Source: Vulcanimicrobiaceae bacterium
GTDB lineage: Bacteria; Vulcanimicrobiota; Vulcanimicrobiia; Vulcanimicrobiales; Vulcanimicrobiaceae
DNA: 64,000 bases
Assembly (NCBI GenBank): GCA_036559125.1
Contig: DATBTT010000048.1
Span: 2,454 to 66,453, forward strand
Direction of reading: 5' to 3'
Below, one piece after another: positions 1 through 64,000 of the stretch. Under the pieces are notes generated by a model, which saw only the letters and a list, made by a program, of their open reading frames with translations, had not been told where the DNA came from and did no database searches. Made by a program: the position numbers and the translations under genes. The first letter of the stretch is position 1; each line of letters starts with the position of its first letter.

Positions 1-1316
1 TCCTCACCGAGGGATTCGTGGCGCGTGTATCCGCCGAACGCGACTTCGCTATTTGCGCTCACGCGTTCCCACGAGAGCGAAAGATTGTCGCGCTTGTCGC
101 GATGCGTGACGTCGTAGGGTGAAGCGCCGCCGCCGACGAGGTTCACGTCATTGTTCGACGCGCTGCCTTCGTAGACCAGCGATCCCGCTCCCAGCGGCGC
201 ACGGCCATGCAGGTCGTACGCGCGAATCGTCTGCGCGAAGGTCGCAGCCCCGGGTCCAATAACGTTACTGCCGGGGCCCTGCCTGGCGGGATCGACGGGT
301 GAATTGTAATTCGCGCTTTCGTCGCGATTGTTGCCCAGCGCGAAGACGCGCACGCCGACATCGGCGTTCGGCGAAAAGGACCAGGAGAAATTGCCGAGGA
401 CCGACCGGCTACCGACGCTCGACCCGAGATGCATTGGAGACGTAGCGCTGCATGGGTCCGCAGGCGGTTGTGCGACGCAGAGTTGACCGGTTTGGTCGAC
501 ATAACCGCGCTCTTGCTGATCGTCGATCGCCGCTGCGTAACCAAAACGTCCGCGCGTTCCGGTGGCGTTATACCAAGCTTCGGTTTGCCCGAACGAGCCG
601 GCCGAAATTGAGTATGCGCTATGCGCGTCGTGCGTCGGATGCAGCGATAAAATATTGACCGCTCCGCCGATCGTATTGCTGCCCTCGGTATCGCTCGGCC
701 CAAGCCCTTCGGTAACGGCCACATTGGAGAACGCGGCGACCGGGAAACGGGAGAGATCGAGATCGCCGGTATTTCCATCGTTGAGAATCTGTCCGTCGAG
801 CGCGATCAACGTCTCGGAGGGGTCGGGCCCGCGCAGGGCCACCAGCGAGGCGGCGGCAGCACCTCCGCCGTCGGGTCGCGCGAACGTCACCGACGGAATG
901 CTGGCCAATGCATCCACCAACCGGCTTGTCCCCGCGCGTTCCATCGACGCACGGCTAATGTTGGTGGTCGGCACCAGAGAGCGGGACGGCACGAACGCAC
1001 CGTTCACCTCGACGCTGCCGATGACGCGCAAGCTGGGACTGTCCACTGGTTCTAGCGTGACCTCCACGGCTTCGTCGCGATCGACGAGCAACGCGCCCAC
1101 CTCGGTGGTCGTGTAGCCGCGCGCCGATGCGTCAATGTCGTAGCGTCCGGCATCCACGCGCGTGCTAAATGCACCCGTCGAATCCGTCTTTAGTGTTTGG
1201 CCGCCTTCGTGATGCGAAGCGCGGACGGCTATCGTGGCGTCGGGAACCGGTGCCCCGGTAGAGTTACGAACGTGGCCGCTAAGCAGGCAGCACGCGGTTA
1301 TGGTCGCGAGAATCAT
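1..1316 (-). CDS. TonB-dependent receptor-like outer-membrane protein, N-terminal part (CDS runs off the left window edge)
   Basis: Absent from the ORF track, probably because no stop lies inside the window. Hand translation of the minus strand from ATG (1316-1314) gives MILATITACCLLSGHVRNSTGAPVPDATIAV... (carboxypeptidase-regulatory-like fold). A plug-like segment follows: LVALRGPDPSETLIALDGQILNDGNTGDLDLSRFPVAAFSNVAVTEGLGPSDTEGSNTIGGAVNILSL. The frame appeared open down to position 1 when read by hand. Confidence 0.55.
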   Translation of the reverse strand, partial: MILATITACCLLSGHVRNSTGAPVPDATIAVRASHHEGGQTLKTDSTGAFSTRVDAGRYDIDASARGYTTTEVGALLVDRDEAVEVTLEPVDSPSLRVIGSVEVNGAFVPSRSLVPTTNISRASMERAGTSRLVDALASIPSVTFARPDGGGAAAASLVALRGPDPSETLIALDGQILNDGNTGDLDLSRFPVAAFSNVAVTEGLGPSDTEGSNTIGGAVNILSLHPTHDAHSAYSISAGSFGQTEAWYNATGTRGRFGYAAAIDDQQERGYVDQTGQLCVAQPPADPCSATSPMHLGSSVGSRSVLGNFSWSFSPNADVGVRVFALGNNRDESANYNSPVDPARQGPGSNVIGPGAATFAQTIRAYDLHGRAPLGAGSLVYEGSASNNDVNLVGGGASPYDVTHRDKRDNLSLSWERVSANSEVAFGGYTRHESLGE

Positions 1317-1381
1317 TAGCGAAACCGTACCGAGCCGACCTGGGGCCTTCCTGCGAAAGGTATGGGCTTAGACCGGCACGA

Positions 1382-1828
1382 TCAACGCGCCGGGTCGCGG
1401 CTGCGTTCTTTTTGCCACTCTTGCTCGACAAAATCGCGAAGTTCGTCCAAGAAGCGGTTCGCGGTATGCTGCGCCAGATGGCGCCCGATGACCCGATCGA
1501 ACGCTTCTCCGAACAAACCGAGCGGCGGCACATACGTGCCCTCCATTCGCAGTTCCGTCGCGGGGCCATTGGGCCGCACGGTGATCAGGCCGCTCATGAC
1601 GGGGAGCGGCATCCGCGTCGGTGCCTTCCACTTCAGTAGAAGCGCTTCATGAATGCGCGTCTCGTCGGTTCGATCGGGAACCTCGGCGAGTTCCCACTGA
1701 ACGTGCGTGCGAATGCTCGGGAGCGGACCCACAAGTTGCTTCGCGCCGCTGGTATGCAGGCGTTCGATCATCTCAAGCGTGGCGCTGAACGGACAAAGCG
1801 CGTCACGTTTCGCGTAGACTTGCGTCAT
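1382..1828 (-). CDS. hypothetical protein, possibly SRPBCC/START-like fold
   Basis: 148-aa ORF with protein-like composition, co-directional with the receptor gene. No diagnostic motif recognised. Confidence 0.4.
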   Translation of the reverse strand: MTQVYAKRDALCPFSATLEMIERLHTSGAKQLVGPLPSIRTHVQWELAEVPDRTDETRIHEALLLKWKAPTRMPLPVMSGLITVRPNGPATELRMEGTYVPPLGLFGEAFDRVIGRHLAQHTANRFLDELRDFVEQEWQKERSRDPAR

Positions 1829-2008
1829 CGAGCGTAGCGCTTCACTGGGTCCATTCTTTGACTAAGGAGCCGCTCGCTCGCAGATGAGTCGTTCGGCATT
1901 TCTCGTATGTTCAAGCACATTCGCCCTTCTTATAACAGTATAGGCTTCGACGACATCTTCGACCTACTATAAAAGCTCTGGAAACTGCGTGCTGAAAATG
2001 AAATCACC

Positions 2009-2965
2009 ATGACGCTTGATACGCCCGGGTTCTGGCCCGCGCTTCCATACGACGAGATCGCGCCGACCCTCGAACATCTGCATCGGCTCGCGCAAATCGG
2101 CGCTAAATACACGCTCGACCAACCATTCCATCCGAATTGGGGCAACATCACGCTTTCGATTACGCCGCGAGGCTTTGCCACGCCGACGCTGTGGGCGGGA
2201 GATACCGCGTTCCGGGTCGAGTACGCAATCCTCGACGATCGAGTTACAGTAACGGCGTCGACGGGTCAAATCTCGCTTCCGCTTGCCGCAGGCAGCGTCG
2301 CGGATTTCTATAAGAGATTTGTCGAGGCGGTATCGCAACTGCGAATCGCGGCGCCGCGTACCGTGTTGGAAACGGAGATCGCCGATGCGTTGCATTTCGA
2401 TACCGACACGGAGACTCGCCCGTACGACACCGCGGCGGCTCGTAGCGTATGGGCCGCTTTCGCGTGCGCGTCCCGCGCTTTGGATGAGTGGCAAGCGCCG
2501 TTTCGCGGACCGTGGCCTCCGGTGGGCATCATGTGGGGCGGTTTCGACTTGTACGCTCCGCGCTATAACGGCCGGCAAATTGCGCCGCCGGGCGATGCGC
2601 CGGCATTTCAGCAAAATGGCATGATGGCTGAGGTGGTCGCGGTTGGCCTAAGCCTTGGTGACCGGCAGTCTCGCGCCGCAAGTTTCTTTGCCTACGTCTC
2701 GCCGCCGCCGGAGGGTATCGCGACGGCTAATTTCGGCGTCAGCGGCGCCGCGTATGACGCAAAGGCAGGGCTCGTGAGCCTTCCGTGGGACACCGTCCGC
2801 GCTGCCGAAGATCCGCGCGGGACCGTGGTTAGGTTTGCCGACGCCGTGTACGATGTAGCGGTCAAACTCGGCGGGTGGCCCCCTGACTGGACCGGCACCC
2901 GGCACGACGGCTGGTACGCGTCGTCGCATTCGCTTTGGGTTGCGGCGGAGCCGCGACAGTTATAG
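2009..2965 (+). CDS. DUF5996-like protein
   Basis: 318-aa ORF. The N-terminus ([48 protein letters not shown]) resembles the conserved start of the DUF5996 family, recalled from memory. Confidence 0.55.
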
Positions 2966-3430
2966 TCCGAGATCCGATAGGCCGGGGGAATCTACCGGTC
3001 GCGGGCCCCACGGTTCCCATAGAAATTTGCGTTGGTTTTCGTTGATGGGAATATCGTTTATGCTTGCTTCGCGGCGGCGCATCAATCCGCTCGGGTCGAA
3101 TTCCCACTGTTCGTTTCCGTGCGCGCGATACCAGGTGTTCGACTCGTCGTGATATTCGTATTGAAATCGGACCGCGATGCGATTGTCGTGAAACGCCCAT
3201 AGTTCTTTGATGAGCCGGTAGTCGAGTTCGCGCGCCCACTTGCGTCGCAGGAATGCGACGATCGCATCCCGCCCCGAAAAGAACTCGGCGCGGTTACGCC
3301 AGCGACTGTCTTCGGTGTACGCTAGAGAAACGCGCTCGGGATCGCGCGTATTCCAAGCGTCTTCCGCCGTCCGGACTTTCAACACGGCGGTCTCATAGTT
3401 AAAGGGTGGCAGCGGTGGACGACCAGTCAT
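2960..3430 (-). CDS. DUF1348 / NTF2-like (SnoaL-like) family protein
   Basis: 156-aa [76 protein letters not shown] is typical of DUF1348. Confidence 0.7.
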
Positions 3431-3434
3431 CGGT

Positions 3435-3914
3435 CTACTCTTTGTCGAAGGCCGCCTGTAGGCGGGCGATGTCCATTTTGTCCATTTGCAGCATCGCTTT
3501 CATGACGTTGTTTGTCTTTCGACCGTCGTCGTCGCTCATGAGATCGCCTAAGATGGTAGGCACGATTTGCCAGGTCACGCCGTATTTGTCCGTGAGCCAT
3601 CCGCAGCGGCTTTTTTCTCCGCCTTCGGACAACTTTTCCCAAAAGTGGTCAACCTCGCCCTGGGTTTCGCAGTGTACCATAAACGAGATCGCCGGGGAAA
3701 ACTTGAATTCCGGGCTGCTACCACCGTTTATTGCCAAGAAGGGTTGTCCGTCGAGGGAAAACGACGCGACCATTACCGATCCCGGACGCCCCGGGCCGGC
3801 CTCGCTGTAGCGCGAAACGTTTTCAACCTTCGAGTTTTTGAAGATCGACATGTAAAAATTCATGGCCTCTTCGGCTTGATTGTCAAACCACAAAAATGGC
3901 GTGATCCCTTGCAT
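3435..3914 (-). CDS. VOC-superfamily protein (PhnB / 3-demethylubiquinone-9 methyltransferase-like domain)
   Basis: 159-aa [25 protein letters not shown]...[16 protein letters not shown] is the hallmark of this family. Confidence 0.75.
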
Positions 3915-3915
3915 G

Positions 3916-4296
3916 TTAGTCTACCTTTCGCACAAAGAGAGGCGCAACGTTCGCTCGCACGGACCACGCCACGACGAACCACAGGATGGTCACGATGATC
4001 GGTAACGGCAAGCCTTGCGGCATCATCGTGATGTGGTACGTCAAGATGTTGAGCAGCTCGCCCGCAAGGAGCACGAGCGCTAAGACGACGTAGCGATTGG
4101 CGAGCAGCATCACGCCTGCGATGACTTGAATGCCCGTAGTGAGATACACATAGTGCGTCTTCATGAGGATGCCGAGAAATATACCCGCATCTCCGGGTAT
4201 TGGTGGTTCGGGCAGGAATGCATAGAAACCGTTGAGCCCGAGTATGACGAAGATCAACCCTAAAAGCACGCGAACGACGACCACTGCTATTCTCAT
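3916..4296 (-). CDS. DoxX-like small membrane protein
   Basis: The track ORF is 3916-4434. The hydrophobic core starts at the internal Met, MRIAVVVVRVLLGLIFVILGLNGF (start 4296). About four TM helices. Divergent from an HxlR regulator, which is a common pairing. Confidence 0.55.
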   Translation of the reverse strand: MRIAVVVVRVLLGLIFVILGLNGFYAFLPEPPIPGDAGIFLGILMKTHYVYLTTGIQVIAGVMLLANRYVVLALVLLAGELLNILTYHITMMPQGLPLPIIVTILWFVVAWSVRANVAPLFVRKVD

Positions 4297-4470
4297 ACGC
4301 CGGCCTTCCTTTCGTTGCCGGTCGCGGACCAAACCACTGACTCTTGCATCCTCGAACCTCCCAGTAACTAGTTGCGCGAGCAAGTCTCGCGCCGGTATGG
4401 GCGTTATTCTAAATCGTTCACTTCTAAAAAGCAAGTACTATGCAAGATAGCAAGGCTGTGATAGAGTTGG

Positions 4471-5115
4471 ATGGTGGCTACCCGTGCCTACGGGCAATAT
4501 TGCGGCTTCGCTCGCGCGATCGAGTTGATCGGCGAGCGCTGGGCCATGCTCCTCATTCGCGACCTGCTCGTTGGGCCCAAGCGCTTCACCGATCTTCAGC
4601 GCGGCCTACCGAAAATCCCAAGCAACGTCCTTACTACGCGCCTGAAAGAACTCGAAGAAAGCGGCATCGTCCGCCGGCGCGCCCAGCCTCGCCCTGCAGG
4701 CGGGATCGCGTACGAGTTGACCGAGGACGGGCAAGATCTCGAAAAAGCGGTGATCGCGCTCGGCCGATGGGGCGCTAAGCACCTCGACGACGTGCGACCC
4801 GATGAAATCGTCACCGATGATTCGATGGCGATGGCGTTGCGCACGACGTTTCGCCCCGAGGCGGCTGCAAGGGACGACATTGCGTTCGAGCTACGCCTTG
4901 GCGAGGTCGTGGTGAATGCGAAGGTCCGTAAAGGCACGATCGTTGTCGGAAGAGGTCCGCTGCCCGCGCCCGACCTCGTCATCGAATCAGGGCCCGCCAT
5001 CCGCGCGCTCATGGCCGGCGAAATCACGCCGAAACAAGCACTGAAAGACGGCACGATACACGTGCGAGGAAAGCGGGCGCTGCTCGATCGCTTCGTCGCG
5101 ATCTTCAGGATTTAG
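4471..5115 (+). CDS. HxlR-family winged-helix transcriptional regulator with C-terminal SCP2-like extension
   Basis: YCGFARAIELIGERWAMLLIRDLLVGPKRFTDLQRGLPKIPSNVLTTRLKELEESGIV is the canonical HxlR motif. Confidence 0.85.
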   Translation: MVATRAYGQYCGFARAIELIGERWAMLLIRDLLVGPKRFTDLQRGLPKIPSNVLTTRLKELEESGIVRRRAQPRPAGGIAYELTEDGQDLEKAVIALGRWGAKHLDDVRPDEIVTDDSMAMALRTTFRPEAAARDDIAFELRLGEVVVNAKVRKGTIVVGRGPLPAPDLVIESGPAIRALMAGEITPKQALKDGTIHVRGKRALLDRFVAIFRI

Positions 5116-5137
5116 ACGAACGCGCGCCACGCACGTG

Positions 5138-5195
5138 CTTCGACAAGCTCAGCATGACGGCGCAAACCCGTCACCCTGAGCCTGTCGAAGGGTGG
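5138..5195. repeat. REP-like inverted pair (arms 5138-5158 and 5170-5190, 18/21 complementary)
   Basis: cttcgacaagctcagcatgac ... gtcaccctgagcctgtcgaag(ggtgg). It fills the gap between the convergent HxlR and helicase stops and abuts the helicase stop codon. Confidence 0.8.
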
Positions 5196-6908
5196 TTATT
5201 TTCCGCGATCGAGGCGCGCGGATACTTTCTTGCCGCGGATGGTCGTGCCGCGTAGCGCTTTGATGATACCGTCGGCAGCCGCTGTGGGCACCTCGACGAG
5301 GGAAAACTTGTCGGCCACGTCGATGGAACCTATTTCTCGCGAATCGATGCGCGCTTCGTTCGCAATGGCGCCGACGAGATCGGCCGGTCGCACGCCGGCG
5401 TTGCGCCCTAGTCCGACGTAGATTTTCGTAATGTCTTGCGAGCCCGCGCGGTGACGCGCCGGTGCGGAATGCGCGCGCTCTTTCGGAACTAAAAACGTCG
5501 CGACCGTCGGAATGTCGGCGGCGTCTTTTTCAGCACCGTCGCGCCCCTGATCTGCGAGCTTCACCGCGGCGGCGGCTAGATCGATGATATCGTGTTCGGC
5601 GGCTAGCGATTCAACGACGAGCCGATATTTTTCGAGACCTCCGCCGTCGATGGCGTCCTTGAGCGCAGAACGCGTTAGTTCCAAGCGCCGGGCGCGCAGA
5701 TCGTGCACGGTCGGCACGGACTCTATCGAAATCTTACGTTTGGTATGTTGCTCGATGTTGCGCAGCAACCGATGCTCGCGTGCCTCGGCCAGCGTGATGG
5801 CGACGCCTTCGCGCCCGGCGCGGCCCGTGCGTCCGATGCGATGAACGTACGCGTCCGGCGACGACGGGACGTCGAAATTGACGACGTGCGAGAGATGCTC
5901 GATGTCGAGTCCGCGTGCGGCCACGTCGGTGGCGACGAGAATTTCCGAAACGCCTTCTCTGAAGCGGCGCAGCACGCGGTCGCGCTGTTCTTGCGAGAGC
6001 CCACCGTGAATCGCCTCGGCCTGGTATCCGCGTCCGCCGAGCGTTTCGGTCAGCTCGTCGACTTCGGTTCGCGTCCGGCAAAAGATGATCGCCGACGTCG
6101 GCGCCTCCATGTCGATGACGCGAGCGAGCGCGGCGGTTTTGTGCGCGCGCTGCACCACGTAGGCTACCTCGCGAATACGCGGTTTCTTGCCGGGCGCCGC
6201 CGTTTCGTTCGCGATGGTCACCTGCACGGGCTGGCGCAGATAGCGTTTGGAAATGGCGCGAATGCGCGGCGCCAACGTCGCCGAAAATAGCGCCGTCTGC
6301 CGCTCGACCGGGACGGCGGCAACGATTGCTTCGAGCTCGTCGGCAAATCCCATATCCAGCATCTCGTCGGCTTCGTCCAGCACGAGAAATTCAACGGTTC
6401 CAAGTTCGAGCGTTCCGCGACGTATGTGATCGAGCGCGCGCCCGGGCGTGGCGACGATCACGTCGACGCCGCGTCGCAACGCGCGCAATTGTTGCGACAG
6501 CGATTGGCCACCGTAAATCGGCAGAACGCTTACTTCGAGCAGACGGCCGTAGCGATGCACCGCCTCCGCAACCTGCATCGCAAGCTCGCGCGTCGGGACC
6601 AAAATAAGCGCGCGCACCGCATGCGTCTCGTGCTTTGCGGTGCCTATATGGTGGAGCAGCGGTAATGCGAACGCGGCCGTCTTGCCGGTACCGGTCGCAG
6701 CCTGTCCGAGAACGTCGCGCCGCTCGAGGAGCGGCGGAATGGCCTCGCGCTGGATGGCCGTAGGCTCTTCATAGCCCAGCGCGGTCGCTGCGCTGACCAG
6801 CCCCGCAAGCAGGCCCAGCCCGCCGAAGCCCTCGCTAGCTAGCTGAGGAGCTGCGCCACGATCTTCATTAGTTATCACGATTTCGAGTGATTCGCTCTCG
6901 CCCGCCAC
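5196..6908 (-). CDS. DEAD-box ATP-dependent RNA helicase (DeaD/CsdA-like, with DbpA-type C-terminal RNA-binding domain)
   Basis: Motifs seen: Q motif (FEEPTAIQREAIP), Walker A (AATGTGKTAAF), DEAD (VLDEADEM), SAT (FSAT), HRIGRTGRAG. The C-terminal end reads KIYVGLGRNAGVRPADLVGAI. Confidence 0.9.
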   Translation of the reverse strand: MAGESESLEIVITNEDRGAAPQLASEGFGGLGLLAGLVSAATALGYEEPTAIQREAIPPLLERRDVLGQAATGTGKTAAFALPLLHHIGTAKHETHAVRALILVPTRELAMQVAEAVHRYGRLLEVSVLPIYGGQSLSQQLRALRRGVDVIVATPGRALDHIRRGTLELGTVEFLVLDEADEMLDMGFADELEAIVAAVPVERQTALFSATLAPRIRAISKRYLRQPVQVTIANETAAPGKKPRIREVAYVVQRAHKTAALARVIDMEAPTSAIIFCRTRTEVDELTETLGGRGYQAEAIHGGLSQEQRDRVLRRFREGVSEILVATDVAARGLDIEHLSHVVNFDVPSSPDAYVHRIGRTGRAGREGVAITLAEAREHRLLRNIEQHTKRKISIESVPTVHDLRARRLELTRSALKDAIDGGGLEKYRLVVESLAAEHDIIDLAAAAVKLADQGRDGAEKDAADIPTVATFLVPKERAHSAPARHRAGSQDITKIYVGLGRNAGVRPADLVGAIANEARIDSREIGSIDVADKFSLVEVPTAAADGIIKALRGTTIRGKKVSARLDRGK

Positions 6909-6996
6909 TTAGCCGTTTACGCCTTTTCACGAATTTGACAATTCGGAAATCGCGGTTCGCTGGTCCGCCGCTTCCACTCTAAGCTACACTACCTGC

Positions 6997-9900
6997 ATGG
7001 ATGCGCTGGGAGAATGGAATCTCCGCGCACGGGGGTCCGCGGACGCATCGCTTATCGCACGCCCGCGGCTCGTGCAATCGATTCGCGACGCGATGCTTTT
7101 TAGAGTCGCGCTATTACGCGCGCCCGTCGGATATGGGAAAACCATCGCGCTCGACGAGACGTTTCGTGGATGGACGCAGCCCCTCGTGCGGTTCGACTGC
7201 AGCGGGCACACCGATTCTCTGTGCGCGTTCGTGCGCGATCTATCCGAGGCTCTTTCAACGCTGAGTCCGAGCGCGCGTCTGTCGTTCGCGGGCGCGTACG
7301 AACGCGCGATCGAGTCGACGACGTGCGAACAGAACCTGTCGGCGTGGCTGGTGGAGCATCTACGAGGCCTCGGCGCGACCATCGTCATCGACCAGCTTCA
7401 TTTTGCGGCCAACGTGCCGGGCGTCGCCGCGTTCCTCGCGCGCGTGGTGGAAATGACCGGCGACGAGGTTCGGTGGGTTTTCGCGTCCCGCACCGATTTC
7501 GATCTGCCCGTTCCGCGCTGGCTTGCGGATCGTCTCATGGATTTGCCGGTCGACGCGGCCGCGATGCAATTCGACATGGCCGAGGCGGCGCGGGCCGCGC
7601 GCAACGTCGGAGCCAAGCTGTCGCAGGAAACGCTGCGCGACGTCTTAGATGCGAACGAAGGCTGGCCGACGGGCGTGATGTTTGCGTTGCGTTGGCGTGC
7701 TGCAAACCCGGGAGTAACGCAGGACGCGATCGGCGGCGCCTCTGCGTACGACGCCCTCGCGAAGAGCGTCTTGGCGCAACGGTCGCAACGCGAAAGCGCG
7801 TTTCTGCAAGCGACGTGCTTGCTGCCGAGCATGGACGCCGCCGTCTGCGCGGCCGCGGGCTGGGACGGCGCCGGCGAATTAATCGCAGGAATGGAGGCCG
7901 ATGCCGGCTTTATCTTCGTAAGCTCCGGCAGTAGCTGGCGCTATCACGACCGGTTCGCCGAATGCCTCGTCGCGCGACTGCGCGAACAGGGCGCCGATTC
8001 GTTCGCGGCGGCGGCCCGCGCGACGATCGCTGCGCTCGAGAAGGTTGGAGAACCCCGCGAAGCGCTTCGCATTGCGACGAAATACTGCGTTCCCGACCAA
8101 ATCGAACGTTTGTTGGACCGGCACGGGTTGCAGATGATCGCGCGCGGCGATGCGCATATCGTGAAAGCCGCGCTCGAAACGACGGACGTCGACGAAGCCG
8201 AATGCTCCGGAATCACACTCGCGCTCAAAGCGTTGTTCGAATCGCGCTCCGGGCGCTTCGACACGTCGGAGGCGTGGTTCCAGCTTGCAATGGCTCGCGT
8301 CGAGGAACCGGTTCTTCGCGCCGAAGTGGCGTATCTGTACGGCTGCGATCTTCAGCAGCGCCGCCGTCGCGATTCGGTTGAAATTCTCGCGCCGTACGCC
8401 GCGCTTGACGGCTTGCCGGTGCAACTTCGCGTGTCGCTACTGTCGACCTTGGCTCAAGGCCATCTGTTGTGCGGCAACTACGAGCTGGCAAATGCGTGCG
8501 TGAGCGAAGCGTTAGCCGCCGGGAAGAAGGTGCGTGACAAAGGAGCGTTAGCGAAACTCCACGTCCGCGCGGCGTATGTCGCGCTGTATTCCGGCAATCG
8601 CGTTCGCTCCAAGACGCTGGCTTTACGAGCGGCTCGTCATGGCGAAAGCGGCGGCGACTACCACGTCGCCTGCGGTTCGTACAGCATTTTGTACGCGCTC
8701 GCAGCCGACGCCGACGAGCCCGCGCGTTGTCTGGAGTTTCTCGCGCGCATTCGCGAGAACGGCGCGAAATGCGGCGATCCCCGATGGCAACTCTACGCCC
8801 TAATGGGAGCGTACGAACTCGAAGTCGAGCGCTGCGAGATCGACGCGGTGGCGTTGCTGCGGGCAGGACTCAAAGCTTTCGACGTACACTACGCGACGCT
8901 CGATTCGATGGAGGCATTGTTGCCCTCGCAGGCTCTGGAGCTTACGTGGAAGGGCAACTTTACCGATGCGCACCGTCTGCTGGCCCCGAGCGCGCGTCAA
9001 CAAGTCGAACCGGATCGCCAGGGATTGCGGTGGGCCGAGGTCGCGCTCTACGCGGCCGCTGCGGGACGCAAAAACGACGCGTCCGCGGCCGTGCGTTCGG
9101 TTCGCGCGGCTCTGAAAACGGCTGCGCCATCGGTGCGCGCGCGACGGGCGGAAATCCTCGCGTGTCTGGCGGTGCGATTGCTGGGCCGGACCCGAACGGC
9201 GGCAAGGCTTTTGGACGCCATCGCCGCGCAGCCGCCGCTTTCGCCGCGCCTTTCCGCCTTGACGGTCGCGGTACGCGAGTTGTGCCGCCGGCTCGACGGT
9301 GAATCGAATCGGCGGGAATTGACAGACGCGATGAGTGCACTGGTCGCGCTGGAAGCCGGCGGGCTCTCGCGGATGCTGCTCGCCATTCCGGGCGCTTGTG
9401 TCGCGCAAACCGCGCGTTACCGATCCGGCATCGCAAAGACGCTCGATTCCGATCGCGCCGATTGCGCCGCACACTTGTTGGAACGATCCGTCGCACCGGA
9501 AGAGCGTTCGATCGGCGTGCATCTCGCGACCGACGCGTTCGTAGAGCGACTCGTCGAATTTCTCGACGATCGTCGAACGAGCGAATTCGCGGCGTGGCTG
9601 GATGGGTTTCTGGATCGGTATGCCGACCTTGGTCCCGTCCGAGAAATCGTCTCGCACGGACCGGCGGCACTCGGCGAGTTTTTTGCCGAACGCGTGGCCG
9701 ATCGCGCGGGTTACGGCGACGCATTGCGCGCGCTCGATCCGCTCGTTCACGCCGCCACGCTACGTCCCCGTCGCAACGACGCCGGTCCTGAGGTTGAGAT
9801 TCTCGACGAAATCGATGCGGCGCTCAACGATCTGCTTTTCAAACTCGACCGTGCGGATCCGTTGACCGCCGAACACTCGCGAGCGGTCGCATCGTGGTCC

Positions 9901-10362
9901 GCGCGGCTGGCGCGCAAATTCGGCCTGGCCCCCGAAGAAATTACGTTCGCGTCGCGATGCGGTTTGATTCACGACATCGGCAAGATGACCACTCCCGCGG
10001 AAATACTCACGGCGCCGCGCGCGCTCGACGAGCGCGAGTGGAAGATCATGCGCAATCACGCGGCGACGGGCGAGCGAATCGTGCGAACCGTCCCCCTGCT
10101 CGCGCATTTGGCTCCGGCCGTGCGCAGTCATCACGAGCGTCTCGACGGCAGGGGCTATCCCGACCAGATCGTCGGAAGCGGCATTCCTTTTGTAGCCCGG
10201 CTCGTTTCCGTCGCGGATTGCTTCAATGCGATGATCGGCCGGCGGCCATACCGTAGGCCAATGTCCCCATACGTCGCTCTGGACGAGCTCGAACGGCATC
10301 GAAACGACCAGTTCGATCCCGAACTGGTGCAGGCCATGATCGAGGTGGTGGCCGGCAAATAG
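6997..10362 (+). CDS. MalT-like STAND NTPase with helical repeat region fused to a C-terminal HD-GYP phosphodiesterase domain
   Basis: N-terminus: ARPRLVQSIRDAMLFRVALLRAPVGYGKTIALDE (P-loop), IVIDQLHF (Walker B-like), ANEGWPTGVMFAL (MalT-type GWP motif). C-terminus: HSRAVASWSARLA...GLIHDIGKM...HHERLDGRGYPD (HD-GYP). Confidence 0.75.
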   Translation: MDALGEWNLRARGSADASLIARPRLVQSIRDAMLFRVALLRAPVGYGKTIALDETFRGWTQPLVRFDCSGHTDSLCAFVRDLSEALSTLSPSARLSFAGAYERAIESTTCEQNLSAWLVEHLRGLGATIVIDQLHFAANVPGVAAFLARVVEMTGDEVRWVFASRTDFDLPVPRWLADRLMDLPVDAAAMQFDMAEAARAARNVGAKLSQETLRDVLDANEGWPTGVMFALRWRAANPGVTQDAIGGASAYDALAKSVLAQRSQRESAFLQATCLLPSMDAAVCAAAGWDGAGELIAGMEADAGFIFVSSGSSWRYHDRFAECLVARLREQGADSFAAAARATIAALEKVGEPREALRIATKYCVPDQIERLLDRHGLQMIARGDAHIVKAALETTDVDEAECSGITLALKALFESRSGRFDTSEAWFQLAMARVEEPVLRAEVAYLYGCDLQQRRRRDSVEILAPYAALDGLPVQLRVSLLSTLAQGHLLCGNYELANACVSEALAAGKKVRDKGALAKLHVRAAYVALYSGNRVRSKTLALRAARHGESGGDYHVACGSYSILYALAADADEPARCLEFLARIRENGAKCGDPRWQLYALMGAYELEVERCEIDAVALLRAGLKAFDVHYATLDSMEALLPSQALELTWKGNFTDAHRLLAPSARQQVEPDRQGLRWAEVALYAAAAGRKNDASAAVRSVRAALKTAAPSVRARRAEILACLAVRLLGRTRTAARLLDAIAAQPPLSPRLSALTVAVRELCRRLDGESNRRELTDAMSALVALEAGGLSRMLLAIPGACVAQTARYRSGIAKTLDSDRADCAAHLLERSVAPEERSIGVHLATDAFVERLVEFLDDRRTSEFAAWLDGFLDRYADLGPVREIVSHGPAALGEFFAERVADRAGYGDALRALDPLVHAATLRPRRNDAGPEVEILDEIDAALNDLLFKLDRADPLTAEHSRAVASWSARLARKFGLAPEEITFASRCGLIHDIGKMTTPAEILTAPRALDEREWKIMRNHAATGERIVRTVPLLAHLAPAVRSHHERLDGRGYPDQIVGSGIPFVARLVSVADCFNAMIGRRPYRRPMSPYVALDELERHRNDQFDPELVQAMIEVVAGK

Positions 10363-10466
10363 GCCACAATCACTACGAACGTATGAAGTAAATGAGCTAT
10401 CGACTGCGCGAATAGCCACCAAGCGGGCGAATGGTACACGGAAGATCGACGAAAGGGAATTCGAAA

Positions 10467-11738
10467 ATGGCTGACCGCAGGTGGATGTTTCTCGCAACCC
10501 TGGCTCTTGCGCTTTCTGCGTGTTCGACGGGTGGGCGATCCGGTTTCGTTCCCTCAGCCGACTCGCAGGCCCGACACCCGGAGACCATGCACGCCGTGGC
10601 GATCACGAGCCCGACGCCCGCGCCGCTGCTCTCGCAGCTCTTGAGCCCGGTCGTAAGCGGGGCCACGAACCTCTTGCCGGTATGCGCGATTACGAACTTG
10701 GTCCAAGCGTCGTGCGGGGCCATTCGGCGCGTCGACGTTCTCGGTATCCTTGGTTCGCTGCTGGGTGGCGTTCAAGGATATCATCCCGCCGACTTGCAGA
10801 GCGCGTACCACTTGCCGTCATCGACGGCGGGATACGGGCAAACCCTCGGCATCGTCGTGGCCTACGACGATCCCAGGGCTGAATCCGATCTCGCGACCTA
10901 CCGGTCCAAATTCGGATTGCGTGCGTGCACCGCCGCAAACGGGTGCTTGCGCAAAATTGGTCAGGCGGGCGCCCTCCCGAGAGCAGACGAGAGTTGGGCG
11001 CAAGAAACGTCAATCGATCTCGATGTCGCGTCGGCTATTTGTCCGAACTGTCGCCTCTTGCTGGTCGAGGCGGATAGCACCGATATCGACGATCTCGCGG
11101 CTTCGGTGCAAACGGCGGTTTCCAATGGCGCGACGGTGGTCAGCAACAGTTACGCCGCGCCCGAACAACCCGAGGCCGCGCAAAACGACGCGCGATGGAA
11201 TCACCCGGGCGTGCCCATCGTGGCGGGCGCCGGGGACAGTGGATACGGCGTCGGCTGGCCGGCCGCGTCGACGTACGTTACTGCAGTCGGAGGCACGTCG
11301 CTTCGGCGCGGTCTCTTCGGCGGGTTCACGGAATCCGTGTGGGGTGCGACCGGCAGCGGCTGCAGCGCGTTCATCTCGAAACCGGACTGGCAGACCGACC
11401 GGGGCTGCGCCAACCGCACCGTCGCAGACGTCGCGGCCGTGGCTGACCCCAACACCGGCGTCGCAGTGTACGACTCGTATTTCAAATCGGGAAATGGTGG
11501 ATGGCTCGAGTATGGCGGCACGAGCGTTTCGACCGTGATCGTGGCGGGCGTCTATGCACTAGCCGGAAACGGCCGCTCCATCGACGACGCGCAGTATCTC
11601 TACGAGCACGCACGGTCGCTCACCGACGTGCGCTCCGGAAGTGACGGCAACTGCGGCGGGTCGTATCTGTGCACGGCGGTTCGCGGATATGACGGACCAT
11701 CGGGTCTGGGCTCGCCAAACGGCGTCGGCGCCTTCTAA
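10467..11738 (+). CDS. secreted lipoprotein, sedolisin (S53)/subtilase-like serine peptidase
   Basis: The track ORF starts at 10431. The likely start is MADRRWMFLATLALALSAC (lipobox). YHPADLQSAYHLP, AGAGDSGYG and GGTSVSTVIVAG resemble S53 catalytic regions. Confidence 0.6.
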   Translation: MADRRWMFLATLALALSACSTGGRSGFVPSADSQARHPETMHAVAITSPTPAPLLSQLLSPVVSGATNLLPVCAITNLVQASCGAIRRVDVLGILGSLLGGVQGYHPADLQSAYHLPSSTAGYGQTLGIVVAYDDPRAESDLATYRSKFGLRACTAANGCLRKIGQAGALPRADESWAQETSIDLDVASAICPNCRLLLVEADSTDIDDLAASVQTAVSNGATVVSNSYAAPEQPEAAQNDARWNHPGVPIVAGAGDSGYGVGWPAASTYVTAVGGTSLRRGLFGGFTESVWGATGSGCSAFISKPDWQTDRGCANRTVADVAAVADPNTGVAVYDSYFKSGNGGWLEYGGTSVSTVIVAGVYALAGNGRSIDDAQYLYEHARSLTDVRSGSDGNCGGSYLCTAVRGYDGPSGLGSPNGVGAF

Positions 11739-11968
11739 AGCGCCATCGGGGCAAGCTAACCTAGCGCCCACCTCGAATGCACGACGCATGGATGCTGCAT
11801 TCGAGAGGCGCTCCGCGCAACGCCGTCAGTCGATGGATGCGCGGATCGCTCGCTCGAAGGAAGAAGCGGAGGTTCTCGCGCGCGAACGCGAAAATGCGTT
11901 GCCTCCGTTCGAGCGCGCGGAAGCCATTTGGGGTCTGCTGCGCGACCTCGCGACGATTCGAGGAAGCG

Positions 11969-12418
11969 ATGGATCTGAATTCCGACTTGATCGATCTGTT
12001 GCGCGCGTTGAACGACGAACGCGCTGAGTATCTCATCGTCGGCGGATACGCTTTCGCGGTTCATGGAAAGATACGCGCGACCAAGGACGTCGACATTTTC
12101 GTCGGTTGCGATGCGGCCAACGCCGGCAGAGTCTGGCGGGCGCTCAATGCGTTCGGCGCCCCGCTCGCGGAACTGCGCATCGAAGACTTGACCCAGCCCG
12201 ACACGTTTTTCGTTATGGGTCGCGCCCCGAACCAAATCGATATCATCACGACGATCGACGGCGTCACGTTCGATCGAGCGTGGTCGAACCGGCTCAGCTC
12301 GACCTACGGCGGCGTGCCGGTCCACTATATCGGCCGGGACGATTTCATCGCCAATAAGGAAGCCGCCGGGCGGCCGCAAGACCGCCTGGATGTTGAGTAT
12401 TTGCGCGGGAGCGGATAA
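11969..12418 (+). CDS. small nucleotidyltransferase-fold protein (DUF6036-like)
   Basis: Internal ATG at 11969, preceded by aggaag. MDLNSDLIDLLRALNDERAEYLIVGGYAFAVHGKIRATKDVDIFV has the G-x-x-A...D-x-D pattern of a minimal nucleotidyltransferase. The upstream part of the 213-aa track ORF is Arg-rich noise. Confidence 0.5.
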   Translation: MDLNSDLIDLLRALNDERAEYLIVGGYAFAVHGKIRATKDVDIFVGCDAANAGRVWRALNAFGAPLAELRIEDLTQPDTFFVMGRAPNQIDIITTIDGVTFDRAWSNRLSSTYGGVPVHYIGRDDFIANKEAAGRPQDRLDVEYLRGSG

Positions 12419-12464
12419 CCACCGACCCGCGCGATAGGTCACGGCGCCGGGCCGTAGACTGCTA

Positions 12465-14696
12465 TTGTGTACGTTGGACTTCATCGACAAAGAGAAGGCG
12501 ATTCGCGCATTTCAAGGCGGCGTTGCGTCGCGGCTGCTGCGTCATTTCATTGCGTGGCCGATCGTGGTCGCCGCTTGCGCGCTCGCCTACTTCGCGTATG
12601 TCGTCGCCGGCGTATCCGCATCGGCGCCGCAGCGCGGCCGGCTGTCCGGTCTCGACGTACGCGCTTCCACTTCGATCTACCGCGACGAGCGCGACTTTCC
12701 GCACATTCGGGCGCGAACCCGGCACGACGCGTTTTTTGCCGAAGGCTTCGTTCAGGGCTCGGACCGGCTCTTCCAGATGGATCTCTTCCGCCGGTACGTT
12801 TACGGCGAGCTCGCGCAGGTGTTCGGCCCGAATCAACTTGCCGGCGACGAAACGATGCGCACGCTCGACCCGCGCGCCGTAGTCGATCGCCAATGGGCGC
12901 ATCTCGCACCCGCCGATCGCGCGGTTCTGCAAGCCTTTAGCGACGGCGTCAACGCCGCGATGCGCGCCCAGCGGCTCCCCATCGAATTTCGCTTGCTGCT
13001 CTACGCGCCGCAGCCATGGACGCCGCGCGACTGCCTCGCGGTAACGCTAGCTATTTCCGCGACGTTGGGCGATTCGCCCGAAAACGTGCTAGCGCGGGAT
13101 GCCCTGTGGCGATCGGTCAGGCACGCGCAGTACGCGCAGGTGCTGCCGCTCTCGGATCCCGACTACGACGTAACCGCGCGTGGTGCCGAGAACCACGCGC
13201 CGGTCGCGCGAGCGCGCGTAGCGTGGGTGGCCGGGCGTCGCATCGCACCTCCAGCTTTGGGCAGCAACGCGTGGGCGGCAGGCGCGACTCGCACCGTTAA
13301 CGGGCACGCACTCATCGCAAACGACCCACACTTGCTCTTGAGTATTCCTGGAATTTGGTACGTGGTTGAAATGCGCGCGCCCGGGCTGCACGTGGCGGGC
13401 GTGACCGTGCCCGGCGTTCCCGGCGTGGTGTTGGGGCACAACGATCGCATTGCATGGGCGACGACGAATGCGATCGTCTCTACGCTGAGCGTCTTCCAGC
13501 CCGGCCGCTTGCGCGCTCGAGACTGGAAGCGCGAAGTCTTTCACGTTCGGTTCGCGCACGACGTGGTCAAAGAGTACTATCGCTCCGCTCGCGAATTCGG
13601 CGTGCCCGCCGGAACGATGCAAGGCATAGCGCTCGTGCGCTGGACGCCGTATGTAGACTCGCGCTCGGCGTTGAGTACCGTTTTGGCGCTCGATCGGGCG
13701 GCAAGCATACGCGACGCCTTGAACGCGCTCGCCCGCTACGCGGGACCGCCGCAGAATTTCGTGATTGCCGGTTCCAACGGACGCATCGCGTACCATCTTG
13801 CCGGGCCGATTCCAAACGATCCGGCTTGGGGACGGTACGTGCATCCTGCATCGGATCTCGCAAAGCGCTTCGCCGCTATTCCGTTTGACGCGCTTCCGTC
13901 GGTCGCGCCGTCGCGCGGCGCGGTCGTCGTGAGCGCGAACAACAAGATGTATGCGCGCGGCTATCCATATCGTCTCAGCGCGATGTTCGCCCCGCCCTAT
14001 CGAGCATACCGGATCGCAAGTCTGCTCCACGCGCGAACCCGGTACGACGCCGCGTACTTTGCGCGCATGCAACTCGACTCGTTCTCACCCGCCGACGCCG
14101 AATTCGCACACCGTCTTGCGAGCTACGGGCGCGCACACCCGGGATTCTTACCACGCTCCGTGGTCGCAGGACTAGCGCGCTGGAACGGCGCGTACTCGGC
14201 GGAGTCCCGCACCGCCACGCTGGAACACCGTTTGCGCGCCACCGCCGAATCGAGCGCGATTTCGCCGTATGCGGCATTCGACGCATTGCGCAGCCGCGAG
14301 CCGCCGCGACAATTGATCGACGCGTTGGACGGCGCGTCGATCGACGCGCCGAGCGATTCACAACCGTGGGGTAGCGCCGGTGCCGTACGGCTCCTCCATC
14401 CGTTCGGGCCGTTGGGTTTCGCGTTCCTCGACGCCGGCCCGTTTCCGGGGGACGGCGACGAATACACGGTACACATGCAAACTGCCGAGCTCTCTCAAAG
14501 TTTTCGCGCAGTTTGGGAAACGCAAAACTGGGATGCCGGCGGCATGAGCATTCCCGCCGGAGAATCGGGTGAGGTCGGCTCGCGACACTACGACGACCTT
14601 CGCGCCGCGTGGATCCGCGGGGATCTGCAGCCGCTGCCGTTTTCCGACACCGCCGTCGCGCGCGCAACGCGAAACCGCCTGCTACTGACTCCCTGA
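12465..14696 (+). CDS. penicillin acylase-family Ntn hydrolase (peptidase S45)
   Basis: 743 aa. N-terminal TM/signal segment, IYRDERDFPHIRA, FFAEGFVQGSDRLFQMDL, and the autoprocessing site GSNAWAAG followed by ANDPHL. Confidence 0.85.
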   Translation: MCTLDFIDKEKAIRAFQGGVASRLLRHFIAWPIVVAACALAYFAYVVAGVSASAPQRGRLSGLDVRASTSIYRDERDFPHIRARTRHDAFFAEGFVQGSDRLFQMDLFRRYVYGELAQVFGPNQLAGDETMRTLDPRAVVDRQWAHLAPADRAVLQAFSDGVNAAMRAQRLPIEFRLLLYAPQPWTPRDCLAVTLAISATLGDSPENVLARDALWRSVRHAQYAQVLPLSDPDYDVTARGAENHAPVARARVAWVAGRRIAPPALGSNAWAAGATRTVNGHALIANDPHLLLSIPGIWYVVEMRAPGLHVAGVTVPGVPGVVLGHNDRIAWATTNAIVSTLSVFQPGRLRARDWKREVFHVRFAHDVVKEYYRSAREFGVPAGTMQGIALVRWTPYVDSRSALSTVLALDRAASIRDALNALARYAGPPQNFVIAGSNGRIAYHLAGPIPNDPAWGRYVHPASDLAKRFAAIPFDALPSVAPSRGAVVVSANNKMYARGYPYRLSAMFAPPYRAYRIASLLHARTRYDAAYFARMQLDSFSPADAEFAHRLASYGRAHPGFLPRSVVAGLARWNGAYSAESRTATLEHRLRATAESSAISPYAAFDALRSREPPRQLIDALDGASIDAPSDSQPWGSAGAVRLLHPFGPLGFAFLDAGPFPGDGDEYTVHMQTAELSQSFRAVWETQNWDAGGMSIPAGESGEVGSRHYDDLRAAWIRGDLQPLPFSDTAVARATRNRLLLTP

Positions 14697-14718
14697 GGGG
14701 CTGAAAACGGTTCAGCCG

Positions 14719-15666
14719 CTAGCGCAAAATTAGACGCCAACGCTTCGTTTCACCGGCAGCAGCAACCAGCGGTTTCAGCTTAGCGCACGCCTTTTGCAGG
14801 CGTTCATAATATGCCGGGACCACGGAGGCGCGCTCGATTAGGCGAGCCAGCGCGGCCGTGTCGCCGGCCGGATAAAGTCCGGGATAGGTGCGGCCGAGGA
14901 TGCCGGTATTTCCGGGAATGCGCGAGGCGAGGATCGGGACGCCGCACGCAATCGCCTCGCACAGAACGTTCGCACCGCCTTCCAAACGCGACGAGTGCAC
15001 GAGCAAGTCGCTGCGCAGAAGCAAACGGCGGGCGCCCGCGCGGCTCAACTCGCCGAGAAAACGATACCGCGGGTTTCGACGCGTTTCGCGCTCCACGGCG
15101 CCGCCGTACTGCGGCGCTAAAATACCGCCTGCTTGGCGAAGTCGGATCGGAAGCGCGCCGTCGAGCGTCCGTAACGCGTACGCCGCTCGCATCGGATCTT
15201 TCTCCCAGCGCAGATGCCCGAGAACGCAGATATCGAACGTTGCCCTCGCCCCGCGACGCGCCGGGCGCCCAGCCGGCGCGGATTGAACGATCGCCGTCGT
15301 TTTCGCGCGTAACGCAGGAGGCAACTCGCGCGCGCCCTCGGGCTGCAGCGTTACCAGCGCGTCCGCGGCGTTCATCGCGCGCACTGCGAGCGCGCTCGTA
15401 TGCATGTCGCGATACAGATCGGTTCCGGTGAGAACGAGAACGATCTGGCGGTCCGGATAGCGTTTGCGAAAGGCGAGTACGCTGCGGGCGCTCTTACGCG
15501 CGTGCAACGCTACCAGGCATTGGGCGGGTTCACCCGTATATGCCTCGAGGATTCGCGTCCGCCAACCCAAAGAGCGGAAGATGCCCAGGTAGCGATCTGC
15601 CGTCACGGAGTTGCCGAGCGTCGATCCGCGCGGCGCGGGGGAAACGATGATCATAGAAGCCGGCAT
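14719..15666 (-). CDS. senB: SenB-like glycosyltransferase (putative selenosugar synthase)
   Basis: GT-B fold. The N-terminus IIVSPAPRGSTLGNSVTADR and C-terminus SSRLEGGANVLCEAIACGVPILASRIPGNTGILG resemble GT4. The call rests mainly on context: it is divergent from an EgtB-like gene and lies next to selD. Start is ambiguous: 15666 (MPASMIIV, GAGG 4 nt upstream) or 15654. The track start at 15768 is unlikely. Confidence 0.65.
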   Translation of the reverse strand: MPASMIIVSPAPRGSTLGNSVTADRYLGIFRSLGWRTRILEAYTGEPAQCLVALHARKSARSVLAFRKRYPDRQIVLVLTGTDLYRDMHTSALAVRAMNAADALVTLQPEGARELPPALRAKTTAIVQSAPAGRPARRGARATFDICVLGHLRWEKDPMRAAYALRTLDGALPIRLRQAGGILAPQYGGAVERETRRNPRYRFLGELSRAGARRLLLRSDLLVHSSRLEGGANVLCEAIACGVPILASRIPGNTGILGRTYPGLYPAGDTAALARLIERASVVPAYYERLQKACAKLKPLVAAAGETKRWRLILR

Positions 15667-16924
15667 GACACCTCTGGCTGAGTTAGCCGACGCGCGCCGG
15701 CGGACCCTTGCGTTGACCGAGGATCTGCACGACGAGCAGCTTCGCGTGCCGCTGCTCGAAACGATCAATCCCTTCGTGTGGGAACTGGGTCACATTGCGT
15801 ATTTCGCCGAGTTCTGGACGTTGCGGAATTTGTTTGGGCGCGATCCGATCGTCGCGAACGCCGATCTACTCTACGATTCTGCAACCGTCGAGCACGACGA
15901 CCGCTGGAACCTGCCGCTCCCGTCACGCGTGCAGACACTGGCTTTCATGCAGCGCCAGTTTGACGAGCTCTCGGCGAATGCAGGCGCCGCGATCGCAACC
16001 GATGCCGGCCGGTATTTTCTCCAACTCATCCTATTTCACGAAGACATGCACGGCGAAGCGCTCGTCTACACGCGACAAACGCTCGCATATCCGGCACCGG
16101 CTCTCACTGCAGACATCCCGCCCCCGGGCGGTGCGCTCCCCGGCGACGCACGGATTCGCGGCGGCCGCTACACAATTGGAGCAGACCCAGCGGACGGCTT
16201 CGCGTTTGACAACGAGAAATGGGCGCATGAAGTTGAACTCGGCGATTTCGCTATCGCGCGCGCGGCGGTAACCAACGCGCAATTCGCGGCGTTCGTCGAA
16301 GACGGCGGCTATGCGAATCGGCATTTCTGGGCGGACGACGGATGGGCGTGGCGCGAGAACGCGCGCGCGGAGCACCCGATATATTGGGAGGCCGCCAATG
16401 GCGGGCGCGGCACGGCTGCGTTCCGCCGGCGTCAATTCGACCGGCTCGCCGTCCTGCGAGATCATGAGCCCGTCAGCCACGTAAACTATTTCGAGGCGCA
16501 GGCGTATTGCGCGTGGGCGGGCCGGCGGCTGCCGACCGAAGCCGAATGGGAGGTTGCCGCGACCGGCTCTCAGCGGCGCCGTTATCCATGGGGCGACGAA
16601 CCTCCGCAGGCGGGGCACGCGAATTTGGATGGAGCGATCGGAACCACGTGCGACGTCGGCGCGTTCGAAACCGGAGAGAGCCCGACGGGCTGCCGGCAGA
16701 TGCTGGGTAACGTGTGGGAATGGACGCAAACTACGTTCGAACCCTATCCCGGTTTCACGATAGATCCGTACGCAGAGTACTCGGCTCCGTGGTTCGGTTC
16801 GCACAAAGTTTTGCGCGGAGGCGCATGGTCCACTCGACGTCGACTGATCACGACCCGTTGGCGAAACTTCTACCGGCCGCATCGGCGCGACATCATAACG
16901 GGCTTTCGCACGGTAAAGATATAA
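15647..16924 (+). CDS. senA: SenA/EgtB-family synthase (DinB-like domain plus FGE-sulfatase domain), putative selenoneine synthase
   Basis: DinB-like N-terminus (INPFVWELGHIAYFAEFW). C-terminal FGE-sulfatase-type motifs (PVSHVNYFEAQAYCAWAGRRLPTEAEWE, GNVWEWT, RGGAWST). Start is 15647 (GGGGGA RBS) or 15665. The track start is 15611. Confidence 0.7.
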   Translation: MIIEAGMTPLAELADARRRTLALTEDLHDEQLRVPLLETINPFVWELGHIAYFAEFWTLRNLFGRDPIVANADLLYDSATVEHDDRWNLPLPSRVQTLAFMQRQFDELSANAGAAIATDAGRYFLQLILFHEDMHGEALVYTRQTLAYPAPALTADIPPPGGALPGDARIRGGRYTIGADPADGFAFDNEKWAHEVELGDFAIARAAVTNAQFAAFVEDGGYANRHFWADDGWAWRENARAEHPIYWEAANGGRGTAAFRRRQFDRLAVLRDHEPVSHVNYFEAQAYCAWAGRRLPTEAEWEVAATGSQRRRYPWGDEPPQAGHANLDGAIGTTCDVGAFETGESPTGCRQMLGNVWEWTQTTFEPYPGFTIDPYAEYSAPWFGSHKVLRGGAWSTRRRLITTRWRNFYRPHRRDIITGFRTVKI

Positions 16925-16933
16925 GGAGACTGC

Positions 16934-18031
16934 GTGTCCATTTCGGAGAATGCGTTACTCGATCGCGAAGCGACGCTCAAACGGTTAATAGGCGGAACGC
17001 TCGTTTTTCTGGCGATCGCCGTGGTCGGATTATTTATCGTAAAATGGTGGCCTTATTGGCATAAGGCATTCGTTGCCGCGGCAACGCGTACGATCGGCGC
17101 GTCAATCGTTAGCGGGAAGTCGGTACAGCCGCAAGCCGTCGGAATAGCTGCCGCGTGGAGCTACACGCTCGCGTATTTCAAATCCGTTTGGGAGGCCGTC
17201 GTGCTCGCGCTGGTTCTCGGCGCGTCCATCCAAGTGTTGGTGCCCCGCAAATGGTTGCTCGGCCTGATCGGCGGAAACGGGTATCGTTCGACGGCAATAG
17301 CCGGAGCCGCATCCATGGCCGGAATGATGTGTACGTGCTGCACGGCACCGATCGTCGTCGGAATGCGGCGGCAACGCGTGGGAATCGGCGGCGCGATGGC
17401 CTTTTTTCTCGGAAATCCGGTTCTCAACCCAGCGACGGTCGTCTTCATTGGGCTCGTCCTTGGCTGGCCGTTTGCGATAGTCCGCATCGTATTCGGCCTC
17501 GCGCTCGTATTCGTCGTCGCGTGGCTGGCCAGCCGCGTCGTTTCGCGCGACGCGGCGGCAAACGATCCGAAATACGTCGTGCCGCTGGCGGCGATCGACG
17601 ATCCGAAACGCACCGCTGCCGGCATCGCTGCCTCGTGGTTGAAGGAACTGTGGGTCGAGATCTACACGTTGCTGCCCGGCTATATCGCAATTGTCTTCGT
17701 GCTGGGCGGCCTACGCGCGTGGCTATTTCCGCCGGGGCTGACGATCCACGCATCCGGACTCGGCGCGATCGCGCTGCTGTCGGCGATCGGCACGCTTTTC
17801 GTTATTCCGACCGCCGGCGAAATCCCGATAACGCAAACACTCTTGCACGCGGGCATGGGCGTCGGTCCGGCGACCGCGTTGCTGATGACGTTACCGGCGA
17901 TTAGCGCGCCCTCCTTGTTTATCGTACGCAAGGTCTTTCCGCCGCGCGCGCTAATCGTAGCGGTCGGCGGCATTTTTATCGTCGGCATTCTCGCCGGAGT
18001 CGGGGCGATGTTGATGATGCACGCTGCGTAG
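16934..18031 (+). CDS. polytopic permease with Cys cluster (COG0701/ArsP-like predicted permease)
   Basis: 365 aa, about 8-10 hydrophobic helices, motif GMMCTCCTAPIVVGM. GTG start preceded by AAGGAGA, 9 nt after the senA stop. Confidence 0.7.
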   Translation: MSISENALLDREATLKRLIGGTLVFLAIAVVGLFIVKWWPYWHKAFVAAATRTIGASIVSGKSVQPQAVGIAAAWSYTLAYFKSVWEAVVLALVLGASIQVLVPRKWLLGLIGGNGYRSTAIAGAASMAGMMCTCCTAPIVVGMRRQRVGIGGAMAFFLGNPVLNPATVVFIGLVLGWPFAIVRIVFGLALVFVVAWLASRVVSRDAAANDPKYVVPLAAIDDPKRTAAGIAASWLKELWVEIYTLLPGYIAIVFVLGGLRAWLFPPGLTIHASGLGAIALLSAIGTLFVIPTAGEIPITQTLLHAGMGVGPATALLMTLPAISAPSLFIVRKVFPPRALIVAVGGIFIVGILAGVGAMLMMHAA

Positions 18032-18038
18032 GAGCAGG

Positions 18039-19076
18039 ATGACAAAAGCGGATATCTTACGGCTGACGCATCTTTCGAGTTGCGCGGGTTGAGCTTCCAA
18101 GATGGACGCAAGCGTCCTCGCGCAAGTCTTGCGCGATTTGCCGCCGATTGACGATCCGAACGTCATGGTCGGCACGAGCACGGCCGACGACGCCGGTGTG
18201 TATCGTTTTTCCGACGACACGGCGCTGGTGCAGACGGTCGATTTTTTTACGCCGATCGTCGACGATCCGCGTACGTACGGTCGAATAGCCGCCGCCAACG
18301 CGCTATCGGATATTTATGCGATGGGCGCTCGACCGCTTACTGCGCTCGCGATTGCCGCGTTTCCCGAGTCGCTGGACGCGGCAATTCTCGGGGAGATTCT
18401 TGCGGGCGGCTCGGAGAAGGCGAAAGAAGCCGGCATCAGCATCATCGGCGGGCATACGATCAAGGACGACGAGCCGAAATACGGACTCGCGGTTACGGGT
18501 ATCGTGCATCCCGATCGCGTCGTTCGCAACGACACGGGGCGCGCGGGCGACGCGCTGGTCTTGACGAAACCGCTTGGAACGGGGATACTCACGACCGCGC
18601 GCCGCAGCGATGCCATTGGTGAAGAAGAGCTTGCCGAAGCTATTGCATCGATGGAACGTTTGAATCGTGCGGCGGGCGAAGCGATGGTCGAACGCGGCGC
18701 CCATGCGGCGACCGACATCACCGGCTTCGGTTTGATCGGACATTTACGCGAGATGGCCACCGGGGGCCTGGGCGCGCAAATCGTCGCGAACGACGTTCCG
18801 CTACTCGATCGCGCGTTGAACCTCGCCGAAGCCGGCAACGTTCCCGGCGGCACGCGCAAGAATCTCAACGATGCACTGAGCGCCGGCGTGCTGTTTGACG
18901 CATCCGTGTCGCAAGCGCTGCGATTGGTGCTGTGCGACGCGCAAACATCGGGCGGATTGCTGATCGCATTGGGAGCGGACGGCGCCCGGGCGCTGCTCGA
19001 CGACCTAGCCGCGAGGTCGATCGACGCCCGCGTCATCGGCTCGTTAACCGGCGACGGTCGCGTCGAGGTGCGATAG
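18039..19076 (+). CDS. selD: selenide, water dikinase (selenophosphate synthetase), Sec-containing form; in-frame TGA at 18090-18092 read as selenocysteine
   Basis: The track ORF (18102-19076) lacks the catalytic N-terminus. ATG 18039 (AGGAG upstream) reads MTKADILRLTHLSSCAG-U-ASKMDASVLAQVL in the same frame. This aligns with E. coli HGAGCGCKISPKVLETIL, placing U at Cys17 with Lys20 conserved. Body: DDAGVYRF, VDFFTPIVDDP, AANALSDIYAMGA. Confidence 0.85.
18104..18135 (+). other. candidate bacterial SECIS (two adjacent hairpins downstream of the selD UGA)
   Basis: Hairpin 1: ggacgc-aa-gcgtcc (18104-18117), starting 11 nt after the UGA. Hairpin 2: cgcgcaa-gtc-ttgcgcg (18119-18135), with G and U in the apical loop. 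Folded by eye only. Confidence 0.45.
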
Positions 19077-19137
19077 ACCAGGGGCCGAGGCGAGTGGACG
19101 TTTACTCGAGCGTTGGACTGGGAAAGGGGGAGCCGGT

Positions 19138-19521
19138 GTGATTTGGAATTTCGATTCGCACGACGCCTCCGAGGCGTTGTCCGTTCGTCAGGACTTCATG
19201 ACGGCGTTGCGCGCTCAATCGCGCGCGCGGATTGACGTATTTGCGGCCGAATTGATCTTCAGCGAACTCGTCGGCAACGTCGTCCGGCACGCGCCCGGCC
19301 CGATCCGCGTGTCCCTGGACTTTGACGGCGACGATGCCGTGCTCGAAGTGCACGACGAAGGCCCCGGCTTCGTACTGGCGCCGACGTTGCCGGCCAGCCT
19401 CGATTCGGAGGGAGGCCGCGGACTGTTCATCGTCGCCGAATTGGCCAAAGAGATTCGCGTTGAAATGCGCAACCGAGACGGCGTTTCCGTTTGCGCCGTG
19501 CTTCCCGAAGCCGCGGCATAG
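19138..19521 (+). CDS. RsbW/SpoIIAB-like anti-sigma-factor serine kinase (HATPase_c_2)
   Basis: GTG start after GGGGGAG. ELIFSELVGNVVRHAPGPIRVSL...LEVHDEGPGF...GGRGLFIVAELA. Confidence 0.7.
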   Translation: MIWNFDSHDASEALSVRQDFMTALRAQSRARIDVFAAELIFSELVGNVVRHAPGPIRVSLDFDGDDAVLEVHDEGPGFVLAPTLPASLDSEGGRGLFIVAELAKEIRVEMRNRDGVSVCAVLPEAAA

Positions 19522-19588
19522 TCCCCAGCCGAAACAAAGCTGTGGCGGGTATCGTTGCTCGAGTAAGGCTCTTGCTGAGGTACTCACC

Positions 19589-20047
19589 ATGACTTCTCTG
19601 CGAATCCCCGCAATAGCGGTAATGCTTCTTGGCTTAACGGCATGTGGCTCCGGCGGCGGGCTCGGCGGCCTTGGCGGTCTCCTGGGAGGCCGGTCCACGT
19701 GCAATCCCGGAACCCAAGTGCAACTCGCGCGTCCCGGGTCGGGACAAAGCGGCGTCAACGGCAATCTCGGTTCGATCGAAATCGTTGCTAACGGCAGCAG
19801 CGACGCGCTGCACTATTCGCCCAATCAATGGACGTTGCAACTCGTCGATACGTTCAACAACCAGACGATTACGACCGGCCAACTCAGTCCGGCTTCCGAT
19901 ACGAGCGGGCCGCATCCATTCACGCAGGACTTCTATTACTCGGGTTCGCTGCAGCAGCAATTACCTCAGGGAACGACGTGGAGCGTGCGGCTCGTCAATT
20001 CGAGCACGTATTGTACGCCCGACGCATTTGATTCGTTTTCAACGTAA
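19589..20047 (+). CDS. hypothetical lipoprotein
   Basis: Internal ATG 19589: MTSLRIPAIAVMLLGLTAC (lipobox) followed by a Gly-rich linker. The upstream part of the track ORF overlaps the kinase gene. Confidence 0.5.
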   Translation: MTSLRIPAIAVMLLGLTACGSGGGLGGLGGLLGGRSTCNPGTQVQLARPGSGQSGVNGNLGSIEIVANGSSDALHYSPNQWTLQLVDTFNNQTITTGQLSPASDTSGPHPFTQDFYYSGSLQQQLPQGTTWSVRLVNSSTYCTPDAFDSFST

Positions 20048-20060
20048 TCGAGCCTGATGC

Positions 20061-21635
20061 ATGACGCTTCTGAGCGAAGCGCTTGAGGCTGAGGCTCGAG
20101 GACGCGTTCTCGAGAGTTTCGCGCTCTGCTCGCAACGCGTACGCGAGTCGCCCGCCGATCCCGATGCGCTGACGCTCATGGGCCGGCTGTGCGCGTTGGG
20201 TGGCGACCTATGCGCCGCAATCGGGCTCCAACGGCACGCGCTCGCGATCGATCCGTCTCACGTGCGTGCAGCCGAAGACTTGACGCGATCGTTAGCGTTG
20301 CGCGCATCGCCCGACGAAGGCGAGGCCCTCTACGCGCAAGCCGTCGGTATGCGTCCCGATATAGACGTCCACTACCTCACTCCGGGAGCGCTCGACGCAT
20401 TTGACGGAATCGACGGCCTGCGCGCGCTGCTCGAGCGTGCGGTTGCGGCCGATCCCGCGCATTCCCGCGCGCATGCGGCGCTCGCCAACGTGTTGACGCG
20501 CCAGAACGACTTTGCAGCGGCCTTGCAGTCCTACCAGCGCGCGCTATTGCTCGATCCCGCAAACGCCGCCGTGCAACTCGCGACCGGCGATATCGAATAT
20601 GATTTCGGAAACGAAGGCAACGCGCAACGTCACCGCGCGAATGCATTCGCGCGGCAAGCACTGTATCTAGCGGCGGCGCGATCCGTCCCGTACGCGCGCT
20701 CGGTGCTCGTACTGGCGCGGCCCGGGCCATGGGCGGCGAACGTCCCGCTCGACTTCGTCGTGGATCACGACCGCATCGCCGTCCATCGCCTCTATCTGCC
20801 CGTGGGAAAGATGGCGGCCGTTGTGGGACCCCTGCCGCCGTACGACCTCATCTTCAATGCCGTGGCGTATGCGGAGGCCGCTACGGAGGCGATCGCCTTG
20901 GCGGAGCAGTTTATTGCCTCCCAGGCAAAGCCCGCGATCAACCTGCCGCAACATCTTTGGAAGACGGCGCGAAGCAGCTTGCCCGCGGCGCTGCGGGACG
21001 TCCCCGCCTGTAGCGTTCCGGAAGCGACGCGCATCGCGCGTGAAATACCCGCCGGAGTCGCGTTCCCACTCATCGCGCGGCCCGTAGACAGTCACGCGGG
21101 CCGGGGTCTCGAGCGCGTCGACGATGCCGGGGCGCTCGATGCCTACATAGCGCGCCATCCCGGCGATGCCGGATTCGATCTCGCGCCGTTTGTCGATTAT
21201 CGCAGCGCGGACGGATACTATCGCAAGTATCGCGTCATGTTTATCGGCGGCGTTGCGTTTCCGTACCACCTCGCGATATCGCGACAATGGATCGTGCATT
21301 ATAACACGAGCCTCATGCCGGATAATGCGTGGATGCGTGCGGAGGAAGAAGCGTTCCTCGACGCTCCGCAGTCGGTCTTCGCGCGGTGGGAAGACACGAC
21401 GCGGGGAATCGCCGCGGCCATCGGTTTGGATTATTTCGGCGTCGATTGCACGGTGTCGCCCGACGGTGGCATGCTCGTTTTTGAAGCCGACGCAGCCATG
21501 TTCGTCCACGCCAAGGATCCCCCGAATCTATTTCCCTACAAACCCCAAGCGGTCGATCGAATCCGCGCCGCTCTCAACGCGCTCATCATAACTACGGACG
21601 TCACATGTGCGGACTCTACCCCGTCCAATGGATGA
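20061..21635 (+). CDS. TPR-repeat protein with C-terminal ATP-grasp domain
   Basis: N-terminal TPR-like helices (AL.LDP..A..). C-terminus: LIARPVDSHAGRGLERV...YRKYRVMFIGG...GLDYFGVDCTVSPDGGMLVFEADAAM is RimK/glutathione-synthetase-like ATP-grasp. Confidence 0.65.
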   Translation: MTLLSEALEAEARGRVLESFALCSQRVRESPADPDALTLMGRLCALGGDLCAAIGLQRHALAIDPSHVRAAEDLTRSLALRASPDEGEALYAQAVGMRPDIDVHYLTPGALDAFDGIDGLRALLERAVAADPAHSRAHAALANVLTRQNDFAAALQSYQRALLLDPANAAVQLATGDIEYDFGNEGNAQRHRANAFARQALYLAAARSVPYARSVLVLARPGPWAANVPLDFVVDHDRIAVHRLYLPVGKMAAVVGPLPPYDLIFNAVAYAEAATEAIALAEQFIASQAKPAINLPQHLWKTARSSLPAALRDVPACSVPEATRIAREIPAGVAFPLIARPVDSHAGRGLERVDDAGALDAYIARHPGDAGFDLAPFVDYRSADGYYRKYRVMFIGGVAFPYHLAISRQWIVHYNTSLMPDNAWMRAEEEAFLDAPQSVFARWEDTTRGIAAAIGLDYFGVDCTVSPDGGMLVFEADAAMFVHAKDPPNLFPYKPQAVDRIRAALNALIITTDVTCADSTPSNG

Positions 21636-21654
21636 AGGAGATCTTCTACACCCA

Positions 21655-22128
21655 ATGACTCAACGAATCGACTACAACGCCGCATCACAAAACGCGATCG
21701 AACCAGTCTTTGCCGCGTCGCAGTACCTACGCTCGCAGACGACGCTCGAACCGACGCTGCTCCACCTCGTGGACTTGCGAGTTTCGCAAATCAACGGCTG
21801 CGCCTTTTGCATCGCAATGCATTGGCGCGAAGGTCGCGAGTCCGGCGCGACCGACGATCAGATGCACGGTCTTGCGGCCTGGCGCGAAACGTCGTGGTAC
21901 TCGCCACGCGAACGCGCCGCTCTCGCCTGGGCCGAAGCCGTGACGAACGTCGCTACGTCGCACGTGCCCGACGACATTTTCGAGCAGGTCCGCGCCGTTT
22001 TCAGCGAGACCGAGATTGTCGACCTCACGCTCGCCGTCGCCACGATCAACACCTGGAACCGCCTCTCGATTTCGTTCCGCGTGCCGCCCGAACGAGCCGT
22101 CGACTTGCTGGCCCACGCAAACGCCTGA
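21655..22128 (+). CDS. carboxymuconolactone decarboxylase (AhpD-like) family protein
   Basis: AAGGAG RBS. LVDLRVSQINGCAFCIAMHWRE has the CxxC of the AhpD/CMD fold. Confidence 0.8.
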   Translation: MTQRIDYNAASQNAIEPVFAASQYLRSQTTLEPTLLHLVDLRVSQINGCAFCIAMHWREGRESGATDDQMHGLAAWRETSWYSPRERAALAWAEAVTNVATSHVPDDIFEQVRAVFSETEIVDLTLAVATINTWNRLSISFRVPPERAVDLLAHANA

Positions 22129-22137
22129 CCGTTCGCG

Positions 22138-23832
22138 TCAGGTCGCGTTGTCGGGCAGTGGCGCGCCAAATCCGATGCCGGCTTTTGCAAACGCCTGTTG
22201 CACGCGAGCGTTTACTTCGCGGCGCAATTCGAACTGGCGCAGGGGAGCGGTCTTGATGCTGGCGCGAATCGCGACGAAGTCGCGGCTCAACGCCGCAACG
22301 CCGATCCATTCGACCGGGTCGAGCACGACGTCGTGCCAGGCCGCCTCTCGCGCGAGTTGCTCGATTGCTTCCCGGACGAGAGCGATTGCCTGTGGGATGT
22401 CCGCTGCGGGGTCGACTGAAATGCGATAGTCGATGCGCGACCAATAGCGTGAATGATTCATCACGTCGGCCACGGTGCTGTGCGGAATCGTGACGAGATT
22501 GCCGCCGCCGTCGCGGATCTGGACCATGCGTAGCGTAAGATGTTCGACCAGGCCGCTATGGTCTTTGATGCTTACGTAATCGCCGACGACGTATTGATCC
22601 TCAAAAAGTACGAGAAAGCCGCCGACGAAATCGCGCACGAAGTTTTGCGCCGCCAGCGTGACTGCGATCGCGGCAACGCCCCCGATGGTCAAGACAGAAC
22701 CGATCGATATACCTAACTGGCTGAGCGTCGCGAGAGCGGCCAAGAAGATCAGAACGAACGTTTTGAACCCTGCCAAGGCGCGCGTGATGGTCGGCACGCG
22801 CAGCAACTGACGGGCGCGTTCCTCGGCGTTCCCGGTCGCGTGCCGCTGCCAGACCCATGCCGAACGCGCGATCGCGATGTCGAGAATGCGATTGAGCAAT
22901 CCCGTGACGATCCAAATTGCGAGCACTCCAATCGCCCCGCGCGCGAGCGCATGCGAGATCGGAGTGGTCTGTGGAAACTGCGCGAGCGCCCACGTGACTG
23001 CGCCGAACCAGATCAGCAGCAGCCCCCACATTAGGACGCCTTCGACGGCTCGATACAACCCGAGGCGTTGCGCGGGGGTAGTAGCGCGCAACGCCAACGC
23101 AAGGAAGCGCCGCCGGCGCTGATGGGCTTCCTCCGGTGTAGGCGTACTCTGGGCTTGTTCGTCTTGGACCGCTCGCCCGCGCGCGAGTGCGAGCGCCTGG
23201 AGTGTAGCGATCCGCCTGCGGATCGCGATCGCGACGAGCCATACGAGGATCGATAGGAGGACCAGCGCGATAGCCAGGCGCAGCACGTCGGTTGCGCTGT
23301 GCCGTTGCACGGCGGGCTGGCGAATCTTCAGCGAGCGCGCGATCGCGATCTGCAAAACCTTCTGCCACTGCGCGGCCAGATCGTCTACGGCTTGCTGATG
23401 GTATTTCGCGTCGACCGACGTGACGGTCAGGATGGGAAACGGCGTCCGTTGCTTCGCGTCCACGATCTGCAGTAGAGCTTGGCTGCCTTGCATTTTCGTT
23501 TGTATGCGAAACGTTTTTGGATCGTAGGCGGTGCTCGTGCCTTCGGTCGCGACGATTTGCGCGAGCGCGTTTTCGACGTAGCTCTGCCGCAGGGTGAGCG
23601 GTAATTGATCGGCCGGCGCGCTGGTGAGCGCGGCGATGCGAAAGAGCACCGCACCGTCGAGCACGATCGGCGCCGATGTGTACGCGCCTTCTACCCGAAC
23701 GCCCATACTCGCGTTGGGAGCCGACGAGCCCGAGGGGAAAACGGGAAAGACCTGCGCGCCGGCGACGGCCGTCAGCATCAACGCGAGCAAACCGAACGTC
23801 CGTACCGCCGCCCTGAAACGAGTGCTAATCAA
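22138..23832 (-). CDS. mechanosensitive ion channel (MscS family) with large N-terminal periplasmic domain
   Basis: Signal peptide, multiple TM helices, then NFVGGFLVLFEDQYVVGDYVSI...LTLRMVQIRDGGGNLVTIPHS (MscS beta domain). Confidence 0.8.
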   Translation of the reverse strand: MISTRFRAAVRTFGLLALMLTAVAGAQVFPVFPSGSSAPNASMGVRVEGAYTSAPIVLDGAVLFRIAALTSAPADQLPLTLRQSYVENALAQIVATEGTSTAYDPKTFRIQTKMQGSQALLQIVDAKQRTPFPILTVTSVDAKYHQQAVDDLAAQWQKVLQIAIARSLKIRQPAVQRHSATDVLRLAIALVLLSILVWLVAIAIRRRIATLQALALARGRAVQDEQAQSTPTPEEAHQRRRRFLALALRATTPAQRLGLYRAVEGVLMWGLLLIWFGAVTWALAQFPQTTPISHALARGAIGVLAIWIVTGLLNRILDIAIARSAWVWQRHATGNAEERARQLLRVPTITRALAGFKTFVLIFLAALATLSQLGISIGSVLTIGGVAAIAVTLAAQNFVRDFVGGFLVLFEDQYVVGDYVSIKDHSGLVEHLTLRMVQIRDGGGNLVTIPHSTVADVMNHSRYWSRIDYRISVDPAADIPQAIALVREAIEQLAREAAWHDVVLDPVEWIGVAALSRDFVAIRASIKTAPLRQFELRREVNARVQQAFAKAGIGFGAPLPDNAT

Positions 23833-25450
23833 ATGCGATCGTTAGGATTGCGACGTCGTCGATTGCATGTTTGGTAAGTATCTCGTCGTGCAATACCTTT
23901 GCGGGCGATGGACCGCGAATCGAAAGCTTCGCGATAGCTTCGTGCAGCAATCGTTCGCCTTCGCAGATGTCCCGGTCGAATTCGACGAGCCCGTCGGTAA
24001 AGAACGTGAAGAAATCGCCCTCCGCCACCGCAACTGTTTCGGAATGCGGTTCGAGATCGTCGCGCAGGCCGAGCGGCAACCCGTGTTGAGCGAACGGCTC
24101 GTCTACGCGTCCGCCGGCGCTGCGCCGAATGGGTGACGGGTGGCCTGCCAACGCGCACGTGAGCGTGCGAGCGGACGGGTCGAACACCGCAACGACTGCC
24201 GTCGCGATCCGCTCGTCCGGGTCGATTTTGATCGTCGCGTCCGCGGCCTGTAGGATACGTCGCGGATCGGCCGAGATAACCGCGGCGCAGCGGATCGCCT
24301 GGCGGACTCGGCCCATCGTGACGGCGGCATCGAGTCCGTGTCCCATGACGTCGCCAACCGAGATCACGACGCGGCCGTCGCGCAGCGCGAACGCATCGTA
24401 CCAGTCGCCGCCGATGTTTGACTCGCTGCCGGCCGGAGAGTAGACCGCGTCGAATCGCATTCCCGCAATTGTGGGGAGGTCGCGCGGAAGCGATGCATGC
24501 TGGAGGGTGGTCGCGACCAGATACTCCCGTTGAAAGCGTTGCGCGATATCGAGCGCAACCGCGACGCGACGCGCGAGTTCGTCGAACAGCACGACGTCGC
24601 GAGCATCGAACCTGTAGGGGCGCCCGTGTTCGACTATCCCGACGGTCAACGCGCCTAAGATGCGGCCGCGCAACGCGATCGGAACGCTGATTATCGACGT
24701 AATGCCGAGTTCGTTGATGAAGGCCGCGTGCTCGGAGTCGCGCGCAACGCCTCTGACCCACGATTCGTCGGCATTCGAAATGCAGACGGGCGTGAGTACC
24801 TCCATCGAGCCGAGCAGCGGGTGTTTGCCGCGCTCGGGCGTAAACGCGGTCAGGCGGTGAAGAAAATCGCCGTTTTGAAACGAGCGGCTCGACGCGGCCG
24901 TGCGCACGAGCAAATCATCGTCGTCCGAAACTTCAAAAAGGCAGAAGTCGGCGACCGAGTCGGTGAGACGCCGTGCGACTCGATCGAGCGCAACCTCCAC
25001 GTTGAGGGGCCGGTTCAGCAACGCGCCCACGTCCGACAGGAGTTCGAAGTAGAGTTCGGAGCGGCGATGTTCGGTGACGTCGCGCGAAACCGCGAGTAAC
25101 CGCTCCACCGCACCGTCCTGATTTGTAAGCGGCGCGACGAGAACGTCCCACCACTTCGGTTCGCCGTGAAACGTCTTGAGAAACCCGATAAATCGTCCGG
25201 TCCGCCCGTTACGCGCCTCCGCCACGGCATCGCGAGCCGCATCCCGATCGCTGTCGGTCCAGAAGTCCGTCCACTGTGCGCCTTGGATCGTGGAGAGATC
25301 GTCGATTCCGAAGAGCCGGCGGCCGGCTTCGTTCATCGTCCGCAAGCGGCCGTCGAGGTCGAGAATTTTCACGCAGTCGGGCATACCGGCCACGATTTGC
25401 CGCGCAAATTCGTCGATGTTGCTACTCGCGGCCACCGCCGGATTGGTCAA
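23825..25450 (-). CDS. PAS-GAF-PP2C (SpoIIE-type) protein phosphatase
   Basis: N-terminal PAS (GMPDCVKILDLDGRLRTMNEAG), central GAF, C-terminal GGDWYDAF...GDVMGHGLDAA...FTDGLVE. Overlaps the MscS start by 8 nt. Confidence 0.8.
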   Translation of the reverse strand: MTNPAVAASSNIDEFARQIVAGMPDCVKILDLDGRLRTMNEAGRRLFGIDDLSTIQGAQWTDFWTDSDRDAARDAVAEARNGRTGRFIGFLKTFHGEPKWWDVLVAPLTNQDGAVERLLAVSRDVTEHRRSELYFELLSDVGALLNRPLNVEVALDRVARRLTDSVADFCLFEVSDDDDLLVRTAASSRSFQNGDFLHRLTAFTPERGKHPLLGSMEVLTPVCISNADESWVRGVARDSEHAAFINELGITSIISVPIALRGRILGALTVGIVEHGRPYRFDARDVVLFDELARRVAVALDIAQRFQREYLVATTLQHASLPRDLPTIAGMRFDAVYSPAGSESNIGGDWYDAFALRDGRVVISVGDVMGHGLDAAVTMGRVRQAIRCAAVISADPRRILQAADATIKIDPDERIATAVVAVFDPSARTLTCALAGHPSPIRRSAGGRVDEPFAQHGLPLGLRDDLEPHSETVAVAEGDFFTFFTDGLVEFDRDICEGERLLHEAIAKLSIRGPSPAKVLHDEILTKHAIDDVAILTIAFD

Positions 25451-25526
25451 AATAGAATCTCCCTACGGTATTAGCCTTACAACATTCGCACGCCGTCGCC
25501 CCGAAGCCCGCCGCCCGGTCGATTGC

Positions 25527-25555
25527 TTGACAATCGCCGCCGCGTCGGCTATATC
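25527..25555 (+). promoter_or_regulatory. candidate sigma70-type promoter for the padR operon
   Basis: TTGACA (25527-25532), 17-nt spacer, TATATC (25550-25555). It lies about 40 nt upstream of the PadR ATG. An AGTA..TACT dyad lies immediately downstream. Confidence 0.35.
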
Positions 25556-25596
25556 CAGTATAGACTATATCTACTGCGGATATACATGAGGTTGCG

Positions 25597-25947
25597 ATGC
25601 AGGCGAACCGCCGGACCGATCCAGCGGCCTTGCTCCCATTAGGGGCAGGCGCCTTTCACATATTGCTCGCGCTGGCCGACGGCGACCGCCATGGATACAG
25701 CATTAGCAAGGAGGTCGAGGAATCCACCGGCGGCACGGTGAGGTTGGGGCCCGGAACGCTCTACCGGCTGCTAAAGGAGATGCTGGCCAATTCCTGGATC
25801 GTCGAAATCGAGAGCGACGATGCCGACGATGCGCGCCGGCGCAACTACCGGCTTACGGCCTGGGGCCGGCGTATCGCGCAGGCCGAAGCCTCGCGACTAG
25901 ACTCGCTGGTTCGCATCGCGCGTTCGCGGCATCTCTTGCCGGCATGA
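25597..25947 (+). CDS. PadR-family transcriptional regulator
   Basis: FHILLALADGDRHGYSISKEVEESTGGTVRLGPGTLYRLLKEMLANSWI. Confidence 0.85.
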   Translation: MQANRRTDPAALLPLGAGAFHILLALADGDRHGYSISKEVEESTGGTVRLGPGTLYRLLKEMLANSWIVEIESDDADDARRRNYRLTAWGRRIAQAEASRLDSLVRIARSRHLLPA

Positions 25948-28511
25948 TTCGCGCGCCCTGGTTCGTGGAATGCGCGCTGGGTTTGTGCCCGCGCGAATTT
26001 CGGATCGAATACCGCGAGCAAATCCGCGCGGACTGTCGCGCTCGCGGGTCGCCGCTCGGCGCCGCGGCAGACGTCGCTGCAAACGGCTTGATGCTGCGCT
26101 GGGAAAGTCTCGTTCGCGACGTCGCTTACGGGCTGCGCTCGCTTCGCCGGGCACCGCTCTTTACCGCGATCGCGTTACTGACCCTCGCTCTCGCGATCAG
26201 CGTCAACGCTGCGGTGTTCGGCGTCATTAGCACCGTATTGCTCAAACCGCTGCCGTTCGCGCAAGCTGACAATTTGGTATTTTTGTGCCGCCCGGACGGT
26301 TGCGACACGCAATATAAGAATTGGGACATTCGCGCCTATCAAGACGGGTCGCGTACGCTCGAAGGTATCGGGGCTTTCCAATTCGCCGGCGCGACGCTGA
26401 CCGGTTTCGGCACGCCGCAAAACGTGGATCTGGCGTACGCTTCGACGAACTTTTTCGACGTGCTTCGAGCGCATCCGATGGCGGGTCGCTTCTTTATCGC
26501 GTCCGACGCTCGGAAAGGCGTGCGCGATCTCGTGATTTCACAAAAGGCGTCGCAACGTTTTTTTGGCGGAGCCCGGTCCGCTATCGGAAAAACATTGACG
26601 CTCGACGGTGCGCAGTGGCGCGTGGTCGGAGTTGCTTCCGCGAATTTTGTTTCCCCGGTATCGTTCGGCGCGCCGGGCGAACACGCTTTCGACGCTTGGG
26701 AGCCGTTACCCGAGGATTCGTTCGTTCGCGGGTTCGATCCACTGAACGACTTCGCGTTTGCGCGCGTGCGCCCCGGCGTCGCGCCGGCAGCGCTCGCGGC
26801 CGATTTGAATCGGATTACGGCAGGCGTCGTTCGGCAAAATCCTATTTCCGAAAAAGGGCTGACCGCGCGTGCGGTTCCGTTCCGCCAGTGGTACTTTCAC
26901 GGCTTGCGCGCGATGCTATTCTTAGCGTTACTGGCGGTATTTGCGGTATTGCTGATCGCCTGCGCGAACGTGGCGAATCTCTTGCTCGTACGAGGCGTTA
27001 CCCGTACGGGCGAGTTCGCGGTTCGCAACGCGCTTGGGGCTTCGCGTTCGCGCATAGCGAATCAACTTCTCACCGAAGTCGTCTTGCTCGCCGCGGGTGG
27101 CGGCATTCTGGGTCTGGGCCTTGCATGGGTCGAGCTGTCGGCGCTCGCTGCACTGCATCCGCAGCTCCCGAACGTCGAAAGCGCCGGGATCGACGGTCGC
27201 GTCGCGTTCTTCACGCTCGTAGTGGTCGTAATCACGACTCTGGTAGCCGGCGTCGTACCGGCATTTTTCACGGCGCGGCGTAATGTGAACGCAACGTTGC
27301 GCTCCACCGGCCGCAGTGGCGACGCCTCCGGCGGCAAATCGTTTCGCGCGGGATTGGCGATCGCAGAGATAGCGCTCGCCTTCGCGGTCGTATTCACCTC
27401 CGGATTGCTGGTTCGAAGCTCCATCGCAATGGCAAAGGTGGACTTCGGATTCGACCCGCGCGGAATGTACTTGACGGAAATGGCGCTAGGTTCGCAGCGA
27501 TACCGGCGAGCGGATGCGCGTGCGGCATTCGCAGCCGGCGTTCTCGCCCGCGTTGAGGCGTTGCCGGGCGTCGACTCTGCAACAATCGGGCGGCCGTTTC
27601 CATTTTCGGGCGATGGAATCGAAGGCAGCGGCTTCCGGTTTCCGGGGCGCGCGTATACGCCGGGTACGGAACCGCACGATCCGTACCGGCAGGTGAGCCC
27701 GAGCTTCTTTCACGTCTATGGCCTACGGCTCGAGAACGGGCGAATCTTTACCGCGAACGATCGCGCGGGCGCCGCTCGCGTCGTCATGGTCGGACGGAGC
27801 TTTGCGAAAATGTTCTTCGGCGGGGGCAATCCGGTCGGGCGGCAGATATTGATTCAACCTGGAACCGCAACCTGGACTCCGGCTACGATCGTCGGAGAGG
27901 TGCGGGATACGCTCGGGAATTATGCAGGCGATCTCCCGCCGATCTATCTGCCGAACGCGCAGATGCCGACGGTGTCGCCGGAACTCGCCATACGCATGCG
28001 CGCAAACGATCCCCATCTGCGCGAGCGTGTGGCGGCAGCGGTCGCCGCGATCGATCCAAACCAGGCGATGGGATCACTGCGATCCATTGAAAACCTGATG
28101 GAGCAATGGACGGCGCCCGCGCGCACCGGCGCGATGCTGCTCGGCGTACTCGCGCTTGTGGCCCTGATTTTGGCTATCGCCGGCATCTACGCTATCGTCG
28201 CGTACTCCGTCGAACAGCGCCGGCATGAATTCGGCATTCGCATGGCGATCGGGGCGCGCCGCACCGGCGTCGTGCGGGCGGTGCTCGGTGGCGCGTTGCG
28301 CCTCGGTGTTCTCGGAATAGCGCTCGGCATCGTCGTTGCGGCATCGAGCACGCAGATGCTCGCCGGGATGCTCTTCCGGGTGTCGACGCTCGATCCGATA
28401 ACGTTCGTAGCCGTCATCATCGTGTTGCTGGCGAGTATCGCACTGGCATGCGCGATTCCGGCGCTTCGCGCGACGCGCGTCGATCCCGCGCGGGCATTAC
28501 GCTATGAGTAG
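25944..28511 (+). CDS. duplicated FtsX/MacB-type ABC transporter permease (ADOP-like)
   Basis: 855 aa. Two copies of the module (TM, MacB periplasmic domain, FtsX three-helix bundle), ending in the characteristic RATRVDPARALRYE. 4-nt overlap with padR. Confidence 0.85.
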   Translation: MIRAPWFVECALGLCPREFRIEYREQIRADCRARGSPLGAAADVAANGLMLRWESLVRDVAYGLRSLRRAPLFTAIALLTLALAISVNAAVFGVISTVLLKPLPFAQADNLVFLCRPDGCDTQYKNWDIRAYQDGSRTLEGIGAFQFAGATLTGFGTPQNVDLAYASTNFFDVLRAHPMAGRFFIASDARKGVRDLVISQKASQRFFGGARSAIGKTLTLDGAQWRVVGVASANFVSPVSFGAPGEHAFDAWEPLPEDSFVRGFDPLNDFAFARVRPGVAPAALAADLNRITAGVVRQNPISEKGLTARAVPFRQWYFHGLRAMLFLALLAVFAVLLIACANVANLLLVRGVTRTGEFAVRNALGASRSRIANQLLTEVVLLAAGGGILGLGLAWVELSALAALHPQLPNVESAGIDGRVAFFTLVVVVITTLVAGVVPAFFTARRNVNATLRSTGRSGDASGGKSFRAGLAIAEIALAFAVVFTSGLLVRSSIAMAKVDFGFDPRGMYLTEMALGSQRYRRADARAAFAAGVLARVEALPGVDSATIGRPFPFSGDGIEGSGFRFPGRAYTPGTEPHDPYRQVSPSFFHVYGLRLENGRIFTANDRAGAARVVMVGRSFAKMFFGGGNPVGRQILIQPGTATWTPATIVGEVRDTLGNYAGDLPPIYLPNAQMPTVSPELAIRMRANDPHLRERVAAAVAAIDPNQAMGSLRSIENLMEQWTAPARTGAMLLGVLALVALILAIAGIYAIVAYSVEQRRHEFGIRMAIGARRTGVVRAVLGGALRLGVLGIALGIVVAASSTQMLAGMLFRVSTLDPITFVAVIIVLLASIALACAIPALRATRVDPARALRYE

Positions 28512-29799
28512 CCGCTTCAAATCCGTCGAATCACCGCCGGCCATGGACGTCGTGCTTCGTCGCCGCCGGCGTCTTCCGCGCTACGCGTTGCCGGCGGCCG
28601 GCATCGCCGCGCTCGCCGTACTGGTCGTTGTTGCGCTCGAGATGCTCGGCCGGTCGCACGCAGGCGCCACCGTGGTCGATCGCTCGACGATCGTGACCGA
28701 CGTCGTGCGTCGCGGCGCGTTGGTGCGCTCGGTAAGCGCGCCCGGCACGTTCGAGCCCGACCGCATCCAAGTCGTCTCGGCAACGCAGAGCGGCGTCATT
28801 TCGCAAATCTACGTGAAGCCGGGAAGTACCGTCCACGCCGGAAGCGCGATCGCGCAACTCGAGAATCCGGATCTCGACGCGGCGATCGTGGCGGCTTCGT
28901 CGCAGCTCGACGTCGCGCGGGCGAATCTTGCGAGCGCGCAGCAGCAAGCTAATGCGTCGAGCTTGACGCAACAGTCCGCGCTAGCGGACGCACAAGCGCA
29001 AATGCAGCAAGACCGGGTCGAGGTCGACGCGCAGCGATCGCTGCATACGACGGGCTTGGTCTCCGATGTGGACTATCGTAAAGCCATCATCGAACACGCA
29101 AAAGCCAAGCACGACGTTGCGATCGGCCGCGCGCAAATCGAAGTCGGAAGCGCCGACGCGCATGCGAAAATCGCGGCGGCGCAAGCGCAGGTCGAACAGG
29201 CGGCCGCGGCTCTTGCCGCCGCGCGCGCGCAGGCCCAGGCGTTGACCGTGCGGACCGCCGCACCGGGTGTGGTGCAGAGCGTTGCGTTGGATCCAGGTGC
29301 GCGAGTCGCGCAGGGAACCGAGCTCACGCGCGTCGCCGACCAACGCTCGCTCAAGGCGGTGCTGCAAGTCTCCGAGAGCGAAGTGCATGCCGTGCTCGTT
29401 GGAATGCCCGCGCGCATCGACACGGGTAACGGTATCGTGATCGGCCGCGTTTCGCGCATAGCTCCGGCCGCGCTCAATGGAACCGTCGAGGTCGACGTCT
29501 CGTTCGATCGCAACCTTCCATCGGGAGCGCGCCCGGATGCAAACGTCGATGGGGCGATCGTTCTTTCGCGTATTCCGAACGCGCTCTCGATCGCGCGGCC
29601 TGCGGGAGCGAACGACGGCAGCACCATCGACGTGTTCAAAGTCGTCGATCGCGGGACGCGCGCGGTTCGCGTGCGCGTTCGTTTGGGCGTCGGATCCAAC
29701 GAACGCGTTGCCGTACTCTCCGGACTAAAAGCCGGCGATGAAGCTATCATCTCCGATACTTCCGGGTATGCGGATCAATCCGAACTACGTCTACGTTAG
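28504..29799 (+). CDS. HlyD/MacA-type periplasmic adaptor (membrane fusion) protein
   Basis: N-terminal TM, lipoyl-like GSTVHAGSAIAQLENPDL, long coiled-coil (AAQAQVEQAAAALAAARAQAQ), beta-barrel C-terminus. Confidence 0.8.
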   Translation: MSSRFKSVESPPAMDVVLRRRRRLPRYALPAAGIAALAVLVVVALEMLGRSHAGATVVDRSTIVTDVVRRGALVRSVSAPGTFEPDRIQVVSATQSGVISQIYVKPGSTVHAGSAIAQLENPDLDAAIVAASSQLDVARANLASAQQQANASSLTQQSALADAQAQMQQDRVEVDAQRSLHTTGLVSDVDYRKAIIEHAKAKHDVAIGRAQIEVGSADAHAKIAAAQAQVEQAAAALAAARAQAQALTVRTAAPGVVQSVALDPGARVAQGTELTRVADQRSLKAVLQVSESEVHAVLVGMPARIDTGNGIVIGRVSRIAPAALNGTVEVDVSFDRNLPSGARPDANVDGAIVLSRIPNALSIARPAGANDGSTIDVFKVVDRGTRAVRVRVRLGVGSNERVAVLSGLKAGDEAIISDTSGYADQSELRLR

Positions 29800-29810
29800 G
29801 AGCAAAGGCG

Positions 29811-30500
29811 ATGCTGGTTGACCTCGAAGACATCGGCAAAAGTCACTTTACCGACGAGCTTGAAACGCGCGCGCTGCGCGGCATTACGCTCGGCATCGAT
29901 CGGGGCGAATACGTCGCGATCGAAGGCCCTTCGGGGTGCGGGAAAACGACGTTGCTCTCGATTCTGGGACTGCTCGACACGCCGACGGCGGGGCGCTACC
30001 GCTTGAACGGTCGTGCGGTCGGAGGATTGAGCGCCAACGAACGCGCGACGATTCGCAACCGGCAGATCGGATTTATCTTCCAGAGCTTCAATCTGATCGG
30101 CGATCTTTCGGTTGCGGAAAACGTAGAGCTTCCGCTCGTTTATCGCGGCATGACCAAGCCGCAGCGGCGCATGCGCGTGACCGACGTGCTGGACCGCGTT
30201 CGTATGTCGCATCGCGCGAAGCACTTTCCGGCGCAGCTCTCGGGCGGCGAACAGCAGCGCGTTGCGGTGGCGCGCGCGCTTGCCGGGGATCCCTCGATCT
30301 TGCTCGCCGACGAGCCGACGGGCAACCTCGATACCACCAACGGGGAGTCGGTCATGGAGCTGCTTTCGGAGCTGCACGCGAACGGCGCCACAATCGTCAT
30401 GGTCACGCACGATCATCGCTTTGCGCGGCAGGCGCACCGCACCATCGGCTTGCTGGACGGCCGCCTGGTCGACGAGCCCATAGCCGCCGGCGCGATGTAG
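29811..30500 (+). CDS. ABC transporter ATP-binding protein (MacB/LolD-type)
   Basis: [41 protein letters not shown]. Confidence 0.9.
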
Positions 30501-30681
30501 GGCTTACCCGCGCTTTTTTGAAGGCCGTTATGGCCGTCAAATCCGGGCCTGAAAACTTGCTTTTTCCGTCCCGGCATGATAGCCTGGCCACCTACGGTTT
30601 CGAAGTCGGTTACCATCTTTGCGTGCTAGGCGAGTCGATACCAACCACATCAGTAAGAAGAAGACCAAGGAGTCCTCGTCC

Positions 30682-31014
30682 ATGTACCAAGATGAAAAGC
30701 TGAACTGCGTCGACTGTTCCCGCGAATTCGCGTTTACGGCCGGCGAGCAAGAGTTTTATGCCGCTAAAGGCTTCCAGAACAAGCCGAATCGTTGCCCCGA
30801 TTGCCGCGCAGCGCGCAAGGCAAACCAGGGCGGCGGCGGTGGCCGCGGCAACTACGGCGGCGGCGGCGGTGGTGCCGGCGGCGGTGCGCGCCGCGAAATG
30901 TTCCAGGCGACGTGCAGCCAATGCGGCGGAGTGGCCGAAGTGCCGTTCCAACCCCGCGGCGACAAGCCCGTGTACTGCCGCGATTGCTTCGCGAGCCGTC
31001 CTAGCTACCGCTAG
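30682..31014 (+). CDS. double zinc-ribbon protein with Gly/Arg-rich linker (zf-trcl-like plus CxxC-x17-CxxC domain)
   Basis: AAGGAG RBS. MYQDEKLNCVDCSREFAFTAGEQEFYAAKGFQNKPNRCPDCR, then GGGGGRGNYGGGGGGAGGGA, then CSQCGGVAEVPFQPRGDKPVYCRDC. Confidence 0.7.
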   Translation: MYQDEKLNCVDCSREFAFTAGEQEFYAAKGFQNKPNRCPDCRAARKANQGGGGGRGNYGGGGGGAGGGARREMFQATCSQCGGVAEVPFQPRGDKPVYCRDCFASRPSYR

Positions 31015-31032
31015 AACCTCGCATCTAGAGCA

Positions 31033-31066
31033 CAAAGAGCCCGCCTGACCGGCGGGCTCTTTGTTT
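31033..31066. terminator. bidirectional rho-independent terminator
   Basis: Perfect 12-bp stem aaagagcccgcc / ggcgggctcttt with 5-nt loop tgacc, followed by gtttt. There is an A-run on the 5' side, so it reads as a terminator on both strands. It lies between convergent genes. Confidence 0.8.
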
Positions 31067-31073
31067 TCGCTCG

Positions 31074-31370
31074 CTACCCTCCGGCTTCGGCACCGTCGGG
31101 ACCCGAGTCGCTGGACTCGCTGTCGTTGGCCTGGCTTCCCGTGGTCTGAGGCTGCTCCGCCCCCGGCTGTTCGGAGGTTTCGGCGCCGCTCTCCGGGCCT
31201 TCGGCGGTCTCGGGACCTTCGTTGGTCTCCGATTCTTGGGCTGCGGGCGCGGTCGTGGTCGCGGTGGCGTGGGTCTGGGATGCCTGTGCGGCGCGCTCCA
31301 TTGCCAGGCCGGTCGGTATCGCGATCAAGCCGGCGATCGCGAGAGCAAGCAATTTTCGATTAGTCGTCAT
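31074..31370 (-). CDS. secreted acidic low-complexity protein
   Basis: Internal ATG 31370 after GGAG. MTTNRKLLALAIAGLIAIPTGLAMERAAQA is a signal peptide. An E/S/T/G/P-rich tail follows. Confidence 0.5.
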   Translation of the reverse strand: MTTNRKLLALAIAGLIAIPTGLAMERAAQASQTHATATTTAPAAQESETNEGPETAEGPESGAETSEQPGAEQPQTTGSQANDSESSDSGPDGAEAGG

Positions 31371-31456
31371 GGACGTGGTCTCCTGATTTTTGTTGTTTGT
31401 CCCGGGCTCTGCATACAGCATATGCGCGCGACATGACGGCAACATGAACGTCGTTC

Positions 31457-31485
31457 TTGACAGAACGTTGCGCTCGGTTTAAAAT
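31457..31485 (+). promoter_or_regulatory. near-consensus sigma70 promoter upstream of the MFS transporter gene
   Basis: TTGACA (31457-31462), 17-nt spacer, TAAAAT (31480-31485). GAACGT direct repeats flank the -35 element. Confidence 0.55.
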
Positions 31486-31556
31486 CGCGTAACTATGCGA
31501 TAGCGACATACGCCCCTGATTCTTTGCATCGGCACCGCTCGTTGGGAGTTTTTCGT

Positions 31557-32792
31557 ATGTCGTCCGCCACCGCCGTCGCGCAGCGCGAAGGCGTCTTCGC
31601 TTCTCGAAGTTTTCGCCAGTATTATATCGGTCAGGCGTTCAGCATGGCCGGTGATGGCCTGCGCACGCTCGCGGTACCATTGCTCGTATACCGGCTAACG
31701 GGTTCGGCGCTTTCGACCGGCGTCGCATATGCGTGCGAATTCGTGCCGTTCGCGCTTCTGAGCGTGCCGGCGGGATCGCTCGCCGACCGCTTAGACCGGC
31801 GAACGCTCATGATTGCCGCGGATGCCGTGCGCTTTCTCGTCATGGTCGGCATGGCCGTGATGTTCGCGCGTCACGCGCTTTCGGTTGCGGGCGTGTATGC
31901 AAGTCTAGTCGTGCTTTCCATCGGTGCGGCCGTCTTCATGGGCGGTCAGTCGTCGAGCATTCCATTTCTGCTCGGCAAGGAACGTGCAACCGCCGCTCAA
32001 GCGGCATTGATGGGTGCCGAAAGCGTCTCGCAAATGGCGTTGCCCGCGGCCGGTGGTGCGTTGTTGGCCGCCTTCGGACCGCTTCCCGCGCTGCTGCTCA
32101 ATGCGCTGACGTATCTGGTTTCGCAATATTCGCTTTCGCGCATTCCCACGCTCGGGCCGGAAAATACGAGCGGCGTGCCGACGGCGCGCGAAATGATCGG
32201 CGACACGCGCACCGGTTTCCGCTTGCTCTTCGCCGATGCGGGAATGCGCGCGCAATCGTACATCGGCCTGACGCTCAACATCGTGGGTTTCGGTGGATTT
32301 ACGATCCTGATTCCGTTTCTCAAACGCGGATTCGGTGCGAGCGACTATCAGGTGTCGCTCTTCTGGATGATCGCGGGGTTCGGCGCGGTCGCAGGTTCTG
32401 CGTTTGCGTCCAGGTTCGCGCGGAGGTGGCCGTTCGGACGCGCTCTCACAATCGCGTACGTTGTCGACACGGTGCTCTTCGTGCCGGTCGTGCTGACCCA
32501 TAACATCTGGGTAGCGGGTGTATTCTGGGCGATCGCAAACGCGTGCGTGCAGTTCGAAATCTCGCAGGTCATCGGGTTCCGTTTGCGCGTCATACCCGAA
32601 GAATATGTAGGGCGCGTCTTCGGCGCGGTTCGGCTGCTGGTGTTATGTGGAGTCCCGCTCGGCACGCTGTTCTTCGGTTTCGTAGCCGACCGCTATGGCG
32701 CTCGCACGGGCATGACGATCTCGGCGCTCGCATGCCTGACGGTGGCCCTCGTCGCGATGGCGTCGCCGACGATTAGAAACGAGCGACGTTAG
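31557..32792 (+). CDS. MFS transporter
   Basis: About 12 TM helices. GSLADRLDRR is an MFS loop 2-3 motif. Likely start is ATG 31557 after GGGAG (the track start is 31524). Confidence 0.8.
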   Translation: MSSATAVAQREGVFASRSFRQYYIGQAFSMAGDGLRTLAVPLLVYRLTGSALSTGVAYACEFVPFALLSVPAGSLADRLDRRTLMIAADAVRFLVMVGMAVMFARHALSVAGVYASLVVLSIGAAVFMGGQSSSIPFLLGKERATAAQAALMGAESVSQMALPAAGGALLAAFGPLPALLLNALTYLVSQYSLSRIPTLGPENTSGVPTAREMIGDTRTGFRLLFADAGMRAQSYIGLTLNIVGFGGFTILIPFLKRGFGASDYQVSLFWMIAGFGAVAGSAFASRFARRWPFGRALTIAYVVDTVLFVPVVLTHNIWVAGVFWAIANACVQFEISQVIGFRLRVIPEEYVGRVFGAVRLLVLCGVPLGTLFFGFVADRYGARTGMTISALACLTVALVAMASPTIRNERR

Positions 32793-33591
32793 CGGCTCCC
32801 GCGGCGACGACGGTCTCGCCTAAGCGCGTCTGCTCGACGGTACAGGTGGCCCACAATTCCGGCAAGGTTCGCTCCTTCGCTCGCTCGACGGCGGCTTCAA
32901 CATAGCCGGGCCACGCGAGCGTCCCGCCGCCGAGAACGACGCGCCGCGGATTGAAGAGATGCACGACCGTCGCCAGGCCGAAACCGAGCCACGAACCTGC
33001 GTCGCGAATCGTTTGCAACGCTCGTGGGTCACGCTCGGCAAGGCGGCGGGTCAACTCCGCAGCATCCATCCCTGCCATTCGCAAGATCGCCGCGCCACTC
33101 GCGCGCGCATCGAGCGTGTCGCCTGCGCGGTGGCCGACGGGGATGCTTCCCATTTCGCCCGCGTACGCGGACGTGCGGCGCAAGCTGCGCCCATCAATGC
33201 CGATTGCCGCGCCAATCCCCGTTCCCACCATGACTACCGCCACGGTCCCAGCCGGCTCGCCCGTCGCCATTTCGGCTTGTAGCGCGGCCTCCGTATCGTT
33301 GAGCACGGTTACGCCGCCATACTCGCGCATCCGCGATCGCGGCGCCCATCCGGTAAATGCGGGGAGCACGTCGCACGCAATTACGGTTCCGTCGGCATCG
33401 ACGATGCCCGGAACGGCGATACCCAGCGATGCAATCGGTTCCTCCAGACTCGCGGCGAAATGCGCGATGGCATCTTCGGCCTGCTGCGGGCTGAAATTGG
33501 CGCTCGTCGGCACGCGCTCGATGGTCTCCCCGCGCGTGCCGCGAGCGAGCAACAACATTTTCGTACCGCCGATATCGATGCCAACTCGCAT
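32773..33591 (-). CDS. ROK-family sugar kinase/regulator-like protein (no Cys zinc motif seen)
   Basis: MRVGIDIGGTKMLLLA (start 33591 after GGAGGG), LNDTEAA, VGTGIGAAI, GEMGSIPVG. The canonical CxCGxxGC is absent. Confidence 0.75.
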   Translation of the reverse strand: MRVGIDIGGTKMLLLARGTRGETIERVPTSANFSPQQAEDAIAHFAASLEEPIASLGIAVPGIVDADGTVIACDVLPAFTGWAPRSRMREYGGVTVLNDTEAALQAEMATGEPAGTVAVVMVGTGIGAAIGIDGRSLRRTSAYAGEMGSIPVGHRAGDTLDARASGAAILRMAGMDAAELTRRLAERDPRALQTIRDAGSWLGFGLATVVHLFNPRRVVLGGGTLAWPGYVEAAVERAKERTLPELWATCTVEQTRLGETVVAAGAANVARF

Positions 33592-33647
33592 GGGCCCTCC
33601 GTTCACTCTACATAGCACGCCATCCCCACGCCTGTCTAACGCCTCCG

Positions 33648-33672
33648 CCACCCCGAGCTTGTCGAAGGGTGG
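33648..33672. repeat. single REP-like unit
   Basis: ccaccccgagcttgtcgaagggtgg, in the divergent gap between the ROK gene and the membrane-protein gene. Confidence 0.7.
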
Positions 33673-33737
33673 AGCGTGGTTAGGAGTTTGTGGATGGCTG
33701 CAGAAAGCGCATTGGGATCGCTTTCGGAGGATAACGC

Positions 33738-34085
33738 GTGAGCATTTTGCTCGAGATTCATTTGGTCGTCGCCTACCTGGTTTTGCTGTTGGCCGTTTTC
33801 GTGGGTTGGACGCAGATGGGGCGTCGCGTCATGACGGCCGTGATCGGTCTGCAGGTCCTGATCGGCATCGTCGTGGCGGGAATGCTCGGCGCCTCTCATC
33901 AACCGCTTCCTCCGGAAGTATGGTCGCATATCGTGGGTGCTCTCCTGGCGATGTTCGCATACATCTTCGCACGCCGCGTCGCCGATCGCGGTAGCAAGGG
34001 CGGAGCGATTGCGCTCTCGGCGTTCGGGCTCATCGTGATTGCCGGAACGATTTTGCTCGGCTTTCATATGGTTGGCCGAGTGTAG
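33738..34085 (+). CDS. small integral membrane protein (about 4 TM), function unknown
   Basis: GTG start after GGAGGA. Strongly hydrophobic 115-aa ORF. Confidence 0.5.
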   Translation: MSILLEIHLVVAYLVLLLAVFVGWTQMGRRVMTAVIGLQVLIGIVVAGMLGASHQPLPPEVWSHIVGALLAMFAYIFARRVADRGSKGGAIALSAFGLIVIAGTILLGFHMVGRV

Positions 34086-34091
34086 CGTGTC

Positions 34092-34670
34092 ATGATCGAC
34101 ACGCGAACCTTTTTCGCGGGCGCGCGGCCCGCACTCGTATTGATCGATTTGCAAAAGGGCGTGGTGGCGCGCGAGACGCTGCCGCACTCGGCTGGCGAGG
34201 TCGTCGACCGGTCCAGACGCCTGGTTGAAGCGTTCCGTGCGAAGGGCTTTCCGGTGGTGTTCGTACACGTTTCCTTTGCGCCCGACGATGCCGATGCGCT
34301 CGCGCCGCTGCTGGACGGGCCGCCGCAACTCGGAATACGCCCCGACGGGTGGGACGAACTCGTTCCCGAGCTCGGCGTGCGCGCCGGAGACGTTGTCGTG
34401 CGCAAGCGCAATTGGGGAGCGTTTTACGGGACGGACCTCGACCTGCAATTGCGCCGCCGGAACGTCACGCATATCGTGTTCGGCGGGATCAGTACGAACA
34501 TCGGCGTTGAGTCGTCGGCCCGCGATGCGTTCGAGCGAAATTACAAATTGCTCTTCGTCGAAGACGCGATGGCGGCGATGACTCGCGAAGAGCACGCGCA
34601 CGCCGTTAGCGGCGTCTTCACGCGCATGGGCTTGGTCCGTTCGACGAAAGACGTCTTAACCGCCCTGTAA
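34092..34670 (+). CDS. isochorismatase-family cysteine hydrolase
   Basis: ALVLIDLQKG...VFVHVSF...RKRNWGAFYGTDLDLQLRRRNVTHIVFGGISTNIGVESSARDA. Confidence 0.8.
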   Translation: MIDTRTFFAGARPALVLIDLQKGVVARETLPHSAGEVVDRSRRLVEAFRAKGFPVVFVHVSFAPDDADALAPLLDGPPQLGIRPDGWDELVPELGVRAGDVVVRKRNWGAFYGTDLDLQLRRRNVTHIVFGGISTNIGVESSARDAFERNYKLLFVEDAMAAMTREEHAHAVSGVFTRMGLVRSTKDVLTAL

Positions 34671-35648
34671 GTTCGCGCGCAGAAACCGGCGCACGTACCA
34701 TAATGCGATTCGGTCGTGGAAGCCGCCGGCGACGGTTTCAAATGCGTGATCGGCCCACGGGAGCACGATGTATTCGACCGGCACGCCGTCAGCGCGCAAG
34801 ATGTCGCGCAACACACCTTCGTAGTGGAGATCGACGACGTGGTCGCGCCCGGCCGCGATTAAAAGCACGGGCGGCATGCCCGCGTGCACGACATACCGTG
34901 GCGAACCACTGCGGTAACAACGCGGCCGTTGCTTTGGCGTGCCGCCGCACAGCGCGACCATGATCGATCGCACGTGAATGACGTCGGGTTTCGACGGATA
35001 CTCGTATCCGAGCCGCAGATCGACGGGGCTCTCGTACGTGATTACCGCATTCACTCGTCGCGGCCGCAGCGCGGCGGCGATCATCGCGAGTTGCGCTCCC
35101 GACGAGTGGCCGAGCAATGCAATGCGGGCGCCGTGGATGGCGTCGATGCGGCGCAAGACGGCATCGCGTTGCGCGGGCCAGCGCGCTTGCGGCGCGTGCG
35201 GGTAATCGATCGCGATCACGCGATATCCCCAGGAGGCAATCGTCGCGTTGAGCCGCGCGTCGTTTTTTGGGGTGCCGCGTTCCCAGGCGCCGCCGTATAT
35301 CGCGACGACGACCGGTGCGCCGCTTCGAGGCGGTGCGTTGGGCGAACGCGGCGGAATCGGCGCGACGAACGCGGAGAGCGGCACGTACGGTCCGCGTAAC
35401 AGATAAGCCGCAGGCGGGACCAGGGTGCACGACAAAGCGGTCGTCGAAAGAGCTGCCGCAATCCATCGCGAGCGACCGCGCGCACATCGCAACACGAGGG
35501 CCAGCGCGACCGCGTCGATGACGGTAACGATCGGCCATAGCTCCGTTTCGCCGACGGTAAGCACGAAGAGTCCGAGCGTGGGCCCGGGCACGACGATCCA
35601 TATCGAAAGTGCGAGGACGGTTATTGCGATCGCAAGCACGTCCACCAT
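34656..35648 (-). CDS. membrane-anchored alpha/beta hydrolase (esterase/lipase-like)
   Basis: Likely start is the internal Met at 35648 (MVDVLAIAITVLALSIWIVV). VVVAIYGGAWERG and the nucleophile elbow LLGHSSGAQLA. Confidence 0.65.
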   Translation of the reverse strand: MVDVLAIAITVLALSIWIVVPGPTLGLFVLTVGETELWPIVTVIDAVALALVLRCARGRSRWIAAALSTTALSCTLVPPAAYLLRGPYVPLSAFVAPIPPRSPNAPPRSGAPVVVAIYGGAWERGTPKNDARLNATIASWGYRVIAIDYPHAPQARWPAQRDAVLRRIDAIHGARIALLGHSSGAQLAMIAAALRPRRVNAVITYESPVDLRLGYEYPSKPDVIHVRSIMVALCGGTPKQRPRCYRSGSPRYVVHAGMPPVLLIAAGRDHVVDLHYEGVLRDILRADGVPVEYIVLPWADHAFETVAGGFHDRIALWYVRRFLRANLQGG

Positions 35649-35995
35649 ACCCAGGCGAGCAGCACGAGTTGTAAGGGCAGACGCACGTAGAAGGCGGTCG
35701 CGTTTGCGACATCCGCGTACAGGCTGGGATGCAGCGCCATTTGTAGATTTGCGGGAAAGACCGCGACGAGCAGTGCGATCAGACCGATACCGGCGCTGCG
35801 CCGCGTCGCCGGCACGAGCGCGCCGAGACCGCCCAAACATTCGCAAAAACCGCTGATTTGCACGAGCAGCAAATGCGCGGGAAGCGCCGGCGGCACGATG
35901 CGCACGTAGAACGGCGCATGCACGAAGTGATTGATCCCCGCGCCAATAAAAAAGATGCCGAGCAATACTAGCGCCACGCGGCGCGCGATGGCCAT
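35621..35995 (-). CDS. DoxX-like membrane protein
   Basis: 124 aa, four hydrophobic helices: LLGIFFIGAGINHF...FPANLQMAL. Confidence 0.55.
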   Translation of the reverse strand: MAIARRVALVLLGIFFIGAGINHFVHAPFYVRIVPPALPAHLLLVQISGFCECLGGLGALVPATRRSAGIGLIALLVAVFPANLQMALHPSLYADVANATAFYVRLPLQLVLLAWVWWTCLRSQ

Positions 35996-36058
35996 CGAGC
36001 GCCTATCGCCCGTCCGCGCGTTCGTTCCTGCCGCTGCGACCCGTCGCAGACAAGGCCG

Positions 36059-36607
36059 ATGCCTCGTAATTGCCGAAAATCGAAGTCCGTGAGAGCTTCA
36101 CGGATCCTGTTGTTGATCGCGCTGCTCGTGGTCGTCTCGGCCGCGTCGTGGCTCATCTTCTCCCGGCATCGCAGTCCGGTCGGAGACCATCTGACCGTTT
36201 ACTACACCAAGATCGACGGTCAGAGCGAAGTCGCTTGGGACGTTTCGATGCGCCCGCAACAGCGTGACGAGAGCGCGAAAGAGCATCTGCGAAATGCCGT
36301 GCTGTACGCCGCGACGCAAGCCGTGGCGGGGCCGCCCAGCACTATTCAAGCCGTTCGCTTTCCACCTGGAACCCACGTTATCTCCGCGAACGTTACCGGC
36401 TCGACGGCGATCGTGGACCTGTCGAAGCAAATCGAAACGCAGACCGGCACGTTCGGTGAAACGGGCGAGTTCAAGTCGCTGGTTTGGACCGTGACCGCAC
36501 TGCCCGGAATCAACGCCGTCGCCGTTCGCGTCGAAGGCCAAAAGCTTGAAACGCTGCCAGGGGGACATCTTGAGCTGGACCAACCGTTACAGCGTTCGGA
36601 TTTTTAG
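36059..36607 (+). CDS. GerMN-domain protein
   Basis: N-terminal TM, then LTVYYTKIDGQSEVAWDV...LRNAVLYAATQAVAGPP...TAIVDLS...LVWTVTALPGINAVAVRVEGQKLETLPGG. Confidence 0.7.
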   Translation: MPRNCRKSKSVRASRILLLIALLVVVSAASWLIFSRHRSPVGDHLTVYYTKIDGQSEVAWDVSMRPQQRDESAKEHLRNAVLYAATQAVAGPPSTIQAVRFPPGTHVISANVTGSTAIVDLSKQIETQTGTFGETGEFKSLVWTVTALPGINAVAVRVEGQKLETLPGGHLELDQPLQRSDF

Positions 36608-38477
36608 CGCGTTCGCGCTGCTCGTCATCGGCGTGCTTGCCGCGAACGTTCCGGCCGGCGCGCAGCAGCATGGAGCGTACGTCTTCGACGGTAAGCGCAT
36701 CCCGTTCACCCACCTTACGTCGCAAAACGGCAAGCCTGCGGTCGGCGTAAACGACCCCGGGCTCAAAGCGCTGCTCGACGACGTGGGCGCAACAATTACG
36801 TGGCAACCGGGACAACGCTACGTACTCGTCACCAGCGCAGAACCGCTCGTCGTGAGTTTTGCAGTGGGCGACACCCGGTACGACGTGGGCCCCGTAACCC
36901 AACAAGCCTCGTTTGCGCCGTTCCTCAAAGGCGGCGAAGCCTTCGTGCCGTTCGAGGAACTCGTTCGCGCGCTCGATCTGGCCCCCAAGCGCGACGGTAA
37001 CGACGTCGTGCTGCAACCGCAGCTCGCCTCGATCGACGTGCAGACAAGCGGCGACGGCGCAAAACTGGTTGCGCGCGCTGGGATTCCGCTCGACGCGCGT
37101 ATCGTCAGCGACGGCGACGGTAAGCTCGTGATCGCATTCGACGGAGTCGGGAGCACGCTGCAGCGCTCGCGTAGCGTGCGCGGCAACGGTTTGCGTCAGA
37201 TCGACATCAGCACCGAAGGCGACGTACGAAACCCGCGAACCATCGTGACGCTGCAACTCGCACCCGGTACGTCGCACGGCCCTCTCTCGACCGACGACCA
37301 GCGCGATTTCGCTATCGGGTTCAACGGCGCGAGCGCGGGACAAGCCGTCGCGTCCAATCCCGAGCCGTCCCAGGCGGACCAATCGTCCTCGCAGTCGTCC
37401 GAACAGCCCGCTTCGCCGGCGCCGCAATCGGGTACGACGGTAACCGCGGTCGATGGAGCGGTCATCGCGGCGGGGTATCAGGTACACGTTGCAGTAAGCG
37501 GGGATGCCTCATACGAATGGCATCGCTTGCGTCCGCCCGACAATCGCTGGTACGTCGACGTGCACGACGCGACGCTCGGCATGCCGGCAACCGACCAAAA
37601 CGGCGGCGGACCGGTGCAGTCCGTGCGCATTCGCCAAGCGGCGAATCAAACGGTTCGCATTGCGCTCTCGCTCGGCGACTACGACGTCGTCGACGTTCAG
37701 CCGACTGCATCTGGGCTAACGATTACCGTTTCAAACGCCATTGCGCAAATCGCGTCGACGGCGAAGACGGGCTCGGGCACGATCGGCAGCAGTGCCGTCG
37801 CAAACGCGGCACCGGCGACCGAACCGGTGGACGGTAATTGGAAATTCGCACCCCAACCCGGCGCGGCAAAGACGCACTACGACGCGCAGAATCCGCGGCT
37901 GATCGTCATCGATCCCGGGCATGGCGGAAGCGATCCTGGGACCGTGCACGGAGGGCTGCACGAGAAAACGCTGACGTTGGATATGGCCAAGCGCTTGCGT
38001 ACGATCCTCATCGCGCACGGCTGGCAGGTGATGATGACGCGCGATGTGGACAAGGACGTTTACGGCCCCTACGATTCGGCGCACGACGAGCTGCAGGCGC
38101 GCGACGATATCGCTAATAAGGCCGGTGCGCGCATGTTCGTGTCTATTCACGTCAATGGCTTCATGAACGCGGGTCCGCACGGCGTCACGACCTACTTTTC
38201 CAAATCCATCGACGTGCCGTTTGCGACCGACGTGCAGCGCCGCCTGGCCGCGAACCTGGGAGCGACCGATGACGGAATCGTCAAAAGTAAGCTGTACGTA
38301 ACGCTGCATGCGACGATGCCCGCGATTCTCGTGGAGACCGCATTCCTCACCAATCCCGACGATTACGCCAAATTGGATTCGCCGAGTTGGCGCCAGAAAG
38401 TCGCGCAAGCTATCGCCGACGGCATCGGCGACTATGCGGGCTCTGCGCCCGGCGATTCTCAAAACAGCGGTCAGTAG
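36546..38477 (+). CDS. N-acetylmuramoyl-L-alanine amidase (AmiC-like) with copper-amine-oxidase-like stalk and AMIN domains
   Basis: C-terminus: LIVIDPGHGGSDPGTV...EKTLTLDMAKRL...FVSIHVNGF...LVETAFLTNPDD. Start is uncertain (TTG 36546 or TTG 36570). It overlaps the end of the GerMN gene. Confidence 0.8.
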   Translation: MKRCQGDILSWTNRYSVRIFSAFALLVIGVLAANVPAGAQQHGAYVFDGKRIPFTHLTSQNGKPAVGVNDPGLKALLDDVGATITWQPGQRYVLVTSAEPLVVSFAVGDTRYDVGPVTQQASFAPFLKGGEAFVPFEELVRALDLAPKRDGNDVVLQPQLASIDVQTSGDGAKLVARAGIPLDARIVSDGDGKLVIAFDGVGSTLQRSRSVRGNGLRQIDISTEGDVRNPRTIVTLQLAPGTSHGPLSTDDQRDFAIGFNGASAGQAVASNPEPSQADQSSSQSSEQPASPAPQSGTTVTAVDGAVIAAGYQVHVAVSGDASYEWHRLRPPDNRWYVDVHDATLGMPATDQNGGGPVQSVRIRQAANQTVRIALSLGDYDVVDVQPTASGLTITVSNAIAQIASTAKTGSGTIGSSAVANAAPATEPVDGNWKFAPQPGAAKTHYDAQNPRLIVIDPGHGGSDPGTVHGGLHEKTLTLDMAKRLRTILIAHGWQVMMTRDVDKDVYGPYDSAHDELQARDDIANKAGARMFVSIHVNGFMNAGPHGVTTYFSKSIDVPFATDVQRRLAANLGATDDGIVKSKLYVTLHATMPAILVETAFLTNPDDYAKLDSPSWRQKVAQAIADGIGDYAGSAPGDSQNSGQ

Positions 38478-38486
38478 CGGCGCACA

Positions 38487-39275
38487 ATGCTCGGCCTTTT
38501 TGATTCCGGCCTCGGCGGCCTGACCGTCCTACGCCGGGTTCGGGAACTGTTGCCCGAACACGACGTACTGTTCTTCGCCGACCAGGCTCACGTGCCGTAC
38601 GGTGACCGGACACCCGAAGATTTGGTGCGATTGCTGCACCACAACGTCAAATGGCTCGACGCGCAGAATGTGGACGCGATCGTGATGGCGTGCAACACGT
38701 CCTGCGCGGTCGCGGATCGTGCGGGATGGCCGCCGGCTCGTGCGGTCGTGCTGGACCTCATCGAGTCGGCCGCAATCGCGGTCGAACGCTCCGGCTACCG
38801 CCGGATCGGCGTCGTAGCGACCGCCGCAACCGCGCACAGCGGATCGTATGCGCGGCAGATTTGCTTGCGCGTTCCCGACGCGCGTGTGACGGAGATCGGC
38901 GCGCCGAAACTGGTTCCGCTGGTCGAGGCGGGGATACTCGAGGGTGCGGTGCCCCGCGCCGCCGTCCAAGAGTACTGCGCGCAATTACCAGGTGACGTGG
39001 AAGCGGTCATCCTTGCGTGCACGCACTACCCGATGCTCGACGCTCACTTCGCGGAAGCGCTCGGTAGACGCGTCGCGCGGATCGATCCGGCGCTGGTCCA
39101 GGCCGAACGCACGGCACACTTGGTGCGAGAACGCAATTTCCCCACCGGAAACGGGTCGACGCGCTGCGTGACCAATGCGAACGTCGATGCCTTCGGCAAA
39201 AACGTCGCCCGGCTCGTTCCGCTGGACGCATCTCGAGGCGATCGCATCGAGGGCATCGTTCCATTGGCGCTCTAA
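38487..39275 (+). CDS. murI: glutamate racemase
   Basis: LGLFDSGLGGLTVL, FADQAHVPYG, VMACNTS, ILACTHYP. Confidence 0.9.
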   Translation: MLGLFDSGLGGLTVLRRVRELLPEHDVLFFADQAHVPYGDRTPEDLVRLLHHNVKWLDAQNVDAIVMACNTSCAVADRAGWPPARAVVLDLIESAAIAVERSGYRRIGVVATAATAHSGSYARQICLRVPDARVTEIGAPKLVPLVEAGILEGAVPRAAVQEYCAQLPGDVEAVILACTHYPMLDAHFAEALGRRVARIDPALVQAERTAHLVRERNFPTGNGSTRCVTNANVDAFGKNVARLVPLDASRGDRIEGIVPLAL

Positions 39276-39374
39276 AAACAGGGAATGAGCGGTCGGTAGG
39301 TTCAAGCCTGCGACGGAATGGGTACTTGTCTCGTTAGGATACCATCCTGCAATTCTTCGAGGAGCATACATACC

Positions 39375-39809
39375 ATGAAAATCGCACGCTATCTCTTAGC
39401 CGCGGTGGCGCTTGCCGCCACGACCGGCGCAGTGGCCATCGCTACCCCTAACACGATGCACCGCATGCACAATAGCATGGCCAAGACTACCCTGCAGATC
39501 AACATGGGGCCGCAAAACGGCTCCAAGCAAAACGGCACGGCAACGCTCAAACAACGGGGCGCGAATCTTTGGGTGAAAGTCAGTGTATTCAACGAACCTA
39601 AAGGCGCGACCGAAATGGCGCATATTCACCGCGGAACGTGCGCGAAGCTTAACCCCACGCCGTGGAAGCCGCTCAAGTCGATCGTCAATGGAACGTCGAC
39701 GACGACGGTTAGCGGAGTGACCATCGCCCAACTGAAGGCCGGTCATTACGCCGTAAACGTCCACGACGCCAAGAACCCCAAACGCTACGTTTCCTGCGGT
39801 AACATCTAA
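39375..39809 (+). CDS. secreted hypothetical protein (beta-rich, CHRD/SOD-like impression only)
   Basis: GAGGAG RBS. MKIARYLLAAVALAATTGAVAIA is a signal peptide. The ending HIHRGTC...YAVNVHD resembles Cu/Zn-SOD-like or CHRD folds, but this is not diagnostic. Confidence 0.45.
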   Translation: MKIARYLLAAVALAATTGAVAIATPNTMHRMHNSMAKTTLQINMGPQNGSKQNGTATLKQRGANLWVKVSVFNEPKGATEMAHIHRGTCAKLNPTPWKPLKSIVNGTSTTTVSGVTIAQLKAGHYAVNVHDAKNPKRYVSCGNI

Positions 39810-39818
39810 CCACCACTC

Positions 39819-39864
39819 TCACGCTGGGCGTGTCGAAGGGCGTCCTTCGACACGCTCAGGATGA
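39819..39864. repeat. REP-like inverted pair forming a 21-bp hairpin between convergent genes
   Basis: Arms tcacgctgggcgtgtcgaagg (39819-39839) and ccttcgacacgctcaggatga (39844-39864), 18/21 complementary, 4-nt loop. Confidence 0.8.
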
Positions 39865-39870
39865 CGGGAT

Positions 39871-40470
39871 CTACGCGCCGTCTTGCGGCGTTCGCACTAA
39901 CCGGTCGGGGTCGTAGCCGGCGGCGCGTACGCGCAGGTCGATCGTTGCGCGATCTGCCGCATCGACGGATGGCGTGCGCGAGAGTATCCACAAAAACTTC
40001 CGTTTCGGTTCGCCGACGATCGCGTAGCGGTAGTCAGGCGCCACATCCACGATCCAATAATCCGCCGAACCGAACGGCCCGAATTTCACGCGCAGCTTTG
40101 CCCCCGTGTCCCGGTTCGCAACGGTTGCGCGTCCTCGAACGCTATATCCGCGGCCGTCCTCGGTCGTGCAGCGGTTCTCGACGACGACGCGACGGCCACC
40201 CTTACCGAGCGTATATTCCGCGGTCGTGTTCTTCGCGCAGCGCCTCTCGAAGGGGTTCGGATAGCGCGCGATTTCAAACCAACGCCCCTGGTAGCGCTCG
40301 AGATCGACGTGCGGCGCCGTTTCCAACTCGGGAACGCGTTTAGAACGCATTCGACGCGCCCCGTACACGACCGCCGCACTCGTCGTAAAACCCGCGCCGG
40401 CCCAAGCCAACCCTTTGGAAGTATTCATGTAATTCATGTACCCGCCCGGCGCGATTCCCGCGGCTAGCAA
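39871..40470 (-). CDS. bacterial lipocalin (Blc-like)
   Basis: VDLERYQGRWFEIARYPNPFERRC...YWIVDVAPDYRYAIVGEPKRKFLWILSRTP. Start is uncertain (several Met near 40470-40428). Confidence 0.8.
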   Translation of the reverse strand: MLAAGIAPGGYMNYMNTSKGLAWAGAGFTTSAAVVYGARRMRSKRVPELETAPHVDLERYQGRWFEIARYPNPFERRCAKNTTAEYTLGKGGRRVVVENRCTTEDGRGYSVRGRATVANRDTGAKLRVKFGPFGSADYWIVDVAPDYRYAIVGEPKRKFLWILSRTPSVDAADRATIDLRVRAAGYDPDRLVRTPQDGA

Positions 40471-40485
40471 GCGGCTTCTGGTGCG

Positions 40486-41127
40486 CTACAAGTTTACGAT
40501 GTGGAAGAGTCTGAAAAAGAGCATGACCGAAAAAGTTGCGAGCGCGCAGCCGGCGATCACCTGCATGAGCGTGTGCGCCTTCAGGTATAAACGCGCCCAG
40601 CACACCATGGGGATAAGAACGAAGAAGGGCAAGAGTTCGCGGCCGTACAGCAGGGTGAGGGCGACGAGCGGCGCCGTGATTCCAAGGGCGTGCGTGCTGA
40701 TCTTCCAATAACGCGTGATGTACTGCACGACGATCGTCGAGAGCGTGTATCCGGCCATCGATGCGATGAGCAGCGCCGGCGCGTGCGTGAACCATAACGT
40801 GAGGGTGCCGGCCAAATAGAATACCACGAATGCTCCGAAGACGCGCTCGCGTTCTTCCCGGATCGACATGTCGAGATCCGATACGCGATCGGTTGCGTAC
40901 AGCCAAAACACGTAGAGCATCGGACCGATCGAAGTAAAAAACGTACTTAAGAAGAGCAGCCACCAAAAACTCGTAATGTCGGTCGCGCGCGCATGCGCGA
41001 AAATGATGAACAGCGCCAACGCCGTCAGGAACGGGTTGAACACGGTGGAGAGGATCTTGGCCAGATCGCGCCAGACGCGGCGGTTCTTGATCGGCAGCGG
41101 CGCGACCGAGTGATGCTCGTGCACCAC
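40486..41127 (-). CDS. PAP2-superfamily membrane phosphatase-like protein
   Basis: Six hydrophobic helices. KISTHA ... RLYLKAHTLMQVIAG resembles PAP2 motifs C2/C3. Confidence 0.55.
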   Translation of the reverse strand: MVHEHHSVAPLPIKNRRVWRDLAKILSTVFNPFLTALALFIIFAHARATDITSFWWLLFLSTFFTSIGPMLYVFWLYATDRVSDLDMSIREERERVFGAFVVFYLAGTLTLWFTHAPALLIASMAGYTLSTIVVQYITRYWKISTHALGITAPLVALTLLYGRELLPFFVLIPMVCWARLYLKAHTLMQVIAGCALATFSVMLFFRLFHIVNL

Positions 41128-41169
41128 TCCTACTAGGCCCGCGCGCCCGCAGACTCCTCTTAGAGCCTG

Positions 41170-42210
41170 CTAGTGAATCGGCGTCCCGAATTCCTGATCG
41201 TAGTAATCGCTGGAAAAACCGGGACTCGGGCCTTTTCCGTTGGGCACGATTGCCAAGCCGACCCAAATAAAACTCGGGTTGACGAGGTTGAGGAACTTTT
41301 GCGTGTTGGCGTTGTTCGGGCACGTTGAGAAGTTAGCGGGCTGCGGACAATTGGCGGCTTGCGCCATAATGTCGGTTTCCGCCGCGGGCCACGCGCTGGG
41401 GGTCTGTTTCTGGTCGATCGTGCTGCCCGTCGATGTGTACGTTCCACCGTGCGATTGTTCGTACGAGACGGCGTTCACGCACGAGGGATCGCTGAAAGGA
41501 CAGGCCGTCTGGTACGAGCCGGTCGTGCCCATGTAAGCGGCCCAGTGAGTCGCGCCTTCTTCGAGCGTCTCGTCGAAAACCAACGGCGAGGCGCCGTATG
41601 ACGGTCTTGCGCGGTCGGTATTGACCTGTGTCAACCACGCAATCTGATCGGGCGTCAACCGCGTCAGCGTCACCGGGCCGACTTGCGTGTTGAAACTCGT
41701 GATGTTGAACTTCTGGTGCAGCGTTGCATACCCCGATTGAAATATCTCCAGGTAGTTACTGCCCGGAATTAACGGCGTAATCGTAAACGACCCGTTGGGG
41801 GCGGTAGTAGCGCTCGCCGTAGGGTTTGCCGGCGGCGTCGCGCCTTGTACGATTTGTGGTTCGATGACGACTTCGGCACCGGCCACGGCGTTGCCGGAAC
41901 CGGCTTCCAGCACCGTGCCGCTTGCATAGTATCCGGTTGGGACCGGCGTCGGCGAACCGCCGGGATTCGGGCTGGTCGAGGCACCGGGCGCGGGAGTCGG
42001 CGTCGATCCGGGCGCGGGCGAGCCCGACGCGCTCGGCTGCGGAGTTGGCGACGACGATGATCCGCCACCCGGCGGTACCGGAACGATGCCGCCGCCTCCA
42101 CCGCCGCTACCGGCGATTGAAGGCAGCGACCCGCCGCCTCCGCTGCCGCCGCTGCACGCGCAAACCGTGCAAAGCAGAAAAAGCCCAAAGGTCGCGTTCG
42201 AGAATTTCAT
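41170..42210 (-). CDS. lipoprotein with G/S/P-rich linker, carboxypeptidase-regulatory-like domain and possible CAP/SCP domain
   Basis: MKFSNATFGLFLLCTVCAC lipobox, about 90 aa of Gly/Ser/Pro, then GTVLEAGSGNAVAGAEVVIE...NGSFTI, then C-terminal LTQVNTDRA...ATHWAAYM. Confidence 0.5.
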   Translation of the reverse strand: MKFSNATFGLFLLCTVCACSGGSGGGGSLPSIAGSGGGGGGIVPVPPGGGSSSSPTPQPSASGSPAPGSTPTPAPGASTSPNPGGSPTPVPTGYYASGTVLEAGSGNAVAGAEVVIEPQIVQGATPPANPTASATTAPNGSFTITPLIPGSNYLEIFQSGYATLHQKFNITSFNTQVGPVTLTRLTPDQIAWLTQVNTDRARPSYGASPLVFDETLEEGATHWAAYMGTTGSYQTACPFSDPSCVNAVSYEQSHGGTYTSTGSTIDQKQTPSAWPAAETDIMAQAANCPQPANFSTCPNNANTQKFLNLVNPSFIWVGLAIVPNGKGPSPGFSSDYYDQEFGTPIH

Positions 42211-42223
42211 CGCGTGCGGTTCT

Positions 42224-42889
42224 CTAACAGCCGCCGCCGTTGGACGGCGGCGGCGTGGGAAGCCCAGGCATCGGGGTCGGAAGACCGACGGTACCGTTGG
42301 CAGTTATGCTATTGAGCGTTGCGTCGTGGGCTTTGCTTACGCAATACAAGATGATCCCCGGGTACGCCGAGTGCGCGAACGCGCTGCTCGCGTTTGTCTT
42401 AGCGAACAACGCCCCGAGAATCGGCTGCAAGTATTTTGGTATGCTGACTCCGGCATTCGACGTTATTTGCGTTGCGGCAATGAAGCGCGATGCCAGAAAC
42501 GATGCGCCGCCCAAATCGGTAAACGTTACTTGGCACGTCGAACTCGTTACCGAGCCGGACCCGTCCACCGCTGCGTCCGGGCTCCATAGTGGCGGCGTCG
42601 ACGGCCCGGGGTACGGCGCGCTGTTGGTATATACGCCCGCCGGAGCCGTCGGGCATGGCACGGGCTGCGTGCCGCCGGCGAGATTTGCATAGATGTCGGC
42701 GGCAGTATACGCCTGCGTCTGTCCCTGTACGAACGATTCGACGCCCGCATAGCGCATGCCAAGTTGGGTGCGTTCGTTTACGATACCGAAATGCGCAATG
42801 TAGAGCATCGCAAAAATGACGAACAACCCAACCGGCATCATGAGCAGGGTTTCGACCAGCGTTTGACCGCGCATCGTCTCTAGTTGCAT
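42224..42889 (-). CDS. TadE-like minor pilin / pseudopilin
   Basis: Start is ATG 42889 or 42874. MQLETMRGQTLVETLLMMPVGLFVIFAMLYIAHF is a TadE-type N-terminus. The protein ends in ...NGGGC. Confidence 0.6.
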   Translation of the reverse strand: MQLETMRGQTLVETLLMMPVGLFVIFAMLYIAHFGIVNERTQLGMRYAGVESFVQGQTQAYTAADIYANLAGGTQPVPCPTAPAGVYTNSAPYPGPSTPPLWSPDAAVDGSGSVTSSTCQVTFTDLGGASFLASRFIAATQITSNAGVSIPKYLQPILGALFAKTNASSAFAHSAYPGIILYCVSKAHDATLNSITANGTVGLPTPMPGLPTPPPSNGGGC

Positions 42890-43764
42890 GAGTAATTCCC
42901 GGCTTGCAGCGCGCCCGCCCACGGCCGCAAACGGCCGACCCCGTACCAGTTGACGTTTACTTTCATGGCGGAATAGTCGACCGTGTATGCAGCGCTCGGA
43001 TAAGCATTCGCCCATTGCGTTTCAACGGGCTGATACACCTGATTTGTGGAGGGATTGATGGCCGTTCCCGGATCGAAAGACTCGCTTACTATTGGAGCGA
43101 CTACGCCCGCCGCACGACCGATCGCCTGAAATTGGCCGGAAACGTGCAGCAGAGACGATGCGAAATACGGAACGCTATGACACGCGACCACGTCGGCCTC
43201 GGTCGGGGTGCCGCTGCACTTTTTGCCCTGGCACTGACCGGCGTACGGCTGCGTGTTGACGTTGAACGCGAAGGCGCAATCGAAGTTCGAGCAGTCCGAT
43301 TGAATTGCCCGGAGGGCTTTTTTTTGATCGGCCTGTTGTCCGCCCTCGGTGAAGTTGTTGCCCTCTTGAAGTACCTGCAGATTCCCTTGATAAGCGCCGA
43401 CGGCCTGATTGTATTCGGCGACCAAAGTCCGATAGTTCTGGTCGCAACTGCCCCCGGCGGTTGGATCGCATTGCCCAAAACCGTCGATCGTATCCAGGAT
43501 GGCCTGATTGAGATAGCGGATCCGGTTTTCGTCAACCGCGCTAGCGTAGAGCATCGTAGAGATTTCATTGTAAACGTTTGCTTGCACGGAAAGCGCTGCG
43601 GCGGCTCCAGAATCGGCGGCATTCTGTGCGCGGATGTGCCACGTAACGATGTTCACGTAATTGCTGAGGAAAAAGAGCATGGTCAGCAACATGATGATGC
43701 CGAAGGACCAAAACGGAAGCGTTTGGCCTCTCTGGGCTTCCCGCGACGCAAGCTGCTTCAGCAT
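42880..43764 (-). CDS. TadG-like (Tad_N) pilus-associated protein, Cys-rich
   Basis: Start ATG 43764. MLKQLASREAQRGQTLPFWSFGIIMLLTMLFFLSNYVNIVTWHIRAQNAADSGAAAAL matches the TadG N-terminal pattern. Ten Cys residues. Confidence 0.6.
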   Translation of the reverse strand: MLKQLASREAQRGQTLPFWSFGIIMLLTMLFFLSNYVNIVTWHIRAQNAADSGAAAALSVQANVYNEISTMLYASAVDENRIRYLNQAILDTIDGFGQCDPTAGGSCDQNYRTLVAEYNQAVGAYQGNLQVLQEGNNFTEGGQQADQKKALRAIQSDCSNFDCAFAFNVNTQPYAGQCQGKKCSGTPTEADVVACHSVPYFASSLLHVSGQFQAIGRAAGVVAPIVSESFDPGTAINPSTNQVYQPVETQWANAYPSAAYTVDYSAMKVNVNWYGVGRLRPWAGALQAGNYSCN

Positions 43765-44432
43765 GTCGGCGCCCCCGCATCCCAGGAATAAATCGTGTTT
43801 TCGGTTGTGCCGGCCGTATACGGATCCAAGTTCGTTCCCGCGATTGCTTGATAGCTCGCCGGCCGTTGGCTGGGCCAGCCGATCGATGAAAACGTGTCGG
43901 CGTGGTAATACCACTCGGAGAAACGGCCGTTTTTGCCGTTGCCCGTGTAATCAATCGTTTGCGCGAAGTACATGCAGTGCGGTGCCGGATACGTGCAAGC
44001 GCCGTTCGGCGCGCAGTAGTTGTTGAGATTCGCGCTGACGCTGAATTGATACGGAGGAGGCGTCCCTCCCTGGGCCGTCGGCGTGTAGGGTTCGATATCC
44101 GCGCCGCTTATCGTAAGCGAACTGGGCATCCCCGGTACGAACGCTAGGCCCGGCATCGTCGTGGTCGCTTGCCCGATGATCACGCCGGGGCGCGGCGTAC
44201 TGAGCGAAATATTGCTTTGCGCTATCCCCGGAAAAACCGCCGCCGCTAGCGGCCCCGGCGAAGTGCCGCCGTTGGCGGCTGAATTCGAGGCGACAAAAGC
44301 AGCGCCGTCGGCCGAGACCTGCCCGAACCCGTAGAGTGCGATCTGGAGCGCGCCCAACATCATCATGAGTGCGACCGTAAGCATGATCGCGGTTTCCGGC
44401 AGGGTGTTCCCACGCATCACATCATGTTTCAT
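43758..44432 (-). CDS. TadE-like minor pilin / pseudopilin
   Basis: Start ATG 44432 (ATGA overlap with the flp stop). MKHDVMRGNTLPETAIMLTVALMMMLGALQIALYGF. Ends in ...GAPTC. Confidence 0.6.
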   Translation of the reverse strand: MKHDVMRGNTLPETAIMLTVALMMMLGALQIALYGFGQVSADGAAFVASNSAANGGTSPGPLAAAVFPGIAQSNISLSTPRPGVIIGQATTTMPGLAFVPGMPSSLTISGADIEPYTPTAQGGTPPPYQFSVSANLNNYCAPNGACTYPAPHCMYFAQTIDYTGNGKNGRFSEWYYHADTFSSIGWPSQRPASYQAIAGTNLDPYTAGTTENTIYSWDAGAPTC

Positions 44433-44614
44433 GGATTCACGTTGATGTTGGTTAGGCCGCTGCCGGTCGTTTGCAAGACGTGCTGGAGTGCCAGGACCAT
44501 GCCCGCGAGTCCGAATATCATCGGAATTGCGGCGACTGCAGAAATGACGGCATATTCCACCAGCGCTCCCCCTTGATCGTCTGCGATGAATGTCCGTAGA
44601 TCCTGAATGCACAT
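44429..44614 (-). CDS. flp: Flp-family type IVb pilin (copy 2)
   Basis: 61 aa. LRTFIADDQGGALVEYAVISAVAAIPMIFGL has the Flp G/xxxEY processing motif plus a hydrophobic helix. It starts 5 nt after the cpaC stop. Confidence 0.75.
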   Translation of the reverse strand: MCIQDLRTFIADDQGGALVEYAVISAVAAIPMIFGLAGMVLALQHVLQTTGSGLTNINVNP

Positions 44615-44619
44615 CGGCT

Positions 44620-46050
44620 TTATCTCGTAATCACGTACGGCGTCATCACGAAGACGACGTCGGTTTCGTCGCGCTGATATCGGACGTCGCGAAAGAGCCG
44701 GCCGATGATGGGCAACTTTCCGAGCAGCGGCACTTCATCGACGTTTCGCTGTTCTTGATGGCGCAACAGACCGCCCATGATGATGCTTTCGCCCGGCTGC
44801 GTCACTAATTCCGTCGAGAGTTTGCTTTCCTTGAGCGCCGGTATGACGAACCCATTGATGTTGACGCCGTCTTGAAAATCCAGATCCGAAACCTCCGGCG
44901 CGATCTTCGTTTGCACGTTGCCGTTTCCGAGCAGGACCGGCGTGATGTCGAGTTTGACCCCAAACTCCTTATACGTGATGCTGACCTGGCCCAGGCCCGT
45001 TGAAAACGGAATCGGAATCTCGCCGCCGACCAAAAAATTAGCTTCGTTGCCGGGCATCGTTACGAGATTAGGCGCGGAGAGAACTCGCGCGTGCCCCTGT
45101 TGTACCAGCAAGTCGATTTGCGGGGCAAGCACGGTCGTTCGGAAGAACGGCCCGAGGCGAAACGGATCGAGCGGGAATTTGTTTTGTTCGACGATCGGGA
45201 AACTCGGTGCGCCAAGTACGACATGTCCGGTTGAGTCCAAGTTGCCGGCATTGAGTTTGACTCCGAGTTGCGAAAGCGCAGTCCGGTCGACTTCGAGCAC
45301 GTTGACGCGAACGTCGATCTGGGTTTCGAGTTCGGTGCCGAGACGGTCGATGAGCTGGCCGGTGGCCGACAGATAGCGACCCGAGAGCGCCCGAACGTGG
45401 TCGAGCACTTCTTGCCGGGTTGCCTCGTCGCGCACGCGGCCGCTTACGATCACGTTGCCTTTGCCGTCGGGGTCCACGCGAATGTCCTGCGCGCCCGGAA
45501 GGCCGGCGACCTGATCCTGAAGATCGCCTAGCGGGTGAGCGACCAGAACCGCATTTACGATGGTGTACTTCTCGGCTTTCGCGACTGCGGCAAAACGCCC
45601 CAGGATGTCGCCGATCGCTTGAAAGTGCGCGCCGTCGGAGACGGTTCCGCGCACGACGATCGTGTGTCCGAAGTCTTGTACCTGCACTTCATTCGAATCG
45701 ATGGTGGAGCGCAACATTTGTGCGACGATATCGACGCTGCTCGACGTGACCGTGAGATCTATGGCGTGTTGCATCGGGGCCTTCGCACTACCGTTCCAGA
45801 TCAGAATCGTCGTTCGACCGGGAGCCTTCGCCGTAAGGAGCAACTGCGAGGTGCCGATGGGCACCACGGTCACGACGTTTTTATCGCCGACCGCGACGCG
45901 CTGAAGGCGCGTATACGTCAACACGGATGTGTGCCCGGTTTGCAACGTCAGGAGGTGCGTGCTCGCGTCGGCCCCCGCCGTGCCCGTGGAGGCGAAGGCG
46001 CTGAAAAGTACGACTGCAACGGCGCGAAGCATATGGGCGAAGTGTTTCAC
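44620..46050 (-). CDS. cpaC: CpaC/RcpA-type secretin
   Basis: Signal peptide, pilus N-terminal domain (LTLQTGHTSVLTY..VAVGDKNVVTVVP), BON-like region, and secretin core (LSAPNLVTMPGNEANFLVGGEIPIP...ELVTQPGESIIMGGLL...VPLLGKLPIIGRLFR). Confidence 0.85.
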   Translation of the reverse strand: MKHFAHMLRAVAVVLFSAFASTGTAGADASTHLLTLQTGHTSVLTYTRLQRVAVGDKNVVTVVPIGTSQLLLTAKAPGRTTILIWNGSAKAPMQHAIDLTVTSSSVDIVAQMLRSTIDSNEVQVQDFGHTIVVRGTVSDGAHFQAIGDILGRFAAVAKAEKYTIVNAVLVAHPLGDLQDQVAGLPGAQDIRVDPDGKGNVIVSGRVRDEATRQEVLDHVRALSGRYLSATGQLIDRLGTELETQIDVRVNVLEVDRTALSQLGVKLNAGNLDSTGHVVLGAPSFPIVEQNKFPLDPFRLGPFFRTTVLAPQIDLLVQQGHARVLSAPNLVTMPGNEANFLVGGEIPIPFSTGLGQVSITYKEFGVKLDITPVLLGNGNVQTKIAPEVSDLDFQDGVNINGFVIPALKESKLSTELVTQPGESIIMGGLLRHQEQRNVDEVPLLGKLPIIGRLFRDVRYQRDETDVVFVMTPYVITR

Positions 46051-46078
46051 AGGCGCAATTATGACACAGGCGCTCGGC

Positions 46079-46126
46079 GTTAACGCGTTAACGGTTTTTG
46101 ACGTTAAGTTAACTTTGGTTTTAACC
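46079..46126. promoter_or_regulatory. AT-rich TTAAC repeat array in the divergent tad control region, with a possible promoter
   Basis: gTTAACgcgTTAACggtttttgacgTTAAgTTAACtttggtTTTAACc. Two of the units are GTTAAC palindromes. TTGACG (46098-46103), 18-nt spacer, TAACCT could serve as -35/-10 for the plus-strand operon. Confidence 0.4.
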
Positions 46127-46197
46127 TATTGCGCTGCTTTCGAGCCACGTGCAGTATGGAGCCATCGGCCCGCATCGGGCGGATTCTCGAAGCTGGG

Positions 46198-46665
46198 ATG
46201 GAGGGTTTACCAATCCTGAAGCAAGTTGCGTTGGTCGCACTGGTTGGAGTTGCCGGTCTGGTAGCTCCGGCGGTTGCAGCTGAGCACGGCAAACCCGTGG
46301 TCGTTTCCACCACCCCGACCACGGGTGCCCTCTCACTGCACGTCGAGCCGGCGACCGGAGCGGAGGCCGTGCGCGTAAACTGCGCCGGACCTGCAAATGC
46401 GCCGGTCACCATCACGCTCTTCGCGACGCTGTCGTCGGACATTCCGACGGTGGTCGTTAGCCGCCACGACTTCACGATCGATCGCAGCGGGCAGCTTTCG
46501 ACGACGATTTCGATCGCGTCGGACTTTGTTCGCGGCAGCATACTCACGGTACGCGTGACTTCGCTCGATACCGTCGTACCCGCGCAAGCTTCACTGTTGG
46601 TAGGCGCTCCAAACCCACACGTTTCGGTTCCGCTCGAACAGCTACCGGCCATCTTCACGCATTAA
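46198..46665 (+). CDS. secreted hypothetical protein, first gene of the plus-strand flp operon
   Basis: MEGLPILKQVALVALVGVAGLVAPAVAAE is a signal peptide with an AxA site. GC3-rich frame. Preferred over the antisense ORF 46104-46658. Confidence 0.45.
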   Translation: MEGLPILKQVALVALVGVAGLVAPAVAAEHGKPVVVSTTPTTGALSLHVEPATGAEAVRVNCAGPANAPVTITLFATLSSDIPTVVVSRHDFTIDRSGQLSTTISIASDFVRGSILTVRVTSLDTVVPAQASLLVGAPNPHVSVPLEQLPAIFTH

Positions 46666-46677
46666 GGAGATTCACAC

Positions 46678-46839
46678 ATGCTCGCTACGTTACAAACATT
46701 CATCCGCGACGACGAAGGCGCCACCATGGTGGAATACGGCCTCATGGTCGCCCTGGTCGCCATCGCGTGCATCATCGCCGTAACCGCGCTCGGTACCAAA
46801 CTAAGCGCGCTGTTCACCAGCACCTCCAACGACGTTTAA
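46678..46839 (+). CDS. flp: Flp-family type IVb pilin (copy 1), 53 aa; not in the ORF track (no listed ORF is shorter than 60 aa)
   Basis: AAGGAGA RBS at 46664-46670. MLATLQTFIRDDEGATMVEYGLMVALVAIACIIAVTALGTKLSALFTSTSNDV shows a textbook Flp motif (G/ATMVEYGL) followed by a hydrophobic helix. Confidence 0.8.
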   Translation: MLATLQTFIRDDEGATMVEYGLMVALVAIACIIAVTALGTKLSALFTSTSNDV

Positions 46840-46861
46840 GTCGAAGGAATGCATGCGACTT

Positions 46862-46895
46862 GACGGATACCGCCAGTCCACAGGCGGTATCCGTC
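46862..46895 (+). terminator. strong stem-loop after flp (attenuator or partial terminator; no U-tract)
   Basis: Perfect 13-bp stem gacggataccgcc / ggcggtatccgtc with 8-nt loop agtccaca. It starts 23 nt after the flp stop and ends 20 nt before cpaA. Confidence 0.5.
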
Positions 46896-46914
46896 GACAA
46901 GCTGCTCGCGCACA

Positions 46915-47448
46915 ATGCCGATGCAACACGCGATCGAATTTCTAGCCTTAGCCGCTTGCGGCGCGGGCGCGATTACCGACATCCGTTCGAAGCGCATCCC
47001 GAACGCTTTGACGTTGAGCGCGGCGGTCGTGGCGCTCGCCCTACATGCGATGCTGGGTCCCGTCTCTTTGGCAAAGGCGGCGCTCGTTATGGTCGTGGTG
47101 CTGGCCGCCGGGATAGCGGTTTTTCGCCTCAAGCTTATAGGCGGAGGCGATGTCAAGCTCGTCGCGGCGATTGCCGGGGCGTTCGGATTCCCGGACGCGG
47201 TACCGTTCGTGCTGTACACGATGGTTGCCGGAGGGGTCCTCGCGATCGCATATGCGTTATCGCGCGGAACGCTTAGGCAAACCGTTCAAAATACACTAGT
47301 GGCAACGCAGCCGTTGCTGTATCGCCGCCTACCGGTTGCGCTTCCGGCGACTACCGAAAAGATGCCGTACGGACTGGCGATCTTTATCGGTGCGAGCTTC
47401 GTCGTTCTCTCCCACGCCTATGCGCCGTTTCTTCGCTTCCCGGTCTAA
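46915..47448 (+). CDS. cpaA: A24-family prepilin peptidase (CpaA/TadV-type)
   Basis: AITDIRSKRIPNALTL (first Asp) and LIGGGDVKLVAAIAGAFG (GxGD-type second Asp). Confidence 0.8.
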   Translation: MPMQHAIEFLALAACGAGAITDIRSKRIPNALTLSAAVVALALHAMLGPVSLAKAALVMVVVLAAGIAVFRLKLIGGGDVKLVAAIAGAFGFPDAVPFVLYTMVAGGVLAIAYALSRGTLRQTVQNTLVATQPLLYRRLPVALPATTEKMPYGLAIFIGASFVVLSHAYAPFLRFPV

Positions 47449-47457
47449 GGGTCACCC

Positions 47458-48324
47458 ATGAATACGCGCCGTACCACGATCGTCGTTGCCATTTTGCTGG
47501 CAATCGGAACCGGTTGGCTGACGCTGACGTACCTACGTTCGTTCCAGCAGGCCAATGCGCCGGCAAACGAGTTGCGCCGCGTCTTCGTCGCGACTCAAGA
47601 CATACCGGCGCGCACTCAGATCAATCCCGTCATGTTCCGAAGCGAAACGCGCCCCGTAAAACAGGTCGATCCCGACGCTATCGGCGATCCCATGCGGATG
47701 GCGGGGAGCATTTCGCTCATCACGATCCCCGCGGGCTCGGTGCTCACGGAATCAAAAGTGGGTCATCCCGTCGACGTCGGACTTTCCGTTCGGCTCAAGC
47801 CCGGCTTGCGCGCCGTATCGATCGCCGTCGATCGCGTCAAAGGAGTTTCGGGTTTGCTCGAACCGGGCGACCGCGTCGACGTCATCGCAAGCGTTCCCAA
47901 GGAAGCCGGCAAGGGCCCGCGCGCGGTTACGATCATACGCGGCGCGACCGTTCTTGCGGTAGGCGTTACGCTGGAAACGGCGCAAGCGACGCCCTCGCCG
48001 GAGGAACAAAGCGCGCAAACCGTGACGCTCGGCGTAACCCCGAAACAAGCCGACCTGCTCACCGTCGCCGACAACAACACGTCCCTTCGACTCGCGCTGC
48101 GCTCGCCGCGCGAGAAATTGCGTTCCGAACCGGTCGAAGCGCTGGATCTCAACGGTCTAGCCGACCCAAGCATGGGGGGCGGCCGGTTTTCCGCTCCGGT
48201 TACTCCCCCGGTGCTTGCCGCAGCTCCCGCCGGCGCGCCGTTTCGTGCCGATCCGCCGCCGGCGCCGGCTCGGCGTGCGTCGAGCGGAATCGTCGTCATT
48301 GAAGGGTCCGGAGTGGAGCAATGA
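47458..48324 (+). CDS. cpaB: Flp pilus assembly protein CpaB (SAF plus RcpC domains)
   Basis: N-terminal TM, VFVATQDIPARTQINPVMF (SAF), LKPGLRAVSIAVDRVKGVSGLLEPGDRVDVIASV. Confidence 0.8.
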   Translation: MNTRRTTIVVAILLAIGTGWLTLTYLRSFQQANAPANELRRVFVATQDIPARTQINPVMFRSETRPVKQVDPDAIGDPMRMAGSISLITIPAGSVLTESKVGHPVDVGLSVRLKPGLRAVSIAVDRVKGVSGLLEPGDRVDVIASVPKEAGKGPRAVTIIRGATVLAVGVTLETAQATPSPEEQSAQTVTLGVTPKQADLLTVADNNTSLRLALRSPREKLRSEPVEALDLNGLADPSMGGGRFSAPVTPPVLAAAPAGAPFRADPPPAPARRASSGIVVIEGSGVEQ

Positions 48325-50405
48325 AATCTGCGGCGTTCGTCTTCATCGGCGCTAAAGGCGGCGTCGGGACGAGCACGCTCGCATACGAGCTCGCGAAGTC
48401 GCTAACGAATAAGGGGAATGCCGCTCTCGTCGATGCGGACTTTTCGGGAAGGCGCAGCGTTGCGGTGCTGAGCGGCAAGACGCGCGAACTCGATGCTTCT
48501 CGCAGCGAACGCGAAGTTGCGGTCCATCGTTCGGGCGGCCTGACGACGATCGAACTGACCGACAGTTACGACATGGCCCTGGCGCTCAACCTCGACGCAG
48601 TGGATCAACTGGCCGACGAGTTGGCGGAAGGGTACGCGCTGATTTACGTCGATGCGCCGCAGCCGTTTTCGGCCGCCATCCGTAGCTTCGTCTGTCGAGC
48701 CTATCGGTTCCTAATCGTTGTCGAGCCGGACCTTCTCGGCCTGACCGGCGCTCGCGCAATGCTCAACGAACTGGTTCGGTTCGGCGTGCCGAAAACGCGA
48801 ATCGTGGCCGTCATGGATTGGCACGTGGGCAAGCCGGAAATATCGAAGAACGAAGTAGAGAAAATCCTCGGGACCGACGTGGTTGCGGAGATTCCCCCAA
48901 AAAATGACCGCCAGTTCCACCGCGCGGTCGAGGCTCTCAATGCGTATCTGCTGGCGGTGCCCGAGGCCGGTCCCATTGAATCGCTCAAACCTTCCGTGCG
49001 CGCTCCTCTGAGCGAACGGCGCCGTGAGAATCGGCGGGTGTTCTCCCTAAACGATCCGCTTATGCCTGCCAATCAATCGCATGCGGTGCGAGACGTCGAT
49101 GCAGGTGAGGCCGCGCGCAACGCAATCAAGACGCAAATTCACGACGAACTGGGAAAGCGTCTCGATTTCGTGCAGGCCAGTCACGTGCACAACGACGCAC
49201 AAAAACTGGCGGAACTTCGCGTTAAGATCGACGAACTCACGCGGTCGATCATTGCCGAGCGCTCGGACGTAGGCAGCCCCGAGGACTCTACGCGATTACG
49301 CCGCGAAGTTATCGATGAGGCCCTCGGCTTCGGACCCCTCGAGGATCTGCTTAGCGACGAATCGATCAGTGAAATAATGGTTAACGGGCCGAACAAAGTG
49401 TACGTGGAGCGCAAAGGCAAGATCGAGCTTACCTCCAAGCAGTTTACCGATAATCGGCAATTGCGGTTGGTGATCGATCGCATCATCGCGCCCATCGGAC
49501 GGCGCATCGACGAATCGGTGCCCATGGTCGATGCACGCCTTGCGGACGGGTCGCGCGTCAACGCCATCATCGAACCGCTCTCGCTTAAGGGACCGACGCT
49601 CACGATCCGTCGATTCGGCACGAAGCGTCTGCAAGTCGCGGACCTGTTGCGCCTTGGAGCTTTGAACGAGCCCATGGTTCACTTCTTGCGCGCGTGCATT
49701 CAAAGCCGCATGAACATTGTCGTAAGCGGAGGCACGGGATCGGGAAAGACGACGCTTCTAAACATCCTTTCGGGCTTCATACCGCCGGACGAACGCATCG
49801 TCACTATCGAGGATGCGGCGGAATTGTTGCTCGATCAGCCGCACGTCGTGTCGCTCGAATCTCGCCCGGCGAACATCGAAGACCGCGGCGAGGTCAAAAT
49901 CCGGGATTTGGTGCGCAATTCGCTGCGCATGCGCCCCGACCGCATCGTGGTTGGAGAGTGCCGCGGAGCCGAAGCGTTGGATATGCTTCAGGCGATGAAT
50001 ACGGGTCACGACGGCTCGCTTACGACGCTTCATGCCAATTCCGCGCGCGACGCCATGTCGCGCATTGAGACGCTCGTAATGATGGCCGGTTTCGATCTTC
50101 CGGTGCGCGCGATTCGGGAGCAAATAGCGAGCGCCGTCGACCTCGTCGTCCAATCGGCCCGCCTGCGTGACGGCAGCCGCAAGATCGTGAGCATTTGCGA
50201 AATCGTGGGCATGGAGGGCGACGTCGTTACCATGCAAGAGGTCGTAAAATATACGATGCACGGGGTCAACGAGGACGGTAGCGTTATCGGGAAGTTCGAG
50301 TACACGGGCGTGCAACCGCACTCGCTGCGCCGCTTCGACGAATCCGGTACGTCCTTCGACACGCGGGAACTGTCCGAAATGCCTTCGGCCGGGGCGCTCT
50401 GGTAG
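48321..50405 (+). CDS. fusion of a TadZ/CpaE-like ParA/MinD-type domain (N-terminal) to the CpaF/TadA secretion ATPase (C-terminal)
   Basis: Residues 1 to about 230: [20 protein letters not shown] (deviant Walker A with Thr in place of the second Lys), [20 protein letters not shown]. Residues from about 330 to the end: [72 protein letters not shown]. One uninterrupted 694-aa ORF. Confidence 0.85.
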
Positions 50406-51268
50406 TGACGACCGGCATATTTCCGCTTCTGATCGCCTTCGGAGTCATTGCCTTTGTCGGCGTGATGGCCTTCGCATTTGCAAAACCACTCGCAGAACGG
50501 GGCGTCCTTTTTGTAAAGCGCTTTTCCGGACACCTCGAAATTGCCGGAATCGAACGAAAACCCGAGGAGATCGTCGCGATGACTGCGGGTGGAGGCGTCG
50601 CGCTGTGGGCTTTGATCGCAGTCATTCTCCGGCCGGGATTTGTGGTTGCGGCCATGCTCTTGCCACTTTTGGTCGGACTCGCGTGTGGTGGTTTCTACGC
50701 CTACGTTACGCTTAAGAGCGGCAAGCGCAAAGAAGCATTCTTGACGCAACTTGAGGTCGCTCTCCGGCTTATTTCCAGTGGCCTGCGCATCGGCTTGAGT
50801 TTACGCCAGTCGATGAATTTAGTATCGGAGGAGCTTCTCGATCCGGCGCGCCACGAATTTCAGCGAATGATCGGACAGACGAACATCGGCATCACCCCGT
50901 ACGATGCGCTGGACGATCTGGCCGAGCGACTACCGAGCGGCGAGACCTTGATGCTTGCCCGGGTCGTGCGGATTCAATCGCAGACCGGTGGTAATCTTGC
51001 GACTATTCTCGAGCAGCTTGCCGGAACGATAAAAGAGCGTCGCCGCATCGCTCGCAAAGTCAGTGCGCTAACGGCCGAGGGCCGTGCAGGCGCGCTGGTT
51101 CTCGAGGCGTTACCGATAGGCGTGGGCGGCTTCTTGATGCTAACTCAACACGACATGGCCGTTGCCTTACTGACAACGCTGATCGGCCACGCGACGCTGG
51201 TTATGGTTGGCGTTCTCGAAATAATCGCCATATTCTGGCTGAGTCAAATGCTGAAGGTACGGGCGTGA
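50405..51268 (+). CDS. tadB: TadB-like type II secretion system F-family membrane protein
   Basis: GTG start overlapping the previous stop by 1 nt. T2SSF-like LRLISSGLRIGLSLRQSM...LPSGETLMLARVVRIQSQTGGNLATILEQLAGTIKERRRI. Confidence 0.75.
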   Translation: MTTGIFPLLIAFGVIAFVGVMAFAFAKPLAERGVLFVKRFSGHLEIAGIERKPEEIVAMTAGGGVALWALIAVILRPGFVVAAMLLPLLVGLACGGFYAYVTLKSGKRKEAFLTQLEVALRLISSGLRIGLSLRQSMNLVSEELLDPARHEFQRMIGQTNIGITPYDALDDLAERLPSGETLMLARVVRIQSQTGGNLATILEQLAGTIKERRRIARKVSALTAEGRAGALVLEALPIGVGGFLMLTQHDMAVALLTTLIGHATLVMVGVLEIIAIFWLSQMLKVRA

Positions 51269-52131
51269 TGGGTAGCGTGGGGACGTTAGTCTTCGCGATC
51301 CCGCTCGTAGGCGGCATCTCGATATTTCTCTTTGCGATGTCGCTCATTCCGCAAAAAAGTCCGCTAACGCTTCAACTCGAGGAAATCAAAGGCCGGAACC
51401 TGACCGGACCGCAGGTCAATCGCTTCGCCGTCATCGAGAAGATCTTCGGCGACGAAGGCCGGGGGCGCGTGCAAAAGCAGTTGATAGAAGCGGGTTGGTA
51501 TACGGTGACTCCGGCGCAGATCGGCGCGCGCATGGCGGCCGGCGCAATCGTCGGAATAGCCGCCGGGGTGCTGTTGATGGTTCTGCTGCACAAGTTCAAC
51601 CCGTTGTTCCTCGCGATTGCGGCGATTTTGGCCGCCGTTGGAACCTACGCGCCGATGGTGTTGATGACGCGCGCCATCGATTCACGTAAACTGTCCGTGC
51701 AAAAAGCTTTGCCCGATTTTCTGGATATGGTCGCCACGACGGTTCAGGCAGGCCTATCGATGAATGCCGCGCTCGCATACGCGACGCAGGCGGCTCCGGG
51801 AGCGCTCGGTGAGGAAGTCAAGGAAACGCTCTCGCAGATGCGGCTGGGGCGCAGCCGCGTGGACGCCCTGCGCGCGATGTCCGCTCGCGTCAATCAAGAG
51901 GAACTGAATTCGACGATATCCGCAATCACGCAGGCGGAAAAGCTCGGAGCGAACATTTCGAAAGTCCTCTGCGAACTGGCCGAAGAAGTGCGCAATCGCC
52001 GCATCATGCTGGTGGAAGAGCAAGCCGCGAAGCTTCCGATCAAAATGATCTTCCCGATGGCGTTTTGCCTATTGCCGGCGCTCTTCGCCATCATCTTCGG
52101 TGCCGTCGGCGCGAGAATGGTGCATCACTAG
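51265..52131 (+). CDS. tadC: TadC-like type II secretion system F-family membrane protein
   Basis: 4-nt overlap with tadB. ALPDFLDMVATTVQAGLSMNAAL...TQAEKLGANISKVLCELAEEVRNRR. Confidence 0.75.
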   Translation: MMGSVGTLVFAIPLVGGISIFLFAMSLIPQKSPLTLQLEEIKGRNLTGPQVNRFAVIEKIFGDEGRGRVQKQLIEAGWYTVTPAQIGARMAAGAIVGIAAGVLLMVLLHKFNPLFLAIAAILAAVGTYAPMVLMTRAIDSRKLSVQKALPDFLDMVATTVQAGLSMNAALAYATQAAPGALGEEVKETLSQMRLGRSRVDALRAMSARVNQEELNSTISAITQAEKLGANISKVLCELAEEVRNRRIMLVEEQAAKLPIKMIFPMAFCLLPALFAIIFGAVGARMVHH

Positions 52132-52742
52132 TGCTCTTTGCAAATATGTTTTTTACGGGCCTCCTCTACGGTACGCTGGCCTTTGTGGGAGCCGCCTGGA
52201 GTGCGAGGATGTGCGCGAACCTGCCGCTTCTTGAAGACGGACCGCAGGCTGCGGTGCCGCCGGTGAAAGCGCTGGTCGCCGGAGCGGCGGCGATCGGTAT
52301 TCTCATCGCGCTGCATCGCGCGCCGCCGCAACAAACGCTCTTGCTGGGCATCGTGGTTTTGGCGCTTGCAGCAATTTGGTGTAGCGATACCTCCCACGGC
52401 ATCGTTCCCGACGTGTTTACCCTCGGACCCTTGGCCGCAATCCTACTGGTCGCGGTGCTGATGCAGCAGTGGTGGATCGTTCTCTCGGCTGCGGTGCCGT
52501 TCGTGCCGTTTGCGATAGCCGCTTTGCTTTCCAAAGGTCGCGGCATGGGCTGGGGCGACGTTAAGCTGGTGGCGCTAGGCGGGGCGCTGCTCGGAATGCA
52601 ACTGTCGATCGTTGCGTTCATGGCTGCGTGCATCGCTGCGGTCGTCGTCAGCCGCTTTCAGCGCCGCGCAACCGGCCCAATCGCTTTCGCACCCTATCTT
52701 TGCGCCGCAATCGGCCTGTCATTGGGAGTAGTTGGTAGGTAA
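52131..52742 (+). CDS. second A24-family prepilin peptidase (PilD-core-like)
   Basis: GTG 52131 overlaps the tadC stop (ATG alternative at 52146). CSDTSHGIVPDVFTLGP and GRGMGWGDVKLVALGGALLG carry the two catalytic Asp motifs. Confidence 0.65.
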   Translation: MLFANMFFTGLLYGTLAFVGAAWSARMCANLPLLEDGPQAAVPPVKALVAGAAAIGILIALHRAPPQQTLLLGIVVLALAAIWCSDTSHGIVPDVFTLGPLAAILLVAVLMQQWWIVLSAAVPFVPFAIAALLSKGRGMGWGDVKLVALGGALLGMQLSIVAFMAACIAAVVVSRFQRRATGPIAFAPYLCAAIGLSLGVVGR

Positions 52743-52744
52743 TC

Positions 52745-53161
52745 ATGGCTTTGTTGATTCGGAACAAGACGACCGGGACGGTTATCGCGGGCGGCGTGGA
52801 AATAGCCAGGGGGCGGCTCGAGCGCCTTATCGGGTTGATCGGACGCGTTTCGGTCGCATCCGACGCAGGTTTGTGGTTCGACAGGTGCCGGGCCATCCAC
52901 ACCCTATTCGTTCGCGCGCCCCTCGACGTCATCTGGCTGGACCGGGATCTACGAGTCGTGGAGATGGCGATCAACGTACGACCGTGGACGTTCGCCGTAA
53001 CGTGCTCGAAGGCGCACTCGGTGCTGGAACTCGGTTCGGGTGCAACGCGCGACGTGCTGGTAGGCGATACGTTGTCGTTCGAGGCGCAGGCGCTGGTTCG
53101 CGAACCGTTTACCCTACACGCGTCGGATGTCGATTCCCAACTGGAGCGCTTCGCAAGCTGA
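52745..53161 (+). CDS. DUF192-domain protein
   Basis: ARGRLERLIGLIGR....GLWFDRCRAIHTLFVRAPLDVIWLDRDLRVV...VLELGSG is the DUF192 (COG1430) pattern. It starts 2 nt after the peptidase stop. Confidence 0.7.
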   Translation: MALLIRNKTTGTVIAGGVEIARGRLERLIGLIGRVSVASDAGLWFDRCRAIHTLFVRAPLDVIWLDRDLRVVEMAINVRPWTFAVTCSKAHSVLELGSGATRDVLVGDTLSFEAQALVREPFTLHASDVDSQLERFAS

Positions 53162-54551
53162 CCGCACCGTATGCTTGCATTCCGGAGGCGAGCAGCAGCC
53201 CCAGGCCCGCGAAGGTCATCGCTTTATCGAACCACCAAATCGAGAAAACGATCGACGTGTCGTTGAACGCTTTCCAGGTGACGTCGACAGGCGCATCCGG
53301 CGCAGGCTTGCGAATGTGCGACGTGCTCACGAAGGTTTGCGTCATCGCCCCCACTTCGAGTATGTGCGCGCGAGCGAAGAACAGCACCAGCGTGATGCTT
53401 GCGGTTATTAGCAGCAACGGCATCGGCTTCCATCGCCACCACACGAGTACGATGAGGCACGCCGGTGCGATGGTTGCAAACGGCGCCCAGTTTATCACGT
53501 TCTCCCACGGAACCGCCAGCAGCGCGACGGCAATCCACGCGCGATTGGCCCCGGTGCGCGATGCCAACATGCATGCCAGCAGTGTCGCGACGGCAATTTC
53601 GGAGAGATGAATGAAGCTGCCACCCATCACGGAGCATGCGGCCGGCACGGCGACGAGAAACGCCCGGTCACCGTACCGCCGGGCGATGTGATGCCCGAGA
53701 CTGACGCCCACGATCAACATCAACGCGTACTGAACGGAGCCGATCCGTACGGCCGTCGCTGCCGGAATGCCGAGGTGATAGAGCAACGTCGTCAGGCTGA
53801 ACTGCGCGAGGTTGTTCACTTCGGAAGCGGCGTGATGTGGCAATAGCGACGTGAAATAGAACAGCGAGGTGTAAGGTGCAGCGACGCAGAGCGAAAGCAC
53901 CGCAAGCGCGAGCGCTGCGACCGCAAACCGCCACCGGACCGCGGGAACGAACAAAAAGAGCGCGGCGTCGACCGGTAGCGCGACGTGCGGTTCGATCATG
54001 GCGAGCGCGCCGCAAACGACCGTAGCCGTCCATCGTTCGCGGCGGGCGAAATACGCCGCCAGAAACAAAAGCGCAATCGGCACGGGAGCCAGGCCGCCTT
54101 GTGGAATCGACGGCATCCCGATGGCTAGCGCCGACGCGGCAATCGCACACGGCAGCGGTAAGCGTGACAGCCGCGCGACCACCCACGCGCTAACCGCGAT
54201 GCTCGCTAGGAGAATTAACCACCACACGATCTTCGCCCAGAGGAACGGCAACAATGACAGCGGGACGAAGAATGCGAGCGCATACGGTGGCAGCGGCGCC
54301 GGCACGGTAACGTTTTGAAACTTGCGCGAGAGGGCGGGCGCCGCTTGCGCTTCGCAGTCGTGCAACGGCTGATCGAGGTACGGATTCGCGCGTTCCGCTA
54401 TGACGGCGCCCCCGCAATAAAATGCCTGGAAATCGAATCCGTTGTCGACGACCGGGTGGATCCAGAGGTTGGCCGTCGCGGCCAGCGCGAGAGCCAGTAA
54501 AATCCCGATCGTCCATTTCAAACTGCGCGGCAGCATTGCAAGCGATTGCAT
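53109..54551 (-). CDS. polytopic GT-C-type membrane glycosyltransferase-like protein (DUF2029/GT87-like)
   Basis: 480 aa, more than 10 TM helices. N-terminal loop DNGFDFQAFYCGGAVIAERANPY is typical of DUF2029. Confidence 0.5.
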   Translation of the reverse strand: MQSLAMLPRSLKWTIGILLALALAATANLWIHPVVDNGFDFQAFYCGGAVIAERANPYLDQPLHDCEAQAAPALSRKFQNVTVPAPLPPYALAFFVPLSLLPFLWAKIVWWLILLASIAVSAWVVARLSRLPLPCAIAASALAIGMPSIPQGGLAPVPIALLFLAAYFARRERWTATVVCGALAMIEPHVALPVDAALFLFVPAVRWRFAVAALALAVLSLCVAAPYTSLFYFTSLLPHHAASEVNNLAQFSLTTLLYHLGIPAATAVRIGSVQYALMLIVGVSLGHHIARRYGDRAFLVAVPAACSVMGGSFIHLSEIAVATLLACMLASRTGANRAWIAVALLAVPWENVINWAPFATIAPACLIVLVWWRWKPMPLLLITASITLVLFFARAHILEVGAMTQTFVSTSHIRKPAPDAPVDVTWKAFNDTSIVFSIWWFDKAMTFAGLGLLLASGMQAYGAVSLRSAPVGNRHPTRVG

Positions 54552-56081
54552 TTAGCTCACCCGCACGGTCATAGGCTGTTCCTCACTAAGACTCGCGAAA
54601 ACGGCGCTCGCTTTCGCCGCATACTCGATCGTGTGCGCCGTGTCGCCCTTTTCTCGATAGATCCCTTCGATGCGACGCAACACTATGTGATAAAGCGATT
54701 CATAGAGTGCGGCGTTGGTCTCGATCCACGGCTCGGCACCGTCGCTCCAGCCTAAACGCCCGGTATAGAGCGAATCGGCGGCTCGATAGTGCGCGAGCGC
54801 TTCGTTGACGTTGCCGAGTTGATATTGTTTGTCGCCGTCGCTGACGTGGAGGCGGAAGCGCCGCGCATCGAGGGTGATGTGGGAGAAGCTAACCGCAACG
54901 TCGCCGTCGGAAGTGAAATAGCGGTCGACGTGGCCGGGTCCTACGATGAGGCCGATCGCTTTGCGAATGTTGCTGCAGGCGACGCGGAGGTTGGCAAATG
55001 CGAGCGAGGGGTCGACGTCGGGCCAAAATGCGTGGCAGAGTTCCTCGCGCGAGGAACTGCCGTGTTCTTTGAGCAGTAAGTACTTGACGATCTGCTGGTC
55101 GCGACGGCGGACCCATTTGACGGCGCGGTTACCGATTTTCGCGTCGAAGGAACCAAACATCCGCGCGATCATCGGCGCCGCATCGGCCACGATTCCCGGC
55201 GCTTGCGCGGCGCCGTGCCGGCTTCCCATAAGGTGCGCGGCAACGCGATAGGGGCGATAGCCAAAGTCGGGATCGCGCGCGACAAAAGCGCCGCGCCGTT
55301 CGAGTAGCGCGAGATCGTTTTCATCGTCGAGCATGCCGGTGCCGACCAACGTGTCCCACAGGTCCGCGCTTACGCCGGTCAGGCTTCCGATGGACGCGTC
55401 GATGAATTCGCGAAAGAAAAACGATTGCGATTCCGACCATCGCGCATAGGCGTTGCGCAATGACCGGCCGTGCGCGCCGGCTTCACGAACGGCGCCGGCG
55501 ACCACGATAGGCCAGCCCTCGGTTTCCTCGGCGAAGCGTTGAACGTCCGCCGGCGTGTAGGCAACTCCGAGGGCGTCGGCCACTCGCTCGATCTCCCCGG
55601 TTTCAAAAGCCAGCGCACGGGCGTCGCAAACGACCGCAAGGCCATGGGGCACGAGCCGGGAGATATCTAGTACCTCGCGCGATCGAGAGGCGTAAATAAG
55701 TGACACATTGTCGGGGGCGGTCTCGACCAAACGCGCCAGGGCAGCGGCGACGTCGGGAGCGAGCAGTTCGAGGTTGTCGATAGCCAAGTCGACCGGACCG
55801 TCTGCGACGATTGCCCTCAGCAGGGCATCGAGGGAGCGCGACGCCGGTAGATCCAGCGTCTCGGCAACTTCATTGACGATCTCCTCGAGCGTGAGGCCGG
55901 CGCTCGCGCTCACATAGGCATAGGGGCGCGTCGCATTGCGTAGATGCGTTACGATGGCCGTGGTTTTTCCCGAACCGGACGGAGCAACTAAGAACCGCAG
56001 CGGACTGCCCGTATGGCGCGTAAACCATGTGGCAACTCGCTGGCGTTCGATTGTCCCCGGTGCGAGGCGAGGAAGCGGCAT
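54552..56081 (-). CDS. MalT-like P-loop ATPase fused to a winged-helix/BTAD (SARP-type) transcriptional activator module
   Basis: N-terminus: LVAPSGSGKTTAI, LAIDNLELL, ETEGWPIVVAG. C-terminus: DARRFRLHVSDGDKQYQLGNVNEALAHYRAADSLYTGRL (BTAD-like). Confidence 0.6.
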   Translation of the reverse strand: MPLPRLAPGTIERQRVATWFTRHTGSPLRFLVAPSGSGKTTAIVTHLRNATRPYAYVSASAGLTLEEIVNEVAETLDLPASRSLDALLRAIVADGPVDLAIDNLELLAPDVAAALARLVETAPDNVSLIYASRSREVLDISRLVPHGLAVVCDARALAFETGEIERVADALGVAYTPADVQRFAEETEGWPIVVAGAVREAGAHGRSLRNAYARWSESQSFFFREFIDASIGSLTGVSADLWDTLVGTGMLDDENDLALLERRGAFVARDPDFGYRPYRVAAHLMGSRHGAAQAPGIVADAAPMIARMFGSFDAKIGNRAVKWVRRRDQQIVKYLLLKEHGSSSREELCHAFWPDVDPSLAFANLRVACSNIRKAIGLIVGPGHVDRYFTSDGDVAVSFSHITLDARRFRLHVSDGDKQYQLGNVNEALAHYRAADSLYTGRLGWSDGAEPWIETNAALYESLYHIVLRRIEGIYREKGDTAHTIEYAAKASAVFASLSEEQPMTVRVS

Positions 56082-56228
56082 GAAATAGCCCCGAGAAAGC
56101 GACCGTATACCTTCAATCGGCCGTTCCCCCGCCGAAGATTACGCAAAACGCACGGGGCCGGCATCAGACCAAGGTTATTAGCTTTGCATGACAAAGTTAT
56201 TCCGGGATCGAAACGCTGAGGACATCCT

Positions 56229-58157
56229 ATGCCGTCGCCCGAATCGTTGACCGGATACATGGTACTCGAACGCATCGACTCGCCCGCCGACCTCAAGTCG
56301 CTCACCCGTCCCGAAATGGACCTGCTCGCACAAGAGATCCGCGACTTACTCGTGCGCACGTGCGCGAAAAACGGCGGTCATCTGGCGCCGAATCTTGGCG
56401 TCGTCGAGTTGACGCTCGCCCTCGAGCGCGTCCTCAACCTGCCCCAAGACCGGATCGTCTGGGACGTCAGTCACCAGACCTACGTCCATAAGATTTTGAC
56501 CGGCCGCCGGAATCGCTTCGATACCATCCGCCAGGGCGGGGGTCTTTCGGGTTTCGCGATGCGAAGCGAATCGGAATACGACGTTTTCGGTGCGGGCCAC
56601 GCGAGCACGAGCGTGTCCGCAGCGCTGGGCATGGCCCAGGCGCGCGATTTGACTCACGGTAAGGAAACCATCGTCGCGGTTATCGGCGACGGCGCGCTGA
56701 CCGGGGGCCTCGCGTACGAAGCGCTCAACAATGCCGGAGCGCTCAAGACGAATTTTATCGTAGTTCTCAACGACAACGAGATGTCCATTGCGCCGAACGT
56801 CGGCGCCATCTCGTCGTATCTCTCCGTGCTGCGCAGCAAGCCGCTCGCGACCTTCGCGCGCCAGACCGGCAAGCGCGTTTTGGACCGCATTCCCTTCGGT
56901 GGCGCCGTCAAAAAGGGTATCGAAGCCGCCGAGATCGGTACGATGCATTTCGTGGCACCGGCGGAGAAGACGGCGGTAATCTTCGAAGAGTTGGGGTTCC
57001 GCTACATCGGACCGGTCGACGGTCACAACTACGATTCGCTGGTCGACGCAATCGAAACGGCCAAACGGTTCGCAGGGCCGGTGCTCGTGCACGTGCGCAC
57101 CGTCAAAGGCAAAGGGTACAACCCGGCCGAGAACGACTCGCGCACGTTTCACGGCGTGAGCACACCATTCGAAATTGAAAACGGCAACCTGCAAAAGAAA
57201 CCGAATGCGCTGCCGACGTTTTCCGACGCATTCGGCGATGCGATGTGCGCGGTCGCTCAGCGCGACCGGCGCATCATCGGCATTACCGCCGCCATGCCCG
57301 ACGGCACCAAGCTCTCGAAGTTCGCAAAGCAATTTCCGGATCGCTATTTCGACGTCGGCATCGCCGAGGCGCACGCGGTGTGCTTTGCCGCCGGCGCGGC
57401 GACGTCGGGGATGCGTCCGATCTGCGCCATCTATTCCACGTTCTTGCAGCGGGCGTACGATCAGATCGTCCACGACGTGTGCGTCCAGAATCTCCCGGTC
57501 GTCTTCTGCATGGATCGCGCCGGTTTGGTGGGCGATGACGGACCGACGCACATGGGCCTCTATGACATCGCTTACCTGCGCACGCTGCCCAACATGACGT
57601 TGATGGCGCCGCGCAACGAGGACGAACTGCTACCCATGCTCGAGCACGCGCTGCGACTCGACGGTCCGGCGGCCATCCGCTACCCGCGCGGATCGACCAG
57701 CGGCCGCCATCGCGACGAACCGGCCCCAATCGAACGCGGCCGCGCCGAAGTCCTGCGCCGTGGGTGCGAGGTCGCGATCCTCGCGTACGGCAACGCCGTC
57801 GACATCGCTCTGGATGCCTACGATCTGCTCGCCGCAAAGAACCCGAACGGACCCCTGCCCACCGTGGTCAACGCCCGCTTCGCCAAACCGCTGGACGAAT
57901 CGCTGCTGTTGGAACTCGCGGGGGGGCATTCACACGTTCTTACTTTAGAAGAAGCATCGCTCGCAGGCGGCTTCGGCTCGGCGGTCGTAGAGTTCGTCTC
58001 GGACCGAGGGCTTGGCGTCACGGTGGAACGCATCGGGGTGCCGAGCGTCATCGTACAGCACGACCGGCCGGAAAAGCAGCGGGCCCAATTCGGCCTTACC
58101 GCCGAGCACGTGGCAGGCCGAGCTTCCGCTGTCCTTGTGGCCCCGGTTCGCTCGTGA
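56229..58157 (+). CDS. dxs: 1-deoxy-D-xylulose-5-phosphate synthase
   Basis: GGHLAPNLGVVELTLAL, VWDVSHQTYVHKILTGRR, GAGHASTS, IGDGALTGG, AEAHAV, DRAGLVGDDGPTH. Confidence 0.95.
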   Translation: MPSPESLTGYMVLERIDSPADLKSLTRPEMDLLAQEIRDLLVRTCAKNGGHLAPNLGVVELTLALERVLNLPQDRIVWDVSHQTYVHKILTGRRNRFDTIRQGGGLSGFAMRSESEYDVFGAGHASTSVSAALGMAQARDLTHGKETIVAVIGDGALTGGLAYEALNNAGALKTNFIVVLNDNEMSIAPNVGAISSYLSVLRSKPLATFARQTGKRVLDRIPFGGAVKKGIEAAEIGTMHFVAPAEKTAVIFEELGFRYIGPVDGHNYDSLVDAIETAKRFAGPVLVHVRTVKGKGYNPAENDSRTFHGVSTPFEIENGNLQKKPNALPTFSDAFGDAMCAVAQRDRRIIGITAAMPDGTKLSKFAKQFPDRYFDVGIAEAHAVCFAAGAATSGMRPICAIYSTFLQRAYDQIVHDVCVQNLPVVFCMDRAGLVGDDGPTHMGLYDIAYLRTLPNMTLMAPRNEDELLPMLEHALRLDGPAAIRYPRGSTSGRHRDEPAPIERGRAEVLRRGCEVAILAYGNAVDIALDAYDLLAAKNPNGPLPTVVNARFAKPLDESLLLELAGGHSHVLTLEEASLAGGFGSAVVEFVSDRGLGVTVERIGVPSVIVQHDRPEKQRAQFGLTAEHVAGRASAVLVAPVRS

Positions 58158-58212
58158 TAGAATCCGTCCCAGTGCCCGAGCGGGCACGCAATACTCTAGG
58201 AGAGACTACAGT

Positions 58213-58626
58213 TTGAATTCACTGCTGCTCGCCGCGGCGACAACCGCTCCGGCGCACATCCTCAAGGGAGCGGCCGCGGCAACGGCTGCGCCCAAGCAAC
58301 TCCACCTCACGCCGCAACAGATCCAGCAGTTGATGCAGCAGCAGGCCGCGCAGCAACAGGTGCTCGTGCCGCATACCTGGTTTCAGGATCACGCCTCCTG
58401 GCTGACCCATTCGTTCGCCGGTCTCTTCATCGTCGCCGCGATCGGTCTGGTCGTGCTGCTGGCGCTGCAAACCACCAAGCAAGAGGGGTTGTCCGGAACG
58501 ATCGGCGGCCGCGTTGAATCGTCGTACGGCCGCATGGGCGCCGAAGACCAACTCAAACGCATAACGGGCGTGGTGGCAGTCGGCTTCGTAATTCTCGGCA
58601 CCATCTTGTCGCTTACCGGGATATAG
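58213..58626 (+). CDS. secG: SecG-like preprotein translocase subunit with Gln-rich N-terminal extension
   Basis: TTG 58213, 8 nt after AGGAGAG. The C-terminal 80 aa (FAGLFIVAAIGLVVLLALQTTKQEGLSGTIGG...LKRITGVVAVGFVILGTILSL) fit the two-TM SecG pattern. The N-terminus contains QQIQQLMQQQAAQQQ. Start is uncertain. Confidence 0.55.
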   Translation: MNSLLLAAATTAPAHILKGAAAATAAPKQLHLTPQQIQQLMQQQAAQQQVLVPHTWFQDHASWLTHSFAGLFIVAAIGLVVLLALQTTKQEGLSGTIGGRVESSYGRMGAEDQLKRITGVVAVGFVILGTILSLTGI

Positions 58627-58793
58627 TGCGCCTCGTGACGGGAATCGCACTGTATTCCGCGGGTTTTTTCGAGCGTTTCGTCGTTGCTCTTCGGTCACGA
58701 AGCTATGGCTTCGCTCCCTCATCGCGCCTAGAATCGATCCGAAAATCTCTCGCGGGAATTCCGTACGGTTCCCGTCGCGAGGCGCACTAGCAC

Positions 58794-59807
58794 ATGGCGC
58801 TGCTCGAGGTCAAAAATCTTCGAACGACGTTCAAGACCGAAGACGGGCCCGTAACGGCCGTCAACGGTCTTTCGTACACGCTGGAAGCGGGTTCGACGTT
58901 GGGCATCGTCGGCGAGTCGGGTTCCGGCAAATCCGTCAACGCGCTTTCGATCATGCGGTTGATTCAGAAGCCCGGCAAGATCGACGATGCAAGCGAGATT
59001 CGCTTCGACGGCCAAAACCTGCTGACGCTCTCCGAGCACGACATGCGCAAGATCCGCGGTCACAAGATCGCGATGATCTTCCAAGATCCGATGACCTCGC
59101 TCAATCCGGTTCTTACCGTCGGCGAGCAGATATCCGAAGCCATTCAACTGCATCTGGGATTCAACAAACGCGACGCGCTCGACAAAACCGTCGAAATGTT
59201 CAAAAAAGTGCGCATCCCCGCGCCCGACAAACGCGTCAAAGAATACCCGCATCAGTTTTCCGGCGGCATGCGCCAACGGGTCATGATCGCGATGGCACTC
59301 TCGTGCGATCCGCAGCTGCTGATCGCCGACGAGCCCACCACGGCTCTCGACGTCACGATTCAAGCGCAAATTCTCGAATTGATGAATGAGATGCAGAGCG
59401 AGACCGGCGCCGCGATCATTATGATCACGCACGACCTCGGCGTCGTTGCGGAAGTTTGCAAGAACGTGCTGGTGATGTACGGTGGGAACATGGTCGAGTA
59501 CGGTGCGGCCGATCAAATTTTCCAAAACCCCAAGATGCCGTACACCCAGGGACTGCTCGCATCGCTGCCGCGTTTGGACGAAACGCAGCCACGGCGGTTG
59601 GAGCCTATCCCTGGGCAGCCGCCAAACTTGTTGCGACTACCGCCGGGCTGCGCGTTCGCGCCCCGTTGCAAATATCGGATGCCGATCTGCGACGAACCCG
59701 TCCCCGTGTACGATTTCGGCGGCGGCCACGTCGCGCGCTGTTGGCTTTACGACGAGCGCGCTAAGGATCAGCGCACGGCCGACGTGGAAACGGCGGAAAA
59801 GGCGTGA
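58794..59807 (+). CDS. oligopeptide/dipeptide ABC transporter ATP-binding protein (OppD/DppD-type)
   Basis: [35 protein letters not shown], and a C-terminal oligo_HPY-type extension with a CxxxC..C pattern. Confidence 0.9.
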
Positions 59808-60880
59808 CCGCTACCGCGCCGATCGAGACGGCCGCGCCGTCCGCCAGCCTCGTCCAAGTCAACGATCTTTATAAGTACTTTCCGATTCATGCCGGGCTGC
59901 TGTCGCGACACATAGGCGACGTGAAAGCCGTCGACGGCGTGAGCTTCGACATTCGCAAAGGCGAAACGCTCGGGCTCGTGGGGGAGTCCGGCTCCGGTAA
60001 AACGACCATCGGCCGCATGCTCTTGAAGCTGCTGGCCGCAACCAGCGGCGAAGTCATTTTCGAGGGTCGCGACATTCTGAAACTGCAACGCAGCGAGGTT
60101 CGCGCGCTCCGTAAGGACATGCAGATCATATTTCAGGATCCGTTCGCAAGCCTGAATCCGCGCATGACCGTGGGCGACATCGTGGGCGAACCGCTGCGCA
60201 TTCATCACATCGCGCAAGGGAAGGCTTCGGAAGCGCGCGTGCAAGAACTGCTCAAGCTCGTCGGCTTGCAGCCGTATCACGCCAATCGGTATCCACACGA
60301 GTTCTCGGGCGGCCAGCGCCAACGCGTCGGGATCGCGCGCGCGCTCGCGGTCGATCCGAAGTTCATCGTCTGCGACGAACCGGTCTCCGCGCTGGACGTC
60401 TCCATTCAGGCGCAGGTCATCAACTTGCTCGAAGACCTGCAACACCAACTTGGTTTGACCTACTTGTTCATCGCCCACGACCTGTCGGTCGTACGGCATA
60501 TTTCGACGCGCGTAGCGGTCATGTACGTGGGCAAGATCGTCGAAGTCGCCGACCGCGACTCGATGTACTTAAACCCGCTGCATCCGTACACGCAAGCGTT
60601 GCTCTCGGCTATTCCGATTCCCGACCCGCGCGTCGAGCGCCGCCGCAAGCGCATCGTGCTCACGGGCGACATCCCGTCACCGGTCAATCCGCCCTCGGGA
60701 TGCCGCTTTCACACGCGTTGTCCGGTCGCATTCGATCGCTGCACCGTGGAAGAGCCACCGCTCACCGAATACGCCCCCGGGCATCGCGCAGCGTGTCACT
60801 GGGTCGAAGAACACGGCGGCCAAGCCCCCGATCTGGTAAGCGGTCCAGCGGTCCTACCCCCCATCCAACCGTCACCCTGA
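59804..60880 (+). CDS. oligopeptide/dipeptide ABC transporter ATP-binding protein (OppF/DppF-type)
   Basis: [58 protein letters not shown]. Confidence 0.9.
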
Positions 60881-60925
60881 GCCCGTCGAAGGGCCCGTCA
60901 CCCTAAGCCTCTCGAGGCACCCGTA
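60871..60925. repeat. tandem REP-like units
   Basis: gtcaccctgagcccgtcgaaggg (60871-60893), then gtcaccctaagcctctcgagg (60897-60917). The oppF-like stop codon lies inside the first unit. Confidence 0.8.
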
Positions 60926-60946
60926 ACCGCGTGAGGACCACCCAGG

Positions 60947-62614
60947 ATGCAATACGTGTATACGATGCAGCGCGTCGGCAAAACCGTGCCGCCGAAGCGT
61001 CAGATACTTAAAGACATATCGCTTAGTTTTTTCCCGGGTGCGAAAATCGGCATACTCGGGCTCAACGGCGCTGGAAAGTCGACGCTGCTGCGCATCATGG
61101 CCGGGATCGATACGGAGATCGACGGCGTAGCCGAAGCGATGCCGAATCTCACGGTTGGCTACTTGGAGCAAGAACCGAAACTCGATCCGCAAAAAACCGT
61201 GCGCGAAACGGTCGAAGAAGGTTTGAGCGAGTTGCTCTCGGTGCGTACGCGCCTCGACGAAATCTACGCCGCGTACGGCGAACCCGATGCCGACATCGAC
61301 GCGCTCGCGAACGAACAAGCCAAGCTTGAAGCCAGCCTGTTCGCGCAAGACGGCGACGACGTCGAACAACAGTTGGAGATCGCTGCGGACGCGCTGCGCT
61401 TACCCGCATGGGACGCTAAGATCGGACCGCTTTCGGGCGGCGAAAAGCGGCGCGTCGCGTTGTGTCGTTTGCTGCTCTCTAAGCCGGGAATGCTCTTACT
61501 CGACGAGCCAACGAACCATCTCGACGCCGAAAGCGTCGAATGGCTCGAGCAGTTCCTACAACGTTTTCCGGGCACCGTCGTAGCCGTAACGCACGACCGG
61601 TATTTTCTGGATAATGCGGCGGAATGGATCCTCGAACTCGACCGCGGTCGCGGCATTCCGTGGAAGGGCAATTATAGTTCCTGGCTGGATCAAAAGCAGG
61701 AACGCCTCGCGCAAGAAGAAGCCTCCGAATCCGCTCGTCAGAAGGCGCTCAAGCGCGAACTCGAGTGGGTGCGCTCGGGGACGAAAGGGCGCCAGAGCAA
61801 GAGTAAGAGCCGCCTGGCGCGCTTTGAGGAACTGTCGAGTTACGAATATCAGCGTCGCAACGAAACGCAAGAGATCTTCATTCCGGTTGCCGAGCGTTTG
61901 GGCGATCAGGTGATCGACTTCGCGGGAGTACGTAAGGGATACGGCGACCGCCTTTTGATGGACGATGTGAACTTTCGCATTCCGGCGGGTGCGATTGTCG
62001 GGATAATCGGTCCTAACGGCGCGGGCAAGTCGACGCTGTTCCGCATGATCGCAGGCAAAGAGCAACCCGACGCCGGCCAAATCCGCATCGGCCCGACCGT
62101 AAAGCTTGCGGTCGTCGATCAAAGCCGCGAATCGCTCCAGGATGCGAAGACCGTGTTCGAAGACGTCAGCGGAGGGCTAGATCTTGTCAAAGTCGGAAAA
62201 TTCGAGATGCCGTCGCGCGCGTATCTCGGACGGTTCAACTTCAAAGGCGGCGATCAACAGAAGGCCGTCGGTACGTTGTCGGGCGGCGAGCGCGGCCGGC
62301 TTCATCTCGCGAAGACGTTGCTGACCGGCGCCAACGTGCTGTTGCTGGACGAGCCGTCCAACGACCTCGACGTCGAAACCCTGCGAGCCCTTGAGGACGC
62401 GCTGGGAGAGTTCGCCGGCACCGTGATGGTCATCAGTCACGACCGCTGGTTCCTCGACCGCATTGCAACGCACATCATCGCATTCGAAGGCGATTCGAAC
62501 GTTTTCTTTTTTGAAGGCAACTATCACGAATACGAAGCCAACAAAGTAGCGCGCCTCGGCGAAGAAGCCGCCAAACCGCATCGCATCCGATACCGCCCCC
62601 TCTCGATTACGTAG
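60947..62614 (+). CDS. ettA: energy-dependent translational throttle protein EttA (ABC-F)
   Basis: MQYVYTMQRVGKTVPPKRQILKDISLSFFPGAKIGILGLNGAGKSTLL and a second NBD GIIGPNGAGKSTLF. 555 aa, with the typical EttA start. Confidence 0.95.
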   Translation: MQYVYTMQRVGKTVPPKRQILKDISLSFFPGAKIGILGLNGAGKSTLLRIMAGIDTEIDGVAEAMPNLTVGYLEQEPKLDPQKTVRETVEEGLSELLSVRTRLDEIYAAYGEPDADIDALANEQAKLEASLFAQDGDDVEQQLEIAADALRLPAWDAKIGPLSGGEKRRVALCRLLLSKPGMLLLDEPTNHLDAESVEWLEQFLQRFPGTVVAVTHDRYFLDNAAEWILELDRGRGIPWKGNYSSWLDQKQERLAQEEASESARQKALKRELEWVRSGTKGRQSKSKSRLARFEELSSYEYQRRNETQEIFIPVAERLGDQVIDFAGVRKGYGDRLLMDDVNFRIPAGAIVGIIGPNGAGKSTLFRMIAGKEQPDAGQIRIGPTVKLAVVDQSRESLQDAKTVFEDVSGGLDLVKVGKFEMPSRAYLGRFNFKGGDQQKAVGTLSGGERGRLHLAKTLLTGANVLLLDEPSNDLDVETLRALEDALGEFAGTVMVISHDRWFLDRIATHIIAFEGDSNVFFFEGNYHEYEANKVARLGEEAAKPHRIRYRPLSIT

Positions 62615-62630
62615 CGCACCCCGAAGCCCC

Positions 62631-62670
62631 GTCACCCTGAGCCTGTCGAAGGGCAGCCTGTCGAAGGGCG
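62631..62670. repeat. REP-like unit with duplicated 3' half
   Basis: gtcaccctgagcctgtcgaaggg (62631-62653) followed by gcctgtcgaaggg (62656-62668), between the convergent stops of ettA and the permease gene. Confidence 0.8.
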
Positions 62671-64000
62671 CTATTCGTATCTCAGGGTGACTGCCGGATC
62701 CACGCGGATGATGCGCAGCGCGGGCACAACTGCGGCGAACGCGCTGCACGAGAGCAGCAGTAATGTCGTGCCGGCGAAAGCCGTTGCATCAAACGGCGAG
62801 GTTTGAAACAACTGGTCGGCGATGGCGCGCGTAGCAAACGCTGACATCACGATGCCCACGCCGATACCGATAGCGCTTTGAACGAGCGCGCGCGCGACTA
62901 TGCGATTCAGGATCGTGGCGGGGTGGGCGCCTAGCGCCATGCGAATGCCGATTTCGTGATAACGGCGCTGAACCGAATAGGAGACGATGCTGTACACACC
63001 CGCGAGCGCTAGCACTAACGCGAGCACTGCGAGTGCGCCGAGCAAAAGCAAACTCAGACGAGTGCGCGATGTGTCCTGCGCCATCGAATCGGGCAGCGAG
63101 ACGATCGGTGGCGTCCCCAACGACGGATCGAGTTGCCGCACGATCGCGCCGACATCCTTTGCCAGGGGAGAAGCGCCTCGCGCCGTGCGCACGACGATTT
63201 GAAAGAACGGCGTCGGCTGGTCGGTAAACGGCACGTAGACGAGTGGTTGCGACGCGCCCGTCAGGGAATCGCGCGTATCGGCGGCGATGCCTACGATCCG
63301 CCACGCGTGCGCCGGTACGCAGCCGATGCGTTTCCCGAGCGCGTTGCCGCGGGGGAAGAAGCGCTTCACGAAGGCCCGATCTACGATCGCAACGGGCGGC
63401 CCGGTCGTATCCTCACCGATAAAGGCTCGCCCGCGCGGCAGCCCAATTTTCATGAGCCGCATATAATTTGGGGAAACGGCGTTGATGCCGACTTCGTTTT
63501 TGAGATTTGCGGGGCCCGACAACGACGCAGGCCGCCCGGCGATGCATATCGTTGCGCGCATGGAAAACGCATGCGAAAACGGAACCATCTGTGCGATCGA
63601 AGCGCCTTGAACGCCGGGAATCTCTCGAATCCGTTGAGCGATGCGCCTCGCGAGCATCGGATGTTGATTGCGTAGTTCTCCACCTGGAGTTTGTTCGATA
63701 AACTGCGCGGCGTACAGGTTGCGAGAATCGAACCCGACGTTCACCTTCGTCATAGTAACGAAACTACGTAGTAAAAGACCCGAGCAGACCAACAACGTAC
63801 ATGCAATGGCGATCTCGGCCCCGACGAGCGTTGCGCGCACGCCCGATCCGCGTACCACACCGCGCTCATTTGCGAACCCTCCGCCGGAGACCGCAGCGCG
63901 CCAAATCGCGGGAAGCAGCCCGGCCAGGATGGTTACGGCCACCGTCAGGCCGCAAACATACAACAGGACGCTGAGGTTAAGCGTCGTCGATGGAGCTCGC
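62671..64000 (-). CDS. duplicated FtsX/MacB-type ABC permease (ADOP-like), C-terminal part; the CDS continues beyond the right window edge
   Basis: Ends in RIIRVDPAVTLRYE, like the permease at 25944-28511. The Met at 63963 falls in the middle of a TM segment of the first FtsX module, so the true start is outside the window. Confidence 0.8.
   Translation of the reverse strand, partial: RAPSTTLNLSVLLYVCGLTVAVTILAGLLPAIWRAAVSGGGFANERGVVRGSGVRATLVGAEIAIACTLLVCSGLLLRSFVTMTKVNVGFDSRNLYAAQFIEQTPGGELRNQHPMLARRIAQRIREIPGVQGASIAQMVPFSHAFSMRATICIAGRPASLSGPANLKNEVGINAVSPNYMRLMKIGLPRGRAFIGEDTTGPPVAIVDRAFVKRFFPRGNALGKRIGCVPAHAWRIVGIAADTRDSLTGASQPLVYVPFTDQPTPFFQIVVRTARGASPLAKDVGAIVRQLDPSLGTPPIVSLPDSMAQDTSRTRLSLLLLGALAVLALVLALAGVYSIVSYSVQRRYHEIGIRMALGAHPATILNRIVARALVQSAIGIGVGIVMSAFATRAIADQLFQTSPFDATAFAGTTLLLLSCSAFAAVVPALRIIRVDPAVTLRYE

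What the first reader, a model, noticed from the sequence alone, without database searches (positions are those of the whole stretch)
18039..18135. selD is a selenoprotein: an in-frame UGA at the catalytic position, missed by the ORF track
The ORF track starts selD at ATG 18102. That removes the Gly-rich catalytic loop that every SelD needs.

Reading upstream in the same frame gives ATG 18039 (AGGAG 5 nt upstream), 17 sense codons, TGA (18090-18092), then GCT TCC AAG ATG. The result is MTKADILRLTHLSSCAG-U-ASKMDASVLAQVL. Against E. coli HGAGCGCKISPKVLETIL, the UGA falls exactly on Cys17 and the essential Lys20 is conserved. Haemophilus-type SelD enzymes carry Sec at this site.

Two hairpins follow. 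The first is 18104-18117, starting 11 nt after the UGA. The second is 18119-18135, a 7-bp stem with G and U in the loop. Both are plausible SECIS elements.

Consequence: the enzyme that activates selenium for the sen pathway itself needs Sec-insertion machinery and selenophosphate, which makes a positive-feedback arrangement.
Basis: partly seen in the sequence, partly recalled or inferred. Interest (0 to 1): 0.7.

Follow-up and report, generated by a model that had tools for sequence, protein, structure and literature searches.

The report
SelD gene with selenocysteine UGA
The selenophosphate synthetase gene in this selenoneine cluster starts 63 bases before the ORF call and reads an in-frame UGA as selenocysteine, which is real but is a common, well-documented feature of this enzyme family.

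Summary
ATG 18039, 17 sense codons, TGA 18090-18092 and the called ATG 18102 lie in one frame. The extended protein is a full SelD, and the UGA aligns with E. coli Cys17, with Lys three residues later.

Close Eremiobacterota relatives keep the same start, the TGA and the upstream peptide, with mostly synonymous changes (210 against 39). Cys-type relatives have a near-identical N-terminus with TGC or TGT at that codon.

It is 81% paired in 104 Sec-type genes against 49% in 50 Cys-type genes, shows compensatory changes, and meets every published bSECIS criterion. The first hairpin fails two of those criteria.

The gene is the last in a senB / senA / ArsP-type permease / selD cluster, an order that recurs in relatives.

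Not shown: selA, selB and tRNA-Sec are absent from the window, and the rest of the genome could not be searched.

SelD is the second most widespread bacterial selenoprotein family and its SECIS is already described. This is therefore a correct re-annotation and a new member of a known kind, of low interest. The feedback idea is old and untested.

The parts
18030..18034 (+). Shine-Dalgarno-like AGGAG, 4 nt upstream of the ATG; overlaps the permease stop codon TAG (18029-18031)
   Evidence: Read directly from the sequence.
18039..19076 (+). Full selD/senC coding sequence: 345 residues including Sec18, stop TAG 19074-19076. The ORF call 18102-19076 is a 5'-truncated version.
   Evidence: With U replaced by C it scores TIGR00476 SelD 383.5 bits (cut-off 125) from residue 8, and aligns to E. 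coli SelD 3u0o residues 5-335.
18039..18041 (+). True start codon ATG
   Evidence: ATG or GTG sits at the homologous position in the 13 Sec-type loci most similar to the window; more distant clade members (L039, L087, L173) differ in N-terminal length. Conservation collapses immediately upstream.
18090..18092 (+). In-frame UGA = selenocysteine codon (Sec18), homologous to E. coli Cys17
   Evidence: Of 163 related loci, 109 have TGA and 51 have TGC/TGT at this codon.
18099..18101 (+). AAG = Lys21, the Lys of the UxxK motif (E. coli Lys20)
   Evidence: the AA of this codon is invariant in 104 of 104 Sec-type and 50 of 50 Cys-type sequences.
18104..18117 (+). Hairpin 1 (GGACG CAAG CGUCC), probably an accessory or spacer helix and not the SelB-binding element
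   Evidence: -5.8 kcal/mol and no G in the first two loop positions. This register is only 50% paired across the family; the consensus register is 62% paired.
18118..18136 (+). Hairpin 2 = bacterial SECIS apical stem-loop (8 bp, loop GUC at 18126-18128)
   Evidence: -10.6 kcal/mol, 33 nt from the UGA to the loop. 81.3% paired in Sec-type against 49.3% in Cys-type genes, 6 of 8 pairs with compensatory changes. Third codon positions vary at 2 of 7 sites here against 62 of 65 elsewhere.
16934..18031 (+). ArsP_1-family permease (365 aa, motif MMCTCCTAP), 7 nt upstream of selD
   Evidence: PF03773. Adjacency to selD is conserved in relatives.
15611..16924 (+). senA (selenoneine synthase); the JGI gene call starts at 15647
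   Evidence: NF041186 SenA 483.6 bits, cut-off 420.
14719..15768 (-). senB (selenosugar synthase); the JGI gene call is 14719-15654
   Evidence: TIGR04348 SenB 332.2 bits, cut-off 300.

Best explanation
selD (senC) of this Eremiobacterota/Vulcanimicrobiota sen cluster is a selenoprotein gene. Translation starts at ATG 18039, probably coupled to the upstream permease gene. UGA 18090-18092 is decoded as selenocysteine when SelB carrying Sec-tRNA(Sec) binds the stem-loop at 18118-18136 inside the coding sequence. This yields a 345-residue selenophosphate synthetase with Sec in the N-terminal catalytic loop (motif U-A-S-K). The enzyme makes selenophosphate for SenB and SenA (selenoneine) and, necessarily, for Sec synthesis itself. 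Shown here: the frame, the homology, coding conservation, TGA retention, and SECIS conservation with covariation. Inferred: actual Sec insertion, presence of the Sec machinery, and operon coupling.
For: (1) The extended protein is a full-length SelD (TIGR00476 383.5 bits; E. coli 3u0o E = 8e-73). The UGA aligns with Cys17 and the Lys three residues later with Lys20.
(2) Cys-type relatives have a near-identical N-terminus, e.g. P0035 MTKADILRLTHLSACAGCASKVDAS.
(3) In 8 distinct clade sequences, codons 2-17 vary at 14 of 16 third positions but only 4 of 16 second positions, with 210 synonymous and 39 nonsynonymous pairwise differences. All 8 triplets upstream of the start vary at every position.
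(4) TGA is kept in every Sec-type clade member examined, at 58-76% protein identity (L004-L006, L039, L084, L087, L164-L175), and in 109 of 163 related loci.
(5) The region downstream of the codon folds better in Sec-type than in Cys-type genes (shuffle z -1.47 against -0.15, p = 9e-10).
(6) Helix 2 is 81% paired against 49%. The covariation score for the tested two-hairpin structure is 0.300 against 0.173 in shuffles (0 of 500 reach it), with no signal in Cys-type genes.
(7) Helix 2 meets all four published bSECIS criteria (PMC13188914).
(8) Synonymous sites are frozen in helix 2 (Fisher p = 8e-5).
(9) Cys-type close relatives show helix 2 decaying.
(10) TGA ends 13 of 54 predicted genes in the window, so UGA is not reassigned genome-wide.
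(11) selA and/or selB signature motifs lie beside selD in 15 of the 109 TGA-type loci and in 0 of the 51 Cys-type loci fetched.
Against: No selA, selB or tRNA-Sec is present in the 64 kb window or within about 10 kb of selD in the clade loci that were checked. Their presence in this genome or phylum was not demonstrated: the one SelB search returned only Verrucomicrobiota, and no paper links Eremiobacterota to selenoproteins. No Rfam family matched. The 33-nt spacing from the UGA to the loop is near the upper limit of the model (16-37 nt). Two clade members (L173, L084) lack helix 2 and have a different hairpin. There is no experimental evidence of Se incorporation.
Confidence: 0.9

Rival explanations
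1. The UGA is a genuine stop. A 17-residue upstream peptide is made or nothing is, and SelD is translated from ATG 18102 as the 324-residue protein the ORF track shows.
For: Gene callers and public records use this start; about 75 of the 120 closest database proteins begin there. No Sec machinery was seen in the window.
Against: The 324-residue product lacks the Sec/Cys-x-x-Lys loop that aligns with E. coli residues 13-20. The Met at 18102 is an internal K-[MV]-D position, Val or Leu in many homologues. The upstream frame evolves as coding sequence and a SECIS is conserved. The start at 18039 lies 7 nt after the upstream gene, whereas 18102 would leave a 70-nt gap.
Confidence: 0.03
2. The gene is a pseudogene: a recent TGC/TGT to TGA nonsense mutation in a Cys-type selD.
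For: A single base change converts Cys to TGA, and Cys-type relatives exist in the same clade (P0035, P0030).
Against: The TGA is shared by many independent lineages at 58-76% protein identity, with purifying selection on both sides, and by 109 of 163 loci across phyla. The rest of the gene is intact and the sen cluster is conserved.
Confidence: 0.02
3. The UGA is read through without selenocysteine, by near-cognate insertion of Cys or Trp aided by the downstream hairpins, in an organism lacking Sec machinery. This would be analogous to the SPS1-UGA readthrough proposed for Hymenoptera.
For: The Sec machinery was not found. Stem-loops next to a UGA can promote non-Sec readthrough (PMC4561486).
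Against: The hairpin has the specific bacterial SECIS features (G-U at the start of a small loop, set spacing) shared with selD genes that sit next to selA, selB or tRNA-Sec. In the surveyed reference prokaryotic genomes, SelD occurrence generally matched the other selenium-utilization markers and selenoprotein presence, with only a few exceptions (PMC4561486).
Confidence: 0.05

Closest known systems
Sec-type bacterial SelD (e.g. Haemophilus influenzae; Aquifex aeolicus, whose SelD structures 2yye/2zod align from query residue 8)
   Same: Same family, Sec at the same catalytic position in a UxxK motif, and a SECIS hairpin inside the coding sequence just downstream. That the A. aeolicus and H. 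influenzae enzymes are natural Sec forms is from my own knowledge.
   Different: Different phylum (Eremiobacterota) and genomic context (sen cluster plus permease, rather than selA/selB or a stand-alone gene).
E. coli SelD (Cys17/Lys20; PDB 3u0o)
   Same: Colinear alignment over residues 5-335. The loop residues and the DDA, DFFxPIVD, SDIxAMG and TDxTGFG motifs are conserved.
   Different: E. coli has Cys (TGC) where this gene has UGA, and has no SECIS.
SenC of Variovorax paradoxus (sen cluster; Kayrouz and Seyedsayamdost 2022, doi 10.1101/2022.04.13.486033)
   Same: A SelD homologue clustered with SenA and SenB that supplies selenophosphate for selenoneine.
   Different: The V. paradoxus enzyme was produced at high yield in E. 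coli, and the text searched makes no mention of Sec in SenC, so it is presumably Cys-type. Here the gene is Sec-type, and an ArsP-family permease gene sits between senA and selD.
Consensus bacterial SECIS (bSECISearch model as summarised in PMC13188914); E. coli fdhF SECIS
   Same: Small apical loop starting with G-U, an 8-bp upper stem, located within 37 nt of the UGA, and MFE at or below -7.5 kcal/mol. The apical sequence GCAAGUCUUGC resembles fdhF GCAGGUCUGC (the fdhF sequence is from memory).
   Different: The loop lies 33 nt from the UGA, with a second small hairpin filling the spacer. In fdhF the loop G is at +23 (from memory).

Membership tests
SelD / selenophosphate synthetase (TIGR00476) | Whole-protein score above the curated cut-off | tested here: met
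   383.5 bits against a cut-off of 125. NF002098 scores 345.7 against 299.
SelD / selenophosphate synthetase (TIGR00476) | N-terminal catalytic loop with Sec or Cys followed by Lys at +3 (UxxK/CxxK) | tested here: met
   The loop is present only in the extended frame: G-U-A-S-K aligned to E. coli G-C17-G-C-K20. The UxxK motif is listed for this family in PMC13188914.
SelD / selenophosphate synthetase (TIGR00476) | AIRS / AIRS_C domains with conserved Asp motifs | tested here: met
   PF00586 and PF02769. The DDAGVY, DFFTPIVDDP, SDIYAMG and TDITGFG motifs align to E. coli. Their roles in metal and ATP binding are from my own knowledge.
SelD / selenophosphate synthetase (TIGR00476) | ATP-dependent selenophosphate synthesis | not testable with these tools
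   Requires an enzyme assay.
Bacterial selenoprotein gene | In-frame UGA aligned with Cys in homologues, with conserved coding sequence on both sides | tested here: met
Bacterial selenoprotein gene | bSECIS: 3-9 nt apical loop, 4-16 bp stem, G in the first two loop positions, 16-37 nt from the UGA, MFE at or below -7.5 kcal/mol | tested here: met
   Hairpin 18118-18136: loop GUC, 8 bp, 33 nt spacing, -10.6 kcal/mol. Covariation supports it. Hairpin 18104-18117 fails the loop-G and MFE criteria.
Bacterial selenoprotein gene | selA, selB and tRNA-Sec present in the same genome | not testable with these tools
   Absent from the window and from the flanks of the relatives that were checked.
Bacterial selenoprotein gene | Selenium incorporated at the UGA position | not testable with these tools
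   Needs 75Se labelling or mass spectrometry.
sen (selenoneine) gene cluster | SenA (NF041186) and SenB (TIGR04348) above their cut-offs and adjacent to a selD homologue | tested here: met
   SenA 483.6 bits against 420; SenB 332.2 bits against 300. The same gene order occurs in L164, L167 and L169, and a variant order in L174.
sen (selenoneine) gene cluster | Selenoneine production | not testable with these tools
   Needs metabolite analysis. No cultured source organism is known for this window.

The most novel reading that the evidence does not exclude
In this uncultured phylum the selenoneine pathway may be hard-wired to the selenocysteine system. Its dedicated SenC is itself a selenoprotein, and it is translationally coupled to a conserved ArsP-family, vicinal-cysteine permease that may be a so-far unrecognised selenium transporter feeding SelD. 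That would make a four-gene sen variant (senB / senA / permease / Sec-selD) in which small-molecule selenium metabolism depends on, and is gated by, Sec decoding.
Probability: 0.35. Interest if true: 0.35.

Novelty: new member of a known kind. Interest (0 to 1): 0.2.

Why it matters
The main value is annotation. The called 324-residue product lacks the catalytic loop, and the same truncation affects about 75 of the 120 closest public proteins, including NCBI MAG records named SelD. Function predictions and selenoproteome counts for Eremiobacterota are therefore biased. Biologically, a Sec-type SelD implies that this lineage decodes Sec, and that its selenoneine pathway shares and depends on that system. 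This is a modest point, because Sec-type SelD, its SECIS and the autoregulation idea are all established. The conserved permease-selD pairing is the only lead here that might go beyond what is known.

Tried and rejected
- Rfam, at gathering thresholds over the whole window and at E up to 10 over 17900-18300, gave only two chance-level hits.
- ARAGORN found no tRNA in the window.
- A SelB query from L127, meant to locate Eremiobacterota Sec machinery, returned only Verrucomicrobiota. I did not repeat it with SelA, because any single query is swamped by its own lineage.
- A GC3-based scan for other TGA-interrupted genes in the window missed the selD positive control and returned 22 hits that look mostly like shadow frames. 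I rejected it as uninformative.
- Pfam annotation of the 20 largest other ORFs found no selenium-related genes.
- The covariance model also scores Cys-type selD (19-48 bits). It therefore detects coding homology as well as the SECIS and is not a pure SECIS test.
- Literature searches for Eremiobacterota together with selenocysteine or selenoproteins found nothing relevant.

Full report
**Observation.** ATG 18039 is followed by 17 sense codons, TGA at 18090-18092, then GCT TCC AAG and the ATG at 18102 where the mechanical ORF list starts selD. The next in-frame stop upstream is at 18015-18017, and no other start codon lies between it and 18039. AGGAG (18030-18034) is 4 nt from the ATG and overlaps the stop codon of the upstream gene (TAGGAG). 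selD therefore begins 7 nt after that gene ends, whereas a start at 18102 would leave a 70-nt gap.

**What the gene is.** With U replaced by C, the 345-residue product scores 383.5 bits on TIGR00476 (SelD, cut-off 125), matching from residue 8. It aligns colinearly with E. coli SelD (3u0o, E = 8e-73) from E. coli residue 5. The UGA falls on Cys17 and the Lys three residues later on Lys20.

The neighbouring genes are SenB (TIGR04348, 332 bits against a cut-off of 300), SenA (NF041186, 484 against 420) and an ArsP_1-family permease. This SelD is therefore the SenC of a selenoneine cluster. Identical genes occur on three JGI metagenome contigs. The closest genomes are Vulcanimicrobiota/Eremiobacterota MAGs.

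**Is the upstream frame coding?**
- Among the 120 closest database proteins, about 75 start at the same internal Met or later. The full-length ones carry Cys at the UGA position within a near-identical N-terminus, for example P0035 MTKADILRLTHLSACAGCASKVDAS.
- DNA of clade relatives (L004-L006, L084, L164-L172, L174) shows ATG or GTG at the homologous start, the peptide TKADILRLTHLSSCAG, and an invariant GGT TGA.
- In eight distinct sequences, codons 2-17 vary at 14 of 16 third positions but only 4 of 16 second positions, with 210 synonymous and 39 nonsynonymous pairwise differences. The eight triplets before the start vary at every position.
- Across 163 fetched loci, 109 have TGA and 51 have TGC or TGT at this codon. 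Among the 80 species-representative genomes the split is 46 to 34.

A pseudogene or a true stop codon is not compatible with this pattern. UGA is also not reassigned genome-wide, because TGA terminates 13 of the 54 predicted genes in the window.

**SECIS.** The 57 nt after the codon fold more stably in 105 Sec-type segments than in 50 Cys-type segments: -19.8 against -14.7 kcal/mol, shuffle z -1.47 against -0.15, Mann-Whitney p = 9e-10. The alignments are ungapped, so column 1 equals window position 18090.

Helix 2 (columns 29-36 with 40-47, i.e. 18118-18125 with 18129-18136):

| Measure | Sec-type genes | Cys-type genes |
|---|---|---|
| Cells paired in helix 2 | 81.3% | 49.3% |
| Helix 2 pairs with compensatory changes | 6 of 8 (pair 33-43: GC 44, UA 16, CG 11, AU 5) | no signal |
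| Covariation score, both hairpins together | 0.300 | 0.182 |
| Shuffled mean; shuffles reaching the observed score | 0.173; 0 of 500 | 0.163; 40 of 500 |
| Slid-partner controls | at most 0.136 | – |

Loop position U38 is at least 90% conserved. Within the clade, third codon positions in helix 2 vary at 2 of 7 sites, against 62 of 65 in the rest of the gene (Fisher p = 8e-5).

Against the published bSECIS model (3-9 nt loop, 4-16 bp stem, G in the first two loop positions, 16-37 nt spacing, MFE at or below -7.5 kcal/mol; PMC13188914), the two hairpins compare as follows:

| Criterion | Hairpin 1 (18104-18117) | Hairpin 2 (18118-18136) |
|---|---|---|
| Stem | 5 bp | 8 bp |
| Spacing from the UGA to the loop | 16 nt | 33 nt |
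| MFE | -5.8 kcal/mol: fails | -10.6 kcal/mol: passes |

Hairpin 1 is also out of register with the family consensus GGUCC-NNN-GGACC (50% paired against 62%). It may act as a spacer helix.

Two Cys-type close relatives that keep the AQVLR or AQILR peptide show early decay of the element. L176 has an uncompensated U.C mismatch and folds at only -6.5 kcal/mol. L177 has lost the loop G (GUC to AUC). More distant Cys-type relatives have lost the helix altogether. This is a small sample and only suggestive.

A covariance model built without any Eremiobacterota sequence finds one hit in the window, at 18090-18149 (51.8 bits). It also scores Cys-type genes at 19-48 bits, so part of its signal is coding homology.

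**Sec machinery.** This is the gap in the evidence. The window has no tRNA and no SelA or SelB signature, although the same motifs detect selA and selB in 15 other loci. It has no selenium-related gene among its 20 largest other ORFs. The clade loci checked, about 10 kb on each side, also have none.

There is indirect support. All 15 loci with selA or selB beside selD are TGA-type, and none of the 51 Cys-type loci has them. The literature also reports that SelD occurrence in prokaryotes generally matches the other selenium-utilization markers and selenoprotein presence, with only a few exceptions (PMC4561486).

**Mechanism.** The most likely mechanism is standard bacterial Sec insertion. SelB carrying GTP and Sec-tRNA(Sec) binds the 18118-18136 stem-loop as the ribosome reaches UGA 18090, placing Sec18 in the flexible N-terminal loop of SelD. 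The frame, the homology and the RNA conservation are shown here. The insertion itself is inferred. The feedback consequence (SelD needs selenophosphate to be made) follows logically. It has long been discussed for Sec-type SelD/SPS2 (my own knowledge), and nothing here tests it.

**Comparison with what is known, and novelty.**
- SelD is described as the second most widespread prokaryotic selenoprotein family, with motif UxxK (PMC13188914).
- In Mariotti et al. 2015, 19% of prokaryotic SelD genes encode Sec, 'always in the same position', and the bSECIS of Sec-type SelD genes was recovered by RNAz (PMC4561486).
- The sen cluster and SenC are known (doi 10.1101/2022.04.13.486033). That text and the SenC engineering paper (PMC11929427) do not mention a Sec-type SenC.

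The combination of a sen cluster with a Sec-type SelD, in an uncultured phylum, may therefore be unreported. It recurs in relatives (L164, L167, L169, L174). This makes the finding a new member of a known kind.

**Verdict.** The finding is correct and worth a re-annotation, but ordinary. Interest is 0.2.

Noticed in passing
window 16934-18031 (+); also L164, L167, L169, L170, L174, L011, L034, L056, L091: An ArsP_1 (PF03773) permease with a vicinal-cysteine motif (MMCTCCTAP) ends 7 nt before the selD start. The permease-selD pairing is kept in Eremiobacterota relatives with and without sen genes. A 43-47% identical homologue lies divergently next to Cys-type selD in the L011, L034, L056 and L091 loci (L011 Paenibacillus, L034 Paenibacillaceae, L056 Terrilactibacillus, L091 unnamed metagenome contig). 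It may be a selenium transporter. No curated family names it; the best match is SaoE at 48 bits against a cut-off of 325.
   Followed up: partly
window, all predicted genes: Stop-codon usage is rich in TAG and poor in TGA for a 62% GC sequence. In 54 predicted genes the counts are TAG 25, TAA 16, TGA 13. In 26 family-supported genes they are TAG 13, TAA 9, TGA 4.
   Followed up: partly
database proteins P0001-P0120: About 75 of the 120 closest SelD proteins in public collections are truncated at or after the internal Met. These include NCBI MAG records named SelD (P0024, P0036, P0087). The mis-annotation is therefore systematic for this clade.
   Followed up: partly
L176 107-166 and L177 10058-10117: Two Cys-type SelD genes in close relatives still carry most of helix 2 but with a defect: a U.C mismatch in one and loop GUC changed to AUC in the other. 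This looks like recent Sec-to-Cys conversion with a decaying SECIS.
   Followed up: partly
L173 9977-10036 and L084 49-108: Two Sec-type clade members with AQVLGG or AQVLAG lack helix 2. Instead they have a GCGAG-CGUG-CUCGC hairpin at columns 19-32, whose loop has G at position 2 and lies about 20 nt from the UGA. This may be an alternative SECIS.
   Followed up: no
L174 7632-12105: A variant sen arrangement: senB(-), senA, then Sec-type selD directly, with the ArsP-family gene downstream on the opposite strand.
   Followed up: no
L173 8619-9779: In a relative without sen genes, selD is divergently adjacent to an Aminotran_5 gene (cysteine desulfurase / selenocysteine lyase type). This is a known kind of selenium-delivery partner.
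   Followed up: no
L164 395-483, L165 735-823, L167 1672-1761: A tRNA-Ser (anticodon UGA) gene lies a few kb from the sen cluster on the senB side in three relatives. It is not a tRNA-Sec.
   Followed up: no
window 44620-52742: The window also holds a Tad/Flp-type pilus block, with secretin (44620-46050, minus strand) and a T2SSE ATPase (48321-50405). DXS lies at 56229-58157. These are unrelated to the finding.
   Followed up: no
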